NCBI GenBank assembly: GCA_965219995.1
Contig: CBDCOX010000002.1
Coordinates: 1,440,001 to 1,504,000 of the forward strand
Direction of reading: 5' to 3'
DNA: 64,000 bases
Source: Candidatus Latescibacterota bacterium
GTDB lineage: Bacteria > Latescibacterota > UBA2968 > GCA-2709665
Shown here: positions 1 through 64,000 of the stretch, in pieces
Position numbering within the stretch: position 1 is the stretch's first letter
Layout of the letters: the number at the start of each line of letters is the position of its first letter
Program-made: the position numbers and the translations under genes
Notes under the pieces: model-generated
Databases searched by the model: none
Seen by the model: only the letters and a program-made list of their open reading frames with translations
Told to the model about the DNA's origin: nothing

Positions 1-2
1 CC

Positions 3-143
3 TTTCCCGAAGGCCCGCCGCGTTACCTCCGGGCGCAGCTGTACGACTATCGCTTCACAACCCCGGACGAAAAGAGCCGGTCGGGAGACTGGTGGAAGCG
101 CACGTTTCTCAAAGCGTATCTTCCGAAAATTCAGCGGAGATAG
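3..143 (+). CDS. C-terminal fragment of lipase maturation factor (LMF) family protein, truncated by window edge
   Basis: Frame 3 reads FPEGPPRYLRAQLYDYRFTTPDEKSRSGDWWKR..., typical of LMF C-termini (PPxYxRAxLYxYxFT...WWxR); TAG at 141-143. Confidence 0.7.
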   Translation, partial: FPEGPPRYLRAQLYDYRFTTPDEKSRSGDWWKRTFLKAYLPKIQRR

Positions 144-188
144 CCGGGACGGCGCAAAGGAGGGTTCGAGTGGCGCCAATCCGATCGC

Positions 189-1145
189 TCAGTGTGCCAG
201 CGCGTCTCGGACCACGTCCGCAATTTCGGGATAGAGACGCGGGGTTTCGAGACTGCACAAGACGACGTGGCCGTCGACGAACCTGCGCGCGATCTCGAAC
301 TCCGCCCGCACCCGGTCCGGTGAACGCACGAGATACGGATCCGCATAAAGCCCGATAAACGGCACGAACGTGTTCCGTTTCGGGACCTCGAGCCGCTTCA
401 TCTCCGCGGTCTCGAATGCCACGCGCTCCAGGCTCCAGTGCGGGGGATAGAACCAGGAAGTCGTCTGCGTACAATAGTCCAGTCGCAGCCGGTTTCCGTA
501 ATATTCGTTGGGATAGAACGGCGGCCAGACGTGGTTGGTCACAATCGCGTTCGGTTTGATCGCCTTTGCGTGTTCGTACAGGACCTCGGAAACCGTGATC
601 AGGCTCGCTTCCGACATTCGCGCCAGCAGTTCGGGTTCGTGGGCTTCGGGCTGCTCTTCAGCCATCGTCTTCCGGATGGCGGCGCATCGATCGCAGAAAC
701 ACGCATAGTGGTTCCTGAAACCGAACCCGTCGAACGCAACGCCGTCCGCGATTTCGAGCGCCCTGCTTACCCGCTCCTTCAGAAACGATCTCGACGCCTC
801 GTGCTCGAAGCATAGCGTCGGGCCGTCCTGTACGATGGAAAACCACCGGTGCGACAGGAGCTGGAAGTTAGCCGGCGTGCCCTCGTGCCCGGCGCGGGCG
901 ATTTCGTCCTCGGCGGGCAGCAGCCGTTGCAGACACTCCGGATGCGCCCTTGCGAACGCGTCTGAAGGCCTGGCGTACACGATGGCGACGATCTTCACGT
1001 CCATCTCGGCGCCGCGTCGCACCATCGCCTCGGACGGATCTCGCACGATCAGGGTATCGAAGCCTAAATCGCTCGCGAATTCCACGATCTCCCGCTGCTG
1101 CGCTTCGGTCTCCACCGGCAGATGCCAGTCCCAGGCCGCCTTCAT
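189..1145 (-). CDS. hypothetical protein, possible glycoside-hydrolase-like TIM barrel
   Basis: ATG at 1145 with GGAGAGG RBS; DGVAFD and CFCDRC motifs as in GH-like barrels. Confidence 0.55.
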   Translation of the reverse strand: MKAAWDWHLPVETEAQQREIVEFASDLGFDTLIVRDPSEAMVRRGAEMDVKIVAIVYARPSDAFARAHPECLQRLLPAEDEIARAGHEGTPANFQLLSHRWFSIVQDGPTLCFEHEASRSFLKERVSRALEIADGVAFDGFGFRNHYACFCDRCAAIRKTMAEEQPEAHEPELLARMSEASLITVSEVLYEHAKAIKPNAIVTNHVWPPFYPNEYYGNRLRLDYCTQTTSWFYPPHWSLERVAFETAEMKRLEVPKRNTFVPFIGLYADPYLVRSPDRVRAEFEIARRFVDGHVVLCSLETPRLYPEIADVVRDALAH

Positions 1146-1243
1146 GTTTCCTCTCCGAATCCTACGCAGGTGTCGCGTCCGATAGACGCTCTTTCGTGCA
1201 TACGCCGATTCGTCCAGTCTCGCCAAGTTCCCTCGAACAGCCA

Positions 1244-1349
1244 AAACGTGGTCATTGAGCCCGTCGCAGTGTGGGTTCCGTTACTCGTCGGCTGTTCTTC
1301 GCTGCCCTTCACCGACCCTTCGACCCTTCGACAAGCTCAGGGCACCGCA
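1244..1349. repeat. REP-like palindromic repeat pair (GTCATTGAGC...GTCG / CTTCGACAAGCTCAG)
   Basis: AAACGTGGTCATTGAGC at 1244-1260 recurs at 7261-7277; CTTCGACAAGCTCAG near 1326 recurs near 41227. Confidence 0.65.
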
Positions 1350-1371
1350 TGCTCAGGGAGCGGCTCAGGAC

Positions 1372-2559
1372 TCAGGCGCGGATTCCTGAGCCCTGAGCCG
1401 CTTTCCGGATCGCTTCGGTCAGCTTACGAACCCGGGCCTGCGAATTGTCCGGATGCATCGGGATCAGCACGGCGCGGCTGAGTATATCCAGGGAATCCCT
1501 GCACATATCCATCGAGTAGGTCACGTTCAGCTTGCGGTTCGCCGGAAAGTTGTACGGATTCATATCCGGGTGATGCGCGCCCTGTTTCCTCATGACCGGG
1601 TCCCACCGGGTATAGACGTGCCGCCCGGTATCGATCGGCAGGAATCCTCGGGCCCCGTTCCCGCTCAGACCGTCCGCGAAAGCCCTCGCCGATTCCTCGT
1701 TCGGAAAGATAAACCCCAGGTTGCTTCCGCATTCGTACGAAAGACTGTTGTTGACGATGGACGTCAGTCCGGCCGCCTCTCCCGCCTTCAGCAGCTGGCG
1801 TTTGTGTGCGCCCATCTTTTCCAGCATCCCGTCGAGACGTCGCAACTGGGCATTCAGAATGGCGCCGGAAACCTCCGGCGCCCTGAAATTCATGCCCGCG
1901 AACTGCTCGTCCTCTTTCTTCCGGTCCGGATTCCAATAATACGAGCAGCAATCCGAGGCCACGGAGGCGCGACCGAAAACCGCTTTGTTGTTGGTGACGA
2001 ATGCCCCGCCTTCGCCGCTGGATATATTCTTGTAGAAGTTGAAACTGAAAGCGCCCGCGTGTCCGATCGAACCCAGCATTCGTCCCTCGTAGGCGCCGCC
2101 TACCGCCTGGCACGCGTCCTCCAGTACGAGCAGCTTGTGCCTGCGCGCAATACCCATCAGCGCCTTCATATTGCAAGGCAGACCCCACATATGCACGGGA
2201 ATGATCGCTTTCGTATGGCGTGTCAGGCGGCGCTCGACGCCTTCCGGCGAGAGCGTGATGGACTCATCCACGTCGGCTACGACGGGAATCGCCCCCGCCG
2301 ACAGGACCGCCAGCGCGGTGGCCATATAGGTACACGCCGGGACGATGACTTCATCGCCGGGGCCCACCTTCAACCCCACCAGTGCGCAATACAACGCCGA
2401 AGTCCCGCTGGTGGTCATCCTGGCGTACTTCACGCCCAGATGCTTCGCCCAACTTGCCTCGAACCGGTCGCATTCTCCCGTACGTCCGTACCGAAAGATG
2501 CCGCCATCGTCGAACAGCCGTTTGACACGCCCCAGTTCCAGGTCGCCGATGCGATACAT
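1372..2559 (-). CDS. DegT/DnrJ/EryC1/StrS family PLP-dependent aminotransferase
   Basis: SGTSAL, GDEVIVP, EDACQA, FSFNFYKNISSGEGG motifs. Confidence 0.92.
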   Translation of the reverse strand: MYRIGDLELGRVKRLFDDGGIFRYGRTGECDRFEASWAKHLGVKYARMTTSGTSALYCALVGLKVGPGDEVIVPACTYMATALAVLSAGAIPVVADVDESITLSPEGVERRLTRHTKAIIPVHMWGLPCNMKALMGIARRHKLLVLEDACQAVGGAYEGRMLGSIGHAGAFSFNFYKNISSGEGGAFVTNNKAVFGRASVASDCCSYYWNPDRKKEDEQFAGMNFRAPEVSGAILNAQLRRLDGMLEKMGAHKRQLLKAGEAAGLTSIVNNSLSYECGSNLGFIFPNEESARAFADGLSGNGARGFLPIDTGRHVYTRWDPVMRKQGAHHPDMNPYNFPANRKLNVTYSMDMCRDSLDILSRAVLIPMHPDNSQARVRKLTEAIRKAAQGSGIRA

Positions 2560-2577
2560 AACGGACTCCTTTCCGGG

Positions 2578-3231
2578 TTACGGGACGGCCGCTTCCGCTG
2601 CCCGCCCAGAAGACCCGTTCCTCTGAAGCCGCCTGAAGACGTGCGCATACGCCAGGAACGTCACCGGCACGGTCAGGAACAGGCCCACCAGCAGGCAGAG
2701 CGCGCCGCCGACATTGATCAGCACCGCGAGCAGCCCGAAAAGAAACAGGCGCCACCTTTCGCCCCGGGTCGTTTCGGCGCTGCGACGCAGGGCCGCCACC
2801 GCCCCCGCGCCTCCATCTGCGATGTGAAAGGCGTAGAACTGAAACAGGACCATCAGAAAAATCCCCGGCACGATAAGCAGAACCAGCCCGACAAGCACCA
2901 TCAGAGCGGCAAAGAGGGATGCGATAAAGTACGCCGGCGCAAGCGGATAGTGAATGAAAAGATCGGAGACGCGCGCCGTTCGACCGTCGTGCAAACTCAG
3001 GGCCACGACGACCAGGCCCACGTCCATGATGATACCGGCGACAAGAGCGAAGATCCCGAAAACAAACGCCCAGCCCTCTGAGTACGCGTTCACCTTGAAG
3101 ACGATGCCGTTCAGGATCAGCGTGATCGCCAGGTACAGTAGCCCGAGCCCGATAAAAAACGCGAGGTTGCCCGATGTTGTCCGCCAACCGTACCGCAGCG
3201 CGCCGGCAATGGAAAACCTATGCGCGTTCAT
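2578..3231 (-). CDS. integral membrane protein (DUF975-like)
   Basis: Multiple TM segments; GLVLLIVPGI and ALRRSAETTRG patterns. Confidence 0.7.
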   Translation of the reverse strand: MNAHRFSIAGALRYGWRTTSGNLAFFIGLGLLYLAITLILNGIVFKVNAYSEGWAFVFGIFALVAGIIMDVGLVVVALSLHDGRTARVSDLFIHYPLAPAYFIASLFAALMVLVGLVLLIVPGIFLMVLFQFYAFHIADGGAGAVAALRRSAETTRGERWRLFLFGLLAVLINVGGALCLLVGLFLTVPVTFLAYAHVFRRLQRNGSSGRAAEAAVP

Positions 3232-4408
3232 AATCGGCTTCCGTTTCGCAGAAGAGAGAATCCCTGGACGGTTGTGTCCCCGTGTTCGACAGAATGGCCG
3301 CCTTGGTCCTGCATTCCTCGTACTCGCCCCCGGCGCTGGAATCGTGGGTCACGCCGCTTCCCACGCCGAATTCCGCGAGGCCGTTCTCCCGATCGACGGT
3401 CACAGTACGTATGGCGACGTTGAACTGCGCCTCGGGACCGGGTGATATGTACCCGATGCTGCCTGTATAGACTCCGCGCGGGGAGTCCTCCAGTTCCGAG
3501 ATAATCTCCATGGTCCGCACTTTCGGCGCGCCCGTGACGGACCCGCAGGGAAAGGCCGCCCACAGGAGATCCCGGACGCCCAGGCCGGAACGGAGACGGG
3601 ATTGCACGGTAGACGTCATCTGCAGCACCGTTTCGTACCGCTCCACCTCCCACAATGCCGGCGCCCGGACACTGCCGGTTTCAGATACCCGCCCCAGGTC
3701 ATTGCGCAGCATGTCCACGATCATCACGTTTTCCGCGCGATCTTTCGACGACCACTTCAAGTCGTCGAACAATAGCCGGTCCTCTTCCGGCCACCGGCCG
3801 CGACGACGTGTCCCTTTCATTGGACGAGCCGTGAGTTCACCTGATTTCAAACGGAAGAACAGCTCGGGAGACGCAGACAGCACCTGAAACCGTCCGAAGT
3901 CCAGGTAAGCCGAATATGCCGTCGGCTGCGACCGGCACAGGTCTGTATAGAAGGCGCCCGCGTCCCCTTCAAATTCAGCCCGCATCCGGTAGGTGAAATT
4001 GACCTGATACGTATCGCCTGCGGCGATGTACGCGCGAATTCCTGCCACCACGTCTTCGTACTCATCCCTGCCGATGGACGGTCGCCACGCCGAATGCGAA
4101 TATGCACGACGGGAGCAAAAACGGCCAACCGTGGCCGGCGTCCGCCGCTCAAACAAGCCGAACCAGACCAGGGGCAATGCGCCGTACGGACGGGTCTTCA
4201 GCGCGGGGTCCAATCCGGAGGCTGCTTCGTACGCGATGAATCCCGCGGCGTGCAGACCGCGGGATACGGCGCGTTCCACTTCCGTCAGCGCCGCGTACAC
4301 GTCCGCCGGACAGCGGGCGACGACCTGATCGACGCATCCGGAAAACGCGTATGAAGCGCCATCCTGGTCCGAACGATTGCATTCAAGCAGCACCGCAGGT
4401 TCATTCAT
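3218..4408 (-). CDS. pabB: aminodeoxychorismate synthase component I
   Basis: GDTYQVN, SASPELF, PMKGT, AENVMIVDMLRNDL, FPCGSVTGAPK motifs. Confidence 0.9.
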   Translation of the reverse strand: MNEPAVLLECNRSDQDGASYAFSGCVDQVVARCPADVYAALTEVERAVSRGLHAAGFIAYEAASGLDPALKTRPYGALPLVWFGLFERRTPATVGRFCSRRAYSHSAWRPSIGRDEYEDVVAGIRAYIAAGDTYQVNFTYRMRAEFEGDAGAFYTDLCRSQPTAYSAYLDFGRFQVLSASPELFFRLKSGELTARPMKGTRRRGRWPEEDRLLFDDLKWSSKDRAENVMIVDMLRNDLGRVSETGSVRAPALWEVERYETVLQMTSTVQSRLRSGLGVRDLLWAAFPCGSVTGAPKVRTMEIISELEDSPRGVYTGSIGYISPGPEAQFNVAIRTVTVDRENGLAEFGVGSGVTHDSSAGGEYEECRTKAAILSNTGTQPSRDSLFCETEADYERA

Positions 4409-4442
4409 ATGCAACCCGACGCGTTTGACAGGGAGTAGACGA

Positions 4443-5246
4443 TCAATTCTTCGCCCAGTTTCCGTACACGTCCACGTCCACTCCCTCCACCTTCGGCCGG
4501 ACGCCCTTTACGATAAAGCCGGGACGCCCCATGCCCTGCCCGCCTTCCTGCCGGTTGCGGGGGTCCCTGAATCCCAGCCGCACGAGGCGACGCCAGTTGC
4601 CGCTGTGATTGACTGCCGATCCGTGAATGGTCCACAGGTAGAACAGGACAACGTCTCCTGCTTTTGCCGGGACCGACACGGCGTCCTGGAGCCGATACCG
4701 GTCCGTGGGAAGATGCGGGGCGGTGCCGGCGCCCGTAATATGCTCCAGCTTTCCGAGCCGGTGGGACCCCTTGAGGAACTTGATGCATCCGCTGGTTTCG
4801 TCGGCGTCGTCCAGGTGCACCAGGCAATCCGCGTACCGGCCGTCTTCGTGTGGAAAGAACGGCAAATCCTGGTGCATGGGAAACGGCGCCCCCTTGTCCG
4901 GCGGCTTCGCGTGCAGCGTGACATGGTGCAACTCAACAGCATCCGATCCCAGGAGATCGCCGACCGAGGCACCCAGTTCCCGCTTCGTGATAGCGCGGGA
5001 CCAGGCTGCGGAATAATGCTGCAATTCGTGGATGGCCACCAGCGTTGCCACCGCGTCCTCCTCTTCGTCCATATACTCTTTCCGCCAGGGCCCTTTCCAT
5101 GCGGAGTCCCAGTTCGCGAACTCCGTCATGATGTAGTCCAGTTCATCGCCCATCTCGCGGACTTCCTCTCGAGAGAACATGCCTTCGAGTCGGATGTATC
5201 CGTTTTCACGAAAAAAGGCGACCTGCGACTCGCTCAGCGTTTCCAT
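4443..5246 (-). CDS. phytanoyl-CoA dioxygenase (PhyH) family Fe/2OG oxygenase
   Basis: FRENGY, HQD...H triad, GSH, AGD motifs. Confidence 0.9.
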   Translation of the reverse strand: METLSESQVAFFRENGYIRLEGMFSREEVREMGDELDYIMTEFANWDSAWKGPWRKEYMDEEEDAVATLVAIHELQHYSAAWSRAITKRELGASVGDLLGSDAVELHHVTLHAKPPDKGAPFPMHQDLPFFPHEDGRYADCLVHLDDADETSGCIKFLKGSHRLGKLEHITGAGTAPHLPTDRYRLQDAVSVPAKAGDVVLFYLWTIHGSAVNHSGNWRRLVRLGFRDPRNRQEGGQGMGRPGFIVKGVRPKVEGVDVDVYGNWAKN

Positions 5247-5281
5247 ATCGGGTAATCTCCCGTTCAATTGTGTCCCACCGC

Positions 5282-5662
5282 CTATCTGCCGCCGATGACG
5301 ATGAGGAACGCGCTTTCTTCTACGGCCTTTACAGCGTGGCGGAGGTTTGCCGTGAAGGAAACCGCAGAACCGGATTCCAGCGTCGCCTCCTCGGCTCCGG
5401 ACGATATCCGGATTCGTCCACTCAGAAGAACCATGGTGGCGGGGCCCGGGGCCCTGTGTTCGTGCAGTACCGCGCCCTCCTTCATAACAGTAAGGACCAC
5501 GGTCATCTCATCCCCTCGAACCAGGGAAAGCGCGTTCCGACCGGATTCAGCGAAGGCGTCTTCCACCATAAGCTGTTCGGCCATGGCGTGTAACGGAAAG
5601 GACTCCATCCAGGTCTCGTTCACTTTCAAAGGTCGATAGGGTCGCTCAAAAGCTTTAACCAT
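5282..5662 (-). CDS. cupin domain protein
   Basis: HEHRAPG...LSG...H-A-V-x-A cupin pattern. Confidence 0.8.
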   Translation of the reverse strand: MVKAFERPYRPLKVNETWMESFPLHAMAEQLMVEDAFAESGRNALSLVRGDEMTVVLTVMKEGAVLHEHRAPGPATMVLLSGRIRISSGAEEATLESGSAVSFTANLRHAVKAVEESAFLIVIGGR

Positions 5663-5738
5663 TCCGTGAACTCCTCTTTGACGCCACAGGGTTCAGTCTC
5701 GGATTCTCATGGGTCCTCGTCCCGGGATGAATGGCGGA

Positions 5739-7238
5739 TCAGGAGCCGGGTACCGGATTCTCGTGAAACCAGCCCTTCAGGCTCGGATACAGTTCGCGGT
5801 ACCGGCGAAACCGCTTCTCGTACTCGGCCGCGCGCTCCGCACCGCTCCGGACGGCTTCGCCCAGCTTTACCGAGCGTTCGCAGGCCGCTTCAAAGTCGGG
5901 AAACACGCCCACGCCCACGCCGGCGATCACCGCCGCGCCGAGCGCCGACGCGTCCTGCACCTCCAGCACCCTGACGTCGCGCCCGAACACATCGGCCTGA
6001 ATCTGACGCCATAGCGCGGACCTCGCGCCGCCTTCGCCGATTCGCAGGTCCTCGATGGGCAGCCCGATGTCCTCGAAACACTCCAGAGAGCGCTTCAGAT
6101 CGAATGCCGCGCCCTCCATCAGCGAACGCACCAGATGCGCTTTCGTATGACGCAGCGTCAGACCGATCCAGCCGCCCCGGGCACGCGCGTCGGGGTGGGG
6201 CGTTGCCGATCCCTCCAGCCAGGGAAGGAAGAAGAGCCCTTCGCTGCCCGCGGGGGCATCCTCCGCCTGCCGCGTCAGAGCGGCGACGTCTTCGCCCAAC
6301 TGGTTGCCCAACCAGGCCAGACTCGCCCCGCACGTATACGAACACCCGAGCCAGAAAAAGGCGCCGGGGACCGAGTGACACATCGGCCAGAGCCTGTTGA
6401 ATGCGGCGGGATCCAATCTTTCCGCGAACGCGAGCGCGTGCCCCGCCGTACCGATGCCTACGTTGACAACCCCTGGCCGGATGACGCCGCTGCCCACGGC
6501 GAGACACGAAACGTCGCCGCCGCCCGCGCAGACGGGCGTTTTCGCGGCAAGTCCCATCTCCCGGGAAGCCCGCCCGGTCAGCGTCCCGATCACCTCGGTA
6601 GACTCCGATATGACGGGAAACAGGCTACGGCGCACTTCAAGGGCGTCCAGAATCTCGCCGCTCCAGTCCCTCGATCGAAGGTCCGCGGCCGCGGTTACGG
6701 ACGCGTCCGACACGTCCGACCCGAACGTCCCCGTCATCCGGAACCGCACCCAGTCCTTCGGGATCAGCACGTACCGCGCATCCCGATAGACATCCGGCTC
6801 GTGAGCGCGCACCCACAACACCTTCGCCAGCGTGTTGATGGGATTCATCACGTGCAGGGCACGGATCCGCAGCAGATCGCCCGCGCGTGCGTTTGCCGCG
6901 TCGCATTCCGGCTGCGAGCGCCGGTCGAGCCACAGGATGGGCGCCCGGAGCGGGTTGCCGGCGCCGTCCACGTACACGGCGCCGTTCATATGACCGGACA
7001 GCGATACGCCCCGGACGTCATCCACCGGCCGTCCCTGCTTCCGGAGTTCGTCCGCCACCGCGCGGGTTGTCCTGCAGATCGCCTCCCACCAGTCGGCCGC
7101 GTCCTGCTCCACCCAACCCGGCCGCGGCGTCTGCATGGCGTAACTGGCACTGGCAGTTGCTAATACGTCGCCACTTTCATCCAGTGCGACAGTTTTGGCG
7201 CTGGATGTCCCCAGGTCGATTCCGATTACCAGTGCCAT
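5739..7238 (-). CDS. xylB: xylulokinase-like FGGY carbohydrate kinase
   Basis: GIDLGTSS, EQD, SGHMNG, GGGD, GGARSALWRQIQAD motifs. Confidence 0.85.
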   Translation of the reverse strand: MALVIGIDLGTSSAKTVALDESGDVLATASASYAMQTPRPGWVEQDAADWWEAICRTTRAVADELRKQGRPVDDVRGVSLSGHMNGAVYVDGAGNPLRAPILWLDRRSQPECDAANARAGDLLRIRALHVMNPINTLAKVLWVRAHEPDVYRDARYVLIPKDWVRFRMTGTFGSDVSDASVTAAADLRSRDWSGEILDALEVRRSLFPVISESTEVIGTLTGRASREMGLAAKTPVCAGGGDVSCLAVGSGVIRPGVVNVGIGTAGHALAFAERLDPAAFNRLWPMCHSVPGAFFWLGCSYTCGASLAWLGNQLGEDVAALTRQAEDAPAGSEGLFFLPWLEGSATPHPDARARGGWIGLTLRHTKAHLVRSLMEGAAFDLKRSLECFEDIGLPIEDLRIGEGGARSALWRQIQADVFGRDVRVLEVQDASALGAAVIAGVGVGVFPDFEAACERSVKLGEAVRSGAERAAEYEKRFRRYRELYPSLKGWFHENPVPGS

Positions 7239-7346
7239 ATTGATACACGCATGCCGTCCGAAACGTGGTCATTGAGCTTGTCGAAATGCCCGCGTTTCGG
7301 AATGTCCGACAGGCTTTCGGTGCGGCGCCGGTCTTCATCGGCGTGA

Positions 7347-8270
7347 TTACGCGCCCGTCAGGAAACGCCGCGGGTTGTCTTCCAGCAGGTCCCGGATCGC
7401 GCCGTCGGACACGCCTTCGTCCCGGAGCCGGGGAACGAACCGCGTCAACACATAGTCGAGACCCGGACCGCCTCCGTAGCTTCGCCAGTAACTGGGCCGG
7501 CCCAGGTCGTTGCCCAGCAGAATACGATCGCCCAACCCGGCCTCGATCATCCGCTTGAGAATGGAAATGCGCATTTCATCGGGGCCGTATTTCACCTTGC
7601 CCGGGCAGTCGTAACCCAGATAGGCGCCGGTCTCCGCAATGCGCCGGTGCTCCCAGAAATCCGGATTCCTGTCCATATGGCTCAGGCATACATTGTCGGG
7701 ATGTACACCCAGCGCGTCCAGGAGCGCCACCTGATCGTACCCCATGGTTCCGGCTTCCGTGTGGGTCATCACCGGCACCCCCGTTTCCGCGTGCACCTTC
7801 GCCGCGATGCGCATCAGCTTCCTGTCGGCCTCCTGAAACGTATTGTATCCGCTGCCTCCCTTGACGATGCCGGCCTTTACGCCGGTGCCGTCGATCCCTT
7901 TCTCGATGTCCCGGATGCAGCTTCGGATCATTGAATCCTCGTCCTGGTTCAGGATCGCACGGTCGCAGAAATACGGTTTGTTGTATCCCGTGATCACAAC
8001 CACGTGCACGTCCGGCACCCGGTCCGCAATCCGGACGACCTGCCGCACGTTGCGGCCGAAGTCAATCGCCGACATCTCGATCAGCGTCCTGCCGCCCGCG
8101 CGCGCCCAGGAACGAAGCTCGTCGGCCGACCGCTCCACGTCGTTCAGCCGGAAATCTCCATCTTCCCTGAGCAGCCAGTCCGGGGCGTCGAAATAGAGGT
8201 GCTCGTGGTAATCCACAACGCCCAGGTCTTCGCCATCTACCTCCCCCCGGACCGTCATCACCGTGCCCAT
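7347..8270 (-). CDS. phosphotriesterase-related amidohydrolase
   Basis: HEHL, GIVK, THTE, SHMD, GND metal-ligand motifs. Confidence 0.9.
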   Translation of the reverse strand: MGTVMTVRGEVDGEDLGVVDYHEHLYFDAPDWLLREDGDFRLNDVERSADELRSWARAGGRTLIEMSAIDFGRNVRQVVRIADRVPDVHVVVITGYNKPYFCDRAILNQDEDSMIRSCIRDIEKGIDGTGVKAGIVKGGSGYNTFQEADRKLMRIAAKVHAETGVPVMTHTEAGTMGYDQVALLDALGVHPDNVCLSHMDRNPDFWEHRRIAETGAYLGYDCPGKVKYGPDEMRISILKRMIEAGLGDRILLGNDLGRPSYWRSYGGGPGLDYVLTRFVPRLRDEGVSDGAIRDLLEDNPRRFLTGA

Positions 8271-8279
8271 CTCGCACCC

Positions 8280-9029
8280 CTACTCATGTTCCAGTCCGGA
8301 AAGGAATTCCGTCCACGCCCTCACCATGCGCGCCACACACCCGCGAAACCACCGTTCGCCCTTTTCCGCGGATGCGACCGTGGCATCGCCGAACACTCCC
8401 GACCTTGACAGACTGCCCAGAGGCAGCGTGGACATCTCGTACCCGGCCGACAGCGGCGGATACTCCCGCACGGCCAGGTCCATTCTGACGGATTCGGGCC
8501 TCAGGTAGAGCATCAGGGAGGTTTCAAACTCCTCCGCGTGAAAATTCATCGGCATCCACTGGGGTGACTCCGCGTCCGCCATCACTTCGTCCAGGCCCGG
8601 ATAGAAGACGTTCAATACCTCCATATTCAGTTCGTCGACAAGCTCTCTGGAGGTGAACTTCAACGGAGCCGGATTCGCGCCGTGCCCCGACAGCGTCATC
8701 AGCGCCCGGCAGCCGCTGCGGTGCATGCTGCGCGCCAGGTCCTTCACCACCGCCCTGAAGGTATCGAAGGAGAACGTGAGCGTCCCGGGATAGTCGCGCC
8801 AGCTCCAGGAGTATCCCACGTGCACCGCCGGCAGCACGAGACCCGAACTCTCTTTCGCGACGTCCAGGGCCAGCGCCTTCGCAAGCACCGTGTCCGTATT
8901 CTGGGGCAGGTGGGGTCCGTGCTGCTCGGTTGCCCCAAGAGGCAGAATCGCGAACGGCGTGTCCCGCAGGAAGTCCCTGCACTCCGGCCAGGTCGCCGTT
9001 GCCGCGTCCAGCCAATTCGACTCGCTCAC
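8280..9029 (-). CDS. creatininase/creatinine amidohydrolase family protein
   Basis: GATEQHGPHLP..TD, GHGAN, HAEEFETS motifs. Confidence 0.9.
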   Translation of the reverse strand: MSESNWLDAATATWPECRDFLRDTPFAILPLGATEQHGPHLPQNTDTVLAKALALDVAKESSGLVLPAVHVGYSWSWRDYPGTLTFSFDTFRAVVKDLARSMHRSGCRALMTLSGHGANPAPLKFTSRELVDELNMEVLNVFYPGLDEVMADAESPQWMPMNFHAEEFETSLMLYLRPESVRMDLAVREYPPLSAGYEMSTLPLGSLSRSGVFGDATVASAEKGERWFRGCVARMVRAWTEFLSGLEHE

Positions 9030-9063
9030 GTCAAAATCTCCGGCAGAGAAAAACCATGAAAGC

Positions 9064-9345
9064 GGTGAGACGGGAGACGTTAGACGGTAGAAGACATCAT
9101 TGCCTGGTTGGTTCTACCTCTATGCCTCCGGCAAAAATGAACCCGCACAGGGCAATAAAACCGGGGAGACGGTAGACGTTAGACGGTAGTTGAAGGCGGT
9201 GAGACGGTAGAGGTGAGACGGTAGATGATAACGTTACCACAGTGTTTTCTCGCTAACCGTGCCTGTTTCTTTACCGACTATGGTAACGACGAGAAAAACC
9301 GTAGGGCACTCATGTCATCTCACGTCTCCCGTCTCCCGTCTCACC
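9064..9345. repeat. element built of heptamer (NNAGACG) repeats with terminal inverted repeats
   Basis: GGTGAGACGGGAGACG at 9064-9079 is the reverse complement of CGTCTCCCGTCTCACC at 9330-9345; more AGACG heptamers at 9164-9225. Confidence 0.7.
9226..9239. promoter_or_regulatory. LacI-family-like operator palindrome TGATAACGTTACCA
   Basis: Near-perfect 14-bp palindrome with central CG, upstream of the creatininase-PTE-kinase genes. Confidence 0.35.
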
Positions 9346-9353
9346 ATGTTTTG

Positions 9354-10136
9354 TCAGGCTTTATATAGACTTTCAGTCGGAATATCCGTGATCAGGGCGT
9401 GCCCGGGCGTGTAGGAGAGCGCGAGCGGTAGCCGGGCCTGCCGGGCCGCCAGGCTCGGCGTCACGCCGCATGCCCAGTAGAGGCGGTCCGTGCCCTCGGG
9501 GACCTGTATCGCATTCCCCGAAATCGTCGTGTCGAGCTCCGGAATCCCCAGTTCCCGGCCGTTATTCCTGCCCAGCGGCGCTCCGTGGCACTCCGGAAAG
9601 TGGCTGGTATATTCCCATACGTCGTTGCAGCGATCCGGAAGAAAGCTGCGCATGGTCACCGCCATCTTGCTCCGGAACCTGCCCACCGGTTCGCAGTCCA
9701 GGTCCGTCAGCTGAATACACGGCCCGAACGCCGGTTCGTACCCCTTTTCGACCAGAAGCCCGTCGAACGACACGCTGGAACCGATCAGAAACGTGACCAT
9801 GCGCCCGGAAAAGAGGTCGGCCACGTCACGACGCTGCTCGACCACCTCTCCCTCCCGGATCACGTCGTACGAGCCCAGATCGGTGCGGATGTCGAGCGCG
9901 CGCGCAAAATCCGGACAATCGGTCTGACCCGCGGGCATCACGGCCAGCAGCGGACAGGGTTTGGGGTTCGCCCTGCAGAATCCCTCGAACTCCGTGGCGT
10001 AGTCCTGATCCATCATGACCACATTTACGCACAGATACCCCGATAGCGCGCGGGATGCCACGGTCTTCAGGGCATTCCTGCGGCACGCGAGGCGCACCTC
10101 CAGCGGAGATCGAAATATTACGGGATCGGCCAACAC
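9354..10136 (-). CDS. DUF1445 / D-glutamate cyclase family putative hydro-lyase
   Basis: FCRANPKPCPLL, DIRTD, HGAP, WACGVTP, PGHALITD motifs; GTG start at 10136 after AGGGG. Confidence 0.85.
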   Translation of the reverse strand: MLADPVIFRSPLEVRLACRRNALKTVASRALSGYLCVNVVMMDQDYATEFEGFCRANPKPCPLLAVMPAGQTDCPDFARALDIRTDLGSYDVIREGEVVEQRRDVADLFSGRMVTFLIGSSVSFDGLLVEKGYEPAFGPCIQLTDLDCEPVGRFRSKMAVTMRSFLPDRCNDVWEYTSHFPECHGAPLGRNNGRELGIPELDTTISGNAIQVPEGTDRLYWACGVTPSLAARQARLPLALSYTPGHALITDIPTESLYKA

Positions 10137-10143
10137 GCTTCCC

Positions 10144-11427
10144 CTATAGAAGCTGTTGATGCTGAAGCACGACCTTCCTGAACGCCGCCGCGAACTGATC
10201 GATGAACCCGTCCGCGGCCTGGATATGCCCCGGATAGGACAGCACGCGCCCGCGGATCGCTTCCGAAACCGGGAAATCTCCCTCGCGATAGCGGGGCAGG
10301 GGCATGTTTGCCGGTCCATCGTGACCCGCTCCCCAGAGACCGGGCAGGTCCTTCGTATAGATGGACCTGAGATGTTCCATGTGCCCCACGCCCGGGCCGT
10401 TCAGCGGCGCGCCCTCGGCCCGCATGGCCTCCACGAACCGGGACGCGGGCAACCCGCCCAGCGCCTCCGGTTCGTAGATGAACTTGATCCCGCCGTAGAG
10501 CTCCACGCCCCGGGCTTTCCTGTAGTTGCAGACCGGCCGGATGCCCGGGAGCCCCTCGATTCTTCGGAACAGGGCCTCCCGGTTGGCCTCGAACCGGTCC
10601 AGGCGTTCGGGAAGGTGCTCGAGGGAAACCAGGCCGATTGCCATAGCCAGCGGATGCGGCCGCCATTTCCATCCGAGGAGCTGAGGATCCAATTCGCGGT
10701 AGACCGGATTCGTGAGTTCCTGCACCGCGCCCGGCCGGTGGAGGTGGCAGTAGATCAACGCGCGTTCGTACAGCTCGCGGTCGTTCGTGGCCACGATGCC
10801 AGCCTCGCCGCCCGCGACGGGCTTGCCCCCGGGCGTCGAGCCCTGCATGCTGAAACACGCGATATGCCCCAGGTTTCCGATTTTCACGCCGCCCCACTCG
10901 CTGCCGTGCGCGTGAGCCGCATCCTCAACGACCACGAGGTCATGGGCGTCCGCCAGGTCCAGCAGCCGGTCCATGTCGCACACCCGACCGCAGGAATGGA
11001 TCGGTGATATCACACGGGTCCTGTCCGTGATGCGTCCCGCCGCGTCGTCCGGGTCCATCAGCAGCGTCTCCGGATCGATCTCGCAGAATACCGGTGTGGC
11101 GCCCATATGCAGCGCGCCGGCGTAGCTGCCGATGTAACCGACCGAGGGTGTGATGAATTCATCGCCGGCACCCAGCCCCGCGGCGAAGAATCCGCTGGCC
11201 AGCGCGGTATGCCCGTGGGAGGTCGTCAGCACGTACCTGCAACCGACGTACTCCGCGAAGCGTTCTTCGAATTCTTTCGGAACCCCCGATCCCGACCCGG
11301 AGAGATATCCTTCGTCGATCAGAGCGCAAACCGCTGCTTTCTCCGCTTCAACAGGACGCCGCCATTGCTCTCCGCTCTCGGCCGCAATGGCCTTGTCTCC
11401 ACCAAGAATCGCCAGTTCCCCGGCCAT
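10144..11427 (-). CDS. DegT/DnrJ/EryC1/StrS family aminotransferase
   Basis: GDEFITP, EDAAHAHG, FSMQGSTPGGKPVAGGEAG motifs. Confidence 0.9.
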   Translation of the reverse strand: MAGELAILGGDKAIAAESGEQWRRPVEAEKAAVCALIDEGYLSGSGSGVPKEFEERFAEYVGCRYVLTTSHGHTALASGFFAAGLGAGDEFITPSVGYIGSYAGALHMGATPVFCEIDPETLLMDPDDAAGRITDRTRVISPIHSCGRVCDMDRLLDLADAHDLVVVEDAAHAHGSEWGGVKIGNLGHIACFSMQGSTPGGKPVAGGEAGIVATNDRELYERALIYCHLHRPGAVQELTNPVYRELDPQLLGWKWRPHPLAMAIGLVSLEHLPERLDRFEANREALFRRIEGLPGIRPVCNYRKARGVELYGGIKFIYEPEALGGLPASRFVEAMRAEGAPLNGPGVGHMEHLRSIYTKDLPGLWGAGHDGPANMPLPRYREGDFPVSEAIRGRVLSYPGHIQAADGFIDQFAAAFRKVVLQHQQLL

Positions 11428-11539
11428 CCGAAGTCTCCTCGCTCTCAGATTACGAACCCCGCGCCGAAGCTTGCTTCGGGCGGGGCCCGGTGTCCTGTCT
11501 CAACGGTCACGCTCGACGCCAGTCCTGCACGGCGACACC

Positions 11540-12388
11540 TCACGGCACGACGGCCGCCTCACCAGCGTTTTCACGGATCCAGTGCTTGAGGGGCACGTCC
11601 GCATCGGTCGGCGACGTATACCCCATTCCTCCCGTTGCCGCGCCCAGCAACTGGCGCTGGATGGGGTCGCACCGGTCCATGTAATGGTCAACCGTCATAT
11701 TGTCCCTCGGCCGCAACCAGCGGTAACTGTATCCGTAGAACAACACTTTCCGCGTCACCTCCGAATGATTCCTCCCGGCCGCGTGCCAGAGGCGGCGATC
11801 GAAAAATACCGCCGTGCCCGCCGGCACCCGTACCGGCGTGGCGTCGGGCGGATCCGACGCACCGTCTTCAGGAAAGCTCAGGCGATTCTTCAGATGACTT
11901 CCCGGCACAATGTGGAAATTGCCCCGATCCGGTTCCGTCGTATCGGTCAGGAAATAGCCGACCTTGAGCGAAACCCGCGGCCGGGGCGCGGCGTCCAGTT
12001 CGATGTTCAGGCGCCCGCTGTCCTGGTGCCAGCCCAGGCGCCATTCTCTTGTCCGTTCCTCTACCGGCTCGGGCGGGGTGACAATCAGGTGTGAGTGGTA
12101 GAGCTGAATATTCCAACCCAGGATACCCCAGACCTTCGGAAACGTGACGGGCCAATCCAGCAATGCCATAAACTCATCGTCGGCGCCTACGAAATCCGTC
12201 ATATTCATACGCGCGTGAGGACCCAGGCCGTTCTCGGCAAGATAGTTCTCGTACAACCCATCGACAACCCGGCCCAGCGCGGAGACCCGCTCGGGAGGAA
12301 TTGCAGCTTCAATGATCAGGAAGCCGTCGCGTTCGAACTTCGACTTCTCTTCGCGGGTCAATCCATTCTCAAGACATGCGGCATCCAT
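11540..12388 (-). CDS. phytanoyl-CoA dioxygenase (PhyH) family protein
   Basis: FERDGF, WHQD, PGSH, FDRRLWH motifs. Confidence 0.9.
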   Translation of the reverse strand: MDAACLENGLTREEKSKFERDGFLIIEAAIPPERVSALGRVVDGLYENYLAENGLGPHARMNMTDFVGADDEFMALLDWPVTFPKVWGILGWNIQLYHSHLIVTPPEPVEERTREWRLGWHQDSGRLNIELDAAPRPRVSLKVGYFLTDTTEPDRGNFHIVPGSHLKNRLSFPEDGASDPPDATPVRVPAGTAVFFDRRLWHAAGRNHSEVTRKVLFYGYSYRWLRPRDNMTVDHYMDRCDPIQRQLLGAATGGMGYTSPTDADVPLKHWIRENAGEAAVVP

Positions 12389-12457
12389 CGGTCTCCCTCC
12401 TGGAAGATTCGGATCGCTTCTTTGCCGGTTGATCACATCAACCGTGCCCCGCAGCCG

Positions 12458-13756
12458 TCAGAGCGTGGAACCCAACCCCACGGTTTCAGGGCTGTCAAGT
12501 CGATGCAGCCCGTTCGCGGGCTGGAAAATTCCCGCCAGGCGCGGCAGCCATTCGGCGTTGGCGTCGGGTGTATATTGAGGGGAGTTGATTTCCACGCCGT
12601 TGACCATCGGCACGTGCGACGCGAACAGCGCCGCGTGAATGGCCGATAGCCCGGGATTCGTCAGGTCCTGAAGCGCGAGCCGCATGCCGTTCTCGCGCGC
12701 CCACGCGGCAGCCACCAGCGCGAAACTGTGGCCCTTGCAGGTCTTCAGAGCCAGTCCGCTCCAACCCTGACGTTTCGCTTCCTCGAGCAGACTCAAGCTC
12801 GTGAGACCCTCATCCAGAAACACCGGCTTCAGCCGTGTCACCGCCCGCCAGTCCTGGGGATGCAGCAGGATGTCCCGGCCCGTGGGCTGTTCCAGGTACT
12901 TCAGCGCCCGAAAAGCCCCGCCGTCCACCGCCCTGAGACGCACCAGATAGTCCAGCACGCTCTCCGCGTCCGGATTGGCTTCGTTGCTGTCGACCGTCAG
13001 CGCCGGGTCGGTAACGCCATGCCCGCGCGCGGCCCGGTACACCTCGACGGTCCTGGCCGCGTCGGCGGCATTGTCCCTCCCCATTATTTTCAGTTTGAAA
13101 CAGCGGTAGCCGCGTTTGCTGATGACCCGCTTCAGTTCGGTCTCCAGCTCGTCGGAACTCCCCACGACCCACCAGGCGGGCAACCGGGACCGGGGTGGTT
13201 GAAACAGACGCTGAATCGCCGCGCAGCCGCCGCCGCCGGAAAAGAAACCGTCGACGTCCGGAAACGACGTGTCGCCGGCGTAGAAACCGAACGCGGACAC
13301 GCCGGCCGCAATGCCGACAGCATCGTGGATGGCGGCGTCGAAGGGACTGGCGCACATCGCGCGCGCGAGAATCGGAGGCGATGGTTCACTCGCAACAGCC
13401 TCGTGGAGCCGCATCCCGAGAGCCAGCGGATGCGCGGGCACGCCGCCGCAGCGCGCGTACAGTTCCCCGGCGATACGCTTGCAGAAACCGCGCAGCGCTT
13501 CGTCCCGAAACTCGTGCGTCAACTCAGGGTCCGGCCAGGCCCAGACGTCGCTGAGATAGATGGATCCCCTGCCCCGGGCGTCGCGCCCGGCCACGCGAAC
13601 CGTGACGGCGGCGAGGGCTTCCGTGAGTTCCGTAATCGTTCCGGAACTCAGATGGAGCGGGGTCTTCAGCTTCCTGGGAATGAACGCGACGTCCGCGTCC
13701 ACGATCTCAGTCTTCAAGTCCATACCGGACCGGGAGGCGACGGCGACGTTCTTCAT
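12458..13756 (-). CDS. enolase superfamily (mandelate racemase/MLE-like) protein
   Basis: FDAAIHD, KLK, DSNE, EQP, DEG metal-ligand motifs. Confidence 0.8.
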   Translation of the reverse strand: MKNVAVASRSGMDLKTEIVDADVAFIPRKLKTPLHLSSGTITELTEALAAVTVRVAGRDARGRGSIYLSDVWAWPDPELTHEFRDEALRGFCKRIAGELYARCGGVPAHPLALGMRLHEAVASEPSPPILARAMCASPFDAAIHDAVGIAAGVSAFGFYAGDTSFPDVDGFFSGGGGCAAIQRLFQPPRSRLPAWWVVGSSDELETELKRVISKRGYRCFKLKIMGRDNAADAARTVEVYRAARGHGVTDPALTVDSNEANPDAESVLDYLVRLRAVDGGAFRALKYLEQPTGRDILLHPQDWRAVTRLKPVFLDEGLTSLSLLEEAKRQGWSGLALKTCKGHSFALVAAAWARENGMRLALQDLTNPGLSAIHAALFASHVPMVNGVEINSPQYTPDANAEWLPRLAGIFQPANGLHRLDSPETVGLGSTL

Positions 13757-14745
13757 TCAAATTCCGACACAAGCACTGCCTCGTCCCGCTCCGCACTCTG
13801 CTTGGCCGCTTCGATGACGGCCATCGTATGCCGCACGGACCGTCCGCTGGCATCGGGGGTACCGCCGTTCAGACAGCAGTCGGCGAACTCGCGTATCTGA
13901 TTCCCCATTCCACTGCTCGCGTCGTCGATCACCACTTCCTCTCCGTTGAGCAACAGGCGACCGTGGGTGAACATCATCGATCCCAGGCTGCCCATGATAA
14001 ACTGGTCGTGCTGCCCGGAGTGGCAGACGACCGACTGCGACAGCACGCTCACCGCGCCATTGGCATGGTTCATTACGGCTGTATAGGAGTCCTTCTGTCC
14101 ACGGTAGCGGTCCGTACTCTCAGATCCCTGGGCGAAGACCCTGACAACCGGCGAATCCATGTACCAGTGGAGTATATCATACTCGTGAGGTCCGAAACAA
14201 TACAGTACGCAGATGCCACCGGCTTCCAGATCCAGATACCAATGGGTATCCTTTCCCGGAGCGGGCGCGGGATTGAAGTTGCCCAGCCGGCGCCGGAGCA
14301 GGTGCCCCACCTGGCCGATCACGCCGTCGGCGATGAGCTGCCTGACTTTGCGGCTGACGGGATAGTAGCGCATCACCTGGCCGACCATCAGGACGCGGTC
14401 CGCCTTTTCACACGCCGCGATCATCCGGTCGCATTCGTCGAGCGTGAGCGCCATGGGCTTTTCCACGAGGACGTGTTTGCCGGCTTCAGCGGCGGCAACC
14501 ACCTGCGCGCCGTGCTGGTTATGCGGCGTGCACACGTGGACGGCCTCGACCTCAGGGTCGTTCAGCATGGCATCCAGGTCGGTATAAGACCTCGCGCCGA
14601 ATTCGGCCGCGGCCGCCTCCGCCGGTTCCGTGTAAATGTCCATCACCGCCGCCGTTCTGATGTTTTCTGTTTCCGCGATGGCGCGCATATGCGACCGCGC
14701 GATACCGCCCGCGCCGACCATGCCTACGGATAACACGTCGCCCAT
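13753..14745 (-). CDS. Gfo/Idh/MocA family oxidoreductase
   Basis: GMVGAGGIA Rossmann motif, TPHNQH, GKHVLVEKPMA. Confidence 0.92.
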   Translation of the reverse strand: MGDVLSVGMVGAGGIARSHMRAIAETENIRTAAVMDIYTEPAEAAAAEFGARSYTDLDAMLNDPEVEAVHVCTPHNQHGAQVVAAAEAGKHVLVEKPMALTLDECDRMIAACEKADRVLMVGQVMRYYPVSRKVRQLIADGVIGQVGHLLRRRLGNFNPAPAPGKDTHWYLDLEAGGICVLYCFGPHEYDILHWYMDSPVVRVFAQGSESTDRYRGQKDSYTAVMNHANGAVSVLSQSVVCHSGQHDQFIMGSLGSMMFTHGRLLLNGEEVVIDDASSGMGNQIREFADCCLNGGTPDASGRSVRHTMAVIEAAKQSAERDEAVLVSEFE

Positions 14746-15037
14746 TTCGTATCTCCCCAATCGCTTGAACAGCGTTCTGCGGTTTTCAAAACATACGGAA
14801 GTTCGGCATCCTTGATGACGGGTCGATGACAACCCTCTCGTTCTGACGTCCAAACCTGTGGAGAGTCGTGGATTTACACGACAGATAATTGTCTTTAAAA
14901 AAGTTGAACCTTACAGAATCAACAGAGAGACAACAATCGTAAGATCGGTATGGTCAGCGCGGTGTCATACGGGCTATGGACGCCTTGTTTATCGACAAAA
15001 CGCGGGATCCGGAATATACGTTCCGCTTGCGGGATTT

Positions 15038-15067
15038 TATCCTGTCTATCCTGTCCATCCATGTTAA
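15038..15067. repeat. dispersed intergenic repeat ATCCTGTCCATCCATGT
   Basis: Same motif at 41379-41408 and in reverse orientation at 35640-35667. Confidence 0.7.
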
Positions 15068-15091
15068 TCTTCGGCACATGATCTAATTTGA

Positions 15092-15949
15092 TCAAAGTAC
15101 CATCTTCTTCTCGGCCGGTTCCAGGTTATCGTAATTCCAGAGTTGCCTGCCCGCAACGACCTTTTTCAGGTTGCCGACGCCATTGGGGGCCTCGAGGCCA
15201 TACAGCTGCAACTTTCGGTCCAGCCAGGCCACCTCGAGGTCCGTCAGCTCCGCACGCACGGCGTCCACGCCCAGCGACGCGATCCGCCCGCCCACGTAGA
15301 TCGTCCCGTCGTACATGGAATCTCCGAGATTCTCATCGGCGTCCCCCAGCACGATTATCCGACCGCGCTGCATCATGAATCCGGAGAGCATGCCGGTGCG
15401 TCCGGCCACCAGGATCGTGCCACCCTTCATGTTGATTCCCGTCCGCCCGCCGACGTCTCCCCTGCACACCAGGTCCCCGCCCCGCAGCGCCGCGCCGAAA
15501 GACGATCCGGCGTTCTTCTCCACAACCACGGTACCCGCCATCATATTTTCCGCGCACGACCAGCCCACGCGTCCCCGGATCCTCACGTTCGGCCCGTCGA
15601 TGAGTCCCACGGCGAAATACCCGAGAGACCCTTCGAAGTCCAGCTTCAGCCGGTTCAGAATCCCTGAACCGAGCGAGTGCTTTGCGTTCGGGTTCTGCAC
15701 GACGACGTGGCCGTAACCCCCTTCCATCAACTGCCGGATCTTCCGATTCACGTCCCGGATGGACATCGGCCCCGCGTCGAACGCCGCGCGCCTTTCGAAG
15801 TCCACCCGCAGCGACCCCGGGTACACGAAGTCATCTCCGGCCTCGGCGCGGAAGAATACCCGGTTCGTCCGGTCCGCCAGCGGCTCGTCGTGCAGCCCCA
15901 TCGCGTAGGACCGGTGCGTCTTATCGCCGCCCGCTTCTAATTTCGCCAT
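15092..15949 (-). CDS. GXGXG-domain protein (glutamate synthase C-terminal domain; MgsB-like), copy 2, with N-terminal extension
   Basis: Repeated GxxG beta-helix motifs; GFMMQRG, GDSMYDG, LWNYD. Confidence 0.85.
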   Translation of the reverse strand: MAKLEAGGDKTHRSYAMGLHDEPLADRTNRVFFRAEAGDDFVYPGSLRVDFERRAAFDAGPMSIRDVNRKIRQLMEGGYGHVVVQNPNAKHSLGSGILNRLKLDFEGSLGYFAVGLIDGPNVRIRGRVGWSCAENMMAGTVVVEKNAGSSFGAALRGGDLVCRGDVGGRTGINMKGGTILVAGRTGMLSGFMMQRGRIIVLGDADENLGDSMYDGTIYVGGRIASLGVDAVRAELTDLEVAWLDRKLQLYGLEAPNGVGNLKKVVAGRQLWNYDNLEPAEKKMVL

Positions 15950-16872
15950 ACCCGAACTTCTCCCGCGTAGGGGTCCACGGTCTCGATTTCCTGGGGCAGG
16001 ACCGTCCGGATCGCGACTTCCTCGGAGGCGAGCAGGGTTTCCCTCTCGCCTTCGTAGAGCACCATCGGCTTGGCCGCCATGGTGTCTTTGGCCATGCCCA
16101 AGCTGTCGGTTGTCGCGACCAGATACGTAAACACACCGTCCAGATCCTGTACGGACCGCACCATCGCATCCTCCAGCGAAACCGAGCGATTGAGACTGTC
16201 TGCAATATACACCGCGATCAGTTCAGAATCGCAGTCCGATACAAAGCGGTGTCCGCGACGCTCGAGGTCGCGGCGCATGGACCAGTAATTGGTCAACTGG
16301 CCGTTATGTACGACCGCGATGTCTCCGAACGGATACGCCCAGTAGGGGTGCGCGGAACGGATGTCCACGTCGGACTCGGTGGCCATGCGGACGTGTCCGA
16401 TGGCGTGGGTGCCCACGAAAGAGCCCATCCCGTACTGCCCGCATACCTCGTTGGCGTCGCCGAGGTCCTTGACGAGTTCCAGCGCGCTGCCGATCGACAG
16501 GATTTCCACGCCCTCCACGTCTTCGATGAAATCCGCGAAACGGCGCAGGTCCCCGTCGAATCTGACGCGGTACAGGAACGCGTACTCCGTGGGCTGCTCG
16601 GCCTTGAGGATCTCGCCCCCGAGCGACCCGATCCGCTCATCCACCTCCGCCCTGCGCCGCGCGATCCGGTCCTGGATTTCGAACCCGGACCCCAGGTCTT
16701 CCTTCTCGGCCGCCTTGAAGCGCATCGCCAGCACGCCGGCGGCCGGCTCGCCGTACACCGCAAACCCCGTGGAGTCCGGACCCCGGTGCTTCATCGCCTG
16801 AAGCATCATGGTCATCTCGTTCCCGATGCGGCCTGTCTTGTTCCGGTGGATAATCCCCGCGATCCCGCACAT
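15937..16872 (-). CDS. class II glutamine amidotransferase (MgsA-like), copy 2
   Basis: N-terminal MCGIAG, HRGPDS, GHVRMATES, HNG, DSE motifs. Confidence 0.88.
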   Translation of the reverse strand: MCGIAGIIHRNKTGRIGNEMTMMLQAMKHRGPDSTGFAVYGEPAAGVLAMRFKAAEKEDLGSGFEIQDRIARRRAEVDERIGSLGGEILKAEQPTEYAFLYRVRFDGDLRRFADFIEDVEGVEILSIGSALELVKDLGDANEVCGQYGMGSFVGTHAIGHVRMATESDVDIRSAHPYWAYPFGDIAVVHNGQLTNYWSMRRDLERRGHRFVSDCDSELIAVYIADSLNRSVSLEDAMVRSVQDLDGVFTYLVATTDSLGMAKDTMAAKPMVLYEGERETLLASEEVAIRTVLPQEIETVDPYAGEVRVWRN

Positions 16873-16894
16873 ATTCACCTCGCTCCTGCCACAC

Positions 16895-18376
16895 CTATGG
16901 CAGACAATCCCAGTAGGTCTCCAGGTCCCAGTCGCTCACCGTTGCAAGAAACCGCTCCCACTCGTCGCGCTTGTAATGCATGTACACGTCGTACATCTCG
17001 CCCGGAAGCGAAGACCGGATCACCTCGTCCCGCGCCAGTTCGTCCAGCGCATCGCCGAGCGTGGTGGGCAGCTTTGTGACCTCTTTCCCCTCTTCAATCG
17101 CCTCGTAGATATTGCGGTGCTCCGGTTCGCCGGGATCGATGTCCCGCCGGATTCCGTCGTCGAACGCTTTCAGCAGCGCGCCCGCCATCAGGTAGGGGTT
17201 CACCATCGCGTCCACGGCCCGGTATTCAAACCGCCCCGGTCCGGACACCCGGAGCCCGCACGTACGGTTCTGGTACCCCCAGTCGGAATAGACAGGCGCC
17301 CAGAATCCCGTCTCCCAAAGTCGCCGGTAGGAGTTCACGGTGGAACACCCGATGGCCGTCAGCGCGGGCAGGTGTTCGATCACGCCGCCGATGCACTGCA
17401 GTCCGGTGGGCGCCGGCTCCCGTCTGCCCGGGAGGGGCATGAACAGATTCGCTCCGCCCTCCCGGTGCGTGAAGACGTCATCCATTCCCGGCAGTGATTC
17501 GTTTCCGAGCGGCTTCAGGACGTCCTCTCCACCGCGCCACAGAGAAAGATTGTGGTGGCACCCCGACGCCGAGACGCCCATGAAGGGCTTGCACATGAAA
17601 CACGCGATCAGGTCGTGCTCCCGGGCGACCTGCGCGCAGATCTGGCGGTACGTCGTGAGCCGGTCGCAGGTGGCCAGCGCATCGTCGAACGTAAAGTTCA
17701 GCTCCAGTTGTCCGGGCGCGTCTTCGTGGTCTCCCTGAATCATATCCAGTCCCATCGCACGGCCGTATTCGATCACTTTCATGACCACCGGCCGGAGGGA
17801 CTCGAACTGATCGATGTGGTAGCAGTAGGGTTTGCTGAAACCGTCCGCGGGTTTGCCGTCGGGTCCCTTCTGCAGCCACATCATCTCCGGTTCGGCGCCG
17901 TGGCGCATTTGCATTCCGTCGTGGTCCTGCGCGAATTGCGCGTGGATGCGCCGGAGGTTGCCCCTGCAGTCCGCGGTAAGACAGCCGCCGGGATTTTCCA
18001 ACTCGTCCCGGTTGCGGAAGAGCGTACAGAAGACCCGCGCCAGCCGCTTGTCCCACGGCAACTGCACGAAGGTCTCCGGATCCGGAATCCCGACGAGTTC
18101 CGACGCCTCGGGACCGTACCCGATATAGTTGTCGTACCGGTCCATGAACAGGTTGGCCGTTGCGCCGTACACCAGCTGGAACCCGCGTTCGGCGGTCCGC
18201 TCCCAGTGGTCCGCCGGAATGCCTTTGCCCACCACCCGGCCCGTCACTGAAACAAACTGGTAGTAGATATAGGTGATGCCAAGCGCGTCGATCTTTTCGC
18301 GTACCTCATCCACCCGCTCGGCCCGACCGTCTGCCCCCACATAGGCTTCAAGATCCGATGTGGCCTGATTCGACAT
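16895..18376 (-). CDS. glutamine synthetase family ligase, probable gamma-glutamylmethylamide synthetase-like
   Basis: GAEPE, DHEDAPGQLE, KPF...SGCHHNLS, NRT, EYR motifs; lies within Mgs/Mgd-like cluster. Confidence 0.85.
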   Translation of the reverse strand: MSNQATSDLEAYVGADGRAERVDEVREKIDALGITYIYYQFVSVTGRVVGKGIPADHWERTAERGFQLVYGATANLFMDRYDNYIGYGPEASELVGIPDPETFVQLPWDKRLARVFCTLFRNRDELENPGGCLTADCRGNLRRIHAQFAQDHDGMQMRHGAEPEMMWLQKGPDGKPADGFSKPYCYHIDQFESLRPVVMKVIEYGRAMGLDMIQGDHEDAPGQLELNFTFDDALATCDRLTTYRQICAQVAREHDLIACFMCKPFMGVSASGCHHNLSLWRGGEDVLKPLGNESLPGMDDVFTHREGGANLFMPLPGRREPAPTGLQCIGGVIEHLPALTAIGCSTVNSYRRLWETGFWAPVYSDWGYQNRTCGLRVSGPGRFEYRAVDAMVNPYLMAGALLKAFDDGIRRDIDPGEPEHRNIYEAIEEGKEVTKLPTTLGDALDELARDEVIRSSLPGEMYDVYMHYKRDEWERFLATVSDWDLETYWDCLP

Positions 18377-18422
18377 AGACGACCCTTTCTCTTTCAAATA
18401 GGCGTTTCCTGTCCGCGGATTC

Positions 18423-19103
18423 CTACCGGGACTCGAGGGCGCGGATCGCGCCCAGGCCGACCGGTGCGATCTGCAAATCGGCGCCGGCCTCCATGAGGGT
18501 CTCCCAAAGATACACAGCCAGCGACCTCGCCCCGAGGACCGAATAGGCCCGTAAATCGTCAATGTCGCGACGAATGACCAGTTGCGTGGTCCTGGCGACG
18601 CTGGTCTGCTTCGCGGCGCCGTCGGGAAACGCGCCGTCCGCGAAGTCCAGACCGCACGCCCGGCTCATCAGCGTCGAAGCGGACGTCCCCAGCACCCGGA
18701 TTTCGGACCAGGCATGGGTCAGATTCGTTACCGTAACGAACCTGGCGGACGCCCGCTCCATCAGTCTTCTGCGAACCGCGATGTCCCGACCGGGGGACGT
18801 GCTTACGAAGAAACAGTCGTCACGAAGGCGGTATACGCGTTCGGAATCCACCGGCACCCGGCTTCCGATTGCCACCGGCTGTGATCCCCAGACCGATCCC
18901 GCTTCCTCTCCCTCGACCATGATCTTGCCGTTGGCCGTCTCATCCGCAAGCGCCACGCCCCGCCTGGCCGCGGACGTTTCCGCTTCCGGCGTGGAGTACG
19001 CCTCCGGAATCCGCCAACCGGATGATTCCGTGAATTGCGCCCCGAGGTCCCGCGCCGTTTCGTGAAGCGGCGACAATTTCACCGGCGCCGACGATCGGTT
19101 CAC
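18423..19103 (-). CDS. soxG: heterotetrameric sarcosine oxidase / N-methylglutamate dehydrogenase gamma subunit
   Basis: GcvT-like fragment (SPLH, CGLDF, RSLAVYLW); GTGA overlap with the alpha subunit stop. Confidence 0.75.
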   Translation of the reverse strand: MNRSSAPVKLSPLHETARDLGAQFTESSGWRIPEAYSTPEAETSAARRGVALADETANGKIMVEGEEAGSVWGSQPVAIGSRVPVDSERVYRLRDDCFFVSTSPGRDIAVRRRLMERASARFVTVTNLTHAWSEIRVLGTSASTLMSRACGLDFADGAFPDGAAKQTSVARTTQLVIRRDIDDLRAYSVLGARSLAVYLWETLMEAGADLQIAPVGLGAIRALESR

Positions 19104-22024
19104 GTCTGCAACCTTTCTCCGCCGGGGTCGTAGAAGGGCCCGTGGTGAACATACGCGTCTTCGAGCTCGCCGTTTCTGCGAATCTGAAACGGTGTACCGG
19201 CTTTCGCCGCCACGTTCGCGGGCAGCCAGCACAGGCCGATGGTCTCTCCGAGCGCCGGACTGAAACGGCACGACGTCAACCAGCCGATGATCTCCTGTTT
19301 TCCGTTCCCGTCCCGGCGCACCGCCTGCAGGCCTTCTTCCGGCACGAGGTCAGGCCGCGCCATCCTGAAGCCCACCAGCCGCTGCGACGTCCCCCGTTCC
19401 GACATCCTGGTCAACATGGGCTTGCCCAAAAAATCCCGTTTGTCCAACTTCACGGCCCATTCCATATTCGCGGAATACGGATCGGTCAGTGCGTCGGTGT
19501 CCTGACCGACGATGATATGCGCCTTCTCCAGGCGGAGCACACGCTGGGCTTCCACGCCGAACGGCGCGATGTCGAATTCCTTCCCCGCAGCCATCAGCGC
19601 CTGCCACACGTGGAGGCCATAGGACGCGGGGCAGTGGATTTCGTAGGAAAGCTCGCCGGTAAATCCGATACGCAGGACCCGGCAAAGCACCCCGGCGACC
19701 CGTGTCGACCGGACGCGCATGTACGGGAATTTCCGATGGCTCAGGTCCCGGTCCGTGAGAAGCTGAAGCACCTCCCTGGACCTCGGTCCCGCCAGGTTGA
19801 ACGCCGCGTTGGCATCGGTGAGGTTGACCGCGTGCACCCCGTCACCCCAGCCCGACTGTGACCACCATTGAATCCATTCGAACACCGTTGTCGCGCCCGT
19901 GGACGTGGTGCTCATATACCATTCGTTTTCCTGTATGCGGGCGCACACGCCGTCGTCGATCACCACGCCTTCGTCGTTGCACATCACGCCGTACCGGACG
20001 CGGCCGACGCCCAGCCTGCGCCACTGGTTGATGTACAGCTTCTCCAGCAATTCAGGCACGCCGGGCCCGGTCAGCTGGATCTTGCCCAGCGTACTCACGT
20101 CCATCAGGCCCACCCGCTCGCGCACGGCCTTCACTTCGGCGACAGCATCTCCATAGTCTTCCGGCCGCAGCCAGAGGCCCGCCACCATCATCCTGGCGCC
20201 CCGGTCCAGATGCCACTGATGCGCGGGAGACACCTGAACGGGCTCCATGTTCTGCCCGGCCAACGCGCCCAGCGTTACCGGCGCCACGGGCGGTCGTGAC
20301 GTGGTTTTTCCGGTCTCCTGCACATTCTCGCCGTTCGCGCGGGCACAAAGGTGCACCGTATTCATGGAGCACATCCTGCCCTGGCACGGACCCATCGAAA
20401 TGGTGCTGTACCGCTTCAGCAGTTCGAGACTGTCGTACCCCTCGACGATTGCCGTCTGCAAATCCACGTCGGTGACGTCTTCACAATAGCAGAGAAACCT
20501 CTTCTTCCTGCCCGGAACGATCGTACGTGCAGACGTCCGCACCGGCTCACCGGCCTTCCGGAAATGCAGGTCGGAGACCTCGGACGCGGCGGGTCCGTCC
20601 CCGAGGCCCAGGAAGGCCGCGGCGCTCCTTCCGGCGATCCGCCCGTCTTCCATGGCGCAGGCGGCCGTGCCGGCGCCCGCGGCGCGGCCCGCCAAGAACA
20701 TGCCTTCGGGCGCGTCCGCCGCCCGCGGTTCCGAACGTTGCTCGTCGTAAGCGGACTCGCCGCCCGCCATGTGGAACAACGCCAGGTCCGGCGTCCAGCC
20801 CACGCTGACAACGATCAGGTCGCAAGGCACGTTTCGCGCCGCGGACCGATCCGCCTCTCCCAACGGATCGATCCGGGCGATCCGGGCGGCCTGAACGCGC
20901 TTTGAACCGACGGCCTCCAGAATCGTATGCCGGAAATACGCGGGCACGCCCCGGGAAATCAACGCTTGAGCGGCCGTACTCGAACACGAGTGGCGTTCAT
21001 CCACGACCGCGGCGACTTCAACGTTCGCCTCCGCCAGCTCCGCGGCCACGTCCCACCCATCGTCATTCGCGGTGACGACCAGGGCCCTCTCGCCCGGCTT
21101 CACGCCGTAAAGATGGACCAGGCGCTGAACGGCGCTGCCCAGCATCACCCCGGGGAGGTCGTTGTGGTCGAACAGCAGCGGCGTCTCGATGGCGCCCGCC
21201 GCAACAATCACGGACTTCGCCCGTATCTTGAACAGCCGCGAACCCTTCACCGCGGCCAGCCAGTTGTCCTGGTACCAGCCCAGGACGGCCGCATCCGTGA
21301 AGATGTCGATATCCGGACGGCTCGCCACCGAAGCCTGCAACTCCTCCAGGGTACCGGCCCGGGAAGGCGAGAAGCGCAGCCGGCCGCCCAGAGACGGCTC
21401 GACGTCGAAAAGCGCGACGCCTGCGCCCTGCTCCGATGCCGCAACGGCCGCGGCCATCCCCGACGGTCCGCCGCCGACCACCGCCACGTCGGCGTGCAGG
21501 TACTCTTTGTCGAACGCGCCGGGCCGCGACGCGAGGTCCACTTTGCCCAGCCCCGCCGCGCGGCGCAGCACGTGCTCGTAGGACGGCCAGAGCGCGGCAG
21601 GCCGGATAAAGGTCTTGTAGTAGAAACCCACCGGCATCAGCGGCGCGGCCAGCTGCGTGAGTGAAAGCAGATCGCGGTCCAGTGACGGCTGCGCGTTCTG
21701 GGAACAAACGGCCATTCCCGTTTCGACGCGGCGCGTGCACGCCCGGACGTTCGGCTCGTCGCCTATCTGGACCAGGCAGTTCGGACATTGACCCGCGCAG
21801 CACATCAGACCTCTGGGCCGGTGATACTTGAACGACCGGCTGAAGACGCGCACCCCGGAGGCGGCCAATGCCGATGCAATCGTGTCGCCCCGGTATCCGG
21901 CATAGTCCCGTCCGTCGAAGGTAAACGCCACCCGGGACCCGCGATCGATCACCTCGCCGTTGCGCGGCGTGAGCCTGTGGGCATCCGTACCTGAACCGGC
22001 CTGAAGGGTCGTTTCAGTCGCCAT
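19100..22024 (-). CDS. soxA: sarcosine oxidase / N-methylglutamate dehydrogenase alpha subunit
   Basis: GDTIASAL, SRSFKYHRPRG, GFYYKTF, GGGPSG, DVSTLGKI, FTGELSYEI, C-terminal FYDPGGERL. Confidence 0.92.
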   Translation of the reverse strand: MATETTLQAGSGTDAHRLTPRNGEVIDRGSRVAFTFDGRDYAGYRGDTIASALAASGVRVFSRSFKYHRPRGLMCCAGQCPNCLVQIGDEPNVRACTRRVETGMAVCSQNAQPSLDRDLLSLTQLAAPLMPVGFYYKTFIRPAALWPSYEHVLRRAAGLGKVDLASRPGAFDKEYLHADVAVVGGGPSGMAAAVAASEQGAGVALFDVEPSLGGRLRFSPSRAGTLEELQASVASRPDIDIFTDAAVLGWYQDNWLAAVKGSRLFKIRAKSVIVAAGAIETPLLFDHNDLPGVMLGSAVQRLVHLYGVKPGERALVVTANDDGWDVAAELAEANVEVAAVVDERHSCSSTAAQALISRGVPAYFRHTILEAVGSKRVQAARIARIDPLGEADRSAARNVPCDLIVVSVGWTPDLALFHMAGGESAYDEQRSEPRAADAPEGMFLAGRAAGAGTAACAMEDGRIAGRSAAAFLGLGDGPAASEVSDLHFRKAGEPVRTSARTIVPGRKKRFLCYCEDVTDVDLQTAIVEGYDSLELLKRYSTISMGPCQGRMCSMNTVHLCARANGENVQETGKTTSRPPVAPVTLGALAGQNMEPVQVSPAHQWHLDRGARMMVAGLWLRPEDYGDAVAEVKAVRERVGLMDVSTLGKIQLTGPGVPELLEKLYINQWRRLGVGRVRYGVMCNDEGVVIDDGVCARIQENEWYMSTTSTGATTVFEWIQWWSQSGWGDGVHAVNLTDANAAFNLAGPRSREVLQLLTDRDLSHRKFPYMRVRSTRVAGVLCRVLRIGFTGELSYEIHCPASYGLHVWQALMAAGKEFDIAPFGVEAQRVLRLEKAHIIVGQDTDALTDPYSANMEWAVKLDKRDFLGKPMLTRMSERGTSQRLVGFRMARPDLVPEEGLQAVRRDGNGKQEIIGWLTSCRFSPALGETIGLCWLPANVAAKAGTPFQIRRNGELEDAYVHHGPFYDPGGERLQT

Positions 22025-22301
22025 CGACGCCCTCACCGGCCTCGTCTGCCTGCCAGACGTACGTCTTCAGGACTTCCTGCGTCTTCGTATGCCGTTCCGC
22101 CAGAAACCACAGGCCGCACCCCGCCTGGTGATACCACCACGCCTTCTCCACGCCCAGCCTGTTGTCGCGCAAATAGAGATACGCGGCCAGTTCCGCGTCG
22201 CCGCAACCGTCGGGGTCCAGAGGCCGGGGATTGTATTCACCACCGAAGCGGAACTCGCTGACGTTGCGTTCGCCGCAATTCGGACAGGATAGGATCAACA
22301 T
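22014..22301 (-). CDS. soxD: sarcosine oxidase delta subunit
   Basis: CPNCGER..EF..GGE, YLYLRDN, WYHQAGC motifs. Confidence 0.92.
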   Translation of the reverse strand: MLILSCPNCGERNVSEFRFGGEYNPRPLDPDGCGDAELAAYLYLRDNRLGVEKAWWYHQAGCGLWFLAERHTKTQEVLKTYVWQADEAGEGVDGD

Positions 22302-22373
22302 CAAACGCTCAGATTCCGGGTCCGCGCGGAGTCCTGCATTGCCGCAAGGCCGACCCTGTTCGCTACGGTGCCG

Positions 22374-23612
22374 TCAATGACCCACCGACGCCGCGCCCTT
22401 TTCGCCGACCAGGTCGAATTCCTCGAACCTGGACAGCCGGAAGGGATGAATCAGATCCGGGGTGCGTTCGCGGGCGATCAATTCGGCCATGGTGCGGCCG
22501 CAGATGGGGGAGGCCTTGAAGCCGTAGGTGCCCCAACCCACGTCCACGAGAAAGCCACGCACCGGCGTAAAGCCCATTATCGGGCTGTAATCGGGTGTCA
22601 TATCGCACAGCCCCGCCCACTGGCGCAACACCCGCACCTTGCTCAAAAACGGAAACAGCTCCAGCATGTGCCCGGCAATGCTTTCCATAAACGCCAGCGA
22701 AGAATCCATCGAATAGGAAGTATAGGGATCCACGCTCGCGCCCATCACCAGTTCGCCCCGATCGGACTGGCTTACGTACACGTGCAGACTGCCCGACACG
22801 ATGACCACGTCCAGAAACGGCTTCAGGGGTTCCGTAACGCACGCCTGCAGCGGAAAGGTGGTCAGCGGCAGGCGAACGCCCGCCATATCGGCGATGGTCG
22901 ACCCCCATCCCGCCGTCGCGTTCAACACCGTACAGGTCTTGATGTATCCCCCCGTCGTTTCCACGCCGACCACGCAATCGCCCCGCACGTCGATCCCGGT
23001 TACCGCGGTCTGCTGGTGGATGTGCACCCCCCGCCGGTCGGCCTGGTGGGCATAGCCCCATACGACGGCGTCGTGACGGACGATGCCTCCGGGAGGATGG
23101 TACAGCGCGGCCAGAATCGGGTAGCGGGGATGGTCGCTGACGTCGATGCCCGGGCACAGCCTCTCGATTTCATCGGGCCATATCAGCTCCGACACGACGC
23201 CCTGAAGCTTGTTCACCTCCGCCCGCCGGCGCATGGTGCGCACCGCCCCGTCGGTATGCGCCAGCGTGAGGTGCCCGCGCTGGCTGAACATGACGTTGAA
23301 GTCCAGCTCCGTCGCCATCTGCTCGTACAGCCGCACGCTTTCGTCGTAGAAGCGCACGCCCTCGGGGGTCAGGTAATTGCTTCGGATAATGGCGGTATTC
23401 CGCCCGCTCCCTCCGGAACCGATGTACCCCCGTTCAATGATGGCGACGTCCGTGATGCCGTGTTCCACGGCCAGATAGTAGGCGCAGGCCAGCCCGTGGG
23501 CGCCCCCGCCCACGATCACCACGTCGTAACTGTCCCTGACCGGACGGGACCGCCACATCCTGGGCAGGAGCCCGTTCCCGTTCAGCGCCTGGCGGATCAG
23601 CTTGAACGACAC
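22374..23612 (-). CDS. soxB: sarcosine oxidase / N-methylglutamate dehydrogenase beta subunit (FAD)
   Basis: GGGAHGLA, GRNTAIIRSNY, RHDAVVWGYA, GWGTYGFKA motifs. Confidence 0.92.
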   Translation of the reverse strand: MSFKLIRQALNGNGLLPRMWRSRPVRDSYDVVIVGGGAHGLACAYYLAVEHGITDVAIIERGYIGSGGSGRNTAIIRSNYLTPEGVRFYDESVRLYEQMATELDFNVMFSQRGHLTLAHTDGAVRTMRRRAEVNKLQGVVSELIWPDEIERLCPGIDVSDHPRYPILAALYHPPGGIVRHDAVVWGYAHQADRRGVHIHQQTAVTGIDVRGDCVVGVETTGGYIKTCTVLNATAGWGSTIADMAGVRLPLTTFPLQACVTEPLKPFLDVVIVSGSLHVYVSQSDRGELVMGASVDPYTSYSMDSSLAFMESIAGHMLELFPFLSKVRVLRQWAGLCDMTPDYSPIMGFTPVRGFLVDVGWGTYGFKASPICGRTMAELIARERTPDLIHPFRLSRFEEFDLVGEKGAASVGH

Positions 23613-23662
23613 GTCACGGTCCTCGATAATCCCGTCCCCAGGACGGGCGGTACGTCAGTCTG

Positions 23663-25006
23663 TCACCAGCCCGGCCCACCCCCGGCGACACGGTTCGTCC
23701 CGACCAGCGGGAGATTGCAGATCATGGACGCTTCCGAAGTCAGCGCGCGCATGTCTTCCGGCTCCAGGTCGTGTACGTCGGCCTTGCCGCACGCCCTCGC
23801 CAGAATCTGGATTTCCGACGTCATGGCCTGCAGCAGGTTGGCCACGCGCTCGGCTGCTTCGTCCACGTGGAGCCTCGCCATCAGATCGGGGTCCTGCGTG
23901 GTTATTCCCACCGGACAGCGACCGGTATGGCAGTGATGGCAGCGATACGGCTCCGCGCCCAGCGCCCGATAGTCCTCCACGTGAATCGGTTTGTTGCAGT
24001 TCAATGCCATCAGTGCCGCCGTGCCGATGTATACCGCGTCGGCGCCCAGCGCCATGGCCTTGGCGGCGTCCACGCCGTTCCGGATGCCACCCGCGATGAT
24101 CAGCTGGACCTTTCCGTACATGCCGATATCTTCGAGCGCCGCTCGTGCCTCACATACCGCCGCCAGCGTGGGAATGCCCGTATGCTCCTGGCAGATTTCC
24201 GCGGACGCCCCGGTGCCGCCCTCCATGCCGTCCACCACGATCACGTCGGCCCCGGCCTTGGCCGCCAGGCGGACGTCGTCGAATACCCGCGTGGCGCCCA
24301 TCTTGACGAAAATCGGGACCTGCCAGTCCGTGGCCTCGCGCAGCTCCTCGATCTTGATGATCATATCGTCCGGACCCAGGAAATCCGGGTGCCGCGCCGG
24401 ACTCCGCTGGTCCACGCCGAGGGGCAGGTCCCTCTGCGACGCCACGTCGCCGAGCACCTTGGCGCCCAAAAGCAATCCCCCCGTGCCGGGCTTGGCGCCC
24501 TGTCCGATGGTGAGTTCGATCCCGTCGGCAACCCGGAGGTCGTGCACGTTGATCCCGTACCGGGACGGCAGTACCTCGTAGACCAGCACTTTGCTTTCTT
24601 CCCGCTCCGCCTTCAACATCCCGCCGTCGCCGGTTGTATTGGAGGACCCGACCATGTTGGCGCCGCGAGCCAGCGCCACCTTGGCATTATAGGACAGCGC
24701 GCCCCAACTCATGCCGGTGATCATGATGGGCGTATCCAGCACGATGGGCTTTTCGGCGTAACGACCGCCGAGAACCGTCTCCGCCGAGCAGCGCTCCCGG
24801 TATCCTTCCAGCGGAATTCGCGTCAACGTGCAGGGTATGAAGGTCAGGTCGTCGAACGTGGGCCACCGCCGCTCCCGCAGTGTGCCGAACCCCCGGATCC
24901 GATAACGGCCCAGTTCGGCCTTGACCTGGATGTCTTCGATGACGGCGGGCGTGAACGTACCGCTGGCCTGCACCGGATGAAAGCTCCCGTTTTGATCTTC
25001 CACCAT
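23663..25006 (-). CDS. FMN-binding glutamate synthase family protein (MgsC-like)
   Basis: PLEGYRE, GMSWGALS, GQGAKPGTGG, DQRSPARHPD, CHTGRCPVGITTQDP motifs; start could extend to 25072. Confidence 0.9.
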   Translation of the reverse strand: MVEDQNGSFHPVQASGTFTPAVIEDIQVKAELGRYRIRGFGTLRERRWPTFDDLTFIPCTLTRIPLEGYRERCSAETVLGGRYAEKPIVLDTPIMITGMSWGALSYNAKVALARGANMVGSSNTTGDGGMLKAEREESKVLVYEVLPSRYGINVHDLRVADGIELTIGQGAKPGTGGLLLGAKVLGDVASQRDLPLGVDQRSPARHPDFLGPDDMIIKIEELREATDWQVPIFVKMGATRVFDDVRLAAKAGADVIVVDGMEGGTGASAEICQEHTGIPTLAAVCEARAALEDIGMYGKVQLIIAGGIRNGVDAAKAMALGADAVYIGTAALMALNCNKPIHVEDYRALGAEPYRCHHCHTGRCPVGITTQDPDLMARLHVDEAAERVANLLQAMTSEIQILARACGKADVHDLEPEDMRALTSEASMICNLPLVGTNRVAGGGPGW

Positions 25007-25224
25007 TGTCGCCCTGTTCGGGTTTAATCTTGATGCGTCATTTTTCTGTGACGTTAAGTCGAATATACGCAAGTCTGTGAAGGCGATTTGAAGTCGGATT
25101 TCCAGGAACCTTCAGGTCACTTGACGTCAACGGAAAAAATGTCCTTCCGGAGGACCCTGATGCCCCGTTTCGGAAGTCTTCTCCACAGTGTCGGCTTGCT
25201 GGATTCTTCGATTCAAGGCAATTT

Positions 25225-25362
25225 GCCACAAAAGGCACAAAAACAGCGATTCTGTTACAGGGCGTATAGCCGAAAGACTATGCAAATACGTCCAGGGTCG
25301 CGGCGTTACGACACACGCCGTTTCGCACCAATACCCTTTGTGTCTTTTGTGCTTTCTGTGGC
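25225..25362. repeat. inverted-repeat intergenic element (GCCACAAAAGGCACAAAA ... TTTTGTGCTTTCTGTGGC)
   Basis: 18-bp imperfect inverted repeat with 2 mismatches, in the gap between the MgsB-like and MgsC-like genes. Confidence 0.6.
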
Positions 25363-25407
25363 CAATTTAAAGGTTATTTTTTTCGAGTTAAGGCTAACCG
25401 TTCAGCG

Positions 25408-26103
25408 TTACAACGCTTCCCGCCAGACGGCGCGCTCGTCCTTATCGAAATTCCAGAGTTTGCGCCCGGCCAACACTTTCTTGAACGACGTTACGTCCAG
25501 TCGCCTGTCCAGATGTTCCTGTACGGAAGCGCTCAGAAAAGCGAACTCGTCCTCGGCGGGCGTTTCGACCACCGCGTCATTGCCCAGTTCCGCGATCTCA
25601 CCGCCGACGAAACACTCGGTCTCGTACATCGAATCGGCGAAGGCGTCGCCGGTGTCGCCGCAAACGATGATGCGACCCCTCTGGCCCATGAAGCCGGCCA
25701 TATACCCGCAATCTCCGCCGACGACGATCAGCCCGCCCTTCATTGCCACGCCCAGCCGCGCCGAGGCGTGACCCCGGACCACCACCGTCCCCCCGCGAAT
25801 GGACGCCGCGGAACCGTTTCCCGCGTTGCCGTGGACGATGACCTTCCCGCTCATCATTGACTCCGCCAGGCCCCACCCCGCACTGCCCTTTACCTCGACG
25901 GTCGCCCCGTCGATCATACCGCCGCAATAATATCCTACGCTACCGTCCAGCGTGAGATGGACTGGGTCCAGGAGCGCCACCCCCAGATTATGCCGCGCAC
26001 CCGGATCCAGGACACGCACTTCGCCTTCCCCCGCGGAAACGAACGCCCTGATCTCCCGGTTGATCTCCCGCGTCGTCTTTCCGTTGCAGGTCAGTTGTGC
26101 CAT
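25408..26103 (-). CDS. GXGXG-domain protein (MgsB-like), copy 1
   Basis: GSVGYYCGG, GNGSAASIRGG, GFMGQRG, DSMYE motifs. Confidence 0.88.
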   Translation of the reverse strand: MAQLTCNGKTTREINREIRAFVSAGEGEVRVLDPGARHNLGVALLDPVHLTLDGSVGYYCGGMIDGATVEVKGSAGWGLAESMMSGKVIVHGNAGNGSAASIRGGTVVVRGHASARLGVAMKGGLIVVGGDCGYMAGFMGQRGRIIVCGDTGDAFADSMYETECFVGGEIAELGNDAVVETPAEDEFAFLSASVQEHLDRRLDVTSFKKVLAGRKLWNFDKDERAVWREAL

Positions 26104-26996
26104 AGCCGCATGTCCTTCGCACGGGCTTCAACCACGTCGTAGCATCCATCGAGGGCCGAACGGAACGCAATCTCTTCCGTGGCCACCGCTGCGAAATCGG
26201 CCGTTTCCGCAAACAGGAGCGGTTTGAAGGCGTACGGATCCCGGACGAAACCGACGGCGTCGGGTGTGGCCACCAGATAGCTGAACGAGCCGTCCAACTC
26301 TACCAGAGAGGCGGCCATTGCCGCCTCCAGGTCCTTTCCGTCCGCAAGTTTCCGGTGCAGGTACATCCCGATGATTTCGGAATCGTTCTCGGTATAGAAC
26401 CTTGCGCCGTCTTGCTCGTAGATGCGCCGCAACTTGTGGTAATTGGTAATGTGTCCGTTATGGACAATGGCCAGGTCCGGATGGCCGTGGGCCCAGAACG
26501 GCTGGGAATGGCTCAGATCGATTCTGGATTCGGTAGAAAGGCGGGTATGGCCGATGCCGTGGGTCCCTTTGAAGCCGGAAATCCGGTAGGTCTTGTCGAG
26601 GTTCCGGGGTGACCCCACCTGCTTGACGATTTCCAGCCGGTCTCCCATACTCACCACCTCCACACCCTCGCCCGCGGCCTCAATGGCCTCTTCGAGTTGC
26701 CCGGGCGCTCCGTCATAGGCGACGACCAGACGCAGGTACTCCTCCGTTCGGGCCCAACCGGACACGCCGCCGATTGCCTCCGCCCGTGCGACGACCCGCC
26801 GCGCGGTTGCCTCGTAATCCGCGTGTACTCCCAGACTCACGCGGAGGACCATGCCCCCGTATTGTCCTCCACCATACAGCGCAACGCCTGCCGAATCCGG
26901 CCCCCGGCAGTCCAGGGCGCCCAGCATTTTGAGGATGGTCTGCCCGAGACCGCCGGTATCGTCCTGCCGGTTCCAGAATCCCACAATGCCGCACAT
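26091..26996 (-). CDS. class II glutamine amidotransferase (MgsA-like), copy 1
   Basis: MCGIVG start, RGPDSAG, GHTRLSTES, HNG, DSE motifs. Confidence 0.88.
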   Translation of the reverse strand: MCGIVGFWNRQDDTGGLGQTILKMLGALDCRGPDSAGVALYGGGQYGGMVLRVSLGVHADYEATARRVVARAEAIGGVSGWARTEEYLRLVVAYDGAPGQLEEAIEAAGEGVEVVSMGDRLEIVKQVGSPRNLDKTYRISGFKGTHGIGHTRLSTESRIDLSHSQPFWAHGHPDLAIVHNGHITNYHKLRRIYEQDGARFYTENDSEIIGMYLHRKLADGKDLEAAMAASLVELDGSFSYLVATPDAVGFVRDPYAFKPLLFAETADFAAVATEEIAFRSALDGCYDVVEARAKDMRLWHN

Positions 26997-27108
26997 TGTC
27001 TTTTCTCCGGAATTGCACAAAAAAACCCGAACCAGCTTCGGTGAAGCGGGTACGGATGATCGCACCGCACAGGACAAAAGTCAAGCCAAACAATAACTGT
27101 CCCGTCCC

Positions 27109-28458
27109 CTATCGGGCAGCCCCGCAGCACCGCTTGAATTTCCTTCCGCTGCCGCAGGGACAGGGCTCGTTCCGGCCCGTGCTTCGGGCCCGGGAGGCCG
27201 CCCGTCGTGATTCCCCGGCCCGCACCCAATGCATCACGTTCGCCGCGGGCCGGCCAGCCGCGAGTTCCTTCGCCATCATCTGCATGTAGGGGTCCACGTG
27301 GCCGAAGAACATCTTGTACCCCGTGCAGAGGTAGTTCAGCCCTGCCTCCCCGTCGGGCGTATGGATGAACCTCTGCTTGGGACAGCCCCCGTTGCACGCA
27401 AACCTGTAGTCGCAGGCCCTGCAATACGCGGGCAGGGTATCCCGCTTGTCGGACCCGAATTTCTCCTGCAGGGGGCTGGACACCATTTCACGAATGCTCT
27501 TTTCGCGGACGTTGCCGAGATTGTACCGGGGATAAACGAAATGGTCGCAGGAATACAGATCTCCGTTGTGTTCGATGATCAGCGCCCTGCCGCACTTTTC
27601 CGCGAAGATGCAGAGACTGGCGTCCTGGCCCATCCAGCTTCCCAGCGCGATATCGAACATCTGGACGAAATACCGGCCAACGTCCTTTCGGACCCATTCG
27701 TCGAAGACCGCGCAAAGGAACCGGCCGTACTGCGCCGAGCCCACCGACCACTTCGAAACCTGAGCCCGCCCGTCGAACTCCGGCGCCACAAGCTCCAGGA
27801 GATCGTCACCAGGCGAGTCCGCGATTCGCTCCACAATCGGGATGAACTGCATGTAGCGGCTCCCGATGGACTTGAGAAAGCGGTAGACTTTCACCGGATA
27901 ATCCGCGTTATGGGCCTGCAGCACCGTGAGGGTATTGTATTCCACCCGGTGATGCTTCAGGACGTCCAGACCCGCCATCACGCGGTCGAACGTGGGCTTT
28001 CCCCCTTTGTCCACCCGGTACCTGTCGTGCATCTCCCGCGGTCCGTCCACGGACAATCCCACCAGAAACCCGTGTTCGGCCAGAAACTCCCCCCACTCGT
28101 TGTCGAGCAGGATTCCGTTGGTCTGGAAGGCATTCGTGATGGTTTTTCCATTGGCATACGTCGACTGAAAGTCCACCGCCCGCCGGTAGAAATCCACGCC
28201 CATCAGAGTCGGTTCGCCGCCCTGCCAGGCAAAATGCACCTCCGGGACGTCCTGCGCTTCGATGTAGTGGCGGACGTACAGCTCCAGCGTCCCGTCGTCC
28301 ATCCGCCAGTTCCCGCCGGCGTCGGGGTACAGCTTTTCCTTCTCCAGGTAGAAACAGTACTTGCAATCTATATTGCAGACCGCGCCGGACGGCTTTGCCA
28401 TCACGTGACAGGCTTCGGCGGATTCGATGGTCGTCTCGTCGATTGCCATTTCGGTCAT
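27109..28458 (-). CDS. anaerobic sulfatase maturase (radical SAM/SPASM) with C-terminal SEC-C motif
   Basis: CNIDCKYC, WQGGEP, YSCDHFV, CxxC...C..GC SPASM cysteines; GRNEPCPCGSGRKFKRCC tail. Confidence 0.93.
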   Translation of the reverse strand: MTEMAIDETTIESAEACHVMAKPSGAVCNIDCKYCFYLEKEKLYPDAGGNWRMDDGTLELYVRHYIEAQDVPEVHFAWQGGEPTLMGVDFYRRAVDFQSTYANGKTITNAFQTNGILLDNEWGEFLAEHGFLVGLSVDGPREMHDRYRVDKGGKPTFDRVMAGLDVLKHHRVEYNTLTVLQAHNADYPVKVYRFLKSIGSRYMQFIPIVERIADSPGDDLLELVAPEFDGRAQVSKWSVGSAQYGRFLCAVFDEWVRKDVGRYFVQMFDIALGSWMGQDASLCIFAEKCGRALIIEHNGDLYSCDHFVYPRYNLGNVREKSIREMVSSPLQEKFGSDKRDTLPAYCRACDYRFACNGGCPKQRFIHTPDGEAGLNYLCTGYKMFFGHVDPYMQMMAKELAAGRPAANVMHWVRAGESRRAASRARSTGRNEPCPCGSGRKFKRCCGAAR

Positions 28459-28508
28459 CCGGTTTGAAATGCGGCGGCCTGCGCCCGGCAAACGTTGCAG
28501 GAACCCGT

Positions 28509-29354
28509 CTACGCGTCGGCCAGTGCGGCCGGGTCGAACGTCCGAACGTGCGCGTCGCCGCCGCCGGCCGTCCCCTTCCACGCGTAGGGGTCTTCTCCCG
28601 CCACCATAATGATGCCCCTGTAGTCGGCCCTCGCCATCCTTCCGTCGTCCGGCGTGTGCCACGGCAGAAGAGAGTAAGCATTCATATAGTGATTCACCAG
28701 GACCCGCCGGAACCGGTCGGAGCGGTTCTTTCGCGAACGGTGCAACAGGTAGCCGTTGAAAAAGACCACAGCTCCCGCACCGCAGGTCACCGGCATTTCG
28801 CCATCGTCGTCGAAGCCGTAGGACTCCTGGGCGGAGTCGAACTCCTCAGGCCGCCCGTGCGAACGCTGGGGATACAGATAACCGGACCGGTGGGATCCGG
28901 GAAGCACCCACATGCACCCGTTTTCCACGGTCGCGTCGTCCAGCGCGTACCAGGCGCCGGTGAGGCTTCTGTCACGCGTGGGGATGTACACCTCGTCCTG
29001 ATGCCAGGCCTGCCCGGGAAACCCGGGCGGCTTGATGAAGAGCATGGTCTGCATGCACTTGACGTCCGGCGCCACCAGCCGTGAAAGCGCCCTGGCAACC
29101 TTCCGATGCGCGAGGGCCCTCCGCATGAACGGACTGATGTGGTGCGGCTGGTGGATGCACAGGTATTGCGAAAGGGCGGCTTCGTCGGACATCGCGTTGG
29201 GCACCGGTTTTAGATTCTCGCTCTTGTACGCTCCGCGACAGAGCTTTACCGCATCACCACGAATAGACGCCACGTCCTCTTCGCTCAAAAGCTCTTCGAC
29301 GACAAGATACCCCTGGTCCCGGTAAGACTCGACCTGTGCGATCGACAGTTCCAT
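28509..29354 (-). CDS. phytanoyl-CoA dioxygenase (PhyH) family protein
   Basis: WHQDE, DDATVENGC, PGSH, LHRS motifs. Confidence 0.92.
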   Translation of the reverse strand: MELSIAQVESYRDQGYLVVEELLSEEDVASIRGDAVKLCRGAYKSENLKPVPNAMSDEAALSQYLCIHQPHHISPFMRRALAHRKVARALSRLVAPDVKCMQTMLFIKPPGFPGQAWHQDEVYIPTRDRSLTGAWYALDDATVENGCMWVLPGSHRSGYLYPQRSHGRPEEFDSAQESYGFDDDGEMPVTCGAGAVVFFNGYLLHRSRKNRSDRFRRVLVNHYMNAYSLLPWHTPDDGRMARADYRGIIMVAGEDPYAWKGTAGGGDAHVRTFDPAALADA

Positions 29355-29498
29355 CGTGGATCCCCGCGTGTACGACGGTCTTCGTTGACATAACTTACTG
29401 AAAAATAAGCGCGGCATTCCTCAAAGTCAATGCCGGCCGTTACCGTCCCGGTTCCAACAATATCGTTCCGGGCGTCCCGCAATCAACGCCGGAGGTCT

Positions 29499-30638
29499 CT
29501 ACCCGGATTTCGACGAGGATCTCACCTGATCGTACACCGCCTCAAGCCGGATACCCAGCTTCCGCATATCGTGGGCGTCTTCCGCGTGCGCGCGCCCCGC
29601 CCGGCCCATGTCGTCCCGAAGACGGCCGGAGCCCAGCAGCGCATCCAGACCCTCCGCCAGTCCGTCCGCGTCCCGTTCCGGGAACAACAACGAGCACCGG
29701 CCGTCGGGTGCGACCGTCGGGATGTCTGCATGGAGCGACGAGACGATCGGCAGCCCGGAGGCCATCGCTTCGATCAACGCCACCGGCGCCCCCCCTTCCG
29801 TGTCGCCGTCCGAGGCGGTCACGCTCGGATACAACAGCACGGCTGCCCGTGCAAGTTCCGCGAGACACGCCGCGTGGGGCAACATACCCAACAGGACGAC
29901 GCGGTCTCCGAGCCCGAGCCGGGCGATTTCCCTTTCCACCTCCGAACGCAATTCGCCGTCGCCGATAATGCGCACCTTCAGGCCGGGATGCGACCCAAGG
30001 ATTTTCCGGCAAGCCCGGAGCCCGTAAACGTGTCCCTTTTTCTCACGGAAGTTGGCGTACATCAGTACCACCGCCTCCTCCCTGGCCTCCGGCGGAGACT
30101 GCGCGATCTTCACGAGGTCGACGCCCAGACGGTGAAGGTGGATCTTATCGGGCGGGCAACCGATGGAGACGAGCGATTCGCCCATATGCGGCCCCTCCAC
30201 CAGGAAGCGTTCTCCCTCGCGAAACAGCCGCCGAAACCGGCGCCTCCACAGCCGCCGGCGCGGCAGCGCGGACGCGTCCATCCCATAGAACGTGGTCACC
30301 ATTGGCACGCCCGCGCTGCGGCGCGCCGCCAGGCAGAAATATCCCTCCTGCCCGAAATGGGCATGTGCGATCGCGGTGCGTTCCTCTCTGAGGACATTCC
30401 CGTAGCCGGCGTACGTTCCCCGGAATTTGCGTATCACCCTGTAGACCGACCTGCGCAGCCGCGGCAGGTCTTCGCTCGAATGTAGCGTTTCAACCGGAAA
30501 TACGTCCTCATTGCGCCGTGCCTGTGTCAACACGACGGGCCGATATCGCGTGAGGCTGCGAATCTGGTCGTAACACCAGACCATGGTCAGGGTCAGGAAC
30601 GGATTCGCGCAGTGCGCCACCGTTGGCTTTTCCGGCAT
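29499..30638 (-). CDS. glycosyltransferase family 4 (WcaL-like)
   Basis: HAHFG, EKKG, GDTEGGAPVALIEAMASGLP motifs. Confidence 0.9.
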   Translation of the reverse strand: MPEKPTVAHCANPFLTLTMVWCYDQIRSLTRYRPVVLTQARRNEDVFPVETLHSSEDLPRLRRSVYRVIRKFRGTYAGYGNVLREERTAIAHAHFGQEGYFCLAARRSAGVPMVTTFYGMDASALPRRRLWRRRFRRLFREGERFLVEGPHMGESLVSIGCPPDKIHLHRLGVDLVKIAQSPPEAREEAVVLMYANFREKKGHVYGLRACRKILGSHPGLKVRIIGDGELRSEVEREIARLGLGDRVVLLGMLPHAACLAELARAAVLLYPSVTASDGDTEGGAPVALIEAMASGLPIVSSLHADIPTVAPDGRCSLLFPERDADGLAEGLDALLGSGRLRDDMGRAGRAHAEDAHDMRKLGIRLEAVYDQVRSSSKSG

Positions 30639-30728
30639 TCACAGATCCTCTCGATCGTACTGACGGGGACCATTCCGCGGCGCCTGGCGGATCGTCCGGC
30701 AGCGCGTGTTCCCGCCGTGACGAAACAC

Positions 30729-30757
30729 TTGACACCCCGCGCCGCTTCGCATAATAT
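30729..30757 (+). promoter_or_regulatory. sigma70-like promoter for the rhamnulokinase gene
   Basis: TTGACA-N17-TAATAT upstream of an AGGAG RBS and ATG 30812. Confidence 0.5.
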
Positions 30758-30811
30758 CGCAAACGATCAACCTGTGCACAACGCGAACATGGCGGACAGG
30801 AAGGAGTCTCG

Positions 30812-32302
30812 ATGTCACAGACCTATCTCGCCTTCGATCTCGGCGCGTCCAGCGGTCGGGCTGTGATCGGCCGCTTCGACGGAAGGGCCGTCGAACTCGA
30901 GGAAATCCACCGCTTCACCAACGGCCCGGTCTCCGTTGCGGGAGGGCTCTATTGGGATGCCCTTCGGCTCTATGACGAAATGCTCGCCGGGCTTCGAAAA
31001 TGCGTGCAGATCTCCGGACCGGAGTTCGCGGGAATCGGCATCGACACCTGGGGCGTGGATTTCGCGCTCCTGGACAGCGGCGACGAACTCCTGGGGAATC
31101 CCCGATGCTATCGGGATTCGCGCGTCCGGGGAATGATGGAAAGGGCGTTCGGCCGCGTCTCCAGAGAAGAAATCTTCGAACAGACCGGCCTGCAGTTTCT
31201 GGAAATCAATACGCTCTATCAGCTGCTGTCGATGGTGGAGAGGAATGCCTCGCGTCTGCGAATGGCTCGCGCATTCCTGATGATGCCGGACCTGTTCAAC
31301 TTCTGGTTGACCGGGCGCAAGGTTTGCGAGTTTTCGAACGCCACCACCACCCAGTTCTATAACCCGGGAACCGGCGGATGGGCAGCCGACCTGCTGGACC
31401 GGCTCGACATCCCCGTCGACATGCTTCCCGAAATCGTTCCGCCGGGAACGTCCCTCGGAGCGCTTCGCCCGGAGATTGCGGCGGATGCCGGCGTCCGTTC
31501 CGGCGACGTGATCGCCCCGGCGTGTCACGACACCGGATCTGCCGTGGCGGCCGTTCCCTTTTCGGACACCGACGCGGCGTACATCAGTTCCGGTACCTGG
31601 GCGCTGCTCGGCGCGGAACTGCCGGCCCCGAACGTAACCCCTGAAGCCCTTCGGTTCAACTTCACCAACGAAGGCGGCGTCTGCGGCACCTTCCGCTTTT
31701 TGAAGAACGTCACCGGGCTGTGGATCGTCCAGGAGTGCAGACGCGTCTGGGAGAACCAGGGGCGCGACTTTTCGTTTTCCGACCTCGTCCTGCTGGCGGA
31801 AGCGGCGCCCGCATTGACCTCGTTCATCGACCCCGACCACCCGGAATTCGTTGAGCCGGGAGATATGCCTGCGCGGATCCGCGCGTACTGCAAGCGGACG
31901 GGACAGACCGAACCCGCCACCGACGGCGCCGTCATCCGGTGCGCCCTGGAGAGTCTCGCCCTCAAGTGCCGACACGTCCTGGATGATCTCGAGTCGGTCC
32001 TCAACCGGAAATTGCACACCATCCACGTCGTGGGCGGGGGTATCCGGAACACCCTCTTGAACCAGTTTACCGCCAATGCCGCCGGACGCCCGGTTGTCAC
32101 GGGTCCGGCCGAAGCCACCGCGCTGGGAAACGTACTCGTGCAGGCATACGCAAGGCGAGAAATCGACTCCCTCGCCGGTATCCGCGAAGTCGTGCGCAAC
32201 TCCACGAAACTCGCGACCTTCGAGCCCCATTGCGGCGACGCGTGGGAAGACGCGTACGGCCGGTTCCGGCGGTTGGTGAACGATCAGACCGGCCTCGACT
32301 GA
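30812..32302 (+). CDS. rhaB: rhamnulokinase family FGGY kinase
   Basis: DLGASSGR, GIDTWGVD, HDTGSAV, SSGTW, NEGG, KNVTGLW motifs. Confidence 0.88.
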   Translation: MSQTYLAFDLGASSGRAVIGRFDGRAVELEEIHRFTNGPVSVAGGLYWDALRLYDEMLAGLRKCVQISGPEFAGIGIDTWGVDFALLDSGDELLGNPRCYRDSRVRGMMERAFGRVSREEIFEQTGLQFLEINTLYQLLSMVERNASRLRMARAFLMMPDLFNFWLTGRKVCEFSNATTTQFYNPGTGGWAADLLDRLDIPVDMLPEIVPPGTSLGALRPEIAADAGVRSGDVIAPACHDTGSAVAAVPFSDTDAAYISSGTWALLGAELPAPNVTPEALRFNFTNEGGVCGTFRFLKNVTGLWIVQECRRVWENQGRDFSFSDLVLLAEAAPALTSFIDPDHPEFVEPGDMPARIRAYCKRTGQTEPATDGAVIRCALESLALKCRHVLDDLESVLNRKLHTIHVVGGGIRNTLLNQFTANAAGRPVVTGPAEATALGNVLVQAYARREIDSLAGIREVVRNSTKLATFEPHCGDAWEDAYGRFRRLVNDQTGLD

Positions 32303-32321
32303 GAAAAGCGGCGCCCGGCAA

Positions 32322-35300
32322 TCAGAAGAGGCTGAGCTGGTCCGCCTGCCTGACCCGCCGCTGTGCGGTCAGGCGTTCCCGCTTCAGGAGTTCCGTCGGA
32401 ATATCCTCGAAGAACCGGGACGGCTCCGGGCGGGTCCGTTCGCCGAAACGCAACCTGCTCCGCGCGCAGAGCATCACGGCCTCGTCCTTCGCACGGGTCA
32501 ATCCTACGAATAACAGCCGCCGTTCTTCCTCCGGGTCCGCGTCCGCGTGCGGAATCAGACCCTCCTCGACGCCGCAGATAAAGACCACGGGAAATTCCAG
32601 CCCCTTGGATGCATGCAGGGTTGACAACGTCACAGCCTCGGCCCGTGGGCGCGTGGCGCCGCCGATGCGTATATAGTCGGCATCGGCGCCCAATACCAGC
32701 GTATTGAGAAAACTCCGTACGGTATCGAAGTTGACCGCCATCCGCGCCAGGCGGGCCAGATCGTCGTCGTTTTCCGACGACGCCACGTCCTGCCACGCGC
32801 TCACCAGCGTCTCGACGGATTCGGTTTTCGCCATTTTCCTGAATGCCGCCGCGGCATCCCGAAGCGCCGAAACCTTCTCACGGACGGACGCCGGCAGGTT
32901 GCCGGCGGCGATGCCGTCAGCCGAGCGGTGGACCCGGTTGAGCGCCGCCATTCCGGGATGAAATACGGGAATCGCCAGCGCGCGCGAGAGGCGCACGCGT
33001 TCCACGGGAAGGAACGCGTAATTGAAAAACGCGATCGCGTGCCGCACGGGCTCCGCCGAGAGGAACCCCTTCTGACCCACCACGCGGTATGGCAGTCCTT
33101 CTTCCACAAAGCAACGCTCTATCGCCTCCGCCTGCCGGCCGGTCCTGAACAACACGGCAAAATCCGACAGGCCGCGGTCTTTCCGTCCCGCTACCGAATC
33201 CCCACCTCCGATCTCGTCGGCCTGAAGCATATCGGCGCCGCCCATCAACCGGCTGATCTCGCGGACCACCGCAATCCCCTCCGCCGTCTCACCCGCAACG
33301 GAAACCAGGCGGACGTCAAAGCCCTCTCCGCGGACCGCATCCAACCGGCGTTGACCCCGGATCACGGACGCTGCCGTATCGATCACCTGCCGTGTGGAGC
33401 GATATGTTCTCTTCAGAACAAACGTCCGTGCAGCCGGAAGATCCTCGCGCAGCCTGCGAAAATACACGGGACTCGCCCCCCGGAATCCGTAGATGGCCTG
33501 GTCAGGATCGCCGATGACGAACAGACCCGCCCCATCGCTGGAGAGCTCCGTCACGAGCCTGTACTGCACCGCATTCACGTCTTGAAACTCGTCCACCAGG
33601 ACGTGCGCGAACCGGTTTCGGACCCGGTCGGTAGCTGCGTCGCCTTTCCGCAGCATTGCCAGGAATTCCAGCAGAATGTCGTCGTAATCCCACACGTCCA
33701 GCTTACGCAAGCGTTCCTGGTAGGCCTGGTAGACCGCGTGCAACGCCTCCGGCGCCTCCGCCTCCGGATCGGTCTTCGCACGCGAGATCGCCGACCGTAC
33801 ATCTCTGACGGAGAGACCGGCATCTGCGTCGGCGACGGCCTCGGCCAACACCCGCGTCGCTTCCACCTCATCGATCACCTGGCGCATCTCCCGCGACCGG
33901 CCGGACTTCATCAGATCCAGCGCCGTGGCGTGGAACGTGCCCAGCATCAAACCGTCCAGCCCCGTGGCCCGGGGCAACAGCGCGCGAACGCGTTCCCGCA
34001 TCTCCGCGGCGGCCTTATTCGTAAACGTGACCGCCAGGATGGACTCCGGCGGCACGCCCTCCTCTCCAATCAGCCGCGCGACACGATGGGTCAATACCCG
34101 TGTCTTGCCCGTGCCCGGACCCGCCTCTACGATCACCGGACCGGCGTCACAGAAAACAGCCGCCCGCTGTACTTCGTCCAATCCGCCCGTGTCCGCGACG
34201 TCGCCTGTCACTTGCGCTTCACCGTTCCCGCCAGCGGGCGCTTCGGCCTGCGGCGGCGTTTTGGATGCCGTCACCGGCGTCGGCGCTTCCGGACCGGAGG
34301 GCAGATCGAACAGCGCGGGCTGGCGGCTCAGCCGGGCGCGGTCCTCCTCCGAGAACACCTGGATCCGTCCGTACACACCGTCGTAGCCGGCCGCGATCTC
34401 CACCTCCCCGGCCCGCATCCGGCGTACGCCCTCCCCCACGAGCGGTTCGCCGGCGGCGGCAATCGCCTCGGGGGACGCATCCCGCAAGATGGTGAGTTCA
34501 GGCCCCAGGTCCGCGAGCAGCCTTTCGTACACCCCCTGGACTCTCTTGCTGGTTGGCCCCACCCCCAATACGGAACCGATGACTTCCTGAAGTGGAATCA
34601 GATTCTCATACGGCGGCGCCACGGCGGGCCTCTCTCCTTCCGCCCTGTCGGCCAACTGCTCGACGCGGTGCAGCACCCCGACTGTCAACCGCCTGCCGCA
34701 CTCCGGGCACAGACAGTCCGCGTCGAGCGACTGCCTCGGCTCCCAGCAGATTCCGCACTTCCGATGTCCGTCCAGGTGATACTTGCCTTCTTCGGGATAG
34801 AACTCCAGCGTCCCCAGGAACCGTTCGGGGTCTCGTGTCTTCAGCGCATCGTACATGCCACGATAGGACAGATCGGTATCGAAACAGGTGGCCTCCCGCG
34901 CCAGTTTCTGCGGGGAATGCGCGTCCGAATTGGAAACGATCGCATACCTGTCCAGCATCGACAGCCGCCAGTTCATCGGCGGGTCTGACGAGAGTCCGGT
35001 CTCCACGACGAAGATCGCCGGCAGCATGTCCTCGAAGCACTCCTCGAGGGTGTCGAACCCGGAACTGGCGCCCAGCACCGCAAAATGGGGCGTCCAGATA
35101 TGCGCCGGAATGAACAGCACGTCGTCGGCCGCTTCCATGCAGATTTCCACGAGGTCCCGGCTGTCCAGGCCCAGGATAGGCCGACCGTCCGATTTCAGAT
35201 TTCCGATGTCTCCCAGGCGGGCATTCAACCGCTCCACGGCTTCAAACCCGGACATCAGCACCACGTGGTGCACCTTGCGGGTCCTGTCGTTCTTCTTGTA

Positions 35301-35591
35301 GATCACGCTGATCTCGGTGGACAGGACGAAACGCACCGGTCCCCGGCACCGTTCCGGGAGGTCTTTGTCCACCGCGGCCTGGAAGGCCGGCTTTAGCCGG
35401 AACAGCCCCTCCTCCGCGGGCTCCAGGCGGTCCTTCAATTCGTCGATCCATTCGGGATGGGTGAAATCGCCCGTCCCGACCACGTTTACGCCCTTGAGCG
35501 CGGACCACTTATATAGATTCTCCGGGTTCAGTTGACGGCTGGTCGCCCTGGAAAACCGGGAGTGCAGATGTACGTCCGCCACAAATCGCAT
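32322..35591 (-). CDS. Endonuclease Q-like PHP domain fused to UvrD/PcrA-like SF1 helicase
   Basis: N-terminal DVHLHSRFS, GTGDFTHP, SNSDAHS, GKYH..GH..C...CPEC; C-terminal GPGTGKT, DEFQD, GDPDQAIYGFRG, HASKGLEF, EERRLLFVGLTRA. Confidence 0.9.
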   Translation of the reverse strand: MRFVADVHLHSRFSRATSRQLNPENLYKWSALKGVNVVGTGDFTHPEWIDELKDRLEPAEEGLFRLKPAFQAAVDKDLPERCRGPVRFVLSTEISVIYKKNDRTRKVHHVVLMSGFEAVERLNARLGDIGNLKSDGRPILGLDSRDLVEICMEAADDVLFIPAHIWTPHFAVLGASSGFDTLEECFEDMLPAIFVVETGLSSDPPMNWRLSMLDRYAIVSNSDAHSPQKLAREATCFDTDLSYRGMYDALKTRDPERFLGTLEFYPEEGKYHLDGHRKCGICWEPRQSLDADCLCPECGRRLTVGVLHRVEQLADRAEGERPAVAPPYENLIPLQEVIGSVLGVGPTSKRVQGVYERLLADLGPELTILRDASPEAIAAAGEPLVGEGVRRMRAGEVEIAAGYDGVYGRIQVFSEEDRARLSRQPALFDLPSGPEAPTPVTASKTPPQAEAPAGGNGEAQVTGDVADTGGLDEVQRAAVFCDAGPVIVEAGPGTGKTRVLTHRVARLIGEEGVPPESILAVTFTNKAAAEMRERVRALLPRATGLDGLMLGTFHATALDLMKSGRSREMRQVIDEVEATRVLAEAVADADAGLSVRDVRSAISRAKTDPEAEAPEALHAVYQAYQERLRKLDVWDYDDILLEFLAMLRKGDAATDRVRNRFAHVLVDEFQDVNAVQYRLVTELSSDGAGLFVIGDPDQAIYGFRGASPVYFRRLREDLPAARTFVLKRTYRSTRQVIDTAASVIRGQRRLDAVRGEGFDVRLVSVAGETAEGIAVVREISRLMGGADMLQADEIGGGDSVAGRKDRGLSDFAVLFRTGRQAEAIERCFVEEGLPYRVVGQKGFLSAEPVRHAIAFFNYAFLPVERVRLSRALAIPVFHPGMAALNRVHRSADGIAAGNLPASVREKVSALRDAAAAFRKMAKTESVETLVSAWQDVASSENDDDLARLARMAVNFDTVRSFLNTLVLGADADYIRIGGATRPRAEAVTLSTLHASKGLEFPVVFICGVEEGLIPHADADPEEERRLLFVGLTRAKDEAVMLCARSRLRFGERTRPEPSRFFEDIPTELLKRERLTAQRRVRQADQLSLF

Positions 35592-35620
35592 CGTGGTTCC
35601 TCTAGCCTACGTGATTTACA

Positions 35621-35737
35621 AACATGGACTTACATGGACTTACATGGATGGACAGGATGAACAGGATTAAAACCAAAAAGCGCGAGAAGACGAGAAGACA
35701 AAAAAAACTCGAGAAAACGAGAAGACGAAAAAACGCG
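35621..35737. repeat. short tandem repeats: ACATGGA(CTT) x3 and two ~27-bp purine-rich units
   Basis: ACATGGACTT ACATGGACTT ACATGGATGGACAGGATGAACAGGAT, then CGAGAAGACGAGAAGAC and CGAGAAAACGAGAAGAC. Confidence 0.7.
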
Positions 35738-35851
35738 GAAAAACCAGTAACTGCAGTGAGTCAAATCATCATAGAACGCGCGTCGTCACTCCGCCCACTC
35801 TGAAACCCGAATTTGTACTGGCCGGCCCGACTCGGGTGGCCGTCGCCGACC

Positions 35852-36451
35852 TCAAATGTCGTACGAAGGCTTCACGTCCCTATCGTATTTGTCGCGACTG
35901 GCCGACACGCATTGAAAAACCTGGTAACCGTTGATTTCGACCCACATGTAGATCCTGTGGCAGATGTCGCAGACCCTCAGGACGTGGCCGCCGGGACGCT
36001 TCTCTTCGCGGTACATGATATCGTCATAGCCACCGAGAAGGCGTGCGATATCGTCCCTGGAACTTCGATCGAGGAGCAACCCGATAATCTCACGCGGAAG
36101 GTCGGCCGCGGCCTGGCGCAGACGATTTGTGTCCGTGTCCCAGGGGGATTTGAGCCCAGACCCGCAGGCGCACCAGCGTTCGCCCATATCCCAGTCCTTA
36201 CGAAACCACCACTGGTCGAGGATACGTCTGCAAGACATGCAGAATTCGTACGAATCCGCGGGATCCATACCCTCATTCCGGATCAGATCGCCGATCCGGT
36301 CGCGCTCATTTTGCGGCAAGTCTCCGAGCTTTATCGTGGGCGTGTGACACCACCGGCATCGACGGGAACTTTTCCGTAGAAACAAAACCAGCGCGATAAA
36401 CCCGACGATCAGAAGCGCCGAGAAAACCAGATGCCCGGTTCCCATCAACAT
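35852..36451 (-). CDS. hypothetical membrane-anchored Cys-rich (putative Zn-binding) protein, paralog B
   Basis: N-terminal TM helix; CRWC, CMSC, CAC, CDIC motifs; collinear with 36502-37098. Confidence 0.8.
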   Translation of the reverse strand: MLMGTGHLVFSALLIVGFIALVLFLRKSSRRCRWCHTPTIKLGDLPQNERDRIGDLIRNEGMDPADSYEFCMSCRRILDQWWFRKDWDMGERWCACGSGLKSPWDTDTNRLRQAAADLPREIIGLLLDRSSRDDIARLLGGYDDIMYREEKRPGGHVLRVCDICHRIYMWVEINGYQVFQCVSASRDKYDRDVKPSYDI

Positions 36452-36501
36452 TACTCCTTAGCCGATCCCGCGGGTGTGCGGCGCCGCTCTTTCGCGCATT
36501 T

Positions 36502-37098
36502 TCAGGTTTCCATCTGGCGGCGGTCTGATACCCGCTCGTATTTTTCACGCCCCGACGACACACACTGAAAGACCTGAAAACCCTTGATCTCAACCCACAT
36601 ATATATCCGGTGGCAGATATCGCACACCCGAAGCGGATGCTCTTCCGGACTCCGCTCGAAGCGGTAATCAAGATCGTCATATCCGCGACGGAGGTGCGCC
36701 ATGTCGTCGGGAGTATATCGCTCTGAAAGCAATGTGATAACAGCCGGAGGCAGGTCCGCCACCGCCTTCCGGAGTTTCCCTGGATCGACATCCCACGGAA
36801 TCGACAGTTCATAGCCGCAAGCGCACCACCTGTCGTGCATATCCCAGTCCGACTGAAACCACCACTCGTCGAAAATCCGCCGGCAGACCTCGCATAACTC
36901 ATACGACAACGCGGGATCCATTCCCTCTTCTTGGATCAGATCGTTGATCTGCCCACGCACCGCGTCCGGCAACTTCCCGAGCTTTACCGTTGACTTATGG
37001 CACCAGGCGCATTGGTGGTTGCCCCTCCGGATAATCACGATCACCACGATGGGCACTGCAATCACGACTGCCGCGAAAATCAGATACCAGATTATCAT
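36502..37098 (-). CDS. hypothetical membrane-anchored Cys-rich (putative Zn-binding) protein, paralog A
   Basis: N-terminal TM helix; CAWC, CEVC, CAC, CDIC motifs; shares LRVCDICHRIYMWVEI with its neighbour. Confidence 0.8.
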   Translation of the reverse strand: MIIWYLIFAAVVIAVPIVVIVIIRRGNHQCAWCHKSTVKLGKLPDAVRGQINDLIQEEGMDPALSYELCEVCRRIFDEWWFQSDWDMHDRWCACGYELSIPWDVDPGKLRKAVADLPPAVITLLSERYTPDDMAHLRRGYDDLDYRFERSPEEHPLRVCDICHRIYMWVEIKGFQVFQCVSSGREKYERVSDRRQMET

Positions 37099-37331
37099 TG
37101 CGATTTACCCTCGCCGTTCACCGGATCGCGTGGCAAGAACAGAATCGCCGTTGTATCCGGCAGGAAATGTACTGTTCAGTATAGCGTTTCGCCGTTCGAA
37201 ATACAAGCACCGAGACAATGGCGAAGCCTGCCAATTCGCGCAGTCGACGACTCACGCATTCAGGTGATTAGCGAGGCCCAACCCGCTTGACCTTAACGTG
37301 CGTATCCGGCGACAGTTACGCCCAAATCCGA

Positions 37332-37360
37332 TTGACCGAACGTTCGATTCCGCCTATATT
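37332..37360 (+). promoter_or_regulatory. sigma70-like promoter with overlapping palindrome CGAACGTTCG
   Basis: TTGACC-N17-TATATT upstream of the MNT-HEPN pair. Confidence 0.45.
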
Positions 37361-37438
37361 GCTGCACTAATTCTCCGGTAGACATCAAGGCGTGCGTACT
37401 TATTGCCCACCGTTCGCAGGGAAGCCATTGATATACTT

Positions 37439-37765
37439 ATGAAGACGTCAGGAATCGACCAGAGTACGCTGGATGAAATCACTCGGCGCGTCGTTGAGGT
37501 CGCCCGACCGGAGAAGATCATCCTGTTCGGGTCCGCCGCACGGGGCGAGATGAACCGTCACAGCGACGTGGACCTGCTTATCATCAAAGACGGCGCGGAT
37601 GCGCTTGAACTTATGGGCGAAATCTATATGAATCTCGATGGCGTCGGCGCAACCGTTGACGCTGTTGTCGTCACGCCCGACGACGTAGAGCGGTATAACA
37701 ACAGCGACCCGGTGATCATCAGACCTGCGCCGCGGGAGGGAAAGGTGGTATATGAGTCCTCCTGA
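37439..37765 (+). CDS. minimal nucleotidyltransferase (MNT)
   Basis: IILFGSAARG...SDVD (GS-x10-DxD). Confidence 0.88.
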   Translation: MKTSGIDQSTLDEITRRVVEVARPEKIILFGSAARGEMNRHSDVDLLIIKDGADALELMGEIYMNLDGVGATVDAVVVTPDDVERYNNSDPVIIRPAPREGKVVYESS

Positions 37766-38156
37766 GCGGTACCCGCCCGATGATCCGCGGGAATGGCTGA
37801 ACCGGGCTAGGAGTAGTCTGGCAATGGCTAAGAACCGAATTCCTGATGCCTATCTGGAAGATCTGTGCTTCCAGGCCCAACAGGCAGCCGAAAAGGCCAT
37901 CAAGGCAGTGATGATCGAGTGCGGCATCGACTTCCCATATGTGAGTGATTTAGCCCGGCTGCTATCCCTGCTTGAAGAAGGAGGAGAGAGCATCCCGGAG
38001 ATGGTCGTCAAGGCTGAGGAACTTACCCCATACGCTTTGATCACACGCTATCCTGGAACCGTCGGGCCTGTTGGTGAACAAGATTATATGGATGCGGTTA
38101 AGAATGCCGAAGTCGTCATTCGCTGGGCAGAGGAATGCATATCGGGATTCCCCTAG
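37752..38156 (+). CDS. HEPN domain protein
   Basis: CFQAQQAAEKAIKA, RYPG motifs; overlaps the MNT gene. Confidence 0.88.
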   Translation: MSPPERYPPDDPREWLNRARSSLAMAKNRIPDAYLEDLCFQAQQAAEKAIKAVMIECGIDFPYVSDLARLLSLLEEGGESIPEMVVKAEELTPYALITRYPGTVGPVGEQDYMDAVKNAEVVIRWAEECISGFP

Positions 38157-38201
38157 AACGCAAGTGTCTGGCCGAAACCCTTAAGGCGAGAAGATCAGAT
38201 C

Positions 38202-39434
38202 GTGAAAGAGCGGATGCTCACGGACGAAGAGACGGATGTTCGGTACCAAGCCATATTTGGCGATGTGTCAAGAATCGTCGACGCCGCCAGGCGATCGGCC
38301 GCTCGGTCAGCGAATTCCGTCATGACTGCCGCGTATTGGATGATCGGCCGTCGGATAGTTGAATTTGAACAATCAGGAGAAAAGCGTGCTGAATACGGGA
38401 CTGCGCTCATCGAAAGACTCTCGACCGACTTTAGGAAGCGCTTCGGGCGTGGATTTGGGTCTGTCAATCTGAGCCAGATGAAGAAATTCTATTTGCTGTG
38501 GTCAGATTCACGAATTCTTCAGACAGTGTCTGAAAAATCGGAAGATGGAGAAAGTTCGTCCAAGAGGCCTGCAAAACCTTCGCTGGCTATCCTCGCCACG
38601 CGCTTTCCCCTTCCTTGGTCCGCCTATGTGAGGCTGCTATCGGTCAAGAACATACATGCCCGTGAATTTTACGAAACCGAGGCTTTGCGCGGGGGTTGGA
38701 CGGTTCGTCAACTAAAACGGCAGATCGATTCTCAGTTCTACGAGCGAACTGCTCTTTCAAAGAACAAGGCCGCGATGCTCACACGGGGACAGAAGGCGAG
38801 ACCCGAAGATCGAGTCCTTCCCGAAGAGGAGATCAAAGACCCATTCGTTCTCGAATTCCTCGATCTCAAGGACGAGTACTCTGAAAGCGACCTTGAAGAA
38901 GCGCTAATTGCCCACTTGGAGGCCTTTCTATTGGAGTTAGGCGGGGATTTCTGCTTCATGGGCCGGCATCGGCGGCTTCGGGTCGGCGATGAGTGGTATC
39001 GAGTAGATCTGCTATTCTTCCATCGGCGTCTGCGCTGCCTGGTGGTCATCGACCTGAAGGTAGGCAAATTCAACCACGGCGATGCGGGGCAGATGCACCT
39101 TTATCTCAACTACGCCCGCGAACACTGGATGCACGATGATGAGAATCCGCCGGTCGGGCTGATCCTGTGTTCGCAGAAGGACGAGGCCGTTGCGCGGTAC
39201 GCGCTCGACGGATTGCCGAACCAGGTCATGGCTGCCGAATACAAAACGACTTTGCCGGACGAGGCCATCTTGGCGGCGGAAATCTACCGCACACGGCAGG
39301 CGTTAAACTTGCGTGCCGAGATAAAGTTCGGGGCTCCGAGCATGCGCGCCGAACTGAGAGTCAAAAAGCCGGAACAAGGGACAACGACCCGGACAGAAAG
39401 TCCGGGCGGCGACGCCGGAAAAGGCGAAGAGTAG
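38202..39434 (+). CDS. DUF1016 / YhcG family PD-(D/E)XK nuclease
   Basis: YWMIGRRIVE, LPWSAY, KDPFVLEFL, DLLFFHRRLRCLVVIDLK, GQMHLY motifs. Confidence 0.92.
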   Translation: MKERMLTDEETDVRYQAIFGDVSRIVDAARRSAARSANSVMTAAYWMIGRRIVEFEQSGEKRAEYGTALIERLSTDFRKRFGRGFGSVNLSQMKKFYLLWSDSRILQTVSEKSEDGESSSKRPAKPSLAILATRFPLPWSAYVRLLSVKNIHAREFYETEALRGGWTVRQLKRQIDSQFYERTALSKNKAAMLTRGQKARPEDRVLPEEEIKDPFVLEFLDLKDEYSESDLEEALIAHLEAFLLELGGDFCFMGRHRRLRVGDEWYRVDLLFFHRRLRCLVVIDLKVGKFNHGDAGQMHLYLNYAREHWMHDDENPPVGLILCSQKDEAVARYALDGLPNQVMAAEYKTTLPDEAILAAEIYRTRQALNLRAEIKFGAPSMRAELRVKKPEQGTTTRTESPGGDAGKGEE

Positions 39435-39533
39435 AACGGCGCACCCGTTTGATTAGAGACGAGGCCATCGCGACTAGTGTGCCGAGACCACTGAGTCGTG
39501 TGGACATTCCCGTACAGAACCTGATTCCAAATA

Positions 39534-40385
39534 ATGACAAATAGAAGTGACTCCAAGTTCGGTTTCCATCGTCTGCTGCTCGGAACCGCGCTCACCGTGG
39601 CCGCGATGGCTTCGAACCCATCATATGCGCAGGATTCCGATGGCAACACGGACAATTCGGCCGCGGAGTCCGGGGCCAACTCAGTTGCTCTGGGGGATTT
39701 CTATCTTCGTGCCGGGGCCGTGTTGGACTGGCCGTCGGGGACGCGGTTCGGCGACAGGAATTGTGATAGCACGTCGCCGGCGGCGCTCTTTGGATGCGGG
39801 GAGGGCGTGGACGGCGCTGCCTTGGGCGCCGCGGGCGGTTTCGATAGAACCACCGGATTCGCAGTCAGCGTCGGCTACAATGCCTCCCGTCGGATCCGCG
39901 TCGAAGCCGAGGTTCAGTACCGTATGGAGTTTTCTTTCAACGGCCGCGCCAATTTCACGCAAACCACGGGCCGTCAGGACGTCTCGGCCGACCTGTCCTC
40001 CCTTTCCGCGATTCTCAGCGTCTATGCGGACCTCCCCGGACGGGGGCCGCTCAGTCCCTTCCTCGGGTGCGGCGGCGGCCTGTCGCGCAATTCCATCGGC
40101 GATACCCGTATGGAGTTCCCCAGAACGACCACCGTCGTCCCCGGCGCAAGTCGGGTTGGGTTCGCATGGTTGTTGACCGCGGGCGTTGCGGCGCGGGTCG
40201 GAGAAGGGGTAACGGTCGACGTCAGCTGGCGGTACACGAATTCCGGCGCCGTGGAGACGGGAAGGGCCACGGGTCGAATCGTCTGGCGCGATGGAAGCCG
40301 GGACCCATTGGAACTCGATTTGGCAGAGACGTGGGCGGATCTCTCCAGCCACGGGCTTCGCGTGTCGTTACGCCGCGGACTCTGA
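39534..40385 (+). CDS. outer-membrane beta-barrel protein (opacity/OmpA-like)
   Basis: Signal peptide; RVEAE, YADL...PFLG.GGG, FAW...AG, DVSWRY strand pattern. Confidence 0.75.
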   Translation: MTNRSDSKFGFHRLLLGTALTVAAMASNPSYAQDSDGNTDNSAAESGANSVALGDFYLRAGAVLDWPSGTRFGDRNCDSTSPAALFGCGEGVDGAALGAAGGFDRTTGFAVSVGYNASRRIRVEAEVQYRMEFSFNGRANFTQTTGRQDVSADLSSLSAILSVYADLPGRGPLSPFLGCGGGLSRNSIGDTRMEFPRTTTVVPGASRVGFAWLLTAGVAARVGEGVTVDVSWRYTNSGAVETGRATGRIVWRDGSRDPLELDLAETWADLSSHGLRVSLRRGL

Positions 40386-40430
40386 ACCGGTGTTTCCGAC
40401 ACGATCGAAATTTCGTCAAGGAACCACAGC

Positions 40431-41090
40431 ATGACCACGCACAGCGTCTATTTCGCAGGCGAACTCTTCGACCACAAACATCTCATCGGCAATGCCATCC
40501 TGGCCGAAGCCATTGAGCGCGAATCAAATGGACGATACACCTGCATCGTGCCGCAGCACCTCGAACAGGCCACGGAACGGGCGGTCGACATCCGGAACCA
40601 GGACCTGAAGCAGGTGATGGCCAGCGATCTTGGCCTGTTCAACTTCGACGGCACGGACCTGGATTCCGGCACGGTCGTGGAATTCATGGTGGCCAAATTC
40701 CTCGACATTCCTTCGGTCATTCTGCGGTCCGACTTCCGGTCCTCCGGCGACCAGGACAAGGACGGCGACGCGTGGAACCTGATGTGCTCGTTCTACCCTC
40801 GCGTCCGCACGCTCGGATTCAACGCGATGTCCTGGTACCAGGAAGCGCGGGACGGATCTTTCGACGTGGGCGAGTTCTCGGACCGCTTGTACGCCAGAAT
40901 AGCCGATGCCGTCATCGAGCAACTGGACGCCGTCCGCGCCGAACCGCCGGTCGCCGAATCCAATGAGGACCGAATACGCAGCCTGTACGAGTGGATCATG
41001 CGCTTTCCCGGCGGCGGACTGGAGGACGTTTGCGGGCCGGGTTTCGTGGACGAGGTGATCGCGTCCAAGCGAAGGAAGGGGCTGCTATAG
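40431..41090 (+). CDS. nucleoside 2-deoxyribosyltransferase family protein
   Basis: YFAGELF, DSGTVVE, DFR, WNLM motifs. Confidence 0.85.
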   Translation: MTTHSVYFAGELFDHKHLIGNAILAEAIERESNGRYTCIVPQHLEQATERAVDIRNQDLKQVMASDLGLFNFDGTDLDSGTVVEFMVAKFLDIPSVILRSDFRSSGDQDKDGDAWNLMCSFYPRVRTLGFNAMSWYQEARDGSFDVGEFSDRLYARIADAVIEQLDAVRAEPPVAESNEDRIRSLYEWIMRFPGGGLEDVCGPGFVDEVIASKRRKGLL

Positions 41091-41183
41091 AGAAACGAAC
41101 AGCCCGGCGGCCAATGGGAAGACGCGCCAACCGGACTGTGCAGGGCTTACCGCAAGCGCGACCCAAACGAAAGGCGTTGAAAT

Positions 41184-41290
41184 CCCCCCTCCGCATCAGC
41201 CGTCGCGGGCCCTTCGACAAGCTTGCTTCGACAAGCTCAGCACAAGCAGGGTCCGGCTCGGCTTCTGCGACTCTCCCTCAAGTGGGGAGT
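41184..41290. repeat. composite REP-like element (CTTCGACAAGCT unit nested in a G/C-run palindromic repeat)
   Basis: CCTTCGACAAGCTTGCTTCGACAAGCTCAG at 41211-41240; ACTCTCCCTCAAGTGGGGAGT hairpin at 41270-41290. Confidence 0.55.
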
Positions 41291-41445
41291 AATTACACCG
41301 TTGAACGGGCTGGCGCGTTCAACTCCCTCTATTTGGTAACGGCTGAGCACTGCGAAGCCGCGCCAGGCTGTTGACCTTTATCCTGGCCATCCTGTCCATC
41401 CATGTAAGTTTGTCTTTTTTTGTTTTCCCGACTCAGGAGCCAGCC

Positions 41446-42600
41446 ATGTACGATATTTTAGGCGGACTGCCCTGGATACAGTCGAAACGGACCGGCCGTT
41501 TCTCCTCATGGGATACGTCGGGCCGCAACAGCGACGCGTGGACCATCGAACCCGGTGAAACCCGCGTTCTGGCCGATATCGACGGCCCCGCCTGCATCAC
41601 CCATCTCTGGTTCACCCAGCGCAACCACTACCGCGAGTGCCTGCTGAAGATCACCTACGACGATGCGGATGAACCCAGCGTTCTGTGTCCCCTTGGGGAT
41701 TTCTTCGGCCTGGGCCACGGCATTGTCAATTCCTACCAGTCGCTGCTGTTTACCGCGTCGACCAACAGCAACAATCAGTTCGAAACCGGCTGCGCGCTGA
41801 ACGCGTACGTGCCGATGCCGTTTCGGGAGCGTGCCCTCGTCGAACTGGTCAATGAAAGCCTGGAAACTCACCGGCAATATTTCTACGTGGATTGGGAGAC
41901 CTGCCCGGACGGACTGCCGGACGACAACGGGTATTTCCACGCTGAGTTCCGGCGTGAAAACCCCTTCGGCGGCTGGGGTCACGAGATCCGCGTGAACACG
42001 CCGGAAGCGGACATCATCAATACCGGACGCGAGGCTTGGGAGAACAACTACGTCATCCTGGACGCCGGGGGGCGCGGCCACTACATCGGCTGCAATCTAA
42101 GCGTCACCAATTTCCAGGGGACGTGGTGGGGCGAGGGCGACGACATGATCTGGGTGGACGGATACAGATGGCCGCCGGACCTGCACGGCACCGGCAGCGA
42201 GGACTACCTGAACCAGGCCTGGGGCATGCAGCCCAATGCGTTCCTGCGCAACGGTTCCTCAATCTACGAGGGGGATACCGGGGGGTATCAGACCAGCTAC
42301 GTGCACCACCTGGAGAATCCCGTACGATTCGAGAGGGAAGTCAGGGTGACCATCGAGCACGGCCACGGGAACCACCTGTGCAACGAGATGAGCAGCGTGG
42401 CCTACTGGTACGGCGACAGGCCCCGCGCCGTCGTGCAGCCGCCCGCGGTGGACCAGCGCCTTGCCGTGCGGCGCGACAACCGTGGGAACTGGCTGTATGA
42501 CGCGAGATCGCAGACCACCTCGCGCACCATCCCTCTGAACGACGAGATGAAGGACAACAAGGCACGCTGGAACCGGGGGAGATCCGTGACGGATTCGTAG
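41446..42600 (+). CDS. DUF2961 / GH172 family glycoside hydrolase
   Basis: SSWD..GRN.D, PLGDFFG, PMPF, WWGEGDD, HGTGSEDY, IEHGH motifs; AGGAG RBS. Confidence 0.88.
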   Translation: MYDILGGLPWIQSKRTGRFSSWDTSGRNSDAWTIEPGETRVLADIDGPACITHLWFTQRNHYRECLLKITYDDADEPSVLCPLGDFFGLGHGIVNSYQSLLFTASTNSNNQFETGCALNAYVPMPFRERALVELVNESLETHRQYFYVDWETCPDGLPDDNGYFHAEFRRENPFGGWGHEIRVNTPEADIINTGREAWENNYVILDAGGRGHYIGCNLSVTNFQGTWWGEGDDMIWVDGYRWPPDLHGTGSEDYLNQAWGMQPNAFLRNGSSIYEGDTGGYQTSYVHHLENPVRFEREVRVTIEHGHGNHLCNEMSSVAYWYGDRPRAVVQPPAVDQRLAVRRDNRGNWLYDARSQTTSRTIPLNDEMKDNKARWNRGRSVTDS

Positions 42601-42653
42601 CGCCACGCGGGGCCCGGCGAGAAATAACCGGGAGGCGCAGGCGGGATAGGGCA

Positions 42654-44129
42654 ATGACGAAAGGCAAACAGCCGAATATCGTGCTCATCATGTCCGACCA
42701 GCACAACGCGAACGTGATGGGCTGCGCGGGAAACCCGATTGTCCGGACGCCCAACCTGGATGCGCTGGCCGGACAGGGCACCCGCTTCACGAACGCCTAT
42801 TGCCCCTATCCGCTGTGCGCCCCGTCCCGCATGGGCTTTATGGCAGGCACCTATCCCAGCGAAGTTGGGGGTTTCGACAACAGCGGGACCCTCTCTTCAG
42901 ATGTGCCCACGTTCGCCCACGGCCTGAGTGCGGCGGGTTACGAGACCCTCCTGTGCGGACGGATGCACTTTATCGGGCCAAACCGATTACACGGTTTCGG
43001 GAAACGCATCCACGGCGACTGCGGTGGGACGCTATCTCCGGAAATCCGGGGATCGGGAAACAACCGTACGACCGGGCAGTCGAAATACGCCGTTGAGGTT
43101 GCCGGATACGGAAGCACAGGGTACCAGGCCTTCGACGACAGCGTCACGGAAGCGGCGTGCAACGACATCTCAACATGGACGGGGGACGGTCGCCCCCACT
43201 GCCTGGTTGTCGGTCTGATACTGCCCCACAACCCCCTCATCTGTTCCCGACCCCTGTTCGACCGCTACCTTGAGGAGATTCCGCTCCCGGAGCCCGCATC
43301 CCGCGCCTATCTGGACGCCCTCCATCCCGCAATGAGACGATGGCGCGAACGCCGGGGCGTGGACGAGTTGACGCGCGAACAGAACCGGCGGGGACTGGCC
43401 GCCTATTACGGCCTGGTCACGGAACTCGACACAAACGTCGGTAGAATCGTGAATGCGGTCAAGTCTTCCCCGGCAGCCGAAAATACAGTCATCATCTACT
43501 GCTCGGACCATGGCGATATGGCCTGCGAGCACGGCATGTGGTGGAAGAGCAGTTTTTACGACGGTTCGGCCCGCGTTCCACTGATCGTATCCTGCCCCGG
43601 GCAAGTTTCACGCGGCACCAACAACGCCGTTGTCAGCCTCATCGACGTGGGCCCCACGGTCCTTGAACTGGCCGGCGCGGCGGCCCTACCCGGTGTATCG
43701 GGAAGGAGTCTCGCGGGTTTCCTGCGCGGTGACGGCGCCATTCCCGGCTGGTCCGACGAAGTTTATTCGGAATACATCGGTCTCCTGGGCGACGGACCCG
43801 CCTGCATGGTCCGCCGAGGGCCATGGAAGCTGAGCTACTATCATGAATTCCGATCCTGCCAGCTATTCAACATGGAGGAGGACCCGGGCGAAATGCGCGA
43901 CCTTGCGCAGGATCCAGGCTTCACGGGAATCGTGGCGGACTGCGGGGACAGAATTCACGCACGGTGGTGCGCCGAGCGCATGCTCGATGACGCCGAAAGA
44001 CAGAAACGAGCGCGGGACCTGATCAGGCTGGCCGGTCGCAGCGCCATACCCCGACCTGGCGCCCCCTTCGTCGCTCCAGCGGGATGTAACCGGTTCGACT
44101 TTTCGCAGTTGCCCGATCGTGCGACATAG
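42654..44129 (+). CDS. sulfatase (Cys-type, choline-sulfatase-like)
   Basis: PNIVLIMSDQH, CAPSR, GRMHF, SDHGD, DPGE motifs. Confidence 0.92.
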   Translation: MTKGKQPNIVLIMSDQHNANVMGCAGNPIVRTPNLDALAGQGTRFTNAYCPYPLCAPSRMGFMAGTYPSEVGGFDNSGTLSSDVPTFAHGLSAAGYETLLCGRMHFIGPNRLHGFGKRIHGDCGGTLSPEIRGSGNNRTTGQSKYAVEVAGYGSTGYQAFDDSVTEAACNDISTWTGDGRPHCLVVGLILPHNPLICSRPLFDRYLEEIPLPEPASRAYLDALHPAMRRWRERRGVDELTREQNRRGLAAYYGLVTELDTNVGRIVNAVKSSPAAENTVIIYCSDHGDMACEHGMWWKSSFYDGSARVPLIVSCPGQVSRGTNNAVVSLIDVGPTVLELAGAAALPGVSGRSLAGFLRGDGAIPGWSDEVYSEYIGLLGDGPACMVRRGPWKLSYYHEFRSCQLFNMEEDPGEMRDLAQDPGFTGIVADCGDRIHARWCAERMLDDAERQKRARDLIRLAGRSAIPRPGAPFVAPAGCNRFDFSQLPDRAT

Positions 44130-44136
44130 ACCAGAC

Positions 44137-45804
44137 TCAACTTTCACTCGCCAATAACCCCTCCGTCGCATCAGACCACGTGCCGCATCGGACCTCGAGC
44201 GTCCAATCAACCGGCGTCTGCAGCGCAATCAGAACCCGGCACGCCTCCGGCGCCTGTTCACTCCAGCGCATCTGCCACATTCTGTGCGCGCAGGCGCCGG
44301 GACCCACGGCAATCGCGTCGTTTCCAACGTGGTAGGTCGCGTACCCGGACTTCAGGAACGCGATCTGCCCCGCCCTCCCCTGGATGGCGCCGCTGTCGAA
44401 GTCGAGTTCCCCACCCGGCGCAAAATCGCACGTAATCTGAAACGGCACCCTGTCCATCGCGTCCGACCGGACCCGCAGGTCGAACCCGCCGTCCACCTCC
44501 TTCACCGTCATCTCCATTGACAGTGGCGGCACCGGGGTAAATTCCCGCTTCCAGCGCGCCTCCTCCCACTGTGTCTGGTCCACCGGTTCGCCCAGCGGGT
44601 GGAAGTACCCGGGGCTGTCGTAGTGCCACCCTCTTCCGGGATGCGTGATCCGGATCCCGCCGCCCGCCTCGCGGAAATTCTCCCCCACAAACTGCGACGT
44701 TCCATAATAACTTGCACAGATTTGAACCGCGGTTAATTCGGCTTCGCCGTACTTCAGGCCGAACGCCGACGGTATCCCCGAGGCCGTCGTCGCGCTCATC
44801 CTTCCCCTGCGCACCCGCCAGATCCCCGAGACCGGATACACCTTCGAATAGCTTTCGGACAATGGCGCTCGCTTCAGGTTGTCCTCACGCCATTCGGGGT
44901 GTTCCAGGAAGGGGTGCAGCGTCCACGGCAGTCCACCGGGTTCCCGATCGAACAGCCAGTCGGCGACCGACGCGTAAAATCCGTTGTCCTCGGCGCGCGC
45001 CATCGCGTAATAGCTGTCCGCCAGAAACACCGGGACCGTCCGCTGTCCGCGGTCCTGCCTTTGCGACACGCTGGTCACAACCGTGCCGTCTGCATGGAGG
45101 AGGTGGCAGGAAAGGTCCAGGTTCTGCCGAACGGGATCCAGTAACTCCGGCCGGCCCAGCGCCTCAGCGGCGATTCGCAGCGACCGGTTGCAGACCGCGT
45201 TGTAGACTCCAGTGCTCCGCTCCGAATATTCCCCGTCGGCATTGATATCGATGGTCTCCGCCAGGTACGCCTCGATCGTATCCATAACATCCAGATCCGG
45301 AAACAGCGCCCGCGCCTGTGCGAGGGCTGAGACCAACACCCACCGGTGGTTGGGCGTATGGAAACCGCCCTCAGCCATACCCGGCGTGGCGGTATGGATC
45401 AACTCGCCGAGCGCCCCGGCGATCTCCCTGGCCCCGGCATCGTCCTCGACCTTCCGCGCCGCCACCACCACCGGCGCCATCAATTGCACCAGAAAGCCGG
45501 TATCCGGCGCCGAATCGAAATTGGTCTCCACCAGGTCGAACCTCCCGGATTCCCGCCGGATTCTCCGGCCGAACCCGGCGCCAAGCAGGATTCGCTCCAG
45601 GACTTCGGCGCTGCGAGAGTGCGCGGAGCCCTCCAGCAGCCAGGCGTAGCAGAGAGGAACGACCTGCCCCACGCCGGTCCCGCCGGCCACGCCGTGGTCC
45701 ACAAACCCTCCATGGTTCGGATTGGACCGGTCCAGGATCTGTTTTGGCAGAATGGTCGCGACCCGGGCATCGAGCAGCGGCAGCAGGGCGTCGTAGGTTA
45801 ACAT
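44137..45804 (-). CDS. conserved hypothetical protein, possible heparinase II/III-like (alpha-toroid + beta-sandwich)
   Basis: GGFHTPNHRWV, DGEYSERS..YN, S.RQD motifs; ATG 45804 with GGAGG RBS. Confidence 0.6.
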   Translation of the reverse strand: MLTYDALLPLLDARVATILPKQILDRSNPNHGGFVDHGVAGGTGVGQVVPLCYAWLLEGSAHSRSAEVLERILLGAGFGRRIRRESGRFDLVETNFDSAPDTGFLVQLMAPVVVAARKVEDDAGAREIAGALGELIHTATPGMAEGGFHTPNHRWVLVSALAQARALFPDLDVMDTIEAYLAETIDINADGEYSERSTGVYNAVCNRSLRIAAEALGRPELLDPVRQNLDLSCHLLHADGTVVTSVSQRQDRGQRTVPVFLADSYYAMARAEDNGFYASVADWLFDREPGGLPWTLHPFLEHPEWREDNLKRAPLSESYSKVYPVSGIWRVRRGRMSATTASGIPSAFGLKYGEAELTAVQICASYYGTSQFVGENFREAGGGIRITHPGRGWHYDSPGYFHPLGEPVDQTQWEEARWKREFTPVPPLSMEMTVKEVDGGFDLRVRSDAMDRVPFQITCDFAPGGELDFDSGAIQGRAGQIAFLKSGYATYHVGNDAIAVGPGACAHRMWQMRWSEQAPEACRVLIALQTPVDWTLEVRCGTWSDATEGLLASES

Positions 45805-46116
45805 CGGATGGCCTCCCCCTGGGGCGGTGTGTGTTCGTGTCTTCGACGACAATTAACGGTATGCATGGTACGCGCGCATCCGGTCATCCGAAACTCGCAA
45901 GTTACTTCGCGGACCGGTGGATGGCAAACGGGTTCTTCAAGATCGATAAATAGCGGCTGGACATCCGGCCCCGCGCTTCTTTTTGAAAAAACAGACTTGA
46001 CTTTTCCGGAAACGATTTCGGATATTCTGGAGGCCTGCCAGAACAACATCACTGCCTGATCCCGGTCCTCGCGGTGTAGCTTTCCGGGCGCGGAGAGGTC
46101 TCGGAGGAGTTTTCTT

Positions 46117-47013
46117 ATGCGTCTTGTGCTGCGCGTCATTTCGGCGGTCTTCGCTTTTCAGATGTTTTGTTACAACTCCGACGTCTGGTCCCAATCGGAA
46201 CCCGTAGAGCCACCGCGTTCCGGTTGGTACGTCGGCGCGACACTGGGATTGAACCGGGCGAACGACATCGAGCAGGACGGTTGGAATCGGGACACGTTCT
46301 GCTATCCGACGGATGCCTGTTTCGATCTGGACCCCGTTCCCCGGATCTCGGGATATCGCTGGCACTACAATGTCGAACCCGCCCGCGGCACTGCGTTTGA
46401 GGTCTCTTTCGGACGCGTGCTCGGACCCAAACGCCTGGAGCTATCGCTCGCTCAGAAGAAGAACGGCGTCAGCCAGGTCTTTCGAAGCGTCACCGACTAC
46501 GACGGCGTGCGCATGGAGGACCGCCGTGGCGGCACGGTCGCGTCCAACACCCGGGCTTCGATTGACGATCTCGTCGTGCGCTCGTTTTCGCTCAACGCAT
46601 ACTACGATCTACATGGTGCGCGCATCGGAATTTCACCCTTTATAGGCTTCGGGTTGGGAGCGGCGCAGGTCGTGATGGCCGGGGCGCACTTCTCGAACGA
46701 CCACCAGGAAACATCGGTCGGCGGCCAGGTTTACGATCCGCCGCTTTCATTCTACAACAGCCGCCAGGATGGAGACCTCTCCGACGTGGTTCCGGTCGGA
46801 AGCGTGCACGGGGGCGCTGACTACACGGTCGGCGACAGGACGATACTGGGATTGAAGTTGACGTACTCGATGATCGGCGGCACTGAAGTCCGCGGGGATT
46901 ATTCGACCCATCCGATGCACAGCCTGGATCCGGACTTCCCAAACCACAATACGTTCGCCGGGGCTCGTCAATGGACGCTGACACTCAATGCCAGGCGGAT
47001 TTTCGGCAACTGA
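46117..47013 (+). CDS. outer-membrane beta-barrel protein
   Basis: Signal peptide; GWYVG, RLEL, NAYYD...PFIGFGLG strand pattern. Confidence 0.75.
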   Translation: MRLVLRVISAVFAFQMFCYNSDVWSQSEPVEPPRSGWYVGATLGLNRANDIEQDGWNRDTFCYPTDACFDLDPVPRISGYRWHYNVEPARGTAFEVSFGRVLGPKRLELSLAQKKNGVSQVFRSVTDYDGVRMEDRRGGTVASNTRASIDDLVVRSFSLNAYYDLHGARIGISPFIGFGLGAAQVVMAGAHFSNDHQETSVGGQVYDPPLSFYNSRQDGDLSDVVPVGSVHGGADYTVGDRTILGLKLTYSMIGGTEVRGDYSTHPMHSLDPDFPNHNTFAGARQWTLTLNARRIFGN

Positions 47014-47094
47014 ATCGGCTATCCGGCGCCTCGCCGCGCTGGCGACCTGAGAGCACCCATTAATTCGATCCGGACTTCCGTTGCGAGGATTGAC

Positions 47095-48396
47095 ATGGGA
47101 AAAAAGGCGAATTATACGGGATTGTCCGAACTCTACAGGCGCGATCCGGACCAGGCCGACAGGCTCCTGTTCGGCCGCGAGACCCATCCCGACCGGCGCG
47201 GATTCCTGAAAGGCGCGGGACTGGCGATTGTAGGGGCGATGGTCGGATCGACGATTCCGTTCCACCGCAATGTGCCGGCGCATTTCATCCCTTCTGTACT
47301 GGCGGCGGAGCGGGTCATTCGGGGCAAGGACGGACTGGTGGTCATCAACGAGCGCCCGGTCAATGCGGAAACCCCTGCCCACCTCCTGGACGACGCCACA
47401 ACGCCCACGGAAAGGCATTTCATTCGGAACAACGGATTTCCCCCCGAGAACACCGATGCGACAGGCTGGAAGCTGACGGTTGACGGACTGGTGGACACAC
47501 CGATGACGTTCGATATCGACGACCTCAAAAAACGGTTCGAGGTGGTCACCCGCGCGCTCGTGCTGGAGTGCGGCGGCAACGGCCGCGCGTTCTTCGACCC
47601 GCCGGCGAGGGGCGATCACTGGACCTACGGCGCCGTGGGCTGCTCGGAGTGGACGGGCGTCCGCCTCGGGGATGTTCTCAGAGCCGTCGGGATGAAGCAA
47701 AGTGTCGTCTATACCGCGCACGAGGGCGCCGATACCCACCTCTCCGGCGAGCCGGGCAGGCTTCCCCTCTCGCGGGGCGTGCCGATCGAGAAGGCCATGG
47801 ACGAACACAATCTCATCGCCTTCGCCCAGAACGGAAATCCGATTCACCCGATGAACGGCGCGCCGCTGCGCCTGATTATCCCGGGATGGCCGGGGTCCTG
47901 TTCGCAGAAGTGGCTGACCCGCATCTGGCTGCGCGACCGGGTGCACGACGGCCCGAAGATGACCGGCACCTCCTACCGGGTCCCGAATCGCCCCGTCGCC
48001 CCGGGCGAGGAAGTGGACGAACGGGACTTCGAAATCATACACAGCATGCCCGTCAAGTCGTTGATCACGAATCCGTCCAACGGCCACAGGACGGGCGACC
48101 GGTCGATTGCGGTCCGCGGCCACGCGTGGGCCGGCGACCGGCGGGTGGATGCCGTGCATCTCTCGATCGACTTCGGCGCAACCTGGATGAAGGCGGACCT
48201 GGACGATCCGGTGAACCCGTACGCGTGGCAGAATTGGCGAGCAAGCGTCGCGTTTCCGCAGGCGGGGTATTACGAGGTCTGGGCCCGGGCGACCGACTCG
48301 CACGGTGAGAGCCAGCCGCACGCGATCGCGTGGAACCCGCGGGGCTATCTCAATAACTCCATGCATCGGGTGGCGGTCACTGTAGAAAAAGGATGA
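47095..48396 (+). CDS. sulfite oxidase family molybdoenzyme (SorA/SorT-like), Tat-exported
   Basis: DRRGFLKG twin-arginine motif; HFIRNNG, LECGGNGR, GAPLRL..PGW, SQKWL, WNPRGY. Confidence 0.9.
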   Translation: MGKKANYTGLSELYRRDPDQADRLLFGRETHPDRRGFLKGAGLAIVGAMVGSTIPFHRNVPAHFIPSVLAAERVIRGKDGLVVINERPVNAETPAHLLDDATTPTERHFIRNNGFPPENTDATGWKLTVDGLVDTPMTFDIDDLKKRFEVVTRALVLECGGNGRAFFDPPARGDHWTYGAVGCSEWTGVRLGDVLRAVGMKQSVVYTAHEGADTHLSGEPGRLPLSRGVPIEKAMDEHNLIAFAQNGNPIHPMNGAPLRLIIPGWPGSCSQKWLTRIWLRDRVHDGPKMTGTSYRVPNRPVAPGEEVDERDFEIIHSMPVKSLITNPSNGHRTGDRSIAVRGHAWAGDRRVDAVHLSIDFGATWMKADLDDPVNPYAWQNWRASVAFPQAGYYEVWARATDSHGESQPHAIAWNPRGYLNNSMHRVAVTVEKG

Positions 48397-48461
48397 AGGA
48401 AGAACGAAGAAGGAAGAAGACTGATGGCTACTTGCGGCCTGCGCCGAACGGATAATTGACC

Positions 48462-49169
48462 ATGTCACTCACATCAGAACAGGTACATCTGTTTCGCCAC
48501 ATCGGCTTTCTCAGATTGGAAGACCGGCTTCCGAAGGCGCTTGTTGAAGGGCTCAAAGAAGCAATCTGGACCAACATCCGCGAAGAGGTGGAACCGGTCG
48601 TGCGCGACGGCGAAGGACGAGTCATACGCCTCTCGGGCGTCGTGGACCGGGACCCTGTTTTCCTCGAGTCGGCGACCAGCCCCCTGGTACTGGATCCCCT
48701 GGAATCCCTTCTGGGCCCCAACATAGAACTCATCAAAAACCGGCACAATCACGCCACGCTACGCAGGGCCTCGGAGCACCGACCGGAAGGAATGCACCGG
48801 GACGTCAGGCAGTGGTCGCGTACCATCTTCACGGTGATCTTCTACCTGGAGGAAACAACCGTGGAAAACGGATGCACCATGGTTGTCCCGGGTTCCCATC
48901 ATTTCCCGGGCGTCAAGGGCCGCCTCTACGACGACGCCGAAACGCTGCGTCTCCTCGAACAGGCGGTGCCGGTGCCCATGCCCGAAGGCGGGATGCTCGT
49001 GATCGACAGCATGATCATGCACGGCGTTGGGCAGAACCTGACCGACGGCACACGCATGAGCATGACCGTGGGATACCACAGTGTGGACGAAATCGCCGAC
49101 GTGGTGAATCCGCACAGGATGCTGGTGCGCGGAGAACGCCCTTACGACGGCAATGTGCCGCGGAGATAG
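48462..49169 (+). CDS. phytanoyl-CoA dioxygenase (PhyH) family protein
   Basis: MHRD, ENGCT..VPGSH, MHG motifs. Confidence 0.88.
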   Translation: MSLTSEQVHLFRHIGFLRLEDRLPKALVEGLKEAIWTNIREEVEPVVRDGEGRVIRLSGVVDRDPVFLESATSPLVLDPLESLLGPNIELIKNRHNHATLRRASEHRPEGMHRDVRQWSRTIFTVIFYLEETTVENGCTMVVPGSHHFPGVKGRLYDDAETLRLLEQAVPVPMPEGGMLVIDSMIMHGVGQNLTDGTRMSMTVGYHSVDEIADVVNPHRMLVRGERPYDGNVPRR

Positions 49170-49563
49170 CGCCTCATCCCTTCACGTTGTTTCAGTAAGC
49201 CAGCCATGTGATCGCGAATCGATTACGGATGAAATAACCCTTAACTTCCCAATGGTTAAACCCGGGTCCCGCGAATTCTTGGTGTGGATTGCGATTTGCC
49301 CTGCCATTGTGTATCTTGCACCAGGGTGTGTGACAACACATTTCGGAAATCAATTGGTTTTTCTACCGAATGCCGAGTAACCATCGGGATAATTGCCCAT
49401 CCTCGCCTATCGGTGGGTCGCGGAAACAGAAGCTCCGTGCAGCGCGCCGTACACCTTGTGCCCGCAGGCATTCAGACCGTTACCGCGATTCGACAGCAGA
49501 ACCCGGTCCACGTCGACGCAGGATTCAATTCCATTGGCCATTCGTGCAATGAGTGCTCGGTTT

Positions 49564-49902
49564 ATGAATGCGAAAACTCCACAAATAACAGAACCGCTTC
49601 TGGATGAGATCACGAGAAAAATCGTCGATCATTTTCATCCGGTTCAAATTGTACTTTTCGGCTCCTATGCCTATGGAGAGCCAACGAACGATAGCGACTT
49701 GGATTTGCTTGTCATAATGGACTCAGAATTGCGCCCGACAGCCCGAAGCGCCGCGGTTGCCAACATCTGTCGCCCCAAGTATGTCGCGATGGATATTGTC
49801 GTGCGTACACCTGAAGAAATCCAAACCCGCCTGCGTGACTTCGATCCATTTCTCGAAGGAATCTTTAAATTTGGACGCACCCTTTACAAATCAGCCGGGT
49901 GA
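49564..49902 (+). CDS. minimal nucleotidyltransferase (MNT)
   Basis: LFGSYAYG...DSDLDLLVI. Confidence 0.88.
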   Translation: MNAKTPQITEPLLDEITRKIVDHFHPVQIVLFGSYAYGEPTNDSDLDLLVIMDSELRPTARSAAVANICRPKYVAMDIVVRTPEEIQTRLRDFDPFLEGIFKFGRTLYKSAG

Positions 49903-50281
49903 TATACAAGCGTGGGTCTACAAAGCGGAAGAGGACTATCGCACGGCCACTACAATGGTTCGGAAACGCAGCGAACCTGTTCCCGACAATGTTTGTTTCT
50001 GTGCGCATCAATGCATTGAAAAGTACCTCAAAGCTCTTCTTGTCTTCCATCGCGTTCATTTTCCGAAAACTCACGATCTTCTGGCACTGTTGGATTTCGC
50101 GGTGGATATAGATTCCGATCTCGAGGAATTGCGACTTGATCTCAATTATCTATACCCGTTTGCCGTTGAATATCGCTATCCCGGGGAAAACGCGACTGTC
50201 GAAGAATCAAAAAAGACAGTAAGGGTAATGCTGCGCGGGCGGCGCATTCTGAGGGCGAAACTGAACATAACTGATGTGTGA
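49871..50281 (+). CDS. HEPN domain protein
   Basis: KAEEDY, HQCIEKYLKA, FPKTHDL, EYRYPG motifs; start uncertain. Confidence 0.85.
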   Translation: MDAPFTNQPGDIQAWVYKAEEDYRTATTMVRKRSEPVPDNVCFCAHQCIEKYLKALLVFHRVHFPKTHDLLALLDFAVDIDSDLEELRLDLNYLYPFAVEYRYPGENATVEESKKTVRVMLRGRRILRAKLNITDV

Positions 50282-50400
50282 AATCGTGAACTTCAGTTAT
50301 CGACCTGTCCGGCACATTCCTCATACATTTCGCACATCCCGTTTTCTGGGTATATCCCCGACTTCTCAACGGCCTGGGAATTGGATATGGTGCCGCCGCA

Positions 50401-51231
50401 ATGAAGAAGATGAAATCGCAACAGCAACATACAATCCCTAGATGGCTCCTTGAGAACTTCACGGATCAAGACGGTATCCTTCACGTAGGTAGGAAGAGTC
50501 CAAGGAGGTTCTTCAAGAGCAGGCCACGAAACGTCTTCAGACGAAAAGACTATTACGCGGCGAAGGAGATTGGAGAATCGTTGGAGCCCCATATGGGCAA
50601 GATGGAAAATCTCTCTTTACAATATATGAAGAATGTTCGGTGCACGGCACGGCAGGGGATCGATCAAGGGGACCCTTCCTGTGTGACTGCGATTTCAGAT
50701 GACATTCGTGCATGTGGTCTATTTCTTCTGCATTTAGCGTACCGGTCCCCGCAATGGTTGGGAGAAGATTTCTTTTCAGGGTTGGACGCGATCCAGAAAG
50801 AATCGGAAAAAGCCGGGAAAGACATGGCTTCCGTTTTTCGGGAGGAAAGCACGAAGCTCACTCAGGAAGGAGAATTCGTCCTGGTTTTGAGCCAAGTCGA
50901 TGCTCCAACCTTTATCTTGGGCGATTGTGGACCGTTTGTTACTCGGGATAGCGAGCTGGGAGTGGACAATCAAAAGCAGAAAGAAAACGACCCCAATTGG
51001 ATCCCGTCGGAACAAAGGATGTGGATGGCATTGTCCCCCGATGTCGCGTTGGGAGTTGCGATAAGAGATGCAGATGCAAGACTGAGCGTGAATCTAATTG
51101 CCAATTCAACGTTGTCCGCGGATTGGGTGGATCATTTCAACGAAATCTGCGCAAGGCAAAGCAGGATGATCGCAGGTCCCTCCGAGAAATGGGTTTGTGC
51201 GGCTTCGCGGAAGGCATGGCCCATGGATTAG
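50401..51231 (+). CDS. DUF4238-like protein
   Basis: N-terminal QQHTIPRWLLENF, F...DYY, R-S-P, FILGD, LSP.VAL pattern; lower GC. Confidence 0.6.
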   Translation: MKKMKSQQQHTIPRWLLENFTDQDGILHVGRKSPRRFFKSRPRNVFRRKDYYAAKEIGESLEPHMGKMENLSLQYMKNVRCTARQGIDQGDPSCVTAISDDIRACGLFLLHLAYRSPQWLGEDFFSGLDAIQKESEKAGKDMASVFREESTKLTQEGEFVLVLSQVDAPTFILGDCGPFVTRDSELGVDNQKQKENDPNWIPSEQRMWMALSPDVALGVAIRDADARLSVNLIANSTLSADWVDHFNEICARQSRMIAGPSEKWVCAASRKAWPMD

Positions 51232-51314
51232 GGAACCGCTCTGTGTATCTCCAAGACCAGCCTTCTAAGGGTGTGTTCGTGGCCCCCTCAGGTATCCCAA
51301 CGGATCGCGAAAGC

Positions 51315-51392
51315 AAAAAAAAACGCCGCCTTCCTGTAACGCGAGTACCGATGGTTACATCGGACAATTCGAAAGGGAAGGGGCGTTTTTTT
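51315..51392. terminator. possible bidirectional terminator-like inverted repeat
   Basis: A9-CGCCGCCTTCC ... GGAAGGGGCG-T7 between convergent genes; long loop. Confidence 0.4.
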
Positions 51393-51412
51393 GTGGCCCG
51401 AGCGACGTGACG

Positions 51413-51937
51413 CTACATATCAAGCGTTACGGATTCAGCGTGTCCCGTCCACTGTCCGGTCAGCGAATAGATGACCGTTTCGTGGCAGACGACGATCACC
51501 CGCTGAAAGGACCGGTGTCTTTCCAGTACACGACCGACACGATCGCGAACGCTGGAGAGGGGCTCCCAGTCTCTCGTTTCACCGGGAGGCCATTCGCCGT
51601 CGGACTCGAGCATTTCGGCCACTGTTTCGTAGACCTGCTCCAGCGAATCGCGCCATCCGCAGATCCATTCGTGCAGATCGAACTCGACGTGTAGCGGAAT
51701 TCCGAGCCTGCGGCTGATGATGGCGGCCGATTGGAGCGCCCGCGTCATCGGGGACGAGATAACCAGTTGATAATCTTCCGCTTCTAGAGATTCCGATGCT
51801 TTCTCGATCTGGCGAATACCGGTTTCTGTCAACGGGACGATATGCGCCGCCCAGCCGACGGCGGCGCCCTTTAGATTACCACCGGCGGCCAGGGGCCAGT
51901 CAGGCTCTCCATGCCGGATTAGATGGAAAGTCGTCAT
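51413..51937 (-). CDS. histidine phosphatase family protein
   Basis: RHGE, SSPMTRA.Q, HE, VCH motifs. Confidence 0.88.
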   Translation of the reverse strand: MTTFHLIRHGEPDWPLAAGGNLKGAAVGWAAHIVPLTETGIRQIEKASESLEAEDYQLVISSPMTRALQSAAIISRRLGIPLHVEFDLHEWICGWRDSLEQVYETVAEMLESDGEWPPGETRDWEPLSSVRDRVGRVLERHRSFQRVIVVCHETVIYSLTGQWTGHAESVTLDM

Positions 51938-51957
51938 TTAACGTATGCTCGTTTTGT

Positions 51958-52722
51958 TCAGTTCTTTCTCCCTGCGATCAACAGCTTTTGGGGCAGTCCC
52001 TGTAGCGGCGCAACCTCCCACCCCTCGGCCTCATCCCCGATCTCCTCGAACCTGATCAGTTTGACGCCCTGCTCGATGACGGCCCTGAGATACTCGGATA
52101 CCGTCCAGTGAAACTCAAACTGCTTTGTGTCACCAGGCGCCTTGTCAAGGACATCTCGGGATACAGTGTATTCGTGCGGGCCGTTGTCGAAGTAGCTGAA
52201 ACCAACTTCCAGCGACGAAGCCTGATCCTTCCAAATGCGGCGGAACGGATGGTATTCGTTGATCAGGAACAGTCCCTTCGTGCGTAATATGCGGATGGCT
52301 TCACGGTAGTAGGTCCGCAAATCGCTCACCCACACCGCCACGTGGCCGCCGGTGTACACGACGTCGAAGCACGCGTCCGGCAGGCTGCCCAGGTCCGTCA
52401 CGTCCGCTTCGACGAATTCGATGTCGAGACCCAGTTTGCCGGCGCGCCCGCGCGCCACTGACAGTTGTTCAGCCGAAATGTCCACGGACGTAACTCGCGC
52501 GCCCATGCCGGCGAACGCGAATACCGCCAGGTTGTCGCCGCTGCCGAGGACGCAGACGTCGCTTCCTTCCACACCACGGATCAGATCCAGCTCCTGAGAC
52601 AGGAAGACCTTGCGGGGTTCGCGGTGAGCAACTCTCCAGGTCCCCCGTCTGTCATGCATGGCGGCCCACGCCTCGGCCCCCAGGTTCCAGCGAACCCGGT
52701 TTGCGTTGTGATGCTTATTCAT
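51958..52722 (-). CDS. class I SAM-dependent methyltransferase
   Basis: VCVLGSG, VDIS, AD, FDVVY, EYHPF motifs. Confidence 0.88.
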   Translation of the reverse strand: MNKHHNANRVRWNLGAEAWAAMHDRRGTWRVAHREPRKVFLSQELDLIRGVEGSDVCVLGSGDNLAVFAFAGMGARVTSVDISAEQLSVARGRAGKLGLDIEFVEADVTDLGSLPDACFDVVYTGGHVAVWVSDLRTYYREAIRILRTKGLFLINEYHPFRRIWKDQASSLEVGFSYFDNGPHEYTVSRDVLDKAPGDTKQFEFHWTVSEYLRAVIEQGVKLIRFEEIGDEAEGWEVAPLQGLPQKLLIAGRKN

Positions 52723-52863
52723 GTCGGCCCGTTCGCCAGTCGGGTACAATCCGGTTGTTTCCGCAACGCCGCATCCAACGCGCTTCCGATGCCCGAGGAA
52801 CGCAAGACCATACCGGGCGCAAGCGTACACGGACGATGTTGCTCCACGATTCCCTATTCCATC

Positions 52864-54939
52864 TCAATTGGAATTTTCCAGCACGGCCACATAGGCGTCG
52901 TATAAATGCTGTACCCGCTCGACATAGTGTACGGGCTGTCCGCCGCGGCAGAAACCGTAACGAGCCCGCTCGTAGTATTCGGGCTGTGAAAGCAGGCGCA
53001 TCGCCTGCTCGACGTGGCCGAACCAGAGGTCCGGGTCCCATCCCTTCTCTCGCGCCAGGCGGCGGGCGTCCAGCAGATGTCCGTACCCGACGTTGTAGGA
53101 TGCCAGGGCAAAGCGAATTCGCGACTGCATTGGGATCTCGTGATCGAAACGCCTGATCAGCAGATGCATGTACTTGGTGCCTGCGTGTATTCCCTGGTCC
53201 GGATCCTCGAGGTTTTCGAAACCCAGCTGGAGTCCCGTTTTCGGCATTACCTGCATCAATCCCCTCGCACCGACCCAACTGACGGCGTCTGGATTGAATT
53301 TGGACTCCTGGTACATCTGTGCGGTTATCAGGCGCCAGTCCTGCCCGTATTGAACTGCATACTTTTTCGTCAGATCGTCGTACGGAGACAGTTGTCCGCT
53401 CAGGTCGACCCGCGTTGAATCCTTGGCCCTGGCGATCCCGCGGCGGTTTTCGAAGTACCTCTTCTTCATCATGTTGAAATAGAGACCGCCCTTTTCGCGC
53501 CTGACGTACTGATTGAGAGATTCCAGCAGGGCCGGGTTTTCCTTGCGCACCGCCCAGCCAAGCATTGCGGTTTTGATGCTGAAGGCGGCTTTGAGACGAC
53601 GGCCGTACGAACGTTCCACGTCGAGCAGGTTGGAATCCGCAAGCGTGAGGTCGTAGTCTCCGGACTCGACCCGTGCGAGTATTTCCTCGGTTTCGATGTC
53701 CTCGGGCAGTTTGACAATCCGCAGGTCTTCGACGGAGTCCTGCAGTGCTTTCAGCGTCATGTAGAAGGAGGAGCTCTCGCGCACGTGGACCGTCCGGCCT
53801 GCCAGGTCGCCGAGGCTGGATACCGAATTATCCTCAGCACGTATGACGACAACCTCTTCCACTTCGTTATATGGCCTCGTAAAGTCCGCCTCGGCCTGTC
53901 GCGCCGGGGTGATGGTCATCGCGGCGGCCACCACGTCTCCCTTTCCCTCGTTCAAATGGGACAGCAGTTCGGCATGCGACTTCGGAATGACGATCTCGAG
54001 GCGCAGCCCGTGTTCCGAGGCGAACTTTTTCATCAGCTCGTACTCGAACCCGACCTGAAGGCCCCGGTGTATGAAATACGTCATTGGGTTGTTGCGCGTG
54101 ATCATGCGCAGCCGTCCCCGCTCGATCAGGCCCGGGAGATCGTCCGTGAATTCATGCTGCCGCTCTCGAGAAAAGTGCCGGGCGAGCAGGAATTCGTCCA
54201 CCCTGGTCTTGAGTTCTGTATCCTCGGGCCGCATCATCACCGCGATCGGGCGGTCCCTCGCCAGCACAAGGGAGGTTGTCAGGCTGTCATAATAGCTGGA
54301 CAGGGCGTGCCACAGATGCGAATCGGACAAGGTGGCCTGGTATTCCCCGCTGGCGACGCCGTCCAGTAGTGCTTCGATGTTCTGAGTTTCCGGTACGGTC
54401 CGGATTCGCAGGGTCGGCACCTGCCGCTGCAGGTTGACAAGCGTCTGATAGTACGAGCTCGAGCGCCGCACGCTGATTTCCGTGCCCGCCAGGTCATCGA
54501 TCTTCCGCGGAAGTTCGCCGCCGGTTCTGGTCACCAGATATTCGTCCACATACATATAGGGGACCGAAAACGCGGCTTGCTTCTGGCGTTCGGGTGTTAT
54601 GGTCAGGCTGGCGACCACCAGGTCGCCCTCGCCCTCGAGCAGCATCCCCATCATTCTGGAGAAATCCCCGACTTCGACAAGCACGGGCTTCAATTCGAGC
54701 GACTGAGCAAGCTCGCGCGCGATATCGTAAGCGACTGTCACGTGCTGCCCGTGCCGCGGCAGATAGGCGATCGGTTCAAGCGGTACGATCGCCCTGAGTT
54801 TGCCTTGCGACCTCATTTCGGTCAGGTCACCGGTGTATTTGGCAGCGGCCTGCGGGGGCTCTTCAGGTCCGCTGCACTGCAAGAGTACGCTCAGTGCAGC
54901 GAGTCCTACGGAGACCTGAGCCCCGATTCGGTGGAACAT
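52864..54939 (-). CDS. mltF: MltF-like lytic transglycosylase with two tandem substrate-binding domains
   Basis: Two SBP-3 repeats (G.LR...GEGD..TITP.R...RxSSS); SLT domain QES, GLMQV, ASYNVG. Confidence 0.85.
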   Translation of the reverse strand: MFHRIGAQVSVGLAALSVLLQCSGPEEPPQAAAKYTGDLTEMRSQGKLRAIVPLEPIAYLPRHGQHVTVAYDIARELAQSLELKPVLVEVGDFSRMMGMLLEGEGDLVVASLTITPERQKQAAFSVPYMYVDEYLVTRTGGELPRKIDDLAGTEISVRRSSSYYQTLVNLQRQVPTLRIRTVPETQNIEALLDGVASGEYQATLSDSHLWHALSSYYDSLTTSLVLARDRPIAVMMRPEDTELKTRVDEFLLARHFSRERQHEFTDDLPGLIERGRLRMITRNNPMTYFIHRGLQVGFEYELMKKFASEHGLRLEIVIPKSHAELLSHLNEGKGDVVAAAMTITPARQAEADFTRPYNEVEEVVVIRAEDNSVSSLGDLAGRTVHVRESSSFYMTLKALQDSVEDLRIVKLPEDIETEEILARVESGDYDLTLADSNLLDVERSYGRRLKAAFSIKTAMLGWAVRKENPALLESLNQYVRREKGGLYFNMMKKRYFENRRGIARAKDSTRVDLSGQLSPYDDLTKKYAVQYGQDWRLITAQMYQESKFNPDAVSWVGARGLMQVMPKTGLQLGFENLEDPDQGIHAGTKYMHLLIRRFDHEIPMQSRIRFALASYNVGYGHLLDARRLAREKGWDPDLWFGHVEQAMRLLSQPEYYERARYGFCRGGQPVHYVERVQHLYDAYVAVLENSN

Positions 54940-55038
54940 TCCAATCTCCTGATTGCGATATCTGGCTGTTTTCTGTGCTCGTCCTTTAACGTCCCGGAAG
55001 ACGCGAAGTTTCCAGTTAAGTGGCCGAATGACGCCGGA

Positions 55039-55851
55039 TCATCTGACCGGCTTCCGTCCGATGTACAGGATGTGCCTGGACGAAGCCACGATGCTCGGTT
55101 CCGCGCTGATTTCGAAGAGCAGATTCCGCCAGAGATCTCTCTGCCGCCCTTCAAGTGCGTTATAACTCTCATCGTCCGCGGAAATTGCCGGCTCCACCCC
55201 TGCAATCTTCAGCGTCCGAAATCCTGCGCCTTCGTGCATTGGGGCGACGTCCTCGTATCGTACGAAATATCCGCGGAAACCGCCTTTCGGGGCATCTACA
55301 GGGCGATGCCCGTGCGCGATTACGGATTGGACCTCGGCTTGATTTTCAATCCAGGAAGGTTTTTTCCTGATCAGGTCGCCCAGAATGCCGAACCTGGAAA
55401 TCATCGCGGAAAAGATGACGCCGCCCGGTTTCAGGCAGGCGATGGCGCATTGCAGCGCTGCCCACCGGTCGATTTCCAACACGAGATGATACAGGGGACC
55501 CATCAGAAGAACGGCGTCGAACGTGCTGCGTGGAATCCCGTTCAGCGAGCGCGCATCGGCGGTGCGGAAATCGATCCGGTCGGCCAACCCCAGCGCTTCG
55601 GCCTTTTCCCTGCATCGAGATACGAACTGATCGACGAAATCCGCCGCCGTAAGCCGGTATCCGCGCTTCGCAAGGGCAAAGGTGTACGACCCCGTACCGA
55701 ATCCGATCTCCAGTATCTTTCCTCGAGACGGGAGGTACCTTTCCAGGTAACGCCAGGTCAGGTCCGCTTCCAGCTGGTGGCGTACAAGCCGGTCGTCCTC
55801 GCCGTCCCATCCGGCACGGTAAAACTCACGTATGTCGCTCACGTCATCCAC
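55039..55851 (-). CDS. class I SAM-dependent methyltransferase
   Basis: ILEIGFGTG, DAR, FDAVLLMGPLYHL, LKPGG motifs; start uncertain. Confidence 0.88.
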   Translation of the reverse strand: MDDVSDIREFYRAGWDGEDDRLVRHQLEADLTWRYLERYLPSRGKILEIGFGTGSYTFALAKRGYRLTAADFVDQFVSRCREKAEALGLADRIDFRTADARSLNGIPRSTFDAVLLMGPLYHLVLEIDRWAALQCAIACLKPGGVIFSAMISRFGILGDLIRKKPSWIENQAEVQSVIAHGHRPVDAPKGGFRGYFVRYEDVAPMHEGAGFRTLKIAGVEPAISADDESYNALEGRQRDLWRNLLFEISAEPSIVASSRHILYIGRKPVR

Positions 55852-55947
55852 GGGAACACCATGAAACGATAATCCTTCAAACAGTCTGGCGCCAACCGCC
55901 CCTTCTCCGACTGGACAATGCCCTGGCACGACTGCCATTAACCTGGA

Positions 55948-56589
55948 CTATCCGTACATCGACAGGTCATCCCAACCCGAGGGCAGATGCGGTCGGGCCA
56001 TCGAGGCGTCGGGTCGCCAATCCTCCCATCCCTCGGAATACGGCCCTCCGGAGCCCTCGATTTCGGCTACGGCACGGTCTCCCTCTTCCCTCACCGCCCT
56101 GCCCTCTTGGGGTGTCATTCGACCCAGGCCGACCGCAAGATCCAGTTCATCGCGGTCCTTCCACTTCCAGCGCCGGTCCGGTTCAACGATAATGTCCAAC
56201 TGGTGATCCCTGAAATCGAAGCCCATCCCGGTCCGTGTCAATTGACTCTGAAGGTTGACGTACCAGCCCTGAAACACGCCTTCGGCCGACCATCGGACCC
56301 AGGTTGCGCGACGTTCGCCAGGCCGCACCAGGATCAGAAGCTCGGCCCACCGCCAGACCGAATCCACCAATGACCAGGAACGGTTGACCCAGTCCCGTGG
56401 TTTGCCTGGCACTTCGCGCGTAAACTCAGGCTTCTTCGTCGGCGTACCCAGCGGAAGCCAGAGCCTGGCTCGTGAATCTGAATCCTCGACGACGGTGACG
56501 GGCTTCACGTCGATGACCCGGCCGTTCTCGTCAAGTTCCCGATAGAGGATCGATTCCCCGCTGCGGAACCTGGATCGCACGGTTTCCAT
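55948..56589 (-). CDS. DUF402 domain protein
   Basis: WYVNL, DHQLD, WKDRDE motifs. Confidence 0.82.
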   Translation of the reverse strand: METVRSRFRSGESILYRELDENGRVIDVKPVTVVEDSDSRARLWLPLGTPTKKPEFTREVPGKPRDWVNRSWSLVDSVWRWAELLILVRPGERRATWVRWSAEGVFQGWYVNLQSQLTRTGMGFDFRDHQLDIIVEPDRRWKWKDRDELDLAVGLGRMTPQEGRAVREEGDRAVAEIEGSGGPYSEGWEDWRPDASMARPHLPSGWDDLSMYG

Positions 56590-56633
56590 GGAACGGGCTC
56601 CGCGGTGATCGGAACAAGCGATATGACGAAACG

Positions 56634-57104
56634 TCAATCCGCCATCGCCGCTGATCCGCTGGCGAAATCTCCCCCTTCGAGATTGCCGTTATCGACGAAC
56701 CACTGAGAATTCGCATACAGCGCCATGACCGACTTGTGTTTGAGGAACCCTTCTCTTCTGTAGAAATCCTGCTGGCCGTGTACGCCAGCCAGAATCACCC
56801 TGGGAACGGCGAGTTTTCTGAGGATTGATCCCAGGATTGCCCGACCGATACCCTGGCGTTGAAACTCCGGCGCGACGACAAGTTCGCACACGGTCGTAGA
56901 CGACTCTTCGTCGGATATTGCCCGGCCGCCCCCGACGAGCGCCTCGCCGCTGAAAGCGAAACAACAGACCTCGCTATTGGAATACGCCCGGCGGAGCTTT
57001 CCCGGATCCAGCTTTCCCAGAGGAAAGCGCCGGTAGACGTCGGCAAGGTCCATCCAGTTGACGCCTCGTGCATTCTCCCTGTAGACAATTTCGTTCGCGG
57101 ACAT
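56634..57104 (-). CDS. GNAT family N-acetyltransferase
   Basis: V.PEFQRQGIG, FYRREGF motifs. Confidence 0.88.
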   Translation of the reverse strand: MSANEIVYRENARGVNWMDLADVYRRFPLGKLDPGKLRRAYSNSEVCCFAFSGEALVGGGRAISDEESSTTVCELVVAPEFQRQGIGRAILGSILRKLAVPRVILAGVHGQQDFYRREGFLKHKSVMALYANSQWFVDNGNLEGGDFASGSAAMAD

Positions 57105-57218
57105 GTCCCCTCCCGGTTGGTGTGTGGCGATTTTCAATTGCGTTGCATGGCGTGTTTCTGAGCTCTCGACTTCGAAAAGCGAATGTCACGTAGATCAGAC
57201 TGCCGGGTCGATGCCGAT

Positions 57219-57782
57219 TCAATGTACGGCCGGCGCCGCCCGGTCGTTTTGTAATCCGCCACGATCGGTTTCCTGCTCAAGGGCATTCTCGAACTTTGCG
57301 ACCTCCGCACCGGACCGCAGGATCACGACGGTCTTTTCGTTCCTGATCCGTTCCAGGGATTCCAGGATGCCCGGCAGGCGTGTCCTGTTGTAGTTCCAGA
57401 TCCACTCCAGGAATTCGCGATCGGGCAACTGCTCCCGACAGCCGGGATGGATGTCCGGCCGGCTTCGTCCCAAATGCCTGATCGCCCTCCTGAATACTTG
57501 CAAGAGGCAGGTGAACCGGGGCAGCGCCAGCAGGATCACCGTATCGCCGGCTTCTATCCGCTCCTTCATCGTGCTGCCGTAGTTTCCGTCCAGTATCCAG
57601 GCGTCGCGCGCGCAGAGCGCCGTGTGCCGGCGCTGCCATTCCTCCTGCGGCGGTTTCTGCCAGTCGGGTTTCCAATAGACCGCGTCGAGGTGGACCACCG
57701 GCAAGTCCAGCAACGACCCGAGCCTGACCGCCAGCGTGGATTTTCCGGCGCCGCCGCAACCGATGATGCAGACCCGTCGCAT
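57219..57782 (-). CDS. topology modulation protein (FlaR)-like P-loop kinase
   Basis: IIGCGGAGKSTLA, HLD..YW, WILDGNY motifs. Confidence 0.88.
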   Translation of the reverse strand: MRRVCIIGCGGAGKSTLAVRLGSLLDLPVVHLDAVYWKPDWQKPPQEEWQRRHTALCARDAWILDGNYGSTMKERIEAGDTVILLALPRFTCLLQVFRRAIRHLGRSRPDIHPGCREQLPDREFLEWIWNYNRTRLPGILESLERIRNEKTVVILRSGAEVAKFENALEQETDRGGLQNDRAAPAVH

Positions 57783-57848
57783 GTCCGACACGGCGCCCTC
57801 GGCCCCGGTTCCTGGCTGTGTGTGTTCGTTGCACATCGCGCGCACGCC

Positions 57849-58709
57849 TCATCCCCATTTCAAGTCCGAAACGACCGGATAGTGGTCGCTGGGGTAGAGC
57901 GAACCCCGGTGGCGCCGTACGATCCAGGACTCTTCCACCTCCACCTCAACGGCGGGACAGCGGTAGAGGACCCAGTCCAAACGCCAGGAGAGATGATGCT
58001 GGAGCAAGTCGTATGCCGGTCCGTCATAGCCGTGATAGGTGTTCGACGCCGGACCGTCGCGAAGTCCGGCGCTCAGAAACGCGTCTTCGAAGCCTTTCTC
58101 TAGAAGGAAGCGATGTACCGCGTCGGTGATGGTGCTGCCCGCCGCGGCGGGATCCTCCACGCGGGGCGTCCACGGGTTGCAGTTGAAGTCTGCCGTCAGC
58201 AATTGGCGCTCCCCAGGTCTTGCAGCCGACGATATCCATCGGTTCAGCAGCGATGCGCCTTCGGTCCGCGCCTGCTCGCTGATGTGATCGAGATGGGTGT
58301 TGACATGTAGAAATTCCGCGTCAGTCGCCAGGTCGCGAAACCGGACCCACGTCGCCGTCCGAACGCAGGCCGATCCCCAGGAACGCGAGTAGTACTCCGG
58401 GGTTGCGCTGATCCAGAATCCGCCCCTCGAGCGTGGCCGAAGCCTCTCCCGCCGCCAGTAAACCGGGTTGAAGAGGTGGGGTGGATCGTTGGCGTGCGGG
58501 CCCTGGAAACTGTCGTACGCCTCCAGAGATTCGCCGAATGTGGCGAAATTCGGCCACTGAACTTCCTGAAAGCCGATAAGATCCGGCGACGTATCATCGA
58601 CCACCTCGCAGACCAGACCGGAGCGACCGGAACCGGTCCAGGCGTTCTCCGGCTCGTGTTCGTCGTATCCGCCGGCAATGTTGAAACTCATGACGCGAAG
58701 ACTTTCCAT
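57849..58709 (-). CDS. endonuclease/exonuclease/phosphatase family protein
   Basis: MSFNI, GFQEV, NTHLD, DFN, D, SDHYPV motifs. Confidence 0.9.
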   Translation of the reverse strand: MESLRVMSFNIAGGYDEHEPENAWTGSGRSGLVCEVVDDTSPDLIGFQEVQWPNFATFGESLEAYDSFQGPHANDPPHLFNPVYWRRERLRPRSRGGFWISATPEYYSRSWGSACVRTATWVRFRDLATDAEFLHVNTHLDHISEQARTEGASLLNRWISSAARPGERQLLTADFNCNPWTPRVEDPAAAGSTITDAVHRFLLEKGFEDAFLSAGLRDGPASNTYHGYDGPAYDLLQHHLSWRLDWVLYRCPAVEVEVEESWIVRRHRGSLYPSDHYPVVSDLKWG

Positions 58710-58783
58710 CTACCTGTACGGTCCTTCCGTTTTTCGGCATGTATGGACTCGATGTCCGGAATCCGAATCCTTCCGCTCCTGGA

Positions 58784-59089
58784 TTATCCGCCGGGGATGC
58801 GCGGACGCACCTCCCGGTCCAACCTGTCCGAAAGCTCGTCCTCGGCGACCTCGAGTTCATAGTTGGTCTGAATGCTCATCCAGTATCTGGGTGAGGTGTA
58901 GAAATATCGCGCGAGCCTCAACGCCGTATCCGCGGTGATGCCGCGTTTGCCCAGGACAATCTCATTGATGCGGCGAGGGGGCACCCCGATGGATAGTGCC
59001 AGATGGTTCTGGCTTAGATCCATCGGCTTGAGAAACTGTTCCAGCAATACGATTCCGGGATGAACGGGAACCGTTTCCCCAGCAGACAT
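58784..59089 (-). CDS. higA: HigA family antitoxin (XRE-HTH), orphan with no adjacent HigB toxin
   Basis: HPG..L...FL.P, RINEIVLGKRGITADTALRLARYF, W...Q..Y motifs; GGAG RBS. Confidence 0.93.
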   Translation of the reverse strand: MSAGETVPVHPGIVLLEQFLKPMDLSQNHLALSIGVPPRRINEIVLGKRGITADTALRLARYFYTSPRYWMSIQTNYELEVAEDELSDRLDREVRPRIPGG

Positions 59090-59161
59090 AGATTCATCTC
59101 CACGGGCGATCGTCTGCGTGTACAACCTCACAGGCGGCGCGGGCGGGACCGCCGCCAGGAT

Positions 59162-59190
59162 ATTATATAACGTTTTTCGTTAAATGACAA
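59162..59190 (-). promoter_or_regulatory. sigma70 promoter of higA
   Basis: Minus strand reads TTGTCA-N17-TATAAT; the spacer contains the palindrome TAACGAAAAACGTTA. Confidence 0.8.
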
Positions 59191-59308
59191 GTGTTAAATG
59201 AGATACGTTTAATATAATATATTAAATTATAAACGTTAAATGATTTTCATTAAATGGTATCCGTTTAATGTATCTCGTTTAATGTTATCCGTTAAACGTT
59301 TTACGTTA
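59169..59308. repeat. array of ten abutting 14-bp palindromic units, consensus AAYG-N5-CGTTW (putative HigA operators)
   Basis: Exact 14-bp period over 140 bp in an AT-rich island within GC-rich DNA. Confidence 0.88.
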
Positions 59309-59337
59309 TATCTTAAGGCGAACACAATCGTGGGAGA

Positions 59338-59399
59338 CCCTCACCCCCCAGCCCCGCAAACCTCTCCCCCCGGCCCCCTCTCCCGGGGGGAGAGGGGGT
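59338..59399. repeat. REP-like hairpin (CCCTCACCCC...CCCCCTCTCCC/GGGAGAGGGGG)
   Basis: Perfect GC stem at 59374-59398 downstream of the methyltransferase gene; may also terminate transcription. Confidence 0.6.
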
Positions 59400-59437
59400 G
59401 AAAACCGGAAAATCCGGCCACGCGTCGGGCGGAGCGG

Positions 59438-60127
59438 TCAGCTTTGGGTGATCCGCAGCATGTTCGAGTCGCCTCGGCGGAACTCGAAGGGCACGGGTAC
59501 GCGTTCGACGTTTGCCGACCGTTGCAGGGTCTGAATGGTAGCGCGCAGATGCTCCGATGGATTGCCGGCCAGGTCGAACAATGGAAATACCCGGACCTCT
59601 CTCCCCACTCGAAGCAGTTCCCGGAGGAATGAAAGGTGCGTTTCGAGGTTGAATTCCGAGGAGAACAGAAACAACATGTGGGAACAGAGGACGAGATCGA
59701 AGAATTTCGACCGGAAGGGTAAGGCGGGAAGAACCCCAGAGACGTACCGGCCACGCCGGTCTTCCGACCGGAAGTCGCGGAGGAAGGTTGCGAGAACGTC
59801 CCGTCGCAGCTGGATAACCGCTTCGGGGCTACCGTAGTGGTTCCACAGAAACCGTTCACGCGCCTTTCGCGTTCCCGCAAGCATGCGCGCGCCTGTGCGT
59901 TCGAAATCGGCTTCCAGGTTCCGGCCTGAGAACCTGTAGATTGGATCGACGGCGACGACGAATCGCCCTGTCCCGCCCCATTCTGCGGAGAATGACGACG
60001 TTCCGCCTCCGCAGTCCAGTATCCGCGCGGATGACGGGACATCGGACAACGCGAAGAACGCCTCGTATTCAGCCGCGCAGCGGCCCCAGGCGGGAACGGA
60101 ACCGCCGAAATCGAACTCACTGGACAT
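59438..60127 (-). CDS. SAM-dependent methyltransferase
   Basis: ILDCGGG.SSF, VDPIY, LPF...FDLVLCSH.LFL, EVRVFPL motifs. Confidence 0.85.
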   Translation of the reverse strand: MSSEFDFGGSVPAWGRCAAEYEAFFALSDVPSSARILDCGGGTSSFSAEWGGTGRFVVAVDPIYRFSGRNLEADFERTGARMLAGTRKARERFLWNHYGSPEAVIQLRRDVLATFLRDFRSEDRRGRYVSGVLPALPFRSKFFDLVLCSHMLFLFSSEFNLETHLSFLRELLRVGREVRVFPLFDLAGNPSEHLRATIQTLQRSANVERVPVPFEFRRGDSNMLRITQS

Positions 60128-60154
60128 CAGGTGGACAGCCAGGAACGAACACCG

Positions 60155-60288
60155 AATTCAACATCTACAACTCTCCAAAATCCCTAAAGGAGGTCGAAAA
60201 ACAGCAATGTGCGACCGTCTGCCAACAATTGTCAGTTAGAATCAGAGTCGAGAATCAAATTCAACATCCACATCTCCCCAAATTCCCT
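60155..60288 (+). repeat. 31-bp imperfect direct repeat
   Basis: AATTCAACATCTACAACTCTCCAAAATCCCT (60155-60185) vs AATTCAACATCCACATCTCCCCAAATTCCCT (60258-60288), 27/31 identical. Confidence 0.7.
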
Positions 60289-60725
60289 GCCTCCGGCGGG
60301 TTCCTTTTGAAGCGACCAAAAGGAACCAAAAGTCGCCGCTGGGCGCGGGGCCTGCGATATGCACAGCGCGAACACCCTCACAGGACGCTGGAGATTCTCT
60401 GGCCTTGCACCTGTGGAAGCATATCGAACCGCGTTGCTGGACGGATCAGCGCGCTCTGCTCTGGAAGTCGTCCGGTCTGGTAACACCTTCGTGGCCCGAT
60501 TGGCGCCTGAATGATGAGGACAGCCGTTAGCCGAAACCGGTTAGCGAAACGGTCAAGCGACTTCAATTCACGGACATCTGGCTTTCGTAGGGGCGGCTCG
60601 CGAACCGCACGGAATACGGCTTCTGCGCTAGCCTTACAGGCGCTCGGAACGCGGTTTCAATGGTTGCTTGTCCCCCGGCATGCGACTTGTCAGAACGCGA
60701 TGGATTAACCGCAGGCGGACCAACT

Positions 60726-60753
60726 CGTCTACCGTCTTCCGTCTCCCGTCTAA
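60726..60753. repeat. four tandem heptamers CGTCTNN
   Basis: CGTCTAC CGTCTTC CGTCTCC CGTCTAA; same unit as in 9064-9345; contains the stop codon of the GrpB gene. Confidence 0.65.
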
Positions 60754-61727
60754 CCGGTTTTTGGGCGTCCGTTCCGGACGACAGCTTCGATAAACTCGCC
60801 TTTGCCTGCCTGATAGGACGCCCGGTCCTTCGGGAACCGGTGCGCCAGGTCCCGTTTCAATCTCATGTAGTCGTCCGCAAGGCCGCGGTCCGATCGCAGG
60901 CGGTCCCTGAAACGGACGATCTCTTTCCAATCCGCGCTGGTTTTCTCGAACATGTGAATGTGATGGGTGCGAGGCGCACCTTTCCGGAAGAAGTGCCTTC
61001 GAGGGATGCCGTTTTCTCCCCTGTATTCGTACCCGATCCCACCGAGGGGCTGTATGCATACCCTGGCGCGTTCAAAATTCCTGACGGCGACCGCGATGTC
61101 CAACACCGGCTTGGCGGACATTCCCGGTATGGACGTGCTGCCCACGTGCTGGATGTCCTCCACATAATCACCGATCGTTTCTTCGATATTCTCTTTTTCC
61201 AACTTGAAGAGGGAGCTCCATTCTTCCAGATATGGGAAAACCGACACCTCCCCGCGATTCAAACCCAGCAGGGGTCCCCTGCTGAACAGTTCCGGGATAT
61301 GGCCCGGCGTCAGGAAAGTACGTAATTCCGGATCCACCATCGAGATGGATTCGTGCGAAATCCAGGAAAAGGCGAAGACAACGCCGGATTCCGGACCCAC
61401 CGTTCCGACGTGTTCCCACCTGTCCGGTAAATGAGGATCGGCATTGAACAGAAAGTCCGTCCGTTCCACGTCCGATTGGATATACGGCTTGAATTAGCCG
61501 GTCTTCCCGATCCTGCGGATGAACTGCAGGTTCTCGATTCCCGATTCCTCACGGGTTTCGCGGTGGGCGGCCTGAAGCGGCGTTTCACCGGCCTCGACGT
61601 TTCCCCCTGGCAGGCGATAGTATTCGTACCCGATGGATTTGAGTTCGAGGACGAGCAATTCGCATGTCCCATCCTCGTCGTACCTGATAATCAGCGCGAA
61701 CGCTTTGTGGACGAGCGGGTTCTTCAT
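60750..61727 (-). pseudogene. NUDIX hydrolase-GrpB (UPF0157) fusion interrupted by an in-frame TAA at 61494-61496; the GrpB part may be translated separately
   Basis: NUDIX box GGNVEAGETPLQAAHRETREESG, then TAA, then the same frame stays open through HVGSTSIPG..AKP.LD and FRD.LR of GrpB. Confidence 0.7.
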
Positions 61728-61779
61728 TGTCCTGGAACATGCGCCGTGGGAATTGTGGGTGCGTATCTCATTGATTCTA

Positions 61780-62274
61780 TCACTGTTGCGACGATATCCC
61801 CAGTCGTTTGCGGATGACCGCCAGTGTCTCCTCGGGCGTCTGGTTTCCGTTGTCGATCACGGTTCCGATTCCCGGATCGATATGCGAAGACCGATATTGT
61901 TCCCGTATGCGGTTTCGTTCCCGCTGAGACAGTTGCCGGCCGCCTCGATCGGAAACCGCTAATTCAACGGGCGGCCGGAGCGTGAACGCGTGTATGGAAA
62001 CGCAGGCGTCTTGCGCTTCACGTTCGAAGGCCGCGTAGTCACGATGTGAAATCGGCCACGTAACCACAACGTTGAACCCGCGCGAGAGCCAGTTTCGCGT
62101 CAGCATCGCGGCATCATCGACACAGTATGGACACGCTTCCGCCAGGCTCAGACAGTCGGCGAAGTGACGCAGTTCGTCGACCTCGATGTGTACGGTCCCG
62201 GGCAGGTTTTCCGCCAGAAGACGACCGACGGTCGACTTGCCGGAATTGATCGAACCGTTGATATAGATCAGCAT
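61780..62274 (-). CDS. P-loop small-molecule kinase (AAA_33-like)
   Basis: INGSINSGKSTV Walker A; R.R lid; IDN...TPEE. Confidence 0.8.
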   Translation of the reverse strand: MLIYINGSINSGKSTVGRLLAENLPGTVHIEVDELRHFADCLSLAEACPYCVDDAAMLTRNWLSRGFNVVVTWPISHRDYAAFEREAQDACVSIHAFTLRPPVELAVSDRGGRQLSQRERNRIREQYRSSHIDPGIGTVIDNGNQTPEETLAVIRKRLGISSQQ

Positions 62275-62286
62275 GGGGCGTGGCCG

Positions 62287-63054
62287 TCAGTCGATGAGGC
62301 CCCAGAGACGCTGCCGGTCGGCGGACCAGCCCGCCCAATCGGGGTGCACGTGTTTGATCGCCTCCAGGTCGCGCTTGCGGCCGCCCGCCGGGAAGTAATT
62401 CCACCCCATCGCACGCCGGGGTCCTGCGGCGGTCTTCAATCCTGTCGCGTGCCAGCAGGAGGGCGTCCACACCAGGGTCCACCGGGGGTCGAGGATGACC
62501 TCCACCTCGTGCGGGTGGCGGGCGTACAGTTGCCCTGGCATTTCGTCGTGCGTTCCGGTCGCCAATTCGAGCTGCATCAGCTCGGCTCTGACCTCCTCGG
62601 GCGGACGGTGCTGGCTGCCGGGCAGCACCCGGAGCGGCCCGTTGCTGGCGTCGTGGCGGTCAAGTGCGGTACGAAAGGAGACCTGGCGGACTTCCGGGCT
62701 GCCGTCCGCGTGCCAGGGGACCTGGCGCTGGCCCGTCCTTTCCGCCTTCGAGGCATCTCCAATGCCGCAGGCGCCCACGTGCACCCTTTCCACGCCCAGA
62801 ACCTGCCGCGCCGCTTCCACGATCTCCGGGCGCTCCACCATCTGCAGCACCGGTTCGCCGATCATCAGAAACAGGCAGGCCAGTCGGTTGCATCCCGTGG
62901 GAAACTCGCTGCGTTCCCACTCCGGCTCCACTTCCTGCTGCCGGTTGTCGACCAGACGCACGCCTTGCTCCCCCAGGGGATTCGGGATGAAGAAGAACCC
63001 GTTGCGTTCGAAGTGCGCCAGGTGGACATCGCTGATCTTCAGTTGATTCTCCAT
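62287..63054 (-). CDS. phytanoyl-CoA dioxygenase (PhyH) family protein
   Basis: FERNGF, WHAD, NGPLRVLPGS, WHA motifs. Confidence 0.85.
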   Translation of the reverse strand: MENQLKISDVHLAHFERNGFFFIPNPLGEQGVRLVDNRQQEVEPEWERSEFPTGCNRLACLFLMIGEPVLQMVERPEIVEAARQVLGVERVHVGACGIGDASKAERTGQRQVPWHADGSPEVRQVSFRTALDRHDASNGPLRVLPGSQHRPPEEVRAELMQLELATGTHDEMPGQLYARHPHEVEVILDPRWTLVWTPSCWHATGLKTAAGPRRAMGWNYFPAGGRKRDLEAIKHVHPDWAGWSADRQRLWGLID

Positions 63055-63057
63055 GTT

Positions 63058-64000
63058 TCAAGCCCTCTCCACGGTTAACCTTGCGAGTTTGTCTTCATCC
63101 AGTTCGACACCCAGGCCGGGGCCCTCGAGCGGCCACAGATAGCTGCCCTCGGCCCTCACCCGCTCCCTTGCCGGCGATGCTGTGTACAGCACGGGTCCCA
63201 TCGGATCGCACGGTAACCGGACCTGGGGCGAGGTGATGCCCACCGCCACCTGCGCGCTGACGCCCAGCGTGGACTCCTGGTCGGTTCCGATCAGGCAGGG
63301 CAGTCCCGCCGCCTCCGCCACGGCCAGGATGCGCTTGACGTGGGTGGGACCGCCCGAGACGCAGGCCACGTTGAAGGCCGTACAGGCGCCGCGTTCGGCC
63401 GCCTCCCAGGCCTGCTGCAGGGAGCCGATGTGCCAGGTGACCGGCAGGTCGACGCGGCGGGTGAACTCGGCGCTGGAGCGCATCTCAACCGTCGGCTGCT
63501 CGAAGTGGAACGGGTCGTGACGCCGCAGCCTCTCGCCGTAGCGCAGCGCCTCCAGCCAGTCGCGGAAACGACCTGAGAAGTCGATGGACTTCAGCCGGAT
63601 CCTGTCGCCGTGCCTGGCCTTCATTTCGGTGAGGAAGCGGTCGTCCAGATCCACGTCGCCCGAGACGTAGTAGCGGAACAGGTGGTGGCCCAGATCGACC
63701 AGGCGCTGCAGATACGTGCCTGTGCGCTCGAAGTCCGCCGTCACCTGCCAGCCGAAGATCGGATAGCAGCAGTAGAGCGAGTCGCGCACCTTTCCTCCGA
63801 ACATCTGGTAGACAGGAACGCCCTGAACCTTGCCGTTGAGGTCGTACAGCGCCAGGTCCACGGCGCTGGCCACGTGCGGATTCGTGACCGTGCTGTTCCA
63901 GTTCCGGGCGCGGGCGAAGTCGTTGATTTCGTTGATGCAGCGTGCGTCACGCCCCTTCAACTGCTCGTTCAACTGCCGCGCCAGGGCGGGCACATCGGCG
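63058..64000 (-). CDS. mandelate racemase/muconate lactonizing enzyme family protein, 5' end outside window
   Basis: VDLALYDL.GK..GVPVYQMFGG, EQP, P.GPGLGVELDE motifs. Confidence 0.85.
   Translation of the reverse strand, partial: ADVPALARQLNEQLKGRDARCINEINDFARARNWNSTVTNPHVASAVDLALYDLNGKVQGVPVYQMFGGKVRDSLYCCYPIFGWQVTADFERTGTYLQRLVDLGHHLFRYYVSGDVDLDDRFLTEMKARHGDRIRLKSIDFSGRFRDWLEALRYGERLRRHDPFHFEQPTVEMRSSAEFTRRVDLPVTWHIGSLQQAWEAAERGACTAFNVACVSGGPTHVKRILAVAEAAGLPCLIGTDQESTLGVSAQVAVGITSPQVRLPCDPMGPVLYTASPARERVRAEGSYLWPLEGPGLGVELDEDKLARLTVERA

Follow-up and report, generated by a model that had tools for sequence, protein, structure and literature searches.

The locus analysed here is best read as a decayed higBA operon, in which the toxin was lost, the antitoxin HigA was kept as a DNA-binding protein and the operator was expanded; we place the probability of this reading at about 0.7. 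In the window, by which we mean the whole 64,000-nucleotide stretch of DNA that was analysed, an intact higA is preceded by ten AAYG-N5-CRTT(W) units that follow each other at a step of exactly 14 bp (59169-59308, read on the plus strand). The array may equally be described as eleven 9-bp junctions, CRTTWAAYG, with ten 5-bp cores between them, every core being different, and in these respects the sequence reads as the original prediction described it. The elements of the locus are the following.

57849-58709, minus strand: gene of the Exo_endo_phos family (EEP; by Pfam), the downstream neighbour, 74 nt past higA and possibly co-transcribed with it
58784-59089, minus strand: higA, intact, encoding an HTH-XRE antitoxin/repressor of 101 aa, with its ATG at 59089
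59090-59161, minus strand: 5' UTR of higA, a higB remnant left by deletion of the toxin gene
59097-59101, minus strand: ribosome-binding site GGAGA, 7 nt ahead of the higA ATG; GGAGA or GGAGAA also precedes higA in the orthologues
59162-59190, minus strand: promoter, with the -35 TTGTCA at 59185-59190, a 17-nt spacer and the -10 TATAAT at 59162-59167 (11 of 12 matches)
59164-59312, no strand: whole array including two half-junctions, 149 bp, with 11 junction motifs CRTTWAAYG and 10 cores
59169-59195, no strand: units 1 and 2, promoter-proximal, the counterpart of the ancestral two-unit operator, laid out like the TATAACG-CTTGA-CGTTTAACG-N5-CGTTATA found before higB of relatives
59197-59308, no strand: units 3 to 10, eight additional operator units that lie beyond the -35 on its upstream side; their register is kept in 14 of the 15 genomes of the genus
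59339-59419, no strand: palindromic, GC-rich element that follows the methyltransferase gene; it is a multi-copy repeat and does not belong to the operator
59438-60127, minus strand: SAM-methyltransferase-like gene (Pfam Methyltransf_11), the upstream neighbour and synteny anchor

Within the window, the pattern AAYGNNNNNCRTTWAAYG, with at most one mismatch allowed, was matched 15 times, always inside 59169-59307, against an expectation of 0.48 from 100 shuffles, none of which reached 15 and the largest of which gave 3. Likewise, TRF assigned periods of 14 and 28 to the array, and the GC fraction drops to 0.23-0.25 in two 100-bp windows within it (59150-59299), compared with 0.49-0.71 in the flanking coding sequence; the cores have a GC fraction of 0.19 and the genome one of 0.61. 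In the 5,435,880-bp genome the two-junction pattern is confined to the array (five forward and five reverse matches, and 0 for a reversed-pattern control), which is single-copy in this genome and in the others of the genus that carry it. A DNA contig of run X6, belonging to a study other than the best holder's, spans 59016-59311 with 0 differences, and the array is therefore no assembly artefact. Many of the inner arms read CATT/AATG instead of the CGTT/AACG of ordinary operators, and two of the junctions, AATTTAATA and TATTAAACG, are degenerate. The nearby GC-rich palindromic element, with a word depth of 365 versus about 8 in DNA run X6 and many loose ends, is present in one or two copies in the same spacer of relatives.

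The protein encoded by higA matches the HigA family model TIGR02607 with 96.4 bits (cut-off 47.7) and the Pfam domain HTH_3 with 33.9 bits (3.3e-08; cut-off 23). Its relatives in the PDB comprise 3TRB, PaHigA (6JPI and 7CSV) and GraA (6F8H and 6FIX), these solved relatives being Coxiella VapI, PaHigA and GraA and the closest ones the operator-binding HigA and GraA. An ORF listing would start the gene at a GTG at 59131, and the ATG at 59089 is favoured by the orthologues and by the GGAGA ribosome-binding site. As had been proposed, the promoter overlaps the array: its -35 lies inside the core of unit 2, unit 1 makes up its spacer, and its -10 is 72 nt away from the higA ATG; transcription is predicted to begin near 59155 on the minus strand. 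The core bearing the -35 (CTTGT) is invariant among the ten 10-unit arrays of the genus, with a pairwise difference of 0.000. No stable fold was detected in the 5' UTR relative to shuffles (z 0.07). Contigs of RNA libraries from three runs (two studies) of close relatives cover higA, with no start, strand or level in them, and give a hint of its expression that is weak because DNA carry-over is possible; the array lies outside their coverage, from which we draw no conclusion.

The loss of the toxin is documented by its remains. Neither a higB ORF nor anything similar to higB was found between the promoter and higA, so that this higA does not directly follow a HigB/RelE-type toxin gene as in the toxin-first order of its family, the higB-higA pairing being ancestral and not current. 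In fact, an intact higB is present in 0 of the 15 genomes of the genus, where the gene is either deleted or a pseudogene, and the suggestion of a toxin-less module is thereby borne out. Genome G019 holds a full-length pseudogene with two stops and one frameshift, the pseudogene in G017 likewise has stops and frameshifts, its pieces being spread over three frames, and G018 has a full-length pseudogene of the same appearance as that of G017. In the remaining 12 genomes, including that of the window, higB has been reduced to a 3' stub, accompanied in most of them by a 5' stub. What is left at the 3' side (...GACGATCGCCCGTGGAG) can be aligned to the ends of the G019 pseudogene and of the intact higB in loci L008-L013, while the 5' stub (GTGCGATCCTTCGAAAATCGG), found in most relatives, matches MIRSFRDRE. 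The term orphan, originally applied to this higA, is thus correct for its present state, as the toxin is absent, but not for its origin, since the higB stubs in the 5' UTR and the full-length pseudogenes of three genomes speak against an original orphan design. Genome-wide, PF05015 identifies one intact gene, located beside its own HigA paralogue, plus one split copy.

The origin of the array can be read from the operators of ordinary relatives. Among the best 80 loci of HigA relatives, taken as one genome per species and with unit chains counted at 14-bp spacing, the longest chain comprises one unit in 47 loci and two units in 31, and is long in L006 and L007 only, both of which are members of the genus of the window; of 240 trials with shuffled loci, 20 gave a chain of at least two units. 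The sequence YATAACG-CTTGA-CGTTTAACG-N5-CGTTATA is shared by most two-unit sites, which lie directly ahead of higB-higA in relatives from many phyla, with the -35 supplied by CTTGAC and the -10 by TTATA. The ordinary higBA loci, which include L008, L009, L012 and L013 in records labelled Latescibacterota and many loci of other phyla, encode HigA proteins 75-81% identical to that of the window, and their combined operator and promoter, TATAACG-CTTGT/CTTGA-CGTTTAACG-N5-CGTTATA, shares the 14-bp offset of the window array. In L008-L014 higB is intact and the recognition helix of HigA is identical, or nearly so, to that of the window (VPPRRINEIVLGKRGITADTALRLARYF). An offset of 14 bp is therefore what this HigBA subfamily normally has, and the array of the window descends from a two-unit operator, with ten units where the norm is two. 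Accordingly, the ordinary loci combine two units (three in L014, counted by eye) with an intact higB, whereas the genus of the window combines 7-11 units with no working higB. The expectation that close homologues would show both the array and the absence of higB holds inside the genus, where 14 of the 15 genomes have the array and none an intact higB, but not for relatives beyond it, which have two units and the toxin. The second core of the ordinary two-unit operators is often GC-rich, and A/T-rich cores are consequently no general requirement for binding, which as such would not account for their conservation in the array.

Expansion of this kind appears to be restricted to the genus. None of the best 80 HigA loci in metagenome contigs is expanded, 55 having one unit, 24 two units and one a spurious (AACAATG)n run. 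A scan of the genomes of 185,579 species for four consensus junctions, a strict pattern by which degenerate arrays are missed, returned 20 loci, of which L120 belongs to this genus; with this strict scan no comparable array was found outside the genus, and the same pattern gave 0 loci in viral contigs. Locus L119 was considered as a second array and rejected, its units being near-identical and separated from a HigA of only 35% identity by a hairpin and by higB-like remains that have their own, different palindrome. The other 18 loci are microsatellites of 7 bp or 14 bp, homogeneous in their units, with no HigA or HigB match and no higA close by, and in this they contrast with the array of the window.

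Within the genus, arrays occupy the same locus in 14 of the 15 genomes and comprise 7-11 units: ten units in ten genomes, 11 in G007, eight in G019 and G017, seven in G018 and none in G011. By computation, the arrays of the ten genomes are 149 bp long and those of G007 and G019 measure 163 and 121 bp, respectively; the units of G017 and G018 were counted by eye from the sequence. Arrays differ in length only by whole 14-bp steps, whereas the spacers on their two sides range over 128-589 bp and 71-294 bp. In G010 an extra perfect two-unit operator lies about 200 bp upstream of the array. The higA gene is found within 1.5 kb after the methyltransferase gene in 12 of the 14 other genomes; G017 and G018 carry an inserted toxin-antitoxin-like pair with a PIN domain, and their array, higB pseudogene and higA come about 1.4-1.6 kb further downstream. 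The methyltransferase gene itself is shared by all 14 other genomes of the genus but was found in none of 7 genomes representing other genera of the family. In G011, an assembly rated 95% complete, the array has been wholly deleted between short direct repeats and higA is intact and 96% identical to that of the window; hence the array is not essential, nor is it needed, at least in the short term, for the retention of higA. Since the 15 genomes are kin, these counts describe one lineage and not independent events.

Both the gene and the array carry marks of selection. An intact higA of 101 aa is present in 15 of 15 genomes, with a median dN/dS of 0.141 (105 pairs; maximum 0.265), compared with 0.072 for toxin-linked relatives (ten pairs from five relatives), and the gene is thus clearly under purifying selection without its toxin, under a somewhat relaxed constraint. 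Divergence within the array was measured on the ten 10-unit arrays, leaving out those of G007, G019, G017 and G018 because of their differing unit numbers. Pairwise, these arrays differ on average by 0.143 at the eight arm positions, by 0.039 at the TT/AA positions and by 0.419 in the cores; the contrast between arms and cores is seen at every junction and gives a Mann-Whitney p of 4e-9, a value to be read with the columns not being independent. For comparison, the median synonymous difference of higA is 0.31 (78 pairs). At the TT/AA positions the distal junctions are as conserved as the proximal ones (0.00-0.14), and the two promoter-proximal cores are conserved as well (0.000 and 0.111), as the -35 and the spacer would predict. 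Elsewhere, core identity is 0.49 at the orthologous index and 0.38 off-index, so that the cores are nearly randomised and still have a GC content of 19%. As the arms are conserved while the cores diverge at about the synonymous rate of higA and remain A/T-rich, we conclude that selection has acted along the whole array, on its arms, on its spacing and on how A/T-rich its cores are. Taken together, these three constraints are the signature of a phased array of putative protein-binding sites. Homogenisation cannot explain the pattern, since slippage and gene conversion would carry over a core together with its arms. Nor do the units behave as a slippage minisatellite, the ten cores all being different, the positions of the units orthologous across genomes and the X6 contig without differences, and the proposal that the units are selected as sites for a protein gains support from the divergence of arms and cores.

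From these data we propose the following course of events. In the ancestral design, which relatives from many phyla still show, a sigma-70-type promoter is overlaid by two abutting sites for putative HigA dimers, each AAC-N7-GTT (AACG-N5-CGTT), the 14-bp spacing arising from a CGTT-W-AACG junction shared by adjacent sites. Whole units can be gained or lost by slipped-strand mispairing, because the 9-bp junction returns with every 14-bp step, and in the ancestor of the genus the array probably grew to about 7-11 units and higB was inactivated; since then, selection has preserved the sequence of the arms, their exact spacing and the A/T-richness of the cores. HigA dimers, up to ten of them, could then lie side by side, one per unit, with the two proximal dimers covering the -35, the spacer and the -10 and thereby occluding the promoter, and the eight upstream dimers providing cooperative occupancy. 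As a predicted outcome, HigA would repress its own gene, and perhaps genes reached by read-through, tightly and in a switch-like manner, and about 20 HigA monomers would be stored on the DNA. With 10.5 bp to the turn, each dimer would be turned by about 120 degrees relative to its neighbour, a figure that follows from geometry only. That HigA is the binder, its stoichiometry and cooperativity, and the physiological benefit are all inferred from the sequence, and occupancy may be partial in view of the many CATT/AATG arms and the two degenerate junctions.

What selection has acted on may be more than the repression of a single gene. Tentatively, and with rather less than even confidence, we suggest that the HigA-DNA assembly itself has been selected, as a spiral of 7-11 dimers that would serve either as a buffered store of antitoxin against related HigB toxins from mobile elements (anti-addiction) or as an ultrasensitive switch with many sites. 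Control of a wider regulon finds little echo in the genome: AACG-N5-CGTT occurs 111 times, no more often than the same arms at the spacings N3, N4, N6 and N7 (115-159 times). All five occurrences of the extended site TTWAAYG-N5-CRTTWAA lie within the array, and there is no sign of other targets. The notion that the array acts as a sink for other HigA proteins fares no better, as the seven paralogues of the genome have different recognition helices and none of their loci carries the operator of the array or a two-unit chain.

An alternative, which we regard as unlikely though worth weighing, is that HigA has been domesticated as a repressor and, with its array, switches the genes that follow higA on its strand (Exo_endo_phos, P-loop kinase-like, GNAT and DUF402), the extra sites sharpening or strengthening control. 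This proposal fits the explanation preferred here and differs from it in what selection acts on. The genes are indeed co-directional, and the 74 nt between higA and the EEP gene contain no terminator-like site and no stable fold (z 0.81 versus shuffles). L006 (G009), the sole locus of a relative that is long enough to span all four genes, shows higA, EEP, P-loop and GNAT in the order of the window, and of the 12 other genomes searched, 10 have an EEP gene, whole or in part, after higA. Nevertheless, no EEP gene was found after higA in the searched loci of G007 and G019, and G006 and G010 show only its last 70-72 residues, yet the array persists in all four.

It is still less probable that the locus is a neutral relic, in which slippage inflated the operator, the two proximal units alone matter and the upstream units are decaying junk. 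Whole-unit slippage would be eased by the 14-bp junction repeat, unit number does vary between 7 and 11, some of the inner junctions are degenerate, and G011 deleted its array while keeping higA. Decaying units, however, would not be expected to show differences of 0.00-0.10 per pair at the TT/AA positions of distal junctions where the intervening cores, at 0.43-0.58, diverge as fast as the synonymous sites of higA or faster. Nor was any off-register indel seen in the 12 arrays laid in register or in the two read by eye (G017 and G018), and the cores are 19% GC in a 61% GC genome despite their near-random sequence, whereas concerted evolution would have homogenised them.

The least probable explanation, to which we give very little weight, is a role unconnected with HigA, be it a centromere-like or iteron-like site, a site for a nucleoid protein, or an AT-rich UP or unwinding element: the array is strongly AT-rich, and its 7-11 contiguous short sites recall the parS of the RHH-ParB omega of pSM19035, as outlined in excerpts of PMC9499535, but its motif is exactly that of the operator ahead of higB-higA in many phyla, it is chromosomal, single-copy and absent from G011, and Pfam identifies no ParA, Rep or initiator in the ten neighbouring ORFs that were scanned (between 55.9 and 63.1 kb), which by Pfam are small enzymes. 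The idea of a centromere-like site was put forward in the original prediction, and the lack of a ParA among these ORFs and the loss of the array by one genome of the genus both count against it.

Type II antitoxins are, in textbook accounts, autorepressors with one or two sites in the operator, and those found without a toxin have mostly been dismissed as debris. In the decayed operon described here, a solitary HigA and an operator five-fold larger have been kept by selection throughout a genus after the loss of the toxin, which points to a role of the antitoxin-DNA complex apart from the control of a toxin and offers a concrete example of exaptation of a toxin-antitoxin regulator. Operators with 2, 3, 7, 8, 10 and 11 units, plus one natural deletion, constitute a natural series in which the number of sites can be related to cooperativity and dosage, and the putative protein-DNA scaffold, compact and exactly phased, is suited to structural study. 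Should the HigA-DNA assembly prove to be what is selected, it would be the first multi-dimer, filament-like operator for an HTH-XRE antitoxin.

Two characterised systems whose antitoxins share the protein family of the HigA of the window, with phmmer E-values from 9e-16 to 5e-19, are GraA/GraT in Pseudomonas putida and, in P. aeruginosa, HigA/HigB (complexes 6FIX and 6JPI). The GraA operator cited in the original prediction, TTAACG-AATAA-CGTTAA, is present in Table 1 of PMC6393540; the operator, AAATTAACGAATAACGTTAAG..., contains AAC-N7-GTT, and excerpts of that paper describe HTH contacts to TAAC half-sites and two dimers that bind with an obligatory cooperativity transmitted through the DNA. 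The PaHigA operator, with TTAAC/GTTAA, behaves like that of GraA according to excerpts of PMC6987408. Both systems thus share with the window TAAC-type half-sites and AAC-N7-GTT per dimer (AACG-N5-CGTT in the units of the window), and with its ancestral operon a toxin gene in first place, and in both more than one dimer loads per operator, with cooperativity through DNA, as the same excerpts of PMC6393540 and PMC6987408 report. The proposed likeness to GraA holds for this AAC-N7-GTT geometry but does not extend to the arrangement of dimers: in GraA and PaHigA, as far as these excerpts go, two dimers interleave at a 7-bp offset around a central TAAC|GTTA in an operator of 28-33 bp, whereas the sites of the window abut at 14 bp via GTT-W-AAC, number ten instead of two and stand at a locus that has lost its toxin gene. 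As its cores are variable, the array has no conserved half-site at a 7-bp offset, and the side-by-side loading at 14 bp predicted here would be without precedent in any HigA.

The nearest functional analogy is omega, the RHH ParB of pSM19035, likewise a small dimeric repressor linked to a toxin-antitoxin system and acting on contiguous short sites, which are 7-bp heptads. According to excerpts of PMC9499535, at least four contiguous repeats are required, repeat number and contiguity both matter, and the dimers are modelled as a protein spiral round straight DNA. Omega differs in its ribbon-helix-helix fold, 7-bp repeats, plasmid location, ParA ATPase and centromere role, none of which was found at the locus of the window. 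Solitary antitoxins and anti-addiction modules without a toxin are, in the summaries of genome surveys, widely reported, and in them, as in the window, the antitoxin has outlived its toxin; to this the window adds an enlarged and selected operator and the fixation of this state throughout a genus. In the titles and abstract openings returned by a literature search, an expanded operator array of an antitoxin is not described. The locus departs from the described HigA and GraA operators in having 7-11 sites instead of one or two, in their side-by-side phasing and in a selected persistence after the loss of the toxin.

A 33-bp operator-promoter, YATAACG-CTTGAC-GTTTAACG-N5-CGTTATA, stands before higB with near letter-for-letter identity at loci fetched from other genomes (L045, L022, L059 and others), and the record labels of the loci sharing it span many phyla, Chloroflexota and Actinomycetota among them. 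Because it is conserved before higB across so many phylum labels, the sequences suggest that a higBA pair with this element is a widely transferred cassette bringing its own promoter. In the window's own genome an insert of about 150 bp splits a paralogous higB (L087, G000:C2:1614641-1615358), giving two PF05015 matches that both fall below the cut-off, and downstream of this higB stands an intact HigA paralogue. Another HigA paralogue, near-identical to that one and without a toxin, lies 6 kb from this locus (L086).

Within the window's genus, the array and its flanks vary among genomes, as in the following features.

L110 (genome G010): second two-unit predicted operator, TATATAACG-TTTAT-CGTTTAACG-AATAT-CGTTATAAT
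L213 (genome G017), 486-1140: small ORF and PIN_3-domain gene (PIN_3, 7e-20)
L214 (genome G018), same place: small ORF and PIN_3-domain gene

The second operator of G010 is perfect, is accompanied by a -10 element and lies about 200 bp upstream of that genome's array; no obvious gene was found downstream of it, and it may be a leftover of another higBA promoter. In G011 (L099) the array is absent entirely, with breakpoints at short direct repeats, CCGTCCYGCC, which in G014 lie on either side of the array. G011 retains higA with its 5' UTR stubs, and no promoter-like sequence is evident upstream of them. In G017 and G018 the small ORF and the PIN_3-domain gene form a VapBC-like pair, inserted downstream of the methyltransferase gene and ahead of the array, at a site which seems to gather toxin-antitoxin cassettes.

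Sequences similar to the array were also found in many other genomes (L113-L132, from genome_contigs), many of them from Bacteroidota and one from Methanococcoides. These are intergenic microsatellites with homogeneous units, of the (GTTTAAC)n, (GTTTAAT)n or 14-bp type, and none of the homogeneous ones has higA nearby.

The array's own surroundings in the window comprise a long co-directional series of small accessory-enzyme genes and a repeat.

55948-63054, minus strand: PhyH, AAA_33 kinase-like, NUDIX fragment, GrpB, methyltransferase, higA, Exo_endo_phos, P-loop, GNAT and DUF402 genes
59339-59419: GC-rich palindromic element directly past the methyltransferase gene, CCCCCTCTCCC...GGGAGAGGGGG...

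At 77 aa, the NUDIX ORF looks truncated. The palindromic element is a multi-copy repeat, with a word depth of 365 versus about 8 in a DNA run (X6) and of 160 in an RNA-library run (X18), and with numerous distinct loose ends; relatives carry one or two copies in the corresponding spacer. The element appears to be REP- or MITE-like.
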